A DNA stretch of 64,000 nucleotides, taken from Magallana gigas (lineage: Eukaryota). Position numbers and translations under genes: made by a program. Shown here one piece after another: positions 1 to 64,000 of the stretch. The notes under the pieces were generated by a model. It saw only the letters and a program-made list of their open reading frames with translations, did no database searches and was not told where the DNA came from. The stretch is taken from positions 23,436,001 through 23,500,000 of the forward strand of contig NC_088860.1 of NCBI RefSeq assembly GCF_963853765.1. The letters run 5' to 3'. The stretch's first letter is position 1, and each line of letters starts with the position of its first letter.

Positions 1-1659
1 CTTTCAACAATGAAACCTTTTCCAAGTGTGACACACACAACGACGACTACAGGATCCTAAAACATTTTGATTAGATTTTTAAACTTGGGCTACGTATCTG
101 CTTAAATTAGCTTTAAAATCCACACATTTTGATTCAATAATTTAGAATACCTTATGTTCAAAATCGATATATTTTTTAGCTACATAAATGTTAATTACTA
201 ATAATACAAATACACACATATTTTGCTTCAATGATATGGAGAAATTTATGTTCAATATCCGCATCTTTTTAAGGTACATTGATGTACATGTGTGGTACTA
301 ATTATACAACTTTGGATACGAGCTTTGGGGCTAGCGATGATGCCCAAATAACAGGTTAATAAATTATTTTGGTAGAATTCTGTAATTTTTGTAATTGATA
401 ATTTTTTTTAATGTTTATCATTGCTATACATTAGGTCATTACTTCGTATGGACGATCTACAGAATATCCATGTGTTTGTTTGGTACCTGTATTACGTAAC
501 AGAATGTACATACAGTAGGCCTGCCAAAATTTGTTTTTGCACTTCTTGAAGTAGAGAAAACGGCTGTAAAAGATAATGTATGGTTCGACCAATATACGAA
601 TTAGCCAGGTTACGACAATACCAGTACACATAATGGCGCTTTGATCAGTGTCTTTTGTCTTTCAGTAAGTCTGTCAGTCAGTGTAGGTTTTTATGAATTA
701 AGTTCTTGGGGCGACAACAATTTTTCTGAATAAATGAAAAGCCATCGAGACATTACGAATGGTATCAAGAGTGTGCTTTTAAAAACTGAGGTGCTTCTAG
801 AGTTTTAGTTGCTACAAAAAGACAATGCTGAGTTTCCTTTTAAACCACCTTTACCTTTTTTTTTATCTTATTATAAAGTTTATTTTTATACGGTGAAAAT
901 GCCGTGTGTTGTCTACCATTAAAGTGGGACGCAACTTTTTGTCACCTTTTTATGAGTATTTGATGGAGAAAGCTAAATCACTTTTATAAAAGAACGCAAG
1001 AAAACATCAAAATTAAATTCTAATGTACCCATTTGAACAAGCTTTAAATTTACTCATTTTTTGCTGCTTAAAATTATTTCGTGAAATGCGATAGAATTGG
1101 AACATACATTTAACAATAGACGAACAAAAATATTATTAAAAAAATACAGCAATGTAGACATAGCTCAAGCCGTCCGTTCACTGTTCCCGGCTTAGAGTGA
1201 ATTTGCACGTTGTGACAAACTGCCATGTACGAGATCGTTGTAACAGCCTTTGTATCATATCTGCAGCATTCTGAAGCTGGTGCGTTCAGACCAACACTAG
1301 TACATATATTATTCATTTGGATGAATGCCTGACCTTATTACACGCCGTGCTATTAAACTGCCGATTGTTGACTCCATGATAACTTTAATTTGTGAAAATG
1401 TCAAAAACTAGGGCTGCATTACACAAAATTAGAAGGACTTGGACGAAAAATACAAATAATTACTATTAAGCATTCAAAATGACTCAGCTAAGAAGCAGTA
1501 AAACGTAGTAATATACAACACTGTGCCAGATAATAATGTCAGTGGCAAGGTTCAATTTTTCACGCGTGTCGAAAAATTTAAATATACATTTATTTTATGA
1601 TAGACCATTACTAAAAACAGTTTATAATACCTTTGTCATTGATGTATCTCACATGTCAG

Positions 1660-2150
1660 CGTGAATATTTACCGTTGAAAAATAAATTCCTACAGGAAAA
1701 TTATTTTCCCATATGAAAAGCAATTTCCTGTATATTAGTTTGAATTTCCTACTGGAATATAGGTTTTTTCCTATAGGAATAAAAATTCCGATAGGATTTG
1801 AACGAAAAAGGATTTCATTAAGTCCAATAGGAAATCTAAATTTTATGTAGGAAAACTGCCTGTCTGAATTAAATACCTGTAGGATGTATTTCCTTACTTT
1901 AGAAAATATAATTTCTGTAGGATTTTTTGAAATTCCTATAGGATTTTCCATATTTCCCGTAGGAAAAGTATTTCTGATATACGGATTATTATTTTCCTGT
2001 GGGATGATAATTTTAAAGGTAAATATCTCACCTATGAAATTGGAAACCTTGGAAACAAAAGTGGTTGTATATTTTCTAGATCTATCATTCGGTAAACATG
2101 GGGCTTTACGAAACTGCACAAATGTCACTTTGGCACTGGCATGATTATCT
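1660..2150. repeat. Dispersed repeat built of cctatagga/tttcctacagga-like sub-repeats (TE relic); further copies at ~11660..12125 and, inverted, ~41965..42260
   Basis: The reverse complement of 2100-2140 (gccagtgccaaagtgacattt...) and of 1790-1870 matches ~41970-42210. The 210 aa ORF here is not preserved in the other copies. Confidence 0.65.
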
Positions 2151-3238
2151 GGCACATTGTTCCTAATATAATAAGAAACCCTATCTATCTCTGACCTTGG
2201 TGAACTCTGGAAAACATACCAAGCGGTGCAGACAAAATGAATACCGTGCGTTAGCGCGATATGATCATTTGTCTGCACCACTTATATTTATATTTTCATA
2301 CTGATTTCTATTTGTTTGAAATATTTTTAATCGCCGCTACAAAGCCATTATTTACGCTCTTAGTCAAGGATATGAAAGTTACATGGAACAGCCAAATTAA
2401 CATGTTATTTACTCAACTTCCGTGACCAAAAATAAAGTGCCAAAAATTTTGTGAAGAAAAATCTTTTTTATTCAGAAGTATATATATAATAATGATTGTT
2501 TTTCAAAAGTATATATAAAAAAATTTATGTAAGATTGAAAGTTTCATTTAATCTTACAAAAATAAATATACTCAAAACACATGAAGACGTTTATATTTGT
2601 ACTAATGGTGCATGATTTAGCAAAGTGTATTCATAGAAAATTGAACGTCCCAGATTTCCAATGCTTAAATAAGGGGAAATATACACTGAATGTAAATATA
2701 GAAAATTGAACGTTGCAGATTTCCAATGCAATCATAAGGAGAAATATACGCTGAATGTAAGTATTGATGTTTAAAAGTCTGACCTTTTTGCTTTTTGGAC
2801 CATTTGACACACTGTGGAGAGGGTTTTTCTATGGTGTCAACAACAGAACAGATTTATATTATTATGATCCAAGCCTTCAGATTACAAAATAATAACATAT
2901 TAAATGCTTATTATTTACCAGCTTCCAAATATTTCAATTAAGAATATGAACTTTAAAATATTAAGGATCTCTACATAAGGTTTGTGCATTGCTAAATATT
3001 ATTTGATACAGAAAATATTTAGACTTACTTTAATGTTGTCTTAATAGCCATTAGTTCTTTTGTGAAATGTAGCCCGAAAAGCCAGTATCATGTTATTATT
3101 ATTATTTACAGGAATGTGTTGTCCAATAGAGGTTTTGGTGACATTAAAGTCCATAAGTCCATGAGGTTGATGGAATGTGATGATAAAAGAATTAAATATG
3201 CATGGCATATTCAACTAAAGCGAATCAAAATGATATAA

Positions 3239-3372
3239 NNNNNNNNNNNNNNNNNNNNNNNNNNNNNNNNNNNNNNNNNNNNNNNNNNNNNNNNNNNNNN
3301 NNNNNNNNNNNNNNNNNNNNNNNNNNNNNNNNNNNNNNNNNNNNNNNNNNNNNNNNNNNNNNNNNNNNNNNN
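3239..3372. other. Assembly gap (Ns); other gaps at 12744..12891 and 14830..14958
   Basis: Runs of n in the sequence. Confidence 1.
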
Positions 3373-3448
3373 ACAACTTAAAAAAAAAAAAAGTTGTTTG
3401 AGCATTAGACTTATTTTTGTGTTTATTCATCTGCGGTACCAAGTAAAA

Positions 3449-3450
<2 letters not shown>

Positions 3451-3526
<76 letters not shown>
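3451..3526. repeat. (AT)n microsatellite
   Basis: Direct reading. Confidence 0.98.
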
Positions 3527-3531
<5 letters not shown>

Positions 3532-4160
3532 GAGAGAAAGAAAACCCATATAATATGCATTCCAATAGTGAGAATTTTAGTACACTGAAACATAAAGTTT
3601 CATGGGGAACATTTGTGGCAATTCTAATAATTTTACAGCAAAAAACTCTTTTATTATTCATTTATTTATGAACCACAAACTTTTGTCAAAAGAATTATAT
3701 TACCGGGAATCTTTTTCTTCATTGTTTATTTTTTATTTGTACGATTCCATTTAGATCCATTTCTTTATTTTGCACTCATATATGATAATGTACATGTGTT
3801 GGTGCATTGATAAGACTAATTATTTGAACATTTAGGCTAATATCTGAAATCATTTGAGTAATTATTCACAAAATTTCGAAGATAATAAGATAGATTGTAC
3901 AATCTCTGTAGTGCTTCTGGGACAATAGAATATCCGTCATTTTTACCTCCTCATTATGTCCATTGAGCAATAAACTCTGTAAATTATGCGAAATAGGTAA
4001 CTAAGGACAATTTTAGAAACATAATTAAAAGTAAAGAGCAAACTTAATGAATTTCTGACTAATTGAAGCCAGGATTACTCTTCCAGGTTTTTTTTAATAA
4101 AGACACAAAATACTTCTGAAAACTCTGAATTTAATCAAAAAGTTCCATAAAATATTAGCA

Positions 4161-5171
4161 TCAAACCCTCCTGTTTTCAGTAATCTCGGTGAAAAAAATC
4201 AATTTAATTGAACATCGAAGTTTGTTGGTATCAACTGTCAAATTTGAATTTCCGCTTTCGTCTGTATTTTTCAATCGCTTATTCATGAAATAAAATAGAT
4301 ATGGATTAATGGTAGAGTTACAATATTCCAACCACGATATGAAAAACCAAGTCCTTTTCGAGTTTTGAAATCCAAATGTGTTTTCAAGAACCATAAGGAC
4401 AAAGAATGGAGTTGTAAACGCGATAAATGCGCTCTGCAGAACTATCAAAGTTTTCGTCACTCTCGTCTCGAGTTTCCTACCCCTTTGGCTATCACCGGAA
4501 TAATTTTCGCCAATGTGGTTAAACATTTCCTTTTTTCTGTTGCTCACTTTTCGATAAATATTCACACTTGCAAATATATTCAAACTCAGTGGAATGTAAA
4601 ACGCAATGAGAGATCCGAGAACTGCAGCAAGTCCCTTAACAATGAATAAGTTTTCGCACTTGTTTTCTTCGGTGGCAAAAATAATGGTCAAAGAAAGAGA
4701 AAAAGACACGAGCCAGCATAGACAAATGAGTACAACTACGACTTTCCTGCACATGATTTGGAAATACTTGAACGGCTTGCTCACGGCCACGAATCTGTCG
4801 ATGTTCATACACGTGAAGTGTAACACAGATGACGTTGTGAACAAGCAGTCTAACACGAACAGTGCACGGTCGGCCATCGTCTCTCTGACCAGTGCTACAC
4901 CCAGTAGTCCGTGGACAATGGAAAGAGTCATCACGAGCAGGCCCACACAACCGTCCGCTACGGCCAGGGACACAACGAACACATAGATTTTTCTATGAAA
5001 CTGCTTCCTTTTCACCACTTTGACAATCAGCATAATGTTGCCGTACACAGTTAATATCACGATGATGAATAGAATAATCGTACACAATATTCTCCAGGTT
5101 CTGCTTCCTATGATTTCATGCTCTTCACATTTTACATGTGTCTGTGAATGATTTAAGGTAGCATTCTCCAT
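4161..5171 (-). CDS. Intronless class A GPCR, biogenic/trace-amine receptor-like, copy 1 (336 aa)
   Basis: Seven hydrophobic segments; TM1 GN, TM2 LAVAD, TM3 D3.32 and DRF, TM5 FYIP, TM6 PFF, TM7 WLEYCNSTINP (aminergic consensus WLGY.NS..NP). Confidence 0.9.
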   Translation of the reverse strand: MENATLNHSQTHVKCEEHEIIGSRTWRILCTIILFIIVILTVYGNIMLIVKVVKRKQFHRKIYVFVVSLAVADGCVGLLVMTLSIVHGLLGVALVRETMADRALFVLDCLFTTSSVLHFTCMNIDRFVAVSKPFKYFQIMCRKVVVVLICLCWLVSFSLSLTIIFATEENKCENLFIVKGLAAVLGSLIAFYIPLSLNIFASVNIYRKVSNRKKEMFNHIGENYSGDSQRGRKLETRVTKTLIVLQSAFIAFTTPFFVLMVLENTFGFQNSKRTWFFISWLEYCNSTINPYLFYFMNKRLKNTDESGNSNLTVDTNKLRCSIKLIFFTEITENRRV

Positions 5172-5535
5172 ACTTGCCGAGGAAAAGTAGTACAGCTCCC
5201 GTCAATACTTATGCATCAACTAGTTCGTTCTCTTTGACCATGGAGAGCAGCTTCCGCCGTCATTCAATAATCATTTGACGTTGTGACTAGCAAATACAAC
5301 AGACGATTTCCTGATGCATGTACTAAATAAAACACTCGTGTATTTGTAATAATAACTGCAATAAATAAAACCCAGTATATCATCTCACCTTTCAAACATT
5401 ATCTAAAATGCGTGTTTTATGGCTTGCAATTTTATGGGGTGTCATTCAACCAGAAAAAGCTCACTTTTAAAGCACATAATTTCTATATATCTGGCTGTAA
5501 TTTCTTATTTGAATAGCTAAACAACATCATATATT

Positions 5536-6175
5536 CATATATTTGCATATTGATTGTTCTTTCCCACTGTAAGTCCATACGGAGGAGATGCATTCATTAC
5601 TCTAGAATCGCAAATGCTCTGTCTGTATGCGCAATTGCCCCCAGAGACTTTCAGGTAGCAAATTCTCGACAAATATGATATGATTCTTAATCATATATAC
5701 CCTAGTGAATATTTCTAATAAAAAAATATGCGGTGTTTAAGGTGTGACGTCTTTTAAATGACGTTATAGATTTAAACCATTATAGATACATCGTGTGTTT
5801 TTCTCAAATTCCCTAAAATTGATGTATTTAAAACATGTCTTACATTAACATTTTAAAGGAATTACTGTTATAACATACCATTGATTTTGTTAACAAATCT
5901 ATGTGAAGTAAAAAAAATACATTACAGTCTGAACGTTTATTTTTTATGCAAGAGCTAAATGTCAAGGTTTAGGCTAATGCAGGGTATTTGCGAGTGGTAA
6001 AATGCAAATATAAGTAATAAACAACGATTATTTAGTGAACATGGCGTTATGAATAGCAACTGCTCTGCTGGCATATTTTCCATGATGCGCTAGCGCATCA
6101 TTGAATATGCCAGCAGAGCAATTGCTATTCATAACGCCATGTTCACTAAATAACGTTGTTTATTTCTTAAATATT
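5536..6175. mobile_element. 640 bp insertion/deletion polymorphism ending in a ~150 bp palindrome (6016..6164); putative non-autonomous hairpin element
   Basis: Absent from copy 2 (sequenced junction catcatatatt|agtatatcg at ~14981). Flanked by direct repeat ATATT (5531-5535, 6171-6175). Near-perfect inverted arms centred on gcgctagcgc. Confidence 0.55.
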
Positions 6176-8929
6176 GGTATATCGTATAACATAAATTGTT
6201 TACGTCACAATACGACATGCATTCAACACGTATTAATCCGTTTGGTATTATGGTTAAATTTTGTACAAATTAATGTTATTTTACTAAATAATGTGCCTTG
6301 TTTTCTGATTCTAGTCGTAAAAAGTTAAATCATAATGAATACATTTATTTGCTACGAGTGATACCTCCCACTTGTTGAGCAGATTCGGCGCGTTCGGATA
6401 CAAAGTTCAAAGGGAATACATTTTTTGTAGAATCAGAGTGGCTGGGTTTTTCTAATAAAATAAATATGTTTGTCAGTGGGTTTACTGTAAAGGTCCGTAA
6501 AAAAGAATCCTTCTTCAGAGAAATGCTACATTATCATGGCTTATCAGTGACATTTGCTGGTTTTCCTTTCAAAATTCCGAGCTTGCTTCACTAACATTGT
6601 GGGAATGGATCGATCGTCGTATGCTTTTCCGAACAGCACTAATGTAAATCATTTTCATACGAATGTCGTAATGAAAACGCTTGGATTATATATGGTGCAT
6701 TTAAACGATATTTCCTCGACAATGGCTGAACTATTTCAAATCACACATGCCTCCTAAATAGTTAAAGTATCAACATCTTCGGGGTATTATCATTCATTAC
6801 CATTAATTTCATCGAGAAGTGTATCTAAACACATTTGAGATCAAACGTCTAGTCTTAAAACAATTTCCTGTTAATCATTCTAAAATTTTATCTGTATTTT
6901 AACTGATTCTGCTGTAAAAAAAATATTCGTTAAAAATATATATATCTTGTTAATTTTCGTATAAAAACGATACAGAGTTTAAAGTGTAAAGATAAAACTC
7001 TTTGTTTGTCTACCGTTTTCCTGTTGGGTTAAAATTGGTTATTAATTCCAAAGTTCGAAAGTTAGAGTTATTGTGCACAAGGGTAAAATATTTATTTCGT
7101 AATACTGATTTTTTAAAAATGAACTTGTATCTAACACATTCAGTAATTAGATAAGTACTTTTTAAATTGCGAAATTTGTTTAAAGTGACACGGTGACTCA
7201 AAAAAGTTGTTTCACTTTTTTATTATACCAATAGAAATAAGAAGAAATGTACGAAATTTCATCAAACGGAATTAAAGTTTCAAGCATTATAAGCAACCAA
7301 CTTTTAGTTTACAAGTCGTTAAAACTCATTCGGAATTACATGTGTGAACACACTGAGTAGTTTTTGAACACTGTTTTGAGTGTCACGTGATTGTGATTGC
7401 TGTCTAAAAATAGTTACAGTGAAGTTGACACACAGAGAAAAGAATCTAAATTTGAATTTATTCGATGTGCATAGAGAGAAACATGCATTTACAGAGAGTG
7501 CATTTTAATAAATACATAGTTCTTGAAGACATCAGGTTTCACCGAGAGGCTGTTCGCTCATGTTAATTGCCACGCTGCATTGTATACATTTTTTGCAGCT
7601 AGTGCATGTTTAGATGCGCTTGCGGGGCTATGAAGCGGGAGGAAAACTCAATTTTTATGTGTTGGCCCAACGCTTAATTCTATTTTTCTCTTTTTAATTG
7701 GATTTATTTACTTTTAAACATCGTAGTTTTTCTAAAGTTCATCTTTTCATATGATATATGAAATTTATCTATATGATATATGGAAATCGCGTAAAAAATC
7801 TATATTTAATAGACGTGAATTTGTGAGTCACCATGTCTTTGCAAGGGAAGCAAAACACTTGGCAGAGTATTCCCTCGTGAAAAAATTGCTAAGTAAGAAT
7901 TACTAGGTAGATGAAACATCAATTGCTTGGAACCAAACTTTTAATTTAGTAATGAGAGCTTTCTGATTCTATCAAAGATTTATTGCAATGCATCATCTCA
8001 ACGTCCGTCAGTAGTAAAAGAAATTGATTTTGCATGGTTTACGGGTGTTGCAATGAACATTGGGAGAGGGCGGTCTAAGTTATGGAACTTGTGCCCAATC
8101 CCAATTGTATTTTTGTACAATAAAAATAGGTTCAAATCAAACATATTTTTTTTTCATTATGAGATGACAAAGACGACTAGTTTAAAGCCTCAGCTGATTT
8201 GGTGCATGTTGAAAAGTCATCTGTATTGCGTATTTACCTTAAATATCATTCGTTCTTCCTTAAGTGAAGTAACTCTGTATTAAACTGTTAAGCAGTGTAA
8301 GTGATTGAAATAATTTTAATCTTATTTATCACGTCAAAGTAAGACTTCTAAAAATTGGTATGACGTCGTTTTGCCGATGTAAATGTATTCTAAATTATGA
8401 CACACTGATAAAAATTCGATACACTGCAATGATTTTTGTGTTCTTTTTCTAACTTGCAGCCAACCTGCTGACACCATCCATCATAAGACAACAAAAGTTT
8501 ATAAAAAAAAATGCAAATCTAACGCTAGATAAAAGGTCTTTGAATGATTAACTGGGTTATGGATTGTATAGTATACACATGCGTTATTATGGTCAATAGT
8601 GTATACAAGTATGTCTGTATTTACTTGTATATGTATATTATGCTTTAAGATATTTTTAAAATAAATTTCTGAGAACTGTTTCCAGTAATGTAAGCCACAG
8701 GCTTTATTAATGGGCTTAACAGCTGTTTGTCATATATACATTAACAACGAGGTCAGAACTTGTTGCTTTATCATACCTACGAAGGTCGCCGTGAAATTGT
8801 CTGTCCTGACAGGTACATTTAAAACAACAATTCATTGCTGCATCATGATGCTCCTGCTGGAGGTTAAGTTTTACTAAAAGTATTTACTTTTGTTTCATTT
8901 ATTAAGGAACAAAATCAAATCATAAATTG

Positions 8930-9030
8930 TGTATTATGTGGTGATCAAATACGGTCTGGAGTTGATCAACTCAAATAAAAAGCCCGAAGGTCTTTATGAT
9001 TTATGATTTGATCACCTTATAATATTCAGC
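8930..9030. repeat. Degenerate copy of hairpin family 2 (apex aagcccgaagggctt)
   Basis: tattatgtggtgatcaaatacgg...aaagcccgaaggtcttt...gatcaccttataata is homologous to 62258..62392. Confidence 0.6.
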
Positions 9031-10033
9031 AATTGCACGATTAAATATTAAAATAGTCATTGTCAATGATTGATCAACTGTTCTTGGAAAAAATTGATTT
9101 GTAGTTTTATCTTAGACAAAGACACTGGAAAATGTAAATATTTTTGATAGAGTCAAACAAAATATGATATACCATGAAGCATGCAATTTGTAGTATGCAT
9201 TTTTGTATAAATTTGTGTGTTAACATTTTATTATAAAATTAATACTTTATTAATCATATTCAAGTCATTTGCCGTCAAAAGATTGCCGTATTCATTTTGT
9301 CTATACAAGTGTTAGGTTTATTTAACATAAAGCTTTATTCATGAGAGGATATGGGTAGAAAAGCAAAAAACGGTAACAGAACATGTAGTTTTGTCTGGAG
9401 TCTATTTGAACTTTCGGTGGATTATTCTCATTTTGTAAACTGTAGAAGATACACTAGATTTTTTACGGTAATTTAAAAGACTATATGTTTAAGACTCCAA
9501 TAACACTTTTCAGGAATATTATGTTGCTGTTGTTTTTTAACAAGAATGTAACACATCTTTCATCGTGTTATCAACTAATTCTCTGATGTTTTAATAAGCA
9601 TGAACACTATGCAAAGATTTCATCAAACAAAACCACTTACCGTGTCATACAGTATTACAACTAATTAAGCGTAGGCATACAACAATGCGTAAAATCCAGC
9701 AAAATCTATGCTTCCAGTTCATTTAGCAAATTGCAGACTCTTTGTCACCTTGTGCGTGTTTATATTATTCATGTTCTTAGGTATTCATCGTTTACCTTAA
9801 GCTCTCTGTGTCAGTGTCTAATGGCTTATATACGTATTATTGTGAAATTTTCAGCATCTGTTTCAAATATTATGTAACTGCAGCATTTCCTTTAATTTTC
9901 ACAGACAACTAAAACAAGAAAAGGATTTCTTGTAATGACATTTTATAACATTATTTTTCAGCATAATTTTTCTATAATTTTACTAAAATACTGTATGTCG
10001 ACAAAGGGAAATAACAACCTTTCTTTTTGGACC

Positions 10034-13000
10034 CTTTCAACAATGAAACCTTTTCCAAGTGTGACACACACAACGACGACTACAGGATCCTAAAACATTT
10101 TGATTAGATTTTTAAACTTGGGCTACATATCTGCTTAGATTAGCTTTATAATCTACACATTTTGATTCAATAATTTAGAATACCTTATGTTCAAAATCGA
10201 TATAATTTTTAGCTACATTAATGTTAATTACTAATAATACAAATACACACATATTTTGCTTCAATGAAATGGAGAAATTTATGTTCAATATCCGCATCTT
10301 TTTAAGGTACATTGATGTACATGTGTGGTACTAATTATACAACTTTGGATACGAGTTTTGGGGCTAGCGATGATGCCCAAATAAAAGGTTAATAAATTAT
10401 TTTGGTAGAATTCTGGAATTTTTGTAATTGATAATTTTTTTAATGTTTATCATTGCTATATACATTAGGTCATTACTTCGTAAAGACGATCTACAGAATA
10501 TCCATGTGTTTGTTTGGTACCTGTATTGCGTAACAGAATATACATACACTAGGCCTGCCAACATTTTATTTTTGCACTTCTTGAAGTAGAGAAAACGGCT
10601 GTAAAAGATAATGTATGGTTCGACCAATATACGAATTAGCCAGGTTACGACAATACCAGTACACATAATGGCGCTTTGATCAGTGTCTTTTGTCTTTCAG
10701 TAAAGCAGTCAGTCAGTGTAGGTTTTTATGAATTAAGTTCTTGGGGCGACAACAATTTTTCTGAATAAATGAGAAGCCATCGAGACATTACGAATGGTAT
10801 CCAGAGTGTGCTTTTAAAAACTGAAATGCTTCTAGAGTTTTAGTTGCTACAAAAAGACAATGCTGAGTTTCCTTTTAAACCACCTGTACTTTTTTTTATC
10901 TTATTATAAAGTTTATTTTTATACCATTAAAGTGGGACGCAACTTTTAGTCACCTTTTTATGAGTATTTGATGGAGAAAGCTAAATCACTTTTATAAAAG
11001 AACGCAAGAAAACATCAAAATTAAATTCTAATGTACCCATTTAAACAAGCTTTAAATTTATTCATTTTTTGCTGCTTAAAATTATTTCGTGAAATGCGAT
11101 AGAATTGGAACATACATTTAACAAAAGACGCACAAAAATATGATAAAAAAAAATACAGCAATGTAGACATAACTCAAGCTGTCCGTTCACTGTTCCTGGC
11201 TTAGAGTGAATTTACACATGATGACAAACTGCCATGTACGAGATCGTTGTAACAGCCTTTGTATCATATCTGCAGCATTCTGAAACTGGTGAGTTCAGAC
11301 CAACACTAGTACGTATATTATTCCTGACCTTATCACACGCCGTGCCATTAAACTGCCTATTGAACGGGATTATTTGTTGACTCCATAATAACTTTAATTT
11401 GTGAAAATGTCAAAAACTAGGGCTGCATTACACAAAATTAGAAGGACTTGGACGAAAAATACAAACATTCAAAATGACTCAGCTAAGAAGCAGTGAAACT
11501 TAGTAATATACAACACTGTGCCAGATAATAATGTCAGTGTCAAGTTGCAATTTTTCACCCGTGTCGATAAATTAAAATATTTATTATGATAGACCATTAC
11601 TAAAGTTTATAATGCCTTTGTCATTGATGTATCTCACATGTCGGCGTGAATATTTACGTATACCGTTGAAAAATAAATTCCAACAGGAAAAATATTTTCC
11701 CATAGGAAAAGCAATTTCCTGTAAAAAATAGTTTGAATTTCCTACCGGAATAAAAGTTTTTTCCTATAGGAATAAAAATTCCGAAAGGATAAGTCCAATA
11801 GGAAATCTAAATTTTATGTAGGAAAGCTGTTTGTCTGAATTAAATACTTGTAGGATGTATTTTCTTACTTTAGAAAATATACATGTAATTTCTGTAGGAT
11901 TTTTTGAAATTCCTTTTGGATTTTCAATATTTCCCGTAGGAAAAGTATTTCTGATATACGGATTATTATTTTCCTGTGGGATGATAATTTTAAAGGTAAA
12001 TATCTCACCTATGAGATTGGAAACCTTAAAAACAAAAGTGGTTGTATATTCTCTAGATCTATCATTTGGTATACATGGGGCTTTACGAAACTGCACAAAT
12101 GTCACTTTGGCACTGGCATGATTATATGGCACAGGAAACAGTGTTCCTAATATAATAAGAAACCCTATCTATCTCTGACCTTGGTGAACTCTGGAAAACA
12201 CACCAAGCGGTGCAGACAAAATGAATACTGTGCGTTAGCGCGATATGATCATTTGTCTGCATCACTTATATTTATATTTTCATACTGATTTCTATTTGTT
12301 TGAAATATTTTTAATCGCCGCAACAAAGCCATTATTTACGCTCGTTGTCATGGATATGAAAGTTACATGGAACAGCCATATTAACATGTTATCTAATTAA
12401 CCTCCGCGACAAAAAAATAAAGTGACAAAAACTTTGTGGAGAAAAATCTTTTTTTTTTATTAAGGAGCAGATATATAATAATGATTGTTTTTTTTCAAAA
12501 ATACATATCAATTTTTTTTATGTAAGATTGAAAGTTTCATTTAATCTTACAAAATAAATATACTCAAACACGTGAAGACGTTTATGTTTGTGCTCATGGC
12601 GCATGATTTAGCGAAGTGTATTCATAGAAAATTGAACGTCGGAGATTTCGAATGGAAAAATAAGGGAAAATATATACACTGTATATATATATATATATAT
12701 ATTATAAAAAATAACAGAAAGCCGATTCAAAACTCTACCGGTTNNNNNNNNNNNNNNNNNNNNNNNNNNNNNNNNNNNNNNNNNNNNNNNNNNNNNNNNN
12801 NNNNNNNNNNNNNNNNNNNNNNNNNNNNNNNNNNNNNNNNNNNNNNNNNNNNNNNNNNNNNNNNNNNNNNNNNNNNNNNNNNNNNNNNNNNAACCCCCAT
12901 ATAATATGCATTCTGATAGTGAGAATTTTAGTACACTGAAACATAAAGTTTGTTGGGGAATAATTGTGGCAATTCTAATAATTTTACAGCAAGAAACTCT

Positions 13001-16000
13001 TTTCTAATTCATTAATGAACCACAAACTTTTGTCAAAAGAATTACATTACCGGGTATCTTTTTCTTCATTGTTTATTTTTCATTTGTACGATCCCATTTT
13101 TTGATCAATTTCTTTATTATGCACTCATATATGATAATGTACATGTGTTGGTGCATTGATAAGACTAATCATTTGAACATTTAGGCTAATATATGATATA
13201 ATTTGAGTAATTTTTCACAAAATTTCGAAGATACATGTAAAAGGATAGATTGTACAATCTCTGTAGTGCTTCTGGGACAATAGAATATCCGTCATTTTTA
13301 CATCCTCATTATGTCCATTAAGCAATAAACTCTGTATGCGAAATAGGTAACTAAGGACAATTTATTTTAGAAACATAACTAAAAGTAAAGAGCAAACTTA
13401 ATAAATTTCTGACTAATTGAAGCCAGGATTACTCTTCCAAGTTTTTTTTAATAAAGACACAAAATACTTCTGAAAACTCTGAATTTAATCGAAAAGTTTC
13501 ATAAAATAGTAACGTCAAACCCTGTTTTCAATAATCTCGGTGAAAAAATCAATTTGAACATCGAAGTTTGTTGGTATCAACTGTCAAATTTGAATGTCTG
13601 CTTTCGTCCGTATTTTTCAATTGCTTATTCATGAAATAAAATAGATATGGATTTATGGTAGAGTTACAATATCCCAACCACGATATGAAAAACCAAGTCC
13701 TTTTCGAGTTTTGAAATCCAAATGTGTTTTCAAGAACCATAAGGACAAAGAATGGAGTTGTAAATGCGATAAATGCGCTCTGCAGAACTATCAAAGTTTT
13801 TGTCACTCTCGTCTCGAGTTTCCTACCCCTTTGGCTATCACCGGAATAATTTTCGCCAATGTGGTTAAACATTTCCTTTTTTCTGTTGCTCACTTTTCGA
13901 TAAATATTCACACTTGCAAATATATTCAAACTCAGTGGAAGGTAAAACGCAATGAGAGATCCAAGATTTGCAGCAAGTCCCTTAACAATGAATAAGTTTT
14001 CGCACTTGTTTTCTTCGGTGACAAAAATAATGGTCAAAGAAAGAGAAAAAGACACGAGCCAGCATAGACAAATGAGTACAACTACGACTTTCCTGCTCAT
14101 GATTCGGAAATACTTGAACGGCTTGCTCACGGCCACGAATCTGTCGATGTTCATACACGTGAAGTGTAACACAGATGACGTTGTGAACAAGCAGTCTAAC
14201 ATGAACAGTGCACGGTCGGCCATCGTCTCTCTGACCAATGCTACACCCAGTAGTCCGTGGACAATGGAAGGAGTCATCACGAGCAGGCCCACACAACCGT
14301 CCGCCACAGCCAGGGACACAACGAACACATAGATTTTTCTATGAAACTGCTTCCTTTTCACCACTTTGACAATCAGCATAATGTTGCCGTACACAGTTAA
14401 TATCACGATGATGAATAGAATGATCGTACACAATATTCTCCAAGTTCTGCTTCCTATGATTTCATGCTCTTCACATTTTACATGTGTCTGTGAATGATTT
14501 AAGGTAGCGTTCTCCATACTTGCCGAGGAAAAGTAGTACAGCTCCCGTCAATACTTATGCATCAACTAGTTCGTTCTCTTTGACCATGGAGAGCAGCTTC
14601 CGCCGTCATTCAATAATCATTTGACGTTGTGACTAGCAAATACAACAGACGATTTCCTGATGCATGTACTAAATAAAATACTCGTGTATTTGTAATAATA
14701 ACTGCAATAAATAAAACCCAGTATATCATCTCGCCTTTCAAACATTATCTAAAATGCGTGTTTTATGGCTTGGATTCTTATGGGTGTCATCCAACCAGAA
14801 AAAACGAACTTTTAAAGCACATAATTTCTNNNNNNNNNNNNNNNNNNNNNNNNNNNNNNNNNNNNNNNNNNNNNNNNNNNNNNNNNNNNNNNNNNNNNNN
14901 NNNNNNNNNNNNNNNNNNNNNNNNNNNNNNNNNNNNNNNNNNNNNNNNNNNNNNNNNNATAGATAAACAACATCATATATTAGTATATCGTATAACATAA
15001 ATTGTTTACGTCACAATACGACATGCATTCAACACGTATTAATCCGTTTGGCATTAGGGTTAAATTTTGTACAAATTAATATTATTTTACTTAATAATGT
15101 GCCTTGTTTTCTGATTCTAGTCGTAAAAAGTTAAATCATAATGAATAAATTTATTTGCTACGAGTGATGTCTCCCACCTGTTGAGCAGATTCGGCGCGCT
15201 CGGATACAAAGTTCAAAGGGAATACATTTTTTGTAGAATCAGAGTGGCTGGGTTTTTCTAATAAAATAAATATGTTTGTCAGTGGGTTTACAGTAAAGGT
15301 CCGTAAAAAAGAATCCTTCTTCAAGAGAAATGTTACATTATCATGGCTTATCAGTGACATTTGCTGGTTTTCCTTTCAAAATTCCGAGCTTGCTTCACAA
15401 ACCTTGTGGGAATGGTTCGATCGTCGTATGCTTTTCCGAACAGCACTAATGTAAATGATTTTCATACAATTGTCGTAATGAAAACGCTTGGATTATATAT
15501 GATGCCTTTAAACGATATTTCCACGACAATGACTGAACTATTTCAAATCACACATGCCTCCTAAATAGTTAAAGTATCAACATCTTCGGGGTATTATCAT
15601 TCATTACCATTAATTTCATCGAGAAGTTATCTAAACACATTTGAGATCAAACGTCTAGTCTTAAAACAATTTCCTGTTAATCATTCTAAATTTTATCTGT
15701 ATTTTAACTGATTCTGCTGTAAAAAAAAAAATATTCGTTAAAAATATATATATCTTGTCAATTTTCGTATAAAAACAATACAGAGTTTAAAGTGTAAAGA
15801 TAAACTCTTTGTTTGTATACCGTTTCCTTGTTGGGTTAAAATTGGTTATTAATTCCAAAGTTCGAAAGTTAGAGTTATTGTGCACAAGGGTAAAATATTT
15901 ATTTCGTAATACTGATTTTTTAAAAATGAACTTGTATCTAACACATTCAGTAATTAGATAAGTACTTTTTAAATTGCGAAATTTGTTTAAAGTGACACGG

Positions 16001-17057
16001 TGACTCAAAAAAGTTGTTTCACTTTTTTATTATACCAATGGAAATAAGAAGAAATGTACGAAATTTCATCAAACGGAATTAAGGTTTCAAGCATTATAAG
16101 CAACCAACTATTAGTTTACAAGTCGTTAAAACTCATTCGGAATTACATGTGTGAACACACTGAGTAGTTTTGAACACTGTTTTGAGTGTCACGTGATTGC
16201 GATTGCTGTCTAAAAATAGTTACAGTGAAGTTGACACACAGAGAAAAGAATCTAAATTTGAATTTATTCGATGTGCATAGAGAGAAACATGCATTTACAG
16301 AGATGGCATTTTAATAAATACATAGTTCTTGAAGACATCAGGTTTCACCGAGAGGCCGTTCGCTCATGTTAATTGCCACGCTGCATTGTATACATTTTTT
16401 GCAGCTAGTGCATGTTTACATGCGCTTGCGGGGCTATGAAGCGGGAGGAAAACTCAATTTTTATGTGTTGGCCCAACGCTTAATTCTATTTTTCTCTTTT
16501 TAATTGGATTTATTTACTTTTAAACATCGTAGTTTTTCTAAAGTTCATCTTTTTCATATGATATATGAAATTTATCTATATGATATATGGAAATCGCGTA
16601 AAAAATCTATATTTAGTAGACGTGAATTTGTGAGTCACCATGTCTTTGCAAGGGAAGCAAAACACTTGGCAGAGTATTCCCTCGTGAAAAAATTGCCAAG
16701 TAAGAATTACTAGGTAGATGAAACATCAATTGCTTGGAACCAAACTTTTAATCTAGTAATGAGAGCTTTCTGATTCTATCAAAGATTTATTGCAATGCAT
16801 CATCTCAACGTCCGTAAGTAGTAAAAGAAATTGATTTTTCCATGGTTTACGGGTGTTGCAATGAACACTGGGAGAGGGCGGTCTAAGTTATGGAACTTGT
16901 GCCCAATCCCAATTGTATTTTGTACAATAAAAATATGTTCAAATCAAACATCTTTTTTTTTCATTACGAGATGACAGAGACGACAAGTTTAATGCCTCAG
17001 CTGATTTGGTGCATGTTGAAAAGTCATCTTTATTGCGTATTTACCTTAAATATCATT
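10034..17057. repeat. Tandem segmental duplication, copy 2 (possibly an uncollapsed haplotype)
   Basis: Collinear with 1..8250. N gaps sit at the equivalent position in both copies. Lacks the 640 bp segment 5536..6175. Confidence 0.95.
13549..14517 (-). CDS. Intronless class A GPCR, biogenic/trace-amine receptor-like, copy 2 (322 aa)
   Basis: ~97% identical to 4161..5171. Keeps canonical TM7 WLGYCNSTINP. Stops earlier because it lacks a 4-nt aatt duplication. Confidence 0.9.
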   Translation of the reverse strand: MENATLNHSQTHVKCEEHEIIGSRTWRILCTIILFIIVILTVYGNIMLIVKVVKRKQFHRKIYVFVVSLAVADGCVGLLVMTPSIVHGLLGVALVRETMADRALFMLDCLFTTSSVLHFTCMNIDRFVAVSKPFKYFRIMSRKVVVVLICLCWLVSFSLSLTIIFVTEENKCENLFIVKGLAANLGSLIAFYLPLSLNIFASVNIYRKVSNRKKEMFNHIGENYSGDSQRGRKLETRVTKTLIVLQSAFIAFTTPFFVLMVLENTFGFQNSKRTWFFISWLGYCNSTINPYLFYFMNKQLKNTDESRHSNLTVDTNKLRCSN

Positions 17058-17783
17058 GTATAACCAAAACTTGAGGATGTTAAATGAACAAAAATTTGAT
17101 GCATATTCCATACGATGACTATTCTTCTTTATATTGGATATATGGTTTTCATTATTCAATGAAATTTATGGGTAAAAATAATATCAAATAGAATTTCCTC
17201 TAATCCATTTATTATTTTAAAAATGCAATCCAATATACTAGTAATCCTTTCTTGAATGTTTCTATGGATTTAGACATTTGATTTATTTAGATTTTAATTT
17301 TTTAAAAATCAAATATCTAATAAGATCCGTTTTGTTTCGGCATATACTTTAGAACGTTTAGAAGAAAAAGAAAAAGGTAAAAAAAAAATGTTCAAATTTA
17401 TAAAACACTAATGTCTGGAAATAAACTGGTTTTCTTTCGTACATTACTACGCATATGATGATCCCTTTATTATGTTCAGATGTCTTTCAATATCCTTCAA
17501 TATCTCTATTTTTAAAATATTAAATTCCCTATTACAATAACAAAAATGCGATTATTGTTTACTTGATTAATTATTTTACCTGCAAATGCGTCATCAGATG
17601 GTGTGCACAAATACTAATACAAAATAAATTGATAGATAAACTAATGCGCGAAATTTAATAAAACACGCTCCTAATGTTATGGAATCTCCATGTCTTTAAA
17701 TACGGTTGCTGTGAAATACATGATTATAGTTTAAGATTTTCCACGGTGGACGTTTTGTGATTTTTTTCATTCTGAGAAATAAA

Positions 17784-18932
17784 ATGGCCATGAATACGTC
17801 TGATTATCTGGACAAATTAAAGGGTATAATTCAAAAATTCCGAATGTTCTACATAATGGAAAACTCATGTCTGACGCTTAATATGTCCTCCTGGGTGCAA
17901 TACTACGTGTATGTTGCTCCACTTCTGGTGGCTATCGCGATCCTCGTCAATATCTTCATTGTTATCGTTTTCGTAAAAGCAAGAATATTTGGAACTACTC
18001 AGAAATGGATTTTAGCTTGCATGACAATTGACAACATTTTCATGATGGGAATGCACGCTTTTCTGTTTCGTTTAACACTTCTGAATGAGTTGTTTGGATA
18101 TGTTAAATATTCTGAATGTCGAATTAATATGGCGATGTTCAACACCTTATATTTAATTCATGGCACATCGATGTGGCTTAAAACATCCATGGCGTTCCAT
18201 AGGGTCTTGGTGCTTGGTTTCCCACTGAAGATGAAGGAAATTAACTTTCCTAAAATTGTTGGCAGTTTTTTCGTCTGTCATTCTGTAATAGGCTTTCTGT
18301 CGTTTATTCCAAATCAGATGCAATATACATTCACCCCTTTAAATGCCATTCAAATTAAGCCCGGAAGTCAACTGTTTCAAGTTATTCAATGCTGTGTCTT
18401 AGAGCCGTCCATAAGTGGATTCGATCATGCTTCATTTGGGTGGGTTAGCATTATGTATGCAACTGTTTATGTGAATTTATTGCCCAACATGTTGACGGGG
18501 ATTTTAACTTTAGTCTTAATGGTTCAAATTCGTAATCACATGAAAAGGCTTGCTTCCGTAAATGTAACGGCACGTAAACGAAGTGTTCCTTATATTCTTG
18601 TTACCAAAGTCTCAATTGTTCTTTCGATAAGCTATAATGTCCAACAGGTACCGTTCTTTACAACTTTCCTACAAAGTGACATTGAAAAGGCGCGAGAAGC
18701 AAACTCCATGTGGTACATATTCAGCGCTCTTTCAAGTAACATTGCCAAACCAATTGAATTCTTAATTTACCTTTCCTTAAGTGAAAAATTCAGACGTAAA
18801 TCGTTAGATATTATTTTCTGTAGAAAAGAAACGGCTTCTGTTTCGGCTGTTTCGACCAAATCAAATCATATTTTGACCAAGAGTCGGTCCAAAACGGCCA
18901 AAAGATCCAATAATTCTGGTTATAGTGGGTAA
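17784..18932 (+). CDS. Intronless class A GPCR, FMRFamide/sex-peptide receptor-like (Srw-type, possibly chemosensory), 382 aa from first ATG
   Basis: TM3 SMWLKTSMAFHRVLVLGFPLK resembles S.WLT..LA.ERYIAVC.PLK; TM5 LLP; TM7/helix 8 IEFLIYLSLSEKFRR resembles NF..Y...S.KFR; C3.25 and ECL2 Cys present. The ORF track starts at GTG 17757; first ATG is 17784. Confidence 0.8.
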   Translation: MAMNTSDYLDKLKGIIQKFRMFYIMENSCLTLNMSSWVQYYVYVAPLLVAIAILVNIFIVIVFVKARIFGTTQKWILACMTIDNIFMMGMHAFLFRLTLLNELFGYVKYSECRINMAMFNTLYLIHGTSMWLKTSMAFHRVLVLGFPLKMKEINFPKIVGSFFVCHSVIGFLSFIPNQMQYTFTPLNAIQIKPGSQLFQVIQCCVLEPSISGFDHASFGWVSIMYATVYVNLLPNMLTGILTLVLMVQIRNHMKRLASVNVTARKRSVPYILVTKVSIVLSISYNVQQVPFFTTFLQSDIEKAREANSMWYIFSALSSNIAKPIEFLIYLSLSEKFRRKSLDIIFCRKETASVSAVSTKSNHILTKSRSKTAKRSNNSGYSG

Positions 18933-20939
18933 ATCTTAAGAACTGCTTTAAAGTCAGCTTTTGATCCGGAGGAAAACCGCTTTAAAGGCGAAGTCAAAAC
19001 ATGAGTAGCCTTATAAATAAAATGTGAAATGATCAATTTCATCTTCATCCAAAGATATTTCGATGGATTTGTTTAGTTTTTTTTTGCTTCTACTGGATGT
19101 GAAAAATGAGTATGACATCCAGTTGTAAATTTCGAAATTTGTTATGTATAGAAACGTAAAATTATCCTTTTCTATGAACATTTTTGAAAAAAAAGATATG
19201 GTGAAATTTGGAAAAAAAGTGAATATATAAAAAAATATACATGTGTAAAAAATTGTGTAAACTGTGATAATGTTTTTTATAAGCCGTAATTTGTTGATCA
19301 TTTGTATACAAGCATAATGTCAAGAATAATGTATCTTTTTCAATTTTGTAAAGTTTATGACCCCCGCCCCCTCACTTCCTTTTAACTGAGTTTATTGTAT
19401 TTTACAGTCTGTAATATCTTTGCATGTCTTTTAAGTTTGAAATTTATAGTCTATGATGAGTCACTCATATGACAATATAGGGTTTCATTTTTCTACATTA
19501 TACTAGTACATGTATATTTTATCACTTAAATGTTATATAAACTTACGTACCTTTGTTATATATTGTACAATTTTTATGTATGTTTACACAATGTAGAATG
19601 TTATGATATTCAGAAAATAATTGATGTTGGGACGCAATTTTTTTTTATTCCTGTTACAAGTTTAAATTTTTAGGTTTCATGATGTTTGATACACAACAAA
19701 GCTTTTAAAACAATTAATTGAACTTGTGTTACAAATGTAAATGTGTGCTCCCAAACTTATGGATTCTTTCTTCTAAATAAAGACATTTTAATTTTTGTTA
19801 AGAATAAAATTATGCGGACGTACAAAAAGAGTGGTTTTATTTTGTTTTAAATTTATTTTCAACAAAATACAAATATTGAAGTAACATGCATATTAAGGAG
19901 ACTGGATGGTCAACAAAATTAACCATAAGATCTGTCTTTTTAAAAATGATTTGTTAAGCTACAACGATAAACTATTATATTAAGAAATTTTCTTTTTCTA
20001 TATTTGAATTTAAATAAGTGTATCGCCTTCCAACATAAATTGGGACCCAGTACCACCTTCCTTGTTGTTACGTGCCTTAATAATTGTGAGTTAACAGAAA
20101 CAAAGGGATATTATTTTCTACAGAAGTTATCTCTCTTATCAGAGGTACAATCCACCTTAAAGTTTGAATGTTTCAAATTCCTATAATTCTTTATAAAGAG
20201 CTCTTCTTCTGAAGGAGACATATAAAGTCTAATTATGGCAGTGACCATCTAGACCTCTTAAAGGAACAGTGTGAAAGTGCTAGGGGTCTTCTCTGGTCAC
20301 GAACAACCAGTTACATTTATATTACTCAATTCAGTTCTCGTGGTTGTTGCTATGGCAATGGGTTGAATAATGTATAATACTGTAAGGTGAACCAAAGTGC
20401 ATCTTATTATATCTATTGATATCAAAGGAATCCCATGAGGCCATATTTCTTAGCGTCCCGATACGTTGATGCAAAGAAAAAAATTATACGATGAAATGTG
20501 TAGTCATGTATAAATCTTTCGAGTTATATACAGGGCATACATGTATATTAATTGTAACATACGAACTTACATGAGTAATAGCAGGCAACATATCATCAGA
20601 GTAAAAAGAACTTCAGGGCAAGCTTCTTTTGTTTATTCGACTTTCTTGTTAAACCCCAACTTTTTATTGATACAACTTTTTTTGGCATATGTAAGTTGTA
20701 CATTCCAATACGGTTTACAAAATTATGTGTTACTAAAACATCAGTTGCTTTCATGGCATTCAATTCAGTTCGGTGAAAAAAAAATCAAATTGAACCAAAA
20801 ACTTTCCATATTTTCAATAATTGTTTTAAAAATTCATGTAAAATAAAAAAAAACTCCACTAATTTACTTTATGAGTTTGATATGAATTATTTTACTCATT
20901 ACCTGCCATAACTTCAATTAATGTAGCATTACTTAAGAA

Positions 20940-21110
20940 AAATAAGGAATCATGAGTTTTATGATTTTTTAATATCAAATTGCAGAATTGCTGAAAACTA
21001 TATGAATATAAGTAATAAGGAATCATTTTTTGAATATTATGAGGTGACCAAATACGTTTGGGTTTGATCAAATCTTTCACAAAGCCCTTTTCGGGCTTTG
21101 ATCACACACA
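20940..21110. repeat. Partial copy of hairpin family 2 (duplicate at ~25945..26120)
   Basis: aaactatatgaatataagtaataaggaatcatt...tattatgaggtga...aaagcccttttcgggcttt matches 62240..62335. Confidence 0.65.
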
Positions 21111-21149
21111 ATAGTCTTTAAAAAACGTAGACGTGCTCAGAGTAATGCG

Positions 21150-21349
21150 TACTGTATGCATGCAGGGAAATATTTGCCCCCCCCCCCCCCCCTGTTGTCA
21201 TTGGGCGAATTCTAATGTCTCAAATATAAATATTTCTTATATATACCTTATAAAACTACTGTATTTGGGCGAATTCAAGACTGGGCGAAGCCGTTTGCAA
21301 GTGTAGGTGAACGAAAATAAAACGGGGCGAAATTAACCATGTATACAGT
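21150..21349. mobile_element. MITE with tactgtatacaggg...gggcgaaa-type TIRs (Tc1/mariner-like); copies at 26163..26346 and, inverted, 30788..31154
   Basis: Ends tactgtat...atacagt, with repeated gggcgaa/ttcgccc sub-terminal motifs. Confidence 0.6.
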
Positions 21350-23841
21350 GTTCAGAATGAACAGTTTTGAAATCTGTCATATATTTTAAAAGATAATCAA
21401 TCGATCTTTATTAGGATTAGGTTGCAAAAAATTCATTGAAAAAAATGCATGGATATATATAGGTTCTTGTCTGTAGGTGAATGCTTCAGGTTTTAAGTTT
21501 AATGTCCTTTGATGAACTCTGAATAACATTTTCAGACATGCGATAGGAATCATACACGTGAAAATGATATCAAATTTTATTACAGCTATTTCATACAGCA
21601 ACAAATTTGAGGAATTCAATTTTGTCTTAATATGTATTTACATGCACATCAGTAAAACGTTATTAGTAACACAAGTCTAATATTTGTTGACACATTTCAC
21701 AATATTAAAATGAATTTTAATAATCTGTATTTGATTAAATGAAAGAACGTGAACAACTCTATCAGAGTAATCTGTCTGTTTGTTTTTTCAATACAAAAAA
21801 GATGACGAATTTCTAGAGTTTTTGTGTAAAACGCCATTGAAACGGTAATTTCTACCTACACCACAGCATGGCTTTTATCAATATATAATTATTGCCATCT
21901 TAATATAGATCTTAGATTCAAGAGGGGAAATATTTCACACTTGTGATTTGTGTTACATTTATACCAAATACTTGTACACACCTGTACCATAGAAAATGTG
22001 CGAAATTTTAAAAAAAGTTATTTGAAAAATTTATATTCCTTCAATCTTTAACAGAGCAATACCAACATCTGATTCTCTGTTGGAGAATGCGTTTTTTTTT
22101 TACAAAAACTATAAGGATTTTAATAATAAAGAATTGCAAATGCTGACACTGCTCTTAGTGATAATCTGGATATGAAGGGCGGGAATACTGTGATAAATAA
22201 TGGCATCCTCTGATAAAAATGAATAAATAAGCCAACCAAAATTTAAAAAAAAGGCATGAATAGGTTTGGATGCAGAAATTTTTCTAGGGGCGTTCAAGGT
22301 TAAAACTCAATTTTAGGACCTTTTCCTGGAAGGACCTGGTCAAGATGTGCAGTGAAGTTTGTTTATATCTACGTTCTGACGTGATTTTGATTACAATTAC
22401 AATCAATATGATTAATTTTGATTCTACAAAACAGAGTAGTTAAATACGATTTTATTGGAATTTTACTTGCATTTCAGCGTTTCCATTCTGGATCACGCTA
22501 TTCACAAATGTCATTTCCAAATGAGTCAGTCAGTAAATACGTTTTGTTGATGACAAATTTAATACCTGTAGCCATACAGTAAGGGAATAGTTTTACCGTG
22601 TTTTTTTTTTCCATTATCTTTAATAATGGACCGAAAAAATCTATCCATTATTATTAAGAATGGACACTTACAGGTAACTTATTAGATTGTTTTAATTTTA
22701 TTTTAGGCCGATATTTTTAGTTTCCTTTCCCTTAAAACAATAAATTGGAGCCTTCTAGTATCCAGTGATTCCATGGTCAGAAAGCCCCGAGTCCTCTCGG
22801 TGCTCATTTATACAAACTGTGGGGTTTCACTGGTACTGTTATAATTTCAACAAATTGTAAACATCAAATTGACTTTAAAGATAAGAAGATAGTGAAGCCG
22901 ATAAGCAATGTACAGTTTATTTACATGAATGGTACATGTAGGATAAATAGCAACACAAGCACTGTGATAAAACATAATTTTTTTTTCTCTACAATATACT
23001 TTTAAAAACCGAATACATGTATATGTACTTCAATAAATTACACTATACTGCCTTTTTTGTTTTGGAAATAAATAAACACCACTATCAAGGCAGATAATAA
23101 ATTTATGGTAACATACAATCATATTGATTCTTATTCTTGGTTTTAATATGACACTGTATCATCGTTCTCTGACATGATGTTAAGTTGCAGCTAGAAGTCA
23201 GTTGTTGTTTTTTCCCTCCCATTTGTCAACTTATCGGATCTTGTTTGATTATTACCACCACGTAAGCAGTGAATGTTGTTGGAATCACTTAGTCTTTAAA
23301 TTTCAGTTAATGGGAAGAATCTTCATGGCAAGAGGACAAAACTCTTGTAGTATCATGAATGCCACTCTTTGATTTCCACAGTCTTACTTGTTGTATTACA
23401 AACATAAAATTTATGTCGGTTTTATCTAAAAAAAAATGGGATCAATGACCTAATGATAACTTTTCTCAAAAGGAAAACATTACATTGTCAATATCTGTCA
23501 TATTTTGCCCCCCAAAACATGTTCAAATAGTGTGCATTTTATTCAAAATTGTCACAGAGGGTAACTTCTTTGCAAGTGAACATAACTTCCTTAATTATAC
23601 TTTTATCTACTTGGTAACATTAGATACAAGTAAATTTTAGAAGTGAAAATAAAAATATCATCAGATACAGTATGACTTCAACAGTAAAAATGTCAAAGAA
23701 CAGTCTACTGTACATGATTGTATGACCTTTGAAACACAGATACAAGGCAGCAATTTTTCTTCAGAGAGCAATGGGACTAGTTATTTATCTATCAGTGTTC
23801 AATCTTACGCAAATATTAATGTTGTTTTGAGAGACATAAAG

Positions 23842-24193
23842 TTGTTATACTTTCATGTTAAATACTGAAATCTGATTGGTTTAGACGCAGTTCATAATCT
23901 GTTCTATTACCCTCAGCGTTAGCAACGCACTTAGCAACGGGTAACATTACGAATTGTTACATGCGCGGTAATCATGCGCGTACGGTTCGCCTTAGAATTC
24001 ACGTTATTCCTATCTTAAAGCAGTGATGTTTTCTTTAAAATTAAGACATTCAGTATAACAAAATAAATAGTGCCTGTTTGGGAGGATAACAGTTGAAATT
24101 TACACCCCTCGGAAACCATTCGCGTCGGTTGACAATGGTTTTCTCGGGGTGTCAATTTCAACTGTTACCCTCCCAAACAGGCACTATTTATAT
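23842..24193 (+). mobile_element. Hairpin element family 1, copy A (no TIRs; putative non-autonomous Crypton-like DNA element) at the duplication junction
   Basis: Shared 5' end TTGTTATACTTTCATG and 3' end GGCACTATTTATAT with copies at 38600, 45723 and 59175. ~65 bp-arm terminal hairpin with a 13 nt apex deletion. Superfamily assignment is inference. Confidence 0.8.
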
Positions 24194-24388
24194 GTTATAA
24201 GCCGTAATCTGTTGATCATTTGTATACAAGCATAATGTCAAGAATAATGTATTTTTTTCAATTTTGTAAAGGTTATGACCCACGTCCCCTAACTTTGTTT
24301 TAACTGAGTATATTGTATTTTACAGTCTGTAATATCTTTGCATGTCTTTTAAGTTTGAAATCTATAGTCTATGATGAGTCACTCATAA

Positions 24389-24474
<86 letters not shown>

Positions 24475-35575: not shown

Positions 35576-37588
35576 AGCTTTGTTCTTCAATTCAGATATA
35601 TTTATTTCTTGCCAACATAATTGATTATTATTATATTTTCTCATGAAAAAAGTATTAATTTGAACAATGATTTTTGTTGTTGATATTGCATACAAAATAC
35701 ATTTAATTTAGACATATAGGCAGTCATGCATCATTGGAAATTTTCGGCCAAGTCTTAATTACTGGCGTAGACAAACTCACTGAATTTTTATTGTTTTCAT
35801 GCCTTATTTTTTGTTCTCTTTCGATTGGCTCCTTAACTGTTTTTCGCTGGAAATCTCACCAATCGCATTAATGTTTACGTATGCATTACAACGGAATGTT
35901 TTCATATATTGACATTGGTATTAATATCTCCAAAACCAAAAAAATATATTTTTTACCTTGTGGATTGATAATATACTCATGAGGTATATAATAACTCGTG
36001 CAGTATATAATAAATATTTATGGGAACGAGAAAACTTCAGTTATATATTTGGCACATGTACCCGGTATATGGCGTGAAAGCTTATGCAAGATTGTCACGG
36101 GTTTTCTATGATGCGGGTGATAAAATCATTTCTACATTAGTAACAACAAGGAACAAAACATAATTATATTTCCTAAAATTGATGATATAAAGTGGACAAA
36201 TCATCGATTTTTTGAACAGTTTGTTACACGATGGAAAGGATGGAAAGGCCTTATACGTTACTTATTTGACAGCGGCTCCACATTTGGTTATGTTGTGCAG
36301 TTTCTTGATTTTAGCAGGGTATTTACAGACTACATCAATGGCGATATGGAAAATAAAGATTGTTAACTATTTGAAGGATGTAAATATATGTATATCCTAT
36401 CCCAAAGCTGAAATATTTTGACTTCTTAAGATATAATATTTTTTTAAAGTCGGGTTTGTTTTACAACAATAAACATTAGCTCCGAGGAGCTATTTTCCGA
36501 CCACATGATACCATTACATATAATTGCAACATAAAATATTCAATATCAATATTACACAACTAAAAACATACCGCAAGGATACTCTAAGACAATGAACACC
36601 TCAATAATTCAGACCTACTAAATTCAAACCTTTTATAAAGAAAAGCGACAAGTGCTCTAACAGTAGTTTCCATACTAACTACTTATGTTTGATTTGAATT
36701 TATTAAAAGTAATAATATTTTGAAATGACTCTGGTAGAGAAATCCAGAATTTTGCAGTTTCAAATCTAAAAGATTTTAGACTATATGTCGTTGATCCTAC
36801 AATCGGTAAAACAGCTGTATTTGTATATCTAAAAGAATATGACATTTCTTTAATTTGGATAAAATTTTGTGGGTAAGAAGGACTTTGTTTATTTAAAAAT
36901 CTTAAAATACTCTATTGCCATTGTTCTGAAACGCCGGAGTTTAAGACATGGTAGTTTTGATTTTTGAGGAAGTTAACTACTAGTATATGAATTAATGTAA
37001 TCGTCGTAGACAAATCGCTATGTCCTTTCCTTTATTTTTTCTCCATTTTTTTTTACGTTTCTCTCTTACCACAGAAATGTCAAACTAATGAACACAAGTT
37101 AAAATTTGACGTTATGAAACTATGATAAATAGTAAGTAATATGTGAGAGCTAAACTTAAGTTCGAAATCTATGGTAACACCAACTAATTTTACTTTCTTT
37201 TCAGGTTGAACCCTAATTCCGTCTATTTCATAACAGATATTTTTCTTCTTTTGTTTTTTCCCTATACATATGGCTTGAAATCTATTAAATTAGGATTGGC
37301 TTGCATTTGCTTTTCTTTGATTATAAAGTTTTTTTTAGTGAGTTTAAAATATCATTGCTAGAAATAGAAAAGGTGTTATCGTTGCGTAGTGATAAAGGTC
37401 TTTTTTTATTTTTCGATAGATTAAGGCTAAAAAATCATAAATATTAATGAATAATTGATCTTCTAAGAAATAGGCCTATATTACACATTTCGTGAGAACG
37501 CATTGTAAACAGTAACAGTACTATTTATACACTGTGTTCACATTAAACTGTGATAAAAGATTTCCGTCTTCTTCTTTACAATTTTAAC

Positions 37589-38158
37589 ACAAGTGAAAAG
37601 CTGTCAATGTGACAGCAAACCGGGTTTTGTTTAAAGTGAACTGTATCCCTAATCCATGTCAAATCTGAATTGATAAATGTTACCTACCGCATCCAGGGAA
37701 ATGGAGCACCCATATGCAATATTTTGCCCAAAAAATGACTAAGTTCAAAAGGTAGTATTTTTTTCATAAATTATCAGAAATAAAAATCCTAGCAATATGC
37801 ATACCTCTAATATACATGTATGTACAATTGATCTGCAAAAGAACGACTTATCTTGAAATCTGTTGGATGCGTTATCCGTAAAATAGAGGTACCCTGTATG
37901 CATTATTTTGTAAAAAAAAATGGCAATGTTGTAAAGCTGGTATTTTCCCTATAGATTATTAGAAATCAAAATCCTAGCAATATGCACACCTCTGATATAT
38001 GAACAATTGATCTGCAAAAGAACAACGTTCTATCTTGAATACTGTAAGAGGAGTTATCTGGACAATAAGAGTACCCTTTTGGCAGCCGCCCACCCATCCG
38101 ACCGCGCTTCTCACCATTTCAATAACCGGATTTTTTCGTTGGAAAACGTAGTTAAAAA
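37589..38158 (-). mobile_element. Non-autonomous Helentron (HINE) with two ~180 bp satellite monomers
   Basis: End hairpin gctgtca-atg-tgacagc plus aaaccgggtt; the other end has a gccgcccacccatcc microsatellite-like tract and taaccggat...gttaaaaa sub-terminal inverted repeats. Confidence 0.75.
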
Positions 38159-38599
38159 TCAGTCTTAGATTGTTCAAAATATTTAATTAAGTACACTATA
38201 ATCTATTTCTTTCTCTAAAAAAAATGAAAACACCTTGTTAAAGTAAAAAGATCAAATTGCTGCGCTTCTAGGGAGTTTGAAATTTCTCTGTTTCATTAAA
38301 AGAATAATTAAAAAATGGCTTTAAGAGAGAGGTTTTATTTTGGTTTTAATGATGACCATTTTTTTTCTCTTCTAGCACCTATAATACCAATGTAAACTTT
38401 GGGTATTCTGTAATTGAATCTAAAAACAACATAGGAATGCAATTTAAAAACAGCATGATGATTTTTAAGGACGATACTTTAAATTAAGCAACTAAAGGAA
38501 GTGTTTGAAATGACTGTTCATGGTTTGATGTAAAACAAAATTATCATGTTCCGATTGGATTTTAATCAATTACTTTTGTTGATCATCATACACTATTGA

Positions 38600-39006
38600 T
38601 TGTTATACTTTCATGTTAAATACTTACATCTGATTGGTTAAGACGCAGTTCATAATCCGTTCTATAACCCTCAGCGTTAGCAACGCACTAAGCAACGGGT
38701 AACATTATATAAATAGTGCCTGTTTGGGAGGGTAACAGTTGAAATTGACACCCCGAGAAAACCATTGTCAACCGACGCGAAGCGGAGGTTGACAATGGTT
38801 TTCGAGGGGTGTCAATTTCAACTGTTATCCTCCCAAACAGGCACTATTTATTTTGTTATACTGAATGTCTTAATTTTTAAGAAAATTTTACTGCTTTCAT
38901 ATAGGAATAACGTGAATTCTACAGCGAACCGTACGCGTCGGTTGACAATGGTTTTCTCGGGGTATCAATTTCAACTGTTACCCTCCCAAACAGGCACTAT
39001 TTATAT
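38600..39006 (+). mobile_element. Hairpin element family 1, copy B (body inverted, right arm duplicated)
   Basis: Same head and tail as copies A and C; segment 38708..38938 is the reverse complement of the body of copy C. Confidence 0.8.
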
Positions 39007-40043
39007 AATAGTTACTTCTTCTCTTCAAACACTGACTCCTTTAACAATACTAATATCTAATAAATAATGCATTCAATTTTAAAAACAATTACTTAGATCT
39101 TTTAAAAAGTATGATGCTTTAAGCAACAATAGCAAGTAAAGCATGGTATGTTTGTTTGCATTTGTATACATGTATTTTCCAAGTGATCTGTACTGTAACA
39201 AAGGAAAGCGTCATTGGGAGCTATTTATGAAAATATATACTTTATCAATAAGGTAACTATATATATGGCACATTGGCATCTTTTTTGAAACCGTTATTAG
39301 GAACGAAATCAATTAAAAGAAGCATTGTAACTTTGCTTTCCTCTATGCATACACTGCTAAAAATAGGTTTAAAAATGTTTGTCAAATGTTAGTATTGAAA
39401 AAAATTCATTTTCCGTTATTATTTTTTTTACATTTTCATCTCATTCTTTTGAATCACAAGTAAACTTAGTAAACCAAAAAAGGACTAGTATATACCATTC
39501 CCACGGGAAAATCATAAACCAGTATCAAAATTGGATGAATATTTTTCATGCTTACTCATATTATGACCCCAAAAATGTATATTAGAATGCAAAAATAGTG
39601 TTCTAAATTTTATCATAAAAGTTTAAAGAACTTATAATGGTAATTTATTGTATATTAAAATAGAATACAGAAACAAGCAAATCTAATTGAAATATCTAAG
39701 TAAATATATCACAACGCTAGCTAATACAATTGGAGTTGGACAAAATTGTATGATTGACAAATCTTGACATGGATTTGTATACAAAGCATCATCAAAACAG
39801 TAGGATGTCAAAAATTTGATTTATATAAAATTGATCTGGAAACAGGACCACTTTATACAGAAATTCATTTCTAAAGTTCGGAAGATCTGTTTTGTGGTTT
39901 CAATTAAATTTTTACTGTTCATTTCTAAAAAAAAAAAAAAAAAAAAAAAGCCAAAAAAAAAAAAAGAAAAAAAATAAAATAAAAAAAAATAAAAATAAAA
40001 AACAAACTTTGGTATTACATGTATCAACAAAGTATATACGTGT

Positions 40044-41072
40044 TCATGAGATATAAGCCTTGATTATATTTGTGATTGATGTTCGACAAATAGGACATTG
40101 TTGCAAGGGAACGCCACAGCTGCTACAGCAGCAAATGTGGCCACAAGGTTCAAACAACACCCCAGCATCCTCATCGAGACATATCTTGCACAGTCTCTGT
40201 TCCTTGAGGTTTTCATTCTCTCTCAATATTTCGTTTAATTCTACAATTGAGAATAAACAAAATAATCTTTCTTAATATGTAGATGTACAACAACGTTCAT
40301 TTACTAGTGTTAATTATTTTTTTACAAAAACTTTTTACATGCCCAGTTGATTTAAATACAGTTTTTAATAAGTAAAAATCTAATACATTGTATATGCTAA
40401 GCAAAATTAGCTAATCTTTATTTCTTTTTTAAAGATTAGCTGATATACAATGTGTTTTTAAAGACTCGCTGATATACAATGTATCATGTCAATTATACGA
40501 CACACATTAATATTTTTTATAAGAGCCAATAGTACTCACTTTTCCTTTCAGCTGACTCATCCTCAGTCGTTAAGGGTTGACTGGTTACTTTCGGTTCATT
40601 GAATAAATTGGTTCTTGTCTGTTCATGGGGTTGATTGGTTGCTCTGCTAGCATGAAGCATTCTCTCATCTTGTTCTGATTGGTTGTCAAAAGTAGAACAC
40701 AAAAAAACTTATAATTTATAATTTTGTCTTACACTTGTTGCAACACCATAATATTAGAGAAAAGGTACAAGATATACATGTATGTGTCGGAAGTATTTCA
40801 TTTCTACAGATTTGATTCACATACCTACTGGACCAAAGCTATTTTCTGCATGCTGAACGGTGTTTATTTTCTGGTGAAAAAAAATGAAAAAATTCCTCAT
40901 TTATTTTACTTAATATAAATATTGCATACATCCGAATTTGTGAGATTAAAATAAACAATGGACTATTAAATCGATCACGACATTTGTAAAATCACCTTTA
41001 TTCGATCAATTGTAGGCGTTAAACCTTAAGCTTAATCTAATTTAAAAAAATAATGTTAAAATGGCTTTCTTC

Positions 41073-41145
<73 letters not shown>

Positions 41146-43927
41146 CACATTCACACGATTTCACGAGGAAGCAAACTCAAATCATCACGACGAAATGACC
41201 AAAAAAATTTGAGGAAAGCTGTTGCGTAACAATGGTTATTCAATCTTTTTGAATCATGTCTTTGTTTGCTTATAGTAATAGAAGAATGCCGGTATTAAAA
41301 GATGCATGTTATATTTGTACCATGCTGTATAGATTTGCAATGACTTTAATAAGAGTTATTAACATTCTAGACGTAATCGTTTAATCAATAAAACATAATA
41401 TGCAGAAGAATTATTTAACTATACGTGAACAATCAAAATATCACTTAACCATAATCCATTTGTCAACCCTAATTTGATAAACACTACCTATTCAAAGAAA
41501 TATGGTATTCTAAATTTTTTGCACAAAAAACTAAGTTTAAAATCTGGTATTTTTGGCATAAATTATTATAAAAAAAATCAACGCCCAAGTAATGTGCTCT
41601 TCTTTTTCTATCTTCAAAACTGTAGGAGGAGTTATCCGTACGATAGGGATATCCTTCCGCAGCCGCCCATCCGTCCGCCATTTTCACCATAACATAATAC
41701 ACAATAACCGGGGTTTTCCAGTCTAGACAATGAATGAGCGTCAAATATTGGTACTGTAATGAGTGAGATATCTATTCTTGTCTGAGAACTTAACGAAGTA
41801 CATTTGACCCCACGCCGCGACTTCCTTGTTTAGCATATTCTTTGTATGGATTTTTGAGATGGTTGACGGTTTGTTATTGTCATTTTTTCATTGTAACAAA
41901 CGTATTTGATACACCAGATGTCAGATAGTATTAAGAAATCACATTAAACATTGGGCCGAATAATTTAGCCAGTGCCAAAGTGGCATTTTTGCATCCACTT
42001 AAAATGCAGTTTCGTATAAAACTATGTACACGAAATGATTTACCATTGTCTAGTAAGTATGTAGCCACTTTTGGTTTCTAGTGTGTCTCACCTGGCAGGT
42101 TAGATATTTACCTTTAACAGGTAGTTTTACTATAGGAAATTAAGATTTCCTATCGGATTTTAAAATCTATTGGAACTTTTGTTCAAATCCTATCGGAATT
42201 TACAGGAAAAATAGGGGGAAAATATTTTTAATAGTAAAATTTTCACCTGACAGGTGACATACATTAATAATCAAAGTACTGAAGAACTGACAGGAGTTGA
42301 TATTGTCGATGTTTATTTATTTTAAAATCAATGATATGTTATTTTGCATGACAAGTACATGTAGTTTCTAATTTGAATTACGAACACTTTTATAATATGA
42401 ATTTTTGGACTTTTTCGACAAGAATGTCGAGAAACCCCCATATGAATCATGTTAAATAATATTTAAAGATAAAATTAATTCAATCAAACTATGTATCAGT
42501 AATAGAAATAGTTCTCGAAAATTGTATGGATCCAAGCAATATTGAACTCTGGTCTCGTTCAACCAAACGCTCGGCTGACACTGTAAATCTCCGACAAGGA
42601 TTTACGGATACAGCCGAGCGTCGAGTTGAACGAGACTATATTGAACTCTGGCGTAGGAATACATACGACTACAAAAAATATTTAAATTGTTCGTACCATT
42701 TAAAATCTGACTATTTTCAAGGTATTTATAAATAAATTTCCTTGAAAAACAATGCTTAAGCATACATTACATCGAATTTATCAAATATTTTCAAGAACTA
42801 AGTCTTGTCAGCAGCAATGATTTGTGCTGAGGTCCAAACACTGTTTCACTTTCGGTTTGTCTGAGTAACTGCATAAGAGAGTTGATTAAAATCAACTCCC
42901 AACAAAAGTAGTTGATCTTTTCGATACATGCTGCTTTGACGAGTGTAAAAAAGGAACCTTGGCATAATTATCCGGCACAGTGATATTAGCATTTTATATA
43001 TGTGTATAAAGTTAAGAAACTCAAACTCATATAAAACTTTCAACTAAAAGATCCAGTAAAGGTGAAAACAAACATAAATAATGTTTTTATGTTATCATTT
43101 TCTCTGATTTGAAACAAGGTAAGATAAATAAGGTAAGATAAATAAGAAAACCTTCCTTACCAACTTCAACCAGGCACAGTCAGGGAACCACTTAGCGTGC
43201 TCCAACAAAGGGTCATCTTCAGGATCCCATTTCAATAAAGTATTCCCGCAGTAAAAACATCTACATTTGTCTCCCTCTCCTGTTAAAAAATGTTAGATGT
43301 CTATTGATTGAACACAACACCTATCTGAAATAGTTGAACGTTGGGTGTCTACGATTAAGAGAAAATAAAATAAAGGCAACGATTCCAAAAAGGGAAATGT
43401 GTTAACCTACCAAGATAAAAGAAACCTGCTTTACAGAGATCATCAGGTCTTAGGGTTCTCTGGGTAGGCCATCCTCTAAATGAAGCCTTTCTAGCCGACT
43501 CCATGGCATAGTTTTGGAATTTAGGTCCAGGAACACTAGGTTTTTGATATTGTTCGTAGCTTTCCCCTATAGGCAAAGCTGGTTGACCGATTGCCAGGTC
43601 TTCAACATTATACGTGGGAATAGTAGGGGCAAAGGCTTCCAACATTAAACTACCATGCTTGATCCAGGGGCAGTTTGGGAAATGTTGGCGATGTTCCAAA
43701 GCCACAATATCACCCTCACACCAGCCACTAAGTATCCCCCCACAGTGTGTACATTGCACTTTGTCATCTATTCCTGTGTAATAAAACCCATCTTTTGCCA
43801 GATCTCGAGGTGAGACTGGTACCCCTGGTGGCCATCGCTGATCAAATGTCATGATTCGCTTGTTGTAATTGCGTCTTAGTGGTGCCAATCGCTCAAAAGG
43901 AGTCCGAGGTATAATGTCCATGCTCAT
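40044..43927 (-). CDS. Inhibitor of apoptosis protein (BIR-BIR-RING), IAP-A, 337 aa; exons 43927-43411, 43279-43161, 40870-40825, 40674-40540, 40240-40044
   Basis: Two BIR domains with intact Cx2C-x16-H-x6-C zinc ligands and a C-terminal C3HC4 RING (CKIC...PCGH..CC..C......CPICR). All introns GT-AG and phase-consistent (1014 nt). Small linker exons were assigned by eye. Confidence 0.88.
41076..41143. repeat. (AT)n microsatellite in an IAP-A intron
   Basis: Direct reading. Confidence 0.98.
41505..41725 (-). mobile_element. Truncated, degenerate HINE (180 bp family) in IAP-A intron 2
   Basis: Partial monomer (aaactgtaggaggagttatccgtac) followed by gcagccgcccatccgtccgccattttcaccat...taaccggggtttt. 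Confidence 0.6.
42550..42638. mobile_element. 89 bp hairpin MITE (tagtctcgttcaa-type TIRs) with a 10 bp direct repeat TATTGAACTC (extendable to 14 bp)
   Basis: gtctcgttcaaccaaacgctcggctg...cagccgagcgtcgagttgaacgagac; flanks at 42540-42549 and 42639-42648. Confidence 0.75.
42843..42858 (-). promoter_or_regulatory. ISRE-like site in IAP-A intron 2
   Basis: GTTTCACTTTCGGTTT matches the GTTTCNNTTTC consensus; shares an identical 15-mer with 33228..33242. Confidence 0.4.
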
Positions 43928-44710
43928 GTTCAGATTTCAAAACTAGTAATAACTCTCAAATTAATCCAACGTCCTAAAAAATCACTCTTTTCTAATAAAG
44001 TATACAGAATTAACATGATAAAATCATGATTTCTATATTTAAACAAGGACATTCAAATTAACCGCATTATTAAAAAAACATTTTAAAAATTTGAGACCTT
44101 TTAATAAATTCAGACGTCATGTACATTGCTTTCGCTCAAGACGTGTACAAGTATAGATGACTTAAACAAGTTTGATTATAGGTGTTCAACATATAAATAT
44201 AAATTACGAATATAACTTCGTAAAATACACATGGACGGTATTTGAAGAGTAAATAATTTAACAATTGTTAATGTAGCACCAACGTTAACATATTTAAGAA
44301 ACTAGGAATGAATATAATTCTTTTCATCTAAATAAATAAATAATAACTTACAATTACTGAATGCTTTATAATATCAATTTCATTCGGTTTTAAAGACAAA
44401 ACTGCAAGATATCAAACTTCCATGACCTATATTTTAATAAAATTAGAAATAGAAACACTACACATCGTGGGAAAAAAAAGACAAAGCACTATTGCCGAGT
44501 TATTTTCTGGAAAGTGGAAGGGAAAAACATTTCACGAATTTAAAGATTAAAAAAGTTTATGATAAGTATTTTGATTTCTCTTTTCCCTTTATTGCAAAAT
44601 TCAAAATCAGAATCCTAATCAGGATTATTTCAAATAATTTGATTTCAATACCTTGCATATATATTTATAATTTTTCTTTAACAATCATTATGTTTGATCC
44701 CTTGTTTTTA

Positions 44711-45320
44711 AAACAAGTTTGCATTCAACTAAGGTACAGCAAGCGAGCTCACAAATGAAACTCCGCTAAAAAAATATAATGAACAAATATTTCTTTAATG
44801 GAAAGTAATTTATGCACCATTTTCCTTCCAATGACCTTGAATTTGCACAAATGACAAAAGCTTAAAGTCAGGACATATTTCCAAGGCACAGGCAATATAA
44901 GATCATAAATAATCTCTATAAGAAAAAGGCACTTCCAATGATTCTCAATCAAAAAAAGGTATTTGGAATAGACGCCAATTATGCACTTTCCCCCCAGTAA
45001 AATTGAACTTGCCCGAATGATCATGTGACTGTGACTCATTCTTAGGTCTTTGTAAAAAGTAGGAACTTAAAAAGTTTCTCCAAAATAAACATATGGACCG
45101 GACACAAATTATGCATTTTCCTTCAAATAACCCTTAACTTGCCCAAATGACCTTCGGTCAAAATCCCGACACAACCTCAGTTATAAGCAATCTTTGTGTG
45201 AAGTAGGGACTTCAAATGTTTCTATATAAGATAGATATGGATTGCACAGACAAACCGACAGACGTACATACATACGGACAGGATGATTCTTATATACACT
45301 AAACTCGCGGGGTATATGAA
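44711..45320 (+). mobile_element. Old HINE/pearl-like element with decayed central repeats
   Basis: Starts aaacaag; three decayed ttatgca...cttgcccaaatga units; ends acagacaaaccgacagacg...ggatgattcttatatac...gcggggtata. Confidence 0.5.
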
Positions 45321-45722
45321 AGGCCTTTCAGTAAAAACATATGTGTGCCCGTAGTATTAAGGTTAGAATAGGAGATTTATAAATACACATTTTAGCTAGA
45401 TATGTTTAACTATTTCAGGATGTTCACTACGAGGCACATTCGTTTACAACATCTATAGAATCTTTTCAAATATGAAATTTGTATTTTACAAAAGTAAATA
45501 TTTTAAACGTCCGAGTTCAATTTTTACAATTTAAAACTTTATGAATATATTGAATGATTTTAAAGTATCATGAACAGATGTAGTTGTCATATATTTTGTA
45601 TATATAATATATTCCTATTGAATGATCCCAAAATTTATTTTGACATTATGATAATCTGAAAACTTATGACAATTAAGGAAGCACTTGTCTTGTTAAATAC
45701 GGAGAAATGCGATATTTCTAAA

Positions 45723-46088
45723 TTGTTATACTTTCATGTTAAATACTGAAATCTGATTGGTTAAGACGCAATTAATAATATTTTCTATTACCCTCAGCGT
45801 TAGCAACGCACTTAGCAACGGGTAACATTAAAAAATGTTATATGCGCGAAAATTATGCGCGTACGGTTCGCTGTAGAATTCACGTTATTCCTATATAAAA
45901 GCAGTAAAATTTTCTTAAAAATTAAGACATTCAGTATAACAAAATAAATAGTGCCTGTTTGGGAGGATAACAGTTGAAATTGACACCCCTCGAAAACCAT
46001 TGTCAACCTCCGCTTCGCGTCGGTTGACAATGGTTTTCTCGGGGTGTCAATTTCAACTGTTACCCTCCCAAACAGGCACTATTTATAT
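45723..46088 (+). mobile_element. Hairpin element family 1, copy C (apparently canonical)
   Basis: Head, spacer and an intact hairpin at 45944..46086 with apex tccgcttcgcgtc. Confidence 0.82.
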
Positions 46089-46421
46089 ATTGGTGGCTCC
46101 ATATATAGTGATACATAGGGGCAAAATTAACAATCTGGTTAAACTTAAGGTAGTATGGGTCGATATTAATGTGGAAACATAGGTAATCACAGATTACAAA
46201 GCTCACCGAAACGAGGCATCACCTTTATGAGGCATTACCTGTATGAGACCACCTTTATATATATTTTTATATGAAAATCATACTTTATGATCTTGGATAT
46301 TCATAGATACATGTACTGTTTTGACACAATATCGTATATCCTCTGTTAACATTGTATGATAATAATATGTTCATTTCATACGGTATTATAAGATACAATG
46401 TTTATCAATACAATAATATAA

Positions 46422-47136
46422 ACAAGTGAAAAGCTGTCAATGTGACAGCAAACTGGGTTTTCATTTATGTGAACTGTATCCATAATCCATGTCAATCCGT
46501 ATCCAGTGAAATGGAGTACCCAATATGCAATATTTTGCCAAAAAATGATTAAGTTCAAAAGCTGTTTTTTTCCATAAATTATCGGAAACCAAAATCCTAG
46601 CAATATGCACACCTCTAATATAAGTTCAAATGATTTGCAAAAGAACAACTTCTTATCTTAAAAACTGCAGGAGGAATTATCTGTACAATGAGTATATCCT
46701 ATATGCAATTATTGCCAAACAATGACTAAGTTCAAAAGCTGGTATTTTTTTCATAAATTATTGGAAATCAAAATCCTTGCAATATGCACACATCTGATAT
46801 ATGTACAATTTATCTGCAAAGAACAATTTCCTATCTTGAGAACTGTAGGAGGAGTTATCCGTACAATGAGGGTACCCTATATGCAATATTTTGCCAAAAA
46901 ATGACTAAGTTCAAAAGCTGGTATTTTTTTTCATAAATTATCGGAAATCAAAATCCTAGCAATATGCACACCTCTGATATAGGTACAATTCATTTGCTAA
47001 AGAACAACTTCCTATCTTGAAAACTGTAGGAGGAGTTATCAGTACAATGAGGGTACCCTTTTGGCAGCCGCCCGCCCGACCGCCATTTTCACCATTTTAA
47101 TAACCGGATTTTTTCGTTGGAAGACCCGGTTAAAAA
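46422..47136 (-). mobile_element. HINE with three ~180 bp monomers
   Basis: Same termini as 37589..38158 and 51313..52339. Confidence 0.8.
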
Positions 47137-47189
47137 CAATATTGCATCCTATAGAACTTACAATATATATCATATATTACAATAAAATA

Positions 47190-47935
47190 CTGTAATAAAC
47201 AATGATGAGATATGATATTGTAACATATGATATGACATTGTTTTGTGTTATAAATAATTGTATTTTATCACATAATACAATATCATAATATATAATACAA
47301 TATAGTTTTATATGATACAATTTCATACCACTAATACATAATAATATTTTAACATATGATACAATATTTTATGATATAGTATGATTTTCATATTATATTT
47401 TATGATACTGTATCATATTTGATACATAATATGATATTGTATCATACGATACAGTAAAATTTGATACATGATACAATGTCATGCGATATAGTAGAATATT
47501 ATATTATACAATATTATATTATACATATTGTATCATGTGATACAATAACATAAATAACAATATCATATAATACAATTTCATGTGATATAAAACTATATTA
47601 TAGAAACCAATATCATATTTTACAATATTGTATGATACAATATTATATTATATACAATATCGTATCACACGAAACAATAATATACATTGCAATATCATAA
47701 GTAACATTACCATGTGATAATATATTAAATTAATAATACAATATCATATCATGAAATATTGTATTATAATATACAATTCTATACATAACAATATCATGAT
47801 ACAATATTATATCATAAAAAAATCGAAAAAGTTGATACTATATCATATCGTATCATATAACTTTTTTGCAATATAACATATGATATTATATTGTATCTTA
47901 TTAAACAATAGTGTATATTATACAATACTTTATCA
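47190..47935. repeat. Degenerate pentamer-based AT-rich array (ATATG/ATACA/ATATC/ATATT)
   Basis: Recurrent atatgatacaat and atatcatatc motifs in both orientations. Confidence 0.75.
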
Positions 47936-47975
47936 AAGGAATCATGTTATATTATTTAACAACAAACATCTATCT

Positions 47976-48709
47976 AACAAGCAGGTTTGAGTGAGGTTGG
48001 AGATTTTTTTAGCATCCTTGATAATGGAGATCAGGCTCTGCATCTGAAGCTACCTCTGCGTTTCATTCATAATATACTTTAGTTATATCAACCATGCAAG
48101 CGATTATCTATAAAACATGACCTGTTCCAAAAAAACTAAACCTCATCCAGCATTCGAAACCTATGGCTCAGATTCAGCATTCAAGCCTGTCTGGTGCATC
48201 AGTTTCATAAGACACATCATCCATGCAAATTTGATGAAATTAGGACCAGTAGTAACAAAGATATAATCATCAGAGGCAACCTGCTCCAAAACCTTTAACC
48301 AGCTCTAAAAACCTTAAGCTCTTCCAGCATCCGAAACCCATAGCTCAGATTCAGCATTCAAGCCTGTCTGGTGCATCAGTATCATAAGACGCACCATCCA
48401 CGCAAATTTGGTGAAGTAGGACCAGTAGTAACTTAGATATTGCTACCAAAGGGCACCTGCAACAAAAACTTTAACCTTCTCCAAAAACCTTAACCTCCTC
48501 CAGCATCTGAAATTTAGGACCCAAATTCAGCATCCAAGTCTTTCAAGTCCATATGTAGGTCCAGATGCACCATCCATGCAAGATTGGTGAAGATAGGACA
48601 AGTAATATCTTAGATACAGGACCTGCAACAAAAACATTAAACAGGTCCGGACGCCGACGCTGGGGGTATAGCATAAGCTCCCCTCGACTTCGTCTCGGTG
48701 AGCTAAAAA
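47976..48709 (-). mobile_element. HINE of a second family with ~176 bp central repeats
   Basis: Ends aacaag... and ...ctcgacttcgtctcggtgagctaaaaa; unit gctcagattcagcattcaagcctgtctggtgcatcag at ~48166 and ~48342, with a third decayed unit at ~48520. Confidence 0.7.
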
Positions 48710-49923
48710 TATGGAGCTCAGACCCACTCTATAAAAGAAAAGGCATTGAAGTTTTAAAAATGATACTATTTAGAGGTTTTGACAGGCATAGCCAGTTTAA
48801 GGTATTCAGTGTTTAATGAAGGGATGTTGAACGATTTTGAATCATTTTAAACCAGTTAAATATGTATTGCTAGATAACAATAAAAGTGAAATGAACCAAA
48901 TTCACATGACTGACCACAAATAAGAAGCCGGTCATTTTGCACCTTAAATTTTTTTAGAGTGTTGAAAAAAAGAAAATTTTAATTTCGTAAAAATATCTGC
49001 GGTAAATGATTCATTTTATTTCATATTTTAAAAAAGAGAAAGTTTATGCATGTATTAACCAAGAGAGTTTTACAAATTTTAAGTTACTTTTTACAATATC
49101 TTATTAAAACATACGTTGCCCATAGACTTCAATGCTAAATTCAAGGTGTAATTAGTTGGACCATAATTAATATTTTAATTTGATAACATCTTCAAAATGA
49201 TATCATGATTAAGAATATCGGACCATTCATTTATTAGGTACAAAATGTGGTCGTTATACATCGAATACCTTAAATCAACATATTTCAAGAATTTAACATA
49301 TTTAAAAGTGTCTTTAATCAATATTATGGTAAATAAACATTGTTTTTAATAGTTTAATAAAGAATTATGAGATAAGTTGATATTTTAGTTTTGTGGTATC
49401 TTATCTTTCATCATATAGTAAGTTTTCACGCCTTATTCACCCATCTTCTTTTCTAAAAACTTCCTTTTCATGTATATATATCTAGTCATTCTGACAAAAT
49501 TTGGGTCCGATTTTCAACATCGCAAAAATGCCGTTAAAAACGGCATATATACCTTTAATGCGCTGAGGATTTTTTTTTACTAGAAAAACTTATTTTTGTT
49601 AATAGCTGCTTAAAAAATTTAGTCACTTTCTGACACTTTTCCGACATCAAAAGCATGAAAGAAAAAGGAGGCCGACTTAACGAGGCCGAGTACAGATCTA
49701 GGACGCACGCTTCCGCGCAGCGTTTCATTTGTAATGTGACGTCATCTTTTTGCTTGGTTGTCGCCATGTCGTGATAGTTTCAACTGGAGATATTCAGCGA
49801 AATTTGTTGAAAATAGCTTGTTTGGTGCGTAAAATTGATATTATATTGTGGAATAAATACAAATGTATAAACATGATAAAGTATAAAGTATCTCTAGGGC
49901 AGAAGTTTTAAATGTCATATATA

Positions 49924-50374
49924 TTTTTAGCCGGGCTCTGCTGAAAGCAGAGTCCTGGCTATAGGCAGGCAAATCGCCAATGTTACTATAAATAGCACAA
50001 ATAAACAAAAAGCCAAACAGCGTCAAGGTAAAGCTTCCGCTATACCAAATAGTTACACAAAGATCCACGTTTTGTCAAAAGTGTTGGCATTTTGTTTCTT
50101 TTTTTTAAATTTCGAATGAATTGTCTATCTTTTTTAGTTTTCTTATTAATAACGTGTTTTTAAAACATTACTATGCATTTTGGGCACATACAATGCGCAT
50201 GAATTTCCATGAACTACTTTGCTGAAGAAACGGGGATTGAATATAATAAATGCTTGTTGCAAAATTCAAGGCAGCAACTGTTAAACTTTTTAACTTCTAC
50301 TAGACAGACATATTTTTGTTTATAGCCGCTTACAAATTTTGGTCGCGCTCTGATGCTTTGCCGACATTAAAAGC

Positions 50375-50442
<68 letters not shown>

Positions 50443-50514
50443 CAGTCTTTACTACACAATATGCATAAAGACACACCAAAAGAGCCCGGCTTTCAGTACT
50501 TCAGTACTTTGATT
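49924..50514 (+). mobile_element. HINE-like element without satellite, containing a (GA)n tract at 50377..50438
   Basis: 5' tttttagccgggctc with inverted partner gagtcctggcta; 3' gagcccggct followed by agtact-tc-agtact. Confidence 0.55.
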
Positions 50515-51312
50515 TATTTTAGACTCGACCTCGTTAAGTTATAATTGAGCATGGTTTTGCGTATTCTTGTAAAATACAGTGTATTTATACCTTTTATAAT
50601 TTTATTCGATGTCATTTATTTAATTGAACACAACAGACAGAACATAGATAAATATTAATATTTTTTTGAAAGGGCTCGATGGTCTCGATCATTTTTTGAC
50701 TATATGGACCTTCTCTAAATTAAGAGCTCTAAATAAAAATGAAGGAAAAGCGAAAATATATATATATATTTTTTTACTATATAATAATTTATTACTAAAA
50801 AAATCATACCTTAAAATTTAAGGTAGATCCCATGGTTAACTGTTGACCATCCAACTTCCTTAGAAATATTTTATTTCTTGACGGGTTTTTTTTTCGTTGT
50901 AACCTTGCCATTGTGCTTTTATGACGTCATGATAAAAATGAAGCCTTCTAATAATATGTGATAAAAAATAATATAAAAGAAAAAGTATAAATCGGACGCC
51001 CTTGAAATATTATCAACCGCTTAATGCTATCCTCGGGATTATTTTTCTGATTTTTTTTAAAAATGAATCCATTGTACCTATCTACATTTGTAATTCTCCA
51101 AATATATAGCAAAATTTGGTATATTATTTGGGATAACGCCCACTAAAAAACCTAACGGTAGAATTAAGTTTTTTTTATTCTCTTTTGAGAAGTGGACAAG
51201 CATAGCCTACACCAAAGTGGATGTAGGCTATGCATGTCCACTTCTCAAAAGAGAAGTGTTTTTATATGTAAGGTAGAAAATAATACAACTAATCACGTAA
51301 TACAATTTATAG

Positions 51313-52339
51313 ACAAAAGAAAAGCTGTCAATGTGACAGCAAACCGGGTTTTCTTTTATGTGAACTGTATCCATAATCCATGTCAACACGTATCCAGTGA
51401 AATGGAGTACCCTATATGCAACATTTTGCAAAAAAATGACCAAGTTCAAAAGCTAGTATTTTTTTTTCATAAATTATTAGAAATCAAAATCCTAGCAATA
51501 TGCACACCTCTGATATATGTACAATTGATCTGCAAAAGAACAACTTCCTATCTTGAAAACTGTAGGAGGAATTATCCGTACAATGAGGGTACCCTATATG
51601 CAATATTTTGCCAAAAAATGACTAAGTTCAAAATCTGGTATTTTTTTCACAAAATTATCAGAAATCAAAATCATATCAAAATGCACACCTCTGATATATG
51701 TACAATTGATCTGCAATACCTTATATGCAATATTTTGCCAAAAAATGACTAAGTTCAAAATCTGGTATTTTTTTCATAAATTATCAGAAATCAAAATCCT
51801 ATCAATATGCACACCTCTGATATATGTACAATTGATCAGCAAAAGAACAACTTCCTATCTTGAGAACTGTAGGAGGATTTATCCGTACAATGAGGGTACC
51901 CTATATGCAATATTTTGCCAAAAAATGACGAAGTTCAAAAGCTGGTATTTTTTTCATGAATTATCAGAAATCAAAATCCTATCAATATGCACACCTCTGA
52001 TATATGTACAATTGATCAGCAAAAGAACAACGTCCTATCTTAAAAACTGTAGGAGGAGTTATCCGTACAATGAGGGTACCCTATATGCAAAATTTTGCCA
52101 AAAAATGACTAAGTTCAAAACCTGGTATTTTTTCGATAAATTATCAGAAAACAAAATCCTTGCAATATGCACACCTCTGATATATGTTCAATTGATCTGC
52201 AAAAGAACAACTTCCTATCTTGAAAACTGTAGGAGGAGTTATTCGTACAATGAGGGTACCCTTTTGACAGCCGCCCGCCCGCCCGCCATTTTCACCATTT
52301 TAATAACCGGATTTTTCCGTTGGAAAACCCGGTTAAAAA
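51313..52339 (-). mobile_element. HINE with five monomers (four ~180 bp, one truncated ~127 bp)
   Basis: Exact 180 bp period at 51841/52021/52201; same termini as the other copies. Confidence 0.85.
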
Positions 52340-53851
52340 TTGCTATTGTAGTATATTTAAAATCTGCTTCGAAGCGCCGAAAATGATAATTTCTATAATA
52401 TACCTAATGACGTACCACTATTTTGCGATGGCCTTAAAAAAGAACCAGATGGTAGATTTTCTTGAAACTTCGCAAATAAACTAGAGGTTTAACTTACATA
52501 TGGCTAAAAAAATGAAAAGATTTGCTATTGTAGTTTTCCCGCAAAATACCACAATCGGGCTTCTTAAAACACACTTAATGCGATGTGTTTTTGTTGACGT
52601 TTACAATGATTTTCAAATAGATTAAAAAGATCGTAAGTTTTAGAACACTGTCTGCATTTGGCCATTGCGTTTTGCAGACGAGAAAAATGTAAAAACTGGT
52701 TTCTTGTATTTGTGACTTTAGTAAAACATTGCTTTACAACAACATTTAAAAAATGCATGCCATTTTAAAATTCTAAAAAGGTTAAACATAAAGATACACT
52801 CTGTATTTCTTATATATATGAAAAGTGCAATAAGCAACCACCACAAATATTGAATAACGTTGAAAGTCGACCATATGGCTTGTTTTCTTAATACTTGAAA
52901 CTTAAATGAATTTCTAAAGTACACACATGGTTATCAGAGAAATTGTTCTATTTGAACATTTTAACTGTACAACGGTGAATTTAATATTCTACTGATGTAT
53001 ACATAGTGTACTTAAAATTGTTCCGTTGAATTTTTCCCCAAACAAAATTGTACAATCTCCAGTTGAACAATTTTAGATGTATTTCTTAAAAAGTATATAA
53101 ACGGACAAACTTAAGAAGACAAAACTTGTCTCAGACATACAATTACATATGCATTTAAATGTTTCGCATAATATATTGCCATCGAGCCATTGATTTCAAA
53201 GATTTGAGCCATTGCATCAAGGATGAAAATAAACTATATAATACCTGTTCCTATATAAAACAATCCATGCACCTGTGTTAAAATATATCATTCTAGCATG
53301 AATTCTAAAAATTCTGATTTAAAAAAAATGGATGATAAAAATATCATAAAAATCAGGACAATAACACAGATATTTACAAACAAATTAAAAACTTTTTTTG
53401 GTAAACATTAGGGGGGGGAGCCAGTGTTAAGTTATTCTGACAAATCACTGCAATTATCGCTGACAAATTATACTAGGTGACGACTAAAATAGGTATCATT
53501 TTTATATAGAACTGATATATACACGTTCTTTTAATTGCATCTGCCGCAAACTGATTATTTACGACACAGTTATGACGTAACACAATTATAAAGAGAGAAC
53601 ATCAACAAATTCAAATTCAAAATGCTATTTTTAAAAAATGATGAAAAATACAAAAATACAAATGTTAGATTTATATCTAATATATGTACCAAACTTGTCA
53701 AGAAATAACTTTTTTGTTATCATTCGCCTGTTCATTTCTTTGAAGAAAATACATGTTATTCATTGTGTTCTTGACATATTCGATCTGGATACCAAGACAT
53801 TAGGCAGCAGTACAATGTCTTGTATCTGTTTTTTAATGATGAGCTGCTATA

Positions 53852-53970
53852 ATGACAAGCAATGCATTGTGTCAAACCATTAGAAAAAGTCTTGAAATAC
53901 TATAATATATCACATATTATAGTATTTCAAGACTTTTTCTAATGGTTTGACACAATGCATTGCTTGTCAT
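53852..53970. repeat. Perfect inverted repeat, 57 bp arms with 5 nt loop
   Basis: atgacaagc...tataatat-ATCAC-atattata...gcttgtcat, no mismatches. Confidence 0.97.
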
Positions 53971-54399
53971 CCGCAAGTAAAATCAAATAACATCGATGAA
54001 TGTAGAACAACAACGAAGAAATTTCTATGATTGAAAGTTCATGATAATGAGCATGGCATATAGTGAAATAAGAATAGATTTTTCAGGTCAATGATTTTAT
54101 ATTTCTTACTGCAAATTAAGAAGAAAAAATAATGAACTTATTGTTAGCAAATAAAATAACTACGGAAATGTGGATATGTGCTAAATGCAATTTAATGTGT
54201 AAATTCTAAAGTGAACTGAGAAAAAGAGTAGGGATTTGTTTTTAACACATACTATTTACCGTTCCCAGTGTCTTTATCTTTGATAACACTACAGTCAAAG
54301 TTATGCACAGTCCAATACATTTCAGGACTATTTTAATATTAAATCGTACAATTGCTGAACATTATATAAATAAATGTAATAAAAAATAATTTCTTGAAT

Positions 54400-54545
54400 A
54401 TTATTAGGTTATCAAATAGGGTCGGGCTGATCAAATTTAACAAAAAGCCCAAAATAAAGCCCTTCGGGCTTTTTTAAATATACTGATGCCCAACCGTATC
54501 TAATACCTAAAAATACTAAAAGAATGATTCCTGATTCCTTAATTA
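54400..54545. repeat. Degenerate copy of hairpin family 2
   Basis: ttcttgaatattattagg...aaagcccttcgggcttt...aagaatgattcctgattccttaa. Confidence 0.6.
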
Positions 54546-55609
54546 ACCTTATAATGTAGTTTTTCTTTTTCAATACAATAGAGCAAACATGATATTGGTC
54601 ATTTCAATTAAGTCCTACTGGAACTCCAATAATCTGAAGAGCGCAAGCTATTGGTAAGTTGACATCAACTTTAATCATTAAAAATGCATTTGATATGAAA
54701 GTGTATGGATTTCAATGATTATGGAAAATGAATATGTACTTCCTAACTTAATAATTCAACATATCAACTACTTATTAATAATAAAAGCATAGTTAAATTA
54801 AACATCGGAATACACTACAAATATATACATGGATAAAAAAAATCCGGAAACAAATGGACCCTGAGAAATTAACAAATTACAACAATTATTCATGTTAACA
54901 ATGGGATTTGAATTTTTCAAGAAAAATGTTCAACTTCATTCTGACAATTTTCCAGATTCTTTACTGAACTACATGTATAAGCAGACAATCAAAACTATTT
55001 CATCAAAACCACTAAAAAAGGAGATACCTATAAACTGCAGTGCTTGTCAGTCTTAGCAGCCGTTTTGATTTAACCGTATAACAACATATCCTTAAGGATA
55101 ATGAAATTGTGTTAGTCAAGACTCATTTCAAGTAAAACGAATTTCCTTAAAACAAACATATCATTTTAATTACTAGTATCATAGTTAGCAAATCGCTGTC
55201 CTTTAAAAGAAAACTACCATTGTAGTAAATTGTAAAATAAATCTAGAATACTAGTGTGTTGATACTATGGATTAAACCATAGAATCGATTTTAAAATGGG
55301 TCTCAAACTGAGTTTTTTTAGCAGTCCCAATCTGGAGTCCTGATTCTTTATAAATCGCTTAGCGGTGTGTTAAAATTCTTAGGAGAAAGTCATATCCCAA
55401 TATCTTAAAAAGTTTTTGACTGTCGTTAATGCCGTCATAGATCACGATGATCCCCCAAAAGTCTTGAACAAGTTCAAAAGGGCATTTTTTTTTTATCTTA
55501 AGACATGATGGTTTATTATGTGGCAGATGGAGGCAAGGGAAGGAAAACAAATAATTCGGACATGGATTTAACACAGAGATCTTGCTCTGACCTTGACAAA
55601 TCACATTAA

Positions 55610-56187
55610 AGGACTATATGGTTTGGGCTTAAAATGGCCCCCTTAAATGAACATTGTCATTTTACTGTAATTCTTTGTTTTATTTGTACAAATATACATT
55701 TGAAGTTTTTTCATAACTTTCATTTTGATTTTAGTGCCCACAATTTAAACATATGACATCATAAAGTTTACCTTTTCCCGCCGTTTTCTCAGTTTTAGCA
55801 TAAAACGGCTTGTTTTGAAGCAGTTTTTCTTTAAGGAAACATTGAGCAACTGCTTGAACAAACAAACTATTTTCACCAAAGATGTATCTTTCCAATACTT
55901 ATAAGTGGCAAAAAGTTTGTTCTTGTTCAAAGAGTCGCTTTATATTTCCCATTCGAAAAAAGATAAGAAAAATGTCAATGTTTGACTGATTTTGATTGAA
56001 TTATAAAAATTGCGTCATTTCTGACGTCATATACTGCCAGTGAGTGCATATAAATCAAATAAATAGGTAAAAAAATATATTTTATGTCAACCTCTTTCAT
56101 AAAATAGCACAACAAATTAATGTACCTGAATAATTTAAAAACAGCGAATTATGGGGGCCAAATTTGACTAATACCATATTTAGTTCT
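55610..56187. mobile_element. Degenerate TIR element flanked by TTAA/TTGA (Kolobok-like)
   Basis: ttaa|aggactatatggtttgggcttaaaatggccccc vs gggggccaaatttgactaataccatatttagttct|ttga. Confidence 0.45.
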
Positions 56188-56364
56188 TTGATCCACTTAA
56201 AAAAATGTTGACGTTTCGACGTCGTTTTTTTTCATATTGAAATAGCATCACTGTAAACGCATACTTTCTCTGCACACCTATATACCACAAGCAGCTCTTA
56301 AGTGTGAGGAACTGAAGAACGGTCCAAATCCGCAATTCAAGAAGATTTGTTATGCACTCACTGT

Positions 56365-56630
56365 GACTCACTGATCGTGATCTTACCCCAAAACTTGATT
56401 CAAGGTCACTGCAAAATCCTTTACCAACAGACGTTATTTGGGTTAAGCATGAGCCAGATTAGGTCGATTAGAGTCTGGACAAGGTTTGCTATTATTTAAT
56501 GTCATCGCACATATTATAGCAAAGGATTTTAAGTAGGGGAGGCATGAGCCAAATTTGTCCAAAGGGAAAAAAATATGATCTGGACAAGTGATAAAGGGCA
56601 GACAGTCACAGAGGGAGTCTTTTAATATGG
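56365..56630 (+). mobile_element. Relic of a HINE/pearl-type satellite repeat
   Basis: Two decayed atgagcca...tctggacaag units, aaacttgattcaaggtcactgca, and a gcagacagtc tail. Confidence 0.4.
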
Positions 56631-57586
56631 TAATTGTCTTGCGAAAGAGTACATTTGAAACGAAATAAGACTTAGTACCAATATATTAACTCCATTTCTA
56701 AACTCAACTTTCAAAGATTGCAAAATTTAAACCTCTTTAAATGCAATGCATTAACAGGAAGAACAACCGACAGCAAATCAACGTTACAGTAACCGATACA
56801 GAACGCATATTAAAATATGATTTTCCTAAAACAAAAACTACTTCATCGAAGCGAGCCTCCAAAGTTCTCTCTTATTTCTAAGATTTTTATACAGTATTGT
56901 TCAGCTTCTACTTTGACAATCGTATTTTCGTACATATGGACGTCATACTGAATATGTGAGGTCTTTGTGGATTTTGACAAGATAATCTTGGTCAAAGAAG
57001 TAGAAAATCTTTGTTGTAAACAATAACTCATTGTATCAACATCGTCAAAACACAAAGCAATATGGCGGATAATTAGCTTTACAGACGTTCTGAAATCTTT
57101 CTACTTCTAAACAAGATCGCCGTGGAATCATATCGTATCTTTTAGAGCTACATCTACTTTTGGACATAATTTGGATGCCGATTAAACCAGAACCACACCG
57201 AATCAACAATCAAGACCGTGCTTTTTCAAAATGCTAGTTGGGACTGCATTGCAGAGAAAGATATTCATCAGATAAATACAGCTTGCAATTAAATAACTGA
57301 TTTTCAAATAAGAAGTCTATTGAATTTAATTCCATTGAATTTACTACGGAAAAGGAATGCTAGAATGCTTCAAAACAGCTGCTCCGTTTTTTTGCCAAAT
57401 GGCTGTATCAAGTGAGAAATTATGATCATCAATAGAACAAAAACAAACAGAAAACCCATAACAAACAGATCCCAGTGTTTCCCAACACTCTATTCTACGG
57501 TCTATATTCTCCCTTCAACCGCAAAAACAGTATTTGAATAATAAACATCGACAAAATTCCTCAGGAATCAAAATCTTCAGATTGGA

Positions 57587-57669
57587 TGGTGACAATACAA
57601 CGATACTATAAGACAATACACTGGTGACAATACAACGATACTATAAGACAATAAAACGATACTATAGGA
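57587..57669. repeat. 35 bp tandem repeat (~2.3 copies)
   Basis: tggtgacaatacaacgatactataagacaatac at 57587 and 57622. Confidence 0.85.
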
Positions 57670-58485
57670 CACCACAACTCTGCCTGATTATTTACTAGTT
57701 TTAAGGCCATAAAAAGTCAGATTATCTTGGGTTTTCTCCGTTACCTTGATCTAAACCGTGATTAAATAATCATAGCCTTACTGCTGTAATGTTGCATATT
57801 GTTTAAATCAACTGTTTAGGGGTGGTAAGATCCCGGGGCTCATTTTTAGAGGATGATAATGACCTTACGATGATTGCTCCTATTTCTGAAATGAATTGCA
57901 TAAAATCCAGCTCAGTATTGACAGTATTTAAATCTTTCATAATTCTTCTATGCTTACAAATCTTTGTATTAAGGAATATATATCATTATTATACCAATAA
58001 ACCAATAATAAAAAAGTTTTTTTTCGTGTCAAGTTCCAATAGTTAATGTTGAACATTTGTCTGCCAAAAACCCTTTTTCTTTCCTTTAATTTTGGACACC
58101 TCTTTTACAAATACTATACACTCACATTAAATATATTTTCAAGAAATGTTTTCTTTAGTGTGAAAAATGGAAGTCTTGCACAAAACTTGAAAAACATATG
58201 ACATGTGTGGTGAACCAAATGTAAACCTAAAATCCATTCACAGCACACTTTGTCATCAACCAAACAGTGATAAAAACCAGACATTATACTAAATATCAGC
58301 AATGGGCAACAACATTACAATGCATAGATATTCCCAGGCTAGATTTTTATGGGACGGATTAGGTTCTTAACCAAATGTCTATTTTCTGGCAAAGCTCAAT
58401 CAAATTTAAACGGGTGGCAATTACATAACATATAGAGCATTTTCTTTCAGTAAATACTGACAAATTCCGTTTTCAGTTGGTGTGC

Positions 58486-61400
58486 TCATGAGATGTAGGC
58501 TTTAACTGATTTGGAGATAGGTTGTCGACAAATAGGACACTGTTGTAAGGAAACAGCACAGCTGGCACAACAGCAAATATGACCACAAGGTTCAAACAGC
58601 ACCCCAACATCTTCATCTAGACATATTTTACACAGTTTCTGTTCCTTCAGGTTGCGATTCTCTTCAATAATTTTTTGCAACCCTATTTTGAAAATAAGAA
58701 ACAATGAATGATTTCCACAAAAAGGTTCATTATAATAAAATCTCTTGAGAAATCCAAGCAATTTTTTCATGTTCCAGTAAATTTTTTTTATGGTAGCTTC
58801 TAGACATTGAGTTACAATTCAAAAGAAAATCATCATCTGTTTTCATCTTTTAATATAATTTATTACTGTATGATGTAATGTACTAATTTTCAAATAATTT
58901 TCTTTGGTACTTAAACTAGCTCTTTTATAGAAGCCAGTGTACTCACTTTTCCTCTCATCTGACCCTTCCTCAGCTGTTGAGGTGTGACTGGCTCCCGCTG
59001 CTATGGATGCTTGGCTGGTTCCTGCTGCACCAGCCCCTGCATCACTTGGCTTTGATGAAGCCGATGAAGAAGAAGATGGGTCATCAACTGTCTTCACAGA
59101 TGTCTCCTGTGCTGTTTAGTCATCAAAAAGGTTTTTTTTGGGGTTTTTTTTCCAGATGTTATAAAGTCAATAATAAATAAATAGTGCCCGTTTGGGAGGG
59201 TAATAGTTGAAATCTACAACCCTTGAAAACCATTGTCAGCCGACCCGAAGCGGAGGTTGATAATGGTTTTCTTGAAATTGAAACCCTGAGAAAATCATTG
59301 TCAATCGACGCGAAGCGGAGGTTGACAATGGTTTTCGAGGGGTGTCAATTTCAACTTTTACCCTCCCAAATAGGCACTATTTATTTTATTATACTGAATG
59401 TCTTAATTTTAGAAAAAAAAATTCTGATTTTATCAAGAAATGACGTGAATTCTACGACAAACAGTACGTGCATAATTTACGCACATAGAACAATTCAATG
59501 TGTTACCCGTAGCCACTGAAGGTAAATCAACGGATTATTAACTGCGTCTAAACCAATCAGATTTCAGTATTTAACATGAAAGTATAATAATATAAAGATA
59601 TTAAGAATGCTTTAATAGTTACACCTACCAATGGGCCCATGGCTTGTTTCTTCATCATCGATCTGCATTCGATTCATTTCCTGATATAAATTTTACAGTA
59701 AAATTCTGTCAATACAAATTCCAAGGGATTGATTAAATAACCATAAATTATATATTATGTTCATAGTGAACTCATGAAATCATATACATGTCCTATAAAT
59801 TCCTTACATGGAAAACAATTTCTAAACAACAAGGACTTGCTTATTGTTATATTGTAACACATGTACATGTAATAATGATCAACTTTCATAAAATAAATCA
59901 TGTTATTCTATATACTTTAAAGCAACTTTTATTCGAGTTGACTTTATTTTGCAATTAACTGGAGGTAAACTTGTTCATGACAACTTTTTTCATGACCACA
60001 CTTTCTGTACACTCGTTTTGATATAACACCCATATGGCAAAGATTAGACTAAGTTCGCAGCGAAAAATGTTCGCGACAAAGAGGCTCTCATGAATCTTGC
60101 AAGTTTTTCTGGCATGTGAATAAAACTTGTTTAACATGCAGTTTATGAATACTGGTAAAAAATAAATTAATCAGGTAATTATAATTGTATTAAAAATTTT
60201 TTTCTTCTGATGGTTCATATAGGTAAACAGGCATCATAATTTTTTAAAATGGAAGGAGGCAGACTCATCTTTAAAAAAAATTGTAACAAGCAAAAAAGAA
60301 AAAAGAAAACAAATTTCCTAATCGTGAAAATCCTGATCCATTGGGAGATTTCGGGGTCTAGTACCTAAAACTGAAATTTCAGTGTTTTTATCATTTATTT
60401 CAATTTGATTTTGACTCCCCCCCCCCCCCCATCCATCCTCTCCCTGATGCTGCATGCCAGCATTGCTAACCCAAGTTTATGTTATCAAAAAATATAAAAC
60501 AGAAAAAGTCAGCAGAAATATTTTCCTTTTTCTGTCATTTTTCATCAATTCATTTCCTTGTTTGAGTTCCCTTTAATTAAAATAACTTTTATTCAATTAA
60601 TTGAAAATAATACATGTATGTTACAAATAGATACATGTAGCATTTCCCTGTTATTTTATATATAAAAAAAAACTAATTAAAAAAGGATAATTTGATACAT
60701 ATTACATGCTAATTTTTGATGAATGAATTCACTTCTTTCAAACTGTATAAAGAAAAACTTGGTTGGTCAAAGTGATGCTTAAAGATGATTAAAAGAGGAA
60801 AGTATTTGGTGTGTCAAGCCAACCTTTAAGTATATTTAAGGAAAGACTCACTTAATTTTGTAGTCTTTATGTCACAAAAATTTCCAAGCCCCTTAAACAC
60901 TTAAGATGGCCTTATTTTCATTCATGATAAAAAAAGAATTGATATACGTGTAATTCTGAATTTTGATATGTATGTTTAGGGGAAAATCGAAAGATTTCAA
61001 ACTACCGGGTAATTGTAATAAATCATCCCACAGATCTTAATTGTAAATTTACATGTAATGCAAAGGGGTCCACTGAGCTAAAATATATTGGCATGAATTG
61101 GGGAAATATTGGGGAAGTGTGCATACATGCTATAACTTGGATTTCACTGTCCATTAGCTGACTTTGACTTTCATATTTTACATGCTCCAAAAACAGGGGG
61201 GGGGGGGGGGGGACTCTAATTTGCTATATTTAAATTCAAAAAGTCATTTTTCAATTTCTTTTAATTTATTTTAATTCTGCAAACCTCGCTTGCTTGTTTC
61301 ATGTTACAAATTTGATTCGTTGTGTTATCACTGAGGTGGACATTTCAAATATGAGGAAGAATCACCCTTAAGTGTTCAATACCAAACACACTTGGAACAA

Positions 61401-64000
61401 GTCACATGTATGTTATCAACTGGACACTCAGGGTAGTATGAGACACTACGAGGTTTTAAAATGTAGATGAGAGCCCATCATTCAAATTCAATATAGAATC
61501 ATCCTCTTAACCACAAAATGCATTTTTAAATTTGTTAAAAGGGAAAATTGTAAAAAAAAAAATCAAGATTTTAAAATCATGAATGACATATCAAATGATA
61601 ATCAAAATTCTAACCAATTGTGCAATGCTGTTATACATGTAAATGACAAACATGTACTATTAACAAGACTGTAAAAGAAAAAAACCCACTATAGTACGAG
61701 GTTAAGGCAAAAGACAGCTATACCACAAAATGGATGCTGCATTACTGTAGCCATTTCCATTTTTTGATTGCAGTTAACATGTCTCATACCTCCTTTACTC
61801 ATTCACTTTAATTTAAGAATAAGAAGAAATTACCGCACTAATTTTTCATGATCAATTTTGCTGTTGAATGCTTAAAATCATTTACCCGCTGTACATCTTC
61901 TACAAATTGGTCTCCTTTGGCCAGCTTGACCCAGGGACAGTCAGGGAACCACTTGGCGTGCTCCACCCAGGGGTCATCTCCGGGCTCCCAGTCCCACAGA
62001 ATGCCCCCGCAGTAAAAACATTTACACTTGTCCCCCTCTCCTGTTTTATGGAAAAAGAAATCATTTTCTTATCCATAATTAACGGTACAATTTTATACAC
62101 ATTGGTATACAAGAGATTATTTCATATGCAACAATATCGATTTTGTACAATAAAACCTATAACTTCAAATAAAGCAAAATTGAGGTGCCAGCGGGGTTTG
62201 CTTATTTACATTTAAATATTGAATCGTTCAATGGCATAAAACTATATAAATATAAGTAATCATTCTTTGAATATTATGAGGTGATAATTTCGGTCGGGGC
62301 GTAATCAACCCTATCATGAAGCCCTTCGGGCTTTATTGGATTTAATCACGCCCCGACCAAAATTATCACCTCATAATACTCGAAGAATGATTCCTTATTC
62401 CTTAATTCGTTTCATTACTTTCACACAGAGAAGAAATCCCATTGTAATCAAACATCTACTGATAAAACTTAATCACAATCTGGCCACTTTAATCGATTCA
62501 TCAACAATAACATGCATTCAACAGATTTTCTTTTAAACTGCCTTCAAACACATTATCACACGGTGTTCAGTTCATTAAGTAAAAATGTTTATCCAAATAA
62601 ATAGATCTACACACAACAGAAAATATTCACTTTGTTAAACAGCTATTTATATGTATGAGGTTGCATGACCTTGCATAGATTTAAACAATAAAATGCTTTC
62701 TTTAGTGATTCATGCAGGATACGAAGGTGGAGAATTTGCAGGAAAAAAATACATTACCAGCGATTGAGATTTATTTACGATTCAGAAATAATCACAGTGA
62801 ATAATGGTTAGAGCGTGAGTCACATTCTCCACATTTAAGTACAGGTGTTATTATCAGGAGACAGGTACTGTTTATACTCGCAGCTGTCAAACTGAATGCA
62901 GCGCAATTCGAAAAGTCAGATCAAAAAAGGAATTAATAATAATTCTATGTGTACGTATCTTCATAGTGAGGAAGGACATGCAAATATGGTAAACAATCAA
63001 TGTAAAGGATCATATACCAGTAAATGTGATACCATCTAGCAAACTGAGATTAAATAACAGATCCTTGTTTTCAGTTTCTTACATAATCAATTCACTGTAT
63101 AACAGTGTTTCATACATGAAACCTGTTAGTAGCATGTAAATCTTAATAGAGCAATCCAACTCATTCTACGCAGATTTTTACTAAGTTTTATCATCAATTT
63201 TGAAAAAAGACTGGACATCAATCTTTATCAAATAAGTACTAGAGTTGTATTGAATAGCTCTTCCAGCAAACAAGTTGAAAAATTGTACAACAACAACAAG
63301 TCTTAAGATTTGTTGTCAAAATAGGACTTACAAACATAAATTAAAGAATCATGCTTTACAAGCTGAAAACTTTCAAAGAACTGTTTAGCAATCACTAATA
63401 AAACAGGTCAAAAAATTTAAAATTCAGTCTAAACAGTTTGTAAGATATCAAAAGTTAATCTCTATATTAATATTGATTCATCAAGAATCCACTCAGTATT
63501 GCAAGCTAAGCATAAGAAATTGTCTGGAATACTCAATTTTTCACAAAATTTCAAACAAGCAATGGATGCAACCATTAATATAATTATACATTCAATTACC
63601 TAGATAAAAGAAGCCCGCTTTAGTAAGAACTTCAGGTCTTTGGGTTATCTGAGTAGGCCATCCTTTGAAAGAAGCTTTTCTTGCCGACTCCAGAGAATAG
63701 ATATGAAATTTAGGCCGAGTAACACCGGGTTCATCAGTAGGACCAAGTGTCTGTTGGTATCGAAAGTTAAAGTTTTCCCCTGTTGGCACTGTATGACCAA
63801 CACTAAAACCTGATAGGTCTCCAACATTAGAAGGCGGAGCATTTGCCACATGCCCATTCTGTAGTTGACGACCATGCCTGACCCAGGGGCAGTTTGGGAA
63901 ATGTTGGCGATGTTCCAATGCCACAACATCACCCTCACACCAACCACTCAGTATCCCCCCACAGTGTGTACATTGCACTTTGTCTTCTAGTCCTGTGTAA
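58486..64000 (-). CDS. Inhibitor of apoptosis protein (BIR-BIR-RING), IAP-B, 5' end beyond window; exons >64000-63600, 62040-61886, 59680-59629, 59111-58947, 58682-58486
   Basis: Same exon structure and phases as IAP-A; BIR2 [76 protein letters not shown]. Confidence 0.9.
59175..59590 (-). mobile_element. Hairpin element family 1, copy D (apex region tandemly duplicated, head partly deleted), in an IAP-B intron
   Basis: Reverse complement of the family head at 59520-59590; two cgaagcggaggttga apex segments at ~59247 and ~59310. Confidence 0.78.
59911..60140. mobile_element. Degenerate Tc1-like MITE (tactgtaaa..ttattcg type)
   Basis: tatactttaaagcaacttttattcg ... gtgaataaaacttgtttaaca; decayed TIRs. 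Confidence 0.35.
62240..62405. mobile_element. Best-preserved copy of hairpin family 2 (~50 bp arms, apex agccc-GAA-gggct on the minus strand), in IAP-B intron 1
   Basis: aatcattctttgaatattatgaggtgataatttcggtcggggcg ... cgccccgaccaaaattatcacctcataatactcgaagaatgatt. Confidence 0.75.

Follow-up and report, generated by a model that had tools for sequence, protein, structure and literature searches.

The 64,000-nt stretch of oyster DNA analysed here (the window) contains a 143-nt palindrome at 45944-46086 on the plus strand, found by direct reading and a repeat search. The imperfections of this palindrome are purine-rich on one strand and pyrimidine-rich on the other. This locus raises the question of what the palindrome belongs to, and whether its imperfections have a function on one particular strand. 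An inverted-repeat search of the window gave two arms of 70 nt each (45944-46013 and 46017-46086) that were 93% complementary, and the arm motif occurred nine times in the window against 0.24 expected. The tip of the hairpin was a 17-nt apex (46007-46023, plus strand), which reads CC-TC-CGC-TTC-GCG-TC-GG. An outer 2x2 pyrimidine loop, composed of TC at 45990-45991 next to a CCCC clamp and TC at 46039-46040 next to a GGGG clamp (both plus strand), lay 17 bp below the apex loop, and A45967 was opposite C46063. Thus, the plus strand of this copy carried TTC, TC/TC twice, and A.C. The minus strand carried CC-GA-CGC-GAA-GCG-GA-GG at the apex, with the exact heptamer GCGAAGC inside it, a second GA/GA loop in the context CCCC-GA-G ... 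C-GA-GGGG, and G.T at the position of the A.C pair. An earlier sequence-only reading had described a GAA triloop, two tandem GA/AG mismatches and one G.T wobble in this palindrome, and its description was accurate.

The same reading held that the hairpin was optimised to fold on one DNA strand only. The folding energies calculated with DNA nearest-neighbour parameters were -73.1 kcal/mol for the TTC strand and -75.4 kcal/mol for the GAA strand, and the comparison with shuffled sequences gave z values of about -21 and -23, respectively. Both strands were therefore very stable, with a gap of just 2.3 kcal/mol between them, and folding restricted to one strand was not borne out. The gap was made up of 1.4 kcal/mol from the A.C versus G.T pair, 0.4 and 0.5 kcal/mol from the two 2x2 loops, and 0 from the triloop. 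Since the palindrome has approximately 65 Watson-Crick pairs, a hairpin is expected from either strand once it is single-stranded. The d(GCGAAGC) mini-hairpin has a Tm of 76.5 C, while its pyrimidine-loop analogues melt at 33 C or display no transition, and mini-hairpins of this type have been found at single-strand replication signals (PMC13037366). Because the nearest-neighbour tables omit the special stability of d(GCGAAGC), the real gap at the hairpin tip should be larger than the computed one.

The palindrome was found to be the 3' part of a complete 367-bp non-autonomous element (copy C; 45723-46089, plus strand), which was delimited by the alignment of 40+ copies. The reads and contigs of other copies parted from copy C at 45722/45723 and 46089/46091, matching the alignment boundaries, and none of the contigs built from reads at the copy C locus skipped the element. 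The locus was also represented in public runs labelled oyster metagenome. In the aligned copies, the 367-bp unit spans from TTGTTATAC... to ...CACTATTTATATA, and a 5' T was present in all copies of the element. The 5' terminal inverted repeat (ATIR/subTIR) TTGTTATACT (45723-45732, plus strand) was complementary to a 3' subterminal repeat AGTATAACAA (45933-45942, plus strand), which is situated one base upstream of the palindrome. The element had been described as TIR-less; however, a 10-nt terminal/subterminal inverted repeat of this kind is present, and it is a hallmark of Helitron2/Helentron elements. A weak 5' hairpin with a 5-bp stem (TTTCA ... TGAAA; 45732-45751, plus strand), recognised by sequence reading, overlapped the end of the 5' repeat. 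The element terminated in the tail ATA (46087-46089, plus strand), and nested insertions with exact empty sites placed the cleavage/joining point after 46089.

Three further copies in the window were recognised by sequence comparison. Copy A (about 23842-24193, plus strand) belonged to another subfamily and had the inner left palindrome arm deleted, and copy D (about 59176-59590, minus strand) was older and had the inner part of the palindrome duplicated. Copy B (38600-39007, plus strand) was a host copy carrying a reverse second copy (38706-38937), and its plus strand at 38762-38798 had the same centre as the minus strand of copy C. The structure of copy B was traced to a reverse insertion at the internal GTAACA..TGTTAC hot spot of the host copy, followed by a deletion at CGCG microhomology, which ruled out copy B as an inversion or as independent support. 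The mismatches shared by copies B and C had been offered as a sign of ancestry. Copy B could not count as an independent witness to this.

Across the 564-Mb genome, a pattern for the palindrome centre had 3,415 matches, against none for its reversed control. The centre pattern fixed just the arms and the CGC/GCG mini-stem, and nearly every listed site had the same centre. A pattern for the 5' end matched 4,294 sites, so that the copy number of this element (family 1) was about 3,400-4,300, as judged from palindrome centres and 5' ends. About 95 copies were retrieved for comparison, and 42 independent full palindromes were scored. The TTC was kept in 41 of the 42, the inner TC/TC in 40, the outer TC/TC in 38, and the A.C in 36. 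All four imperfections are therefore part of the consensus, and the earlier view of the mismatches as ancestral rather than as decay was supported. Given the high copy-to-copy similarity, the conservation within family 1 by itself reveals just the form of the master copy. The hairpin orientation relative to the element body, resolved together with the nested copies with the help of blastn, was canonical in 75, flipped in 1 (L013) and unclear in 2 among 78 copies. In 75 of the 78 copies, the strand that reads from the element's 5' end toward its 3' hairpin carried the TTC version. The purine-rich, GAA-bearing version is therefore on the bottom strand, the non-transferred one in the Helitron convention.

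A genome search for the apex with other flanking bases identified a second family (family 2) of about 384 sites and about 690 bp with the identical 17-nt apex; all other sites of this kind were mutated family-1 copies. Outside short shared modules, the sequence of family 2 was unrelated to that of family 1. Family 2 starts with TTGTTATAT and has in common with family 1 the first 8 nt of the 5' repeat (the octamer TTGTTATA), the module TATAACAAAAYAAAT directly ahead of the long palindrome, and the tail TATTTRTATA(A)TA. Genome searches for the pre-palindrome module with other continuations returned only subfamily variants and chance matches, and genome pattern searches for a low-copy third bearer of the modules returned just mutated copies or chance matches. 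The second pyrimidine 2x2 loop of family 2 was TT/TC (GA opposite AA on the bottom strand), enclosed by C-run and G-run clamps and situated 17 bp below the apex. When the 17-bp stems of families 1 and 2 were compared pair by pair, with counts made by script and not from the MAFFT alignment, 10 pairs were changed on both sides, 7 were identical, and 0 were changed on one side.

The metagenome search with the apex 17-mer returned 120 stretches, of which 119 were chance matches and one was a true hairpin, on contig OBLZ010080675.1 (locus L140). This third hairpin shared the 17-nt apex. Its stem was again 17 bp long but of yet another sequence and contained one A.C, and its outer loop was TC/TC with CCC/GGG clamps. 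A genome search showed that its stem sequence was absent from the oyster genome, and the contig therefore comes from another organism. A genome search for any further stem between apex and G-clamp returned three non-hairpin chance matches in another repeat, and the apex 17-mer matches in viral contigs were GC-rich phage coding sequence and no more. Invariance of apex and bubbles, a fixed spacing and covarying stems are what marks out a structured cis element that a protein reads. The apex, the bubbles and the 17-bp spacing were kept across families, with compensatory changes at 10 of 17 stem pairs, and the proposal that the mismatches are functional gained support from this covariation. As far as sequence comparison goes, this conservation supports the earlier "not decay" without favouring either strand as the one that is read.

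The mode of insertion was deduced from family-1 insertions inside other family-1 copies, in which the host sequence is known. Exact empty sites were obtained at three host positions, for about seven insertions, with no base gained or lost; hence there was no target duplication. A head-to-tail triple array of family 1 was present at L011, the tandem junctions of family 1 read ...TATATA^TTGTTATAC, and a contig in the assembly of reads linked 46086 back to 45723. Head-to-tail copies of family 2 were found as 564-bp dimers at several loci. In the 55 distinct 5' flanks, position -8 was A in 47 (p = 7e-15), position -9 was Y in 47 and position -10 was A in 32. In the 59 distinct 3' flanks, position +2 was T in 58 (p = 8e-27), position +3 was R in all 59, and positions +4 to +6 were mostly T, T and A. 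Next to the cut, A was present at -1 in 35/55 flanks and at +1 in 37/59. The resulting target consensus, (T)AAYA-N7^N-TRTTA(C), has the form of an inverted repeat, with AAYA at -11 to -8 and TRTTA at +2 to +6, and it is cut one base ahead of the 3' arm, as is the element's own 3'-to-5' junction. Positions -9 and +3 covaried (T-A 16, C-G 10, C-A 6, T-G 4; Fisher p = 0.016). The targets of family 2 had AYA at -10 to -8 in 9 of 10 flanks. Of the 59 distinct 3' flanks, eight fell within the GTAACA-N8-TGTTAC hairpin that the element itself carries internally; both orientations occurred, and their positions mirrored each other.

Both arms of the target have a likeness in the element: N-TRTTA, the 3' arm, is similar to its first bases, T-TGTTA, and the 5' arm to its 3' subterminal repeat (...TAACAA). 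Judged by these likenesses, a single geometry could describe the junctions at the 5' and 3' ends, the tandem or circle junction, and also the target. In each, there would be a short stem whose 3' arm is cut at its 5' edge, and the loop of that short stem would hold the big hairpin at the 3' end and at junctions. Such a shared geometry would fit an HUH enzyme working on folded single strands, by analogy with IS200/IS605. The IS200/IS605 (IS608) and IS91 elements use single-strand subterminal hairpins, generate no target duplication and enter targets that match the sequence of their own ends. The oyster element has these same three features, and membership in these groups is not proposed, since they are prokaryotic, use Y1/Y2 enzymes and hairpins of about 20 nt, and have a plain tetra- or pentanucleotide target.

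The published Helitron2 layout, shared by Helentron-associated non-autonomous elements, consists of a 5' T, an inverted repeat 0-4 nt from the 5' end with its partner immediately upstream of the 3' hairpin, and a 5' hairpin; the Pacific oyster is known for its many Helentron-associated elements (PMC3627910, PMC4067079, PMC7492417). Taken together, the hairpin is probably the 3'-terminal cis signal of a 367-bp non-autonomous Helitron2/Helentron (HINE-like) rolling-circle transposon in the oyster genome. Like HINE, DINE-1 and the Cg_HINE elements of Crassostrea gigas, family 1 has the initial T and the 5' repeat whose partner precedes the 3' hairpin by one base (family 2 is alike in this). A candidate 5' hairpin amounts to just the 5-bp stem at the repeat end. 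Its lack of target duplication, very high copy number and head-to-tail tandem arrays are also those of HINE-type elements. A 3'-terminal hairpin is present 3 nt from the terminus. However, it is 143 nt long and bubbled, far beyond the 5-30 nt described, and about 148 nt separate its 3' repeat from the end, where 20-60 nt is usual for described elements; the hairpins described for HINE/Helentron elements lie within about 8-35 nt of the end (PMC3627910, PMC4067079, PMC7492417). The flanks are AAYA ... TRTTA and not TT or a T-run, with the +2 T alone recalling the published preference, and a central tandem-repeat or microsatellite module is lacking. We found no inverted-repeat target of the AAYA-N7^N-TRTTA kind described for Helentrons, which are reported as TT-preferring. 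The family-1 motifs were absent from the legible parts of the Cg_HINE supplement.

Two related classes were considered and set aside. Canonical Helitron1 elements have 5'-TC ... CTRR-3' ends with A^T insertion and a 16-20-nt hairpin 11 nt from the end (PMC4778049, PMC5876387), and carry no terminal inverted repeat; the ends here are TTGTTATA ... TATATA, and family 1 has such a repeat. A rolling-hairpin, parvovirus-like replicon was rejected because there was no flip/flop parity (75 canonical versus 1 flipped). Parvovirus terminal hairpins are served by an HUH-type initiator, and a mismatch bubble makes their two arms non-equivalent; the oyster hairpin is likewise long, with small mismatch bubbles and non-equivalent arms, but the absence of flip/flop speaks against rolling-hairpin replication.

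The oyster genome is rich in Helentron-like Rep-helicase genes, with at least 150 Helitron-like Rep matches (Helitron_like_N) in open frames of about 2,700 aa. In a coordinate comparison, none of these matches had any of the listed ends of family 1 or family 2 within reach. The autonomous partner with the same ends that had been suggested was not found in one 10-kb stretch (L046) and the coordinate comparisons, and the sampled Rep loci were without the motifs. Since no autonomous element with these ends was found, we infer a transposase that is encoded elsewhere. An HUH Rep-helicase transposase of this kind would recognise a folded single strand at the element ends and at the target, would make specific contacts with the apex and the bubbles, and would take the hairpin as a signal for termination and end alignment. 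Single-strand, HUH-type behaviour had been one of the options of the sequence-only reading, and it agrees with the absence of target duplication, the sequence- and structure-specific target and the head-to-tail arrays. Experiments on Helraiser have shown that cutting, joining and movement involve its top strand, that the 3' hairpin is the terminator, and that the loop sequence outweighs the stem; HUH nucleases cleave single-stranded DNA only (PMC4778049, PMC5876387). The oyster element is like Helraiser in its 3' hairpin signal and in the weight of loop identity over stem. By this analogy, the moving strand would be the top one, which bears the TTC loop and pyrimidine bubbles, and not the GAA strand. 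Among the arrangements that the sequence allows, we rate a top strand with pyrimidine bubbles as protein contacts the likeliest, in an assignment based on the Helitron1 analogy alone.

A more detailed version can be offered tentatively. One transposase lineage may use one folded geometry for all cuts, both at the donor ends and at the target: an AAYA/TRTT stem whose 3' arm has the scissile bond at its 5' edge. The giant 3' hairpin would sit in the loop of this stem, its apex would be a docking and strand-discrimination module, and the purine/pyrimidine asymmetry of the bubbles would reveal the identity of the strand to the enzyme. Several features count against the Helitron2/Helentron explanation with an active top strand. 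The target is not the TT reported for Helentrons and HINEs, the 3' hairpin exceeds those described by a factor of 5-10 in length, the 5' hairpin is weak, with a stem of 5 bp, and the single-base wobbles are split between strands, with G.T on the top strand in the CAGCC subfamily of family 1 and in the outer stem of family 2.

Alternatively, the purine-rich bottom strand may be the functional folded HUH substrate, either nicked and moved or bound by the enzyme. GCGAAGC and the stacked G.A pairs would then nucleate the bottom-strand hairpin, and if this were the moved strand, the hairpin would mark the origin end and lie 3 nt away from the cut. The exact heptamer is on the bottom strand, with the melting advantage over pyrimidine loops given above (PMC13037366), and purines occupy the apex and the outer loop of the bottom strand in all three families. 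The inverted-repeat target and the end logic make as much sense on the bottom strand as on the top one: both bottom-strand cuts would follow TAACA-N, namely at the hairpin-end flank and at the element's ...TATAACAA at the other end; this cut logic resembles that of IS200/IS605 and IS91. No strand experiments on Helitron2 or Helentron elements are known. Nevertheless, the GA opposite AA in the family-2 outer loop gives no tandem G.A, and the strand gap is 2.3 of about 75 kcal/mol in a palindrome that folds on both strands. All 17 apex bases are fixed even though any GNA loop would be about equally stable, which points to base-specific protein contacts. The invariant apex, the GA/AA loop and the top-strand G.T pairs together argue against plain optimisation of bottom-strand stability. 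In addition, 12 of the 5' ends without a canonical palindrome centre were sampled, and about half of these were truncated toward the 3' side, and the palindrome-bearing copies examined all had a 5' end once nested insertions were resolved. Common 3' truncations and no 5'-less palindrome copies weakly favour, in these small samples, a transfer that starts at the TTGTTATA end. The active strand of Helraiser is the top one (PMC4778049, PMC5876387), and like the GCGAAGC replication signals, the oyster hairpin has the exact heptamer, but on the strand that the Helitron convention calls non-transferred (PMC13037366). Overall, we consider a functional bottom strand unlikely but not remote.

It is somewhat less probable again that the imperfections have no role in folding, and that they serve base-specific contacts in duplex DNA or make the two arms non-equivalent so as to mark the true 3' end. 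The palindrome on the bottom strand is followed by TTTGTTATACT, a look-alike of the true 3'-to-5' junction, and a symmetry-breaking device is therefore needed. The hairpin orientation is fixed (75 versus 1), parvoviral end hairpins employ a mismatched bubble likewise, the apex is invariant beyond the mere preservation of structure, and both arms of the palindrome carry the direct repeats CTCG / CTCC / GTCG / CTCG. On the other side, the 17-bp stem covaries (10/17 pairs compensatory) and the target inverted repeats partly covary, indicating that pairing within a strand matters, and the restriction of HUH nucleases to single-stranded DNA (PMC4778049, PMC5876387) does not suit a duplex site.

Selection at the RNA level is very improbable; here the G.U- and G.A-containing strand would be transcribed into a precursor of small RNAs. 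The asymmetry of G.U versus A.C is a classical sign of a transcribed structured strand, and the element was found in poly(A) RNA reads. These reads, however, were two-directional (about 240 versus 204 in the 5' part, and 80 versus 52-85 in the palindrome), 76% of them continued into unrelated sequence, as in read-through of many copies, and no Rfam family matched at threshold. The two-directional reads and the absence of an Rfam match make an RNA-level explanation unlikely, and other wobbles favour the opposite strand.

Least credible of all is membership in a cut-and-paste (DDE) family, as a MITE or foldback, or a Crypton-type origin with a tyrosine recombinase, which would account for a short, non-coding, abundant and AT-rich element with a long inverted repeat, but not for the lack of terminal inverted repeats at both ends, a palindrome wholly confined to the 3' end, exact empty sites with no duplication such as an ordinary TIR family would leave, head-to-tail arrays, and nothing like the short direct terminal repeats of Cryptons. 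In integron attC sites, conserved mismatches encode the strand choice, and the tyrosine recombinase uses extrahelical bases of the bottom strand. The sequence-only reading had drawn on attC and Crypton recombinases; the likeness is limited to an imperfect palindrome in which the mismatches are conserved while the stem varies, no cassette structure or attI partner is seen here, the ends and targets are unlike theirs, and nothing points to a tyrosine recombinase.

As for the fate of the palindrome itself, many copies had deletions centred on it. In several copies (L054, L077, L124 and L079/L105), the TC of one arm was changed to GA, restoring pairing. The most plausible source of such a double change is the opposite arm, used as a template for copying, which suggests that the palindrome folds back or switches templates in vivo. 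The bubble-loss lineages in the sampled copies were all singletons.

The sequence-only reading knew of no description of a eukaryotic element mobilised through a folded single strand. Helitron 3' hairpins as single-stranded cis signals have in fact been published (PMC4778049, PMC5876387, PMC3627910, PMC4067079, PMC7492417). The class of element and its HUH mobilisation with a 3' hairpin signal are thus already known. What appears to be new is the giant hairpin with an invariant bubbled apex across families and organisms, together with the inverted-repeat target that mimics the junction. To our knowledge, the transposition of a Helitron2/Helentron element has never been reconstituted, and knowledge of the mechanism all comes from one bat Helitron1. 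The Helitron2/Helentron elements constitute a large share of many invertebrate genomes, and their cis signals are legible here as an invariant 17-nt apex, bubbles 17 bp apart, covarying stems and a junction-mimicking target. This set of signals yields oligonucleotide substrates and mutants for the choice of strand, end and target by an HUH enzyme. Moreover, the family demonstrates the persistence of a near-perfect palindrome of 143 bp across thousands of copies, and the central deletions, the arm-to-arm conversion and the one flipped copy are useful traces of palindrome instability in an animal genome.

The palindrome of family 1, the 367-bp non-autonomous Helitron2/Helentron-type element, was altered in several copies. 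At the locus L013 (G000:C1:6192161-6195193), a full-length copy at about positions 1228-1591 carried the palindrome flipped relative to the body of the element, and owing to this flip the GAA loop was located on the top strand. A flipped palindrome was clear in this copy only, one of the 78 copies, and it probably arose by palindrome-mediated inversion. In the loci L054, L077, L124, and L079/L105, the TC of the outer loop was replaced by GA in one arm, a double change that restored perfect pairing. Each of these copies was a singleton or a segmental duplicate, and the replacement of TC by GA in one arm suggests arm-to-arm conversion after insertion. In copy A (window 23842-24193), the inner left arm of the palindrome was gone.

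A hairpin from another organism, on the AT-rich, eukaryote-like metagenome contig OBLZ010080675.1 (1872 bp), had a 17-nt apex and a geometry identical to those of family 1; the contig stops 36 nt past this hairpin.

Several other features of the window were recorded. Another repeat was present in three copies (37577-38159, 46407-47136, and 51299-52340). It carries tandem units of about 180 bp, after which come a GC-rich block and a short stem (TAACCGG..CCGGTTA), and it is similar to those Cg_HINE elements of the Pacific oyster that bear tandem repeats. In the repeats just 3' of copy C (46140-46560), the poly(A) RNA reads were strongly one-directional (e.g., 72 versus 6 and 168 versus 22), whereas the RNA coverage of the hairpin element itself was even. 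An unrelated inverted repeat (42552-42636) had 38-nt arms that were 82% complementary and separated by a 9-nt spacer. A 68-bp (AT)n tract was also observed (41076-41143).

Family 1 contains an internal small hairpin, GTAACATT-A6-TGTTAC, located at window 45810-45840 in copy C and at the same site in other copies. This hairpin is a hot spot for further family-1 insertions in both orientations, and it supplied 8 of the 59 distinct 3' flanks, compared with a family-1 share of about 0.2% of the genome. Copy B of the window is one such nested insertion.

Family 2, which is about 690 bp long and occupies about 384 sites in the genome (e.g., L091 at G000:C1:1262898-1265928, L092 at C1:2731672-2734702, and L093-L104), contains an internal look-alike of its own 3' end, in which a short perfect palindrome, ATATTGACC/GGTCAATAT, precedes TTTTTTGATA^TTGACCGG. 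At several loci, family 2 formed head-to-tail dimers with a 564-bp period, which started exactly at this internal look-alike. The dimers look like the products of re-initiation at a pseudo-origin.
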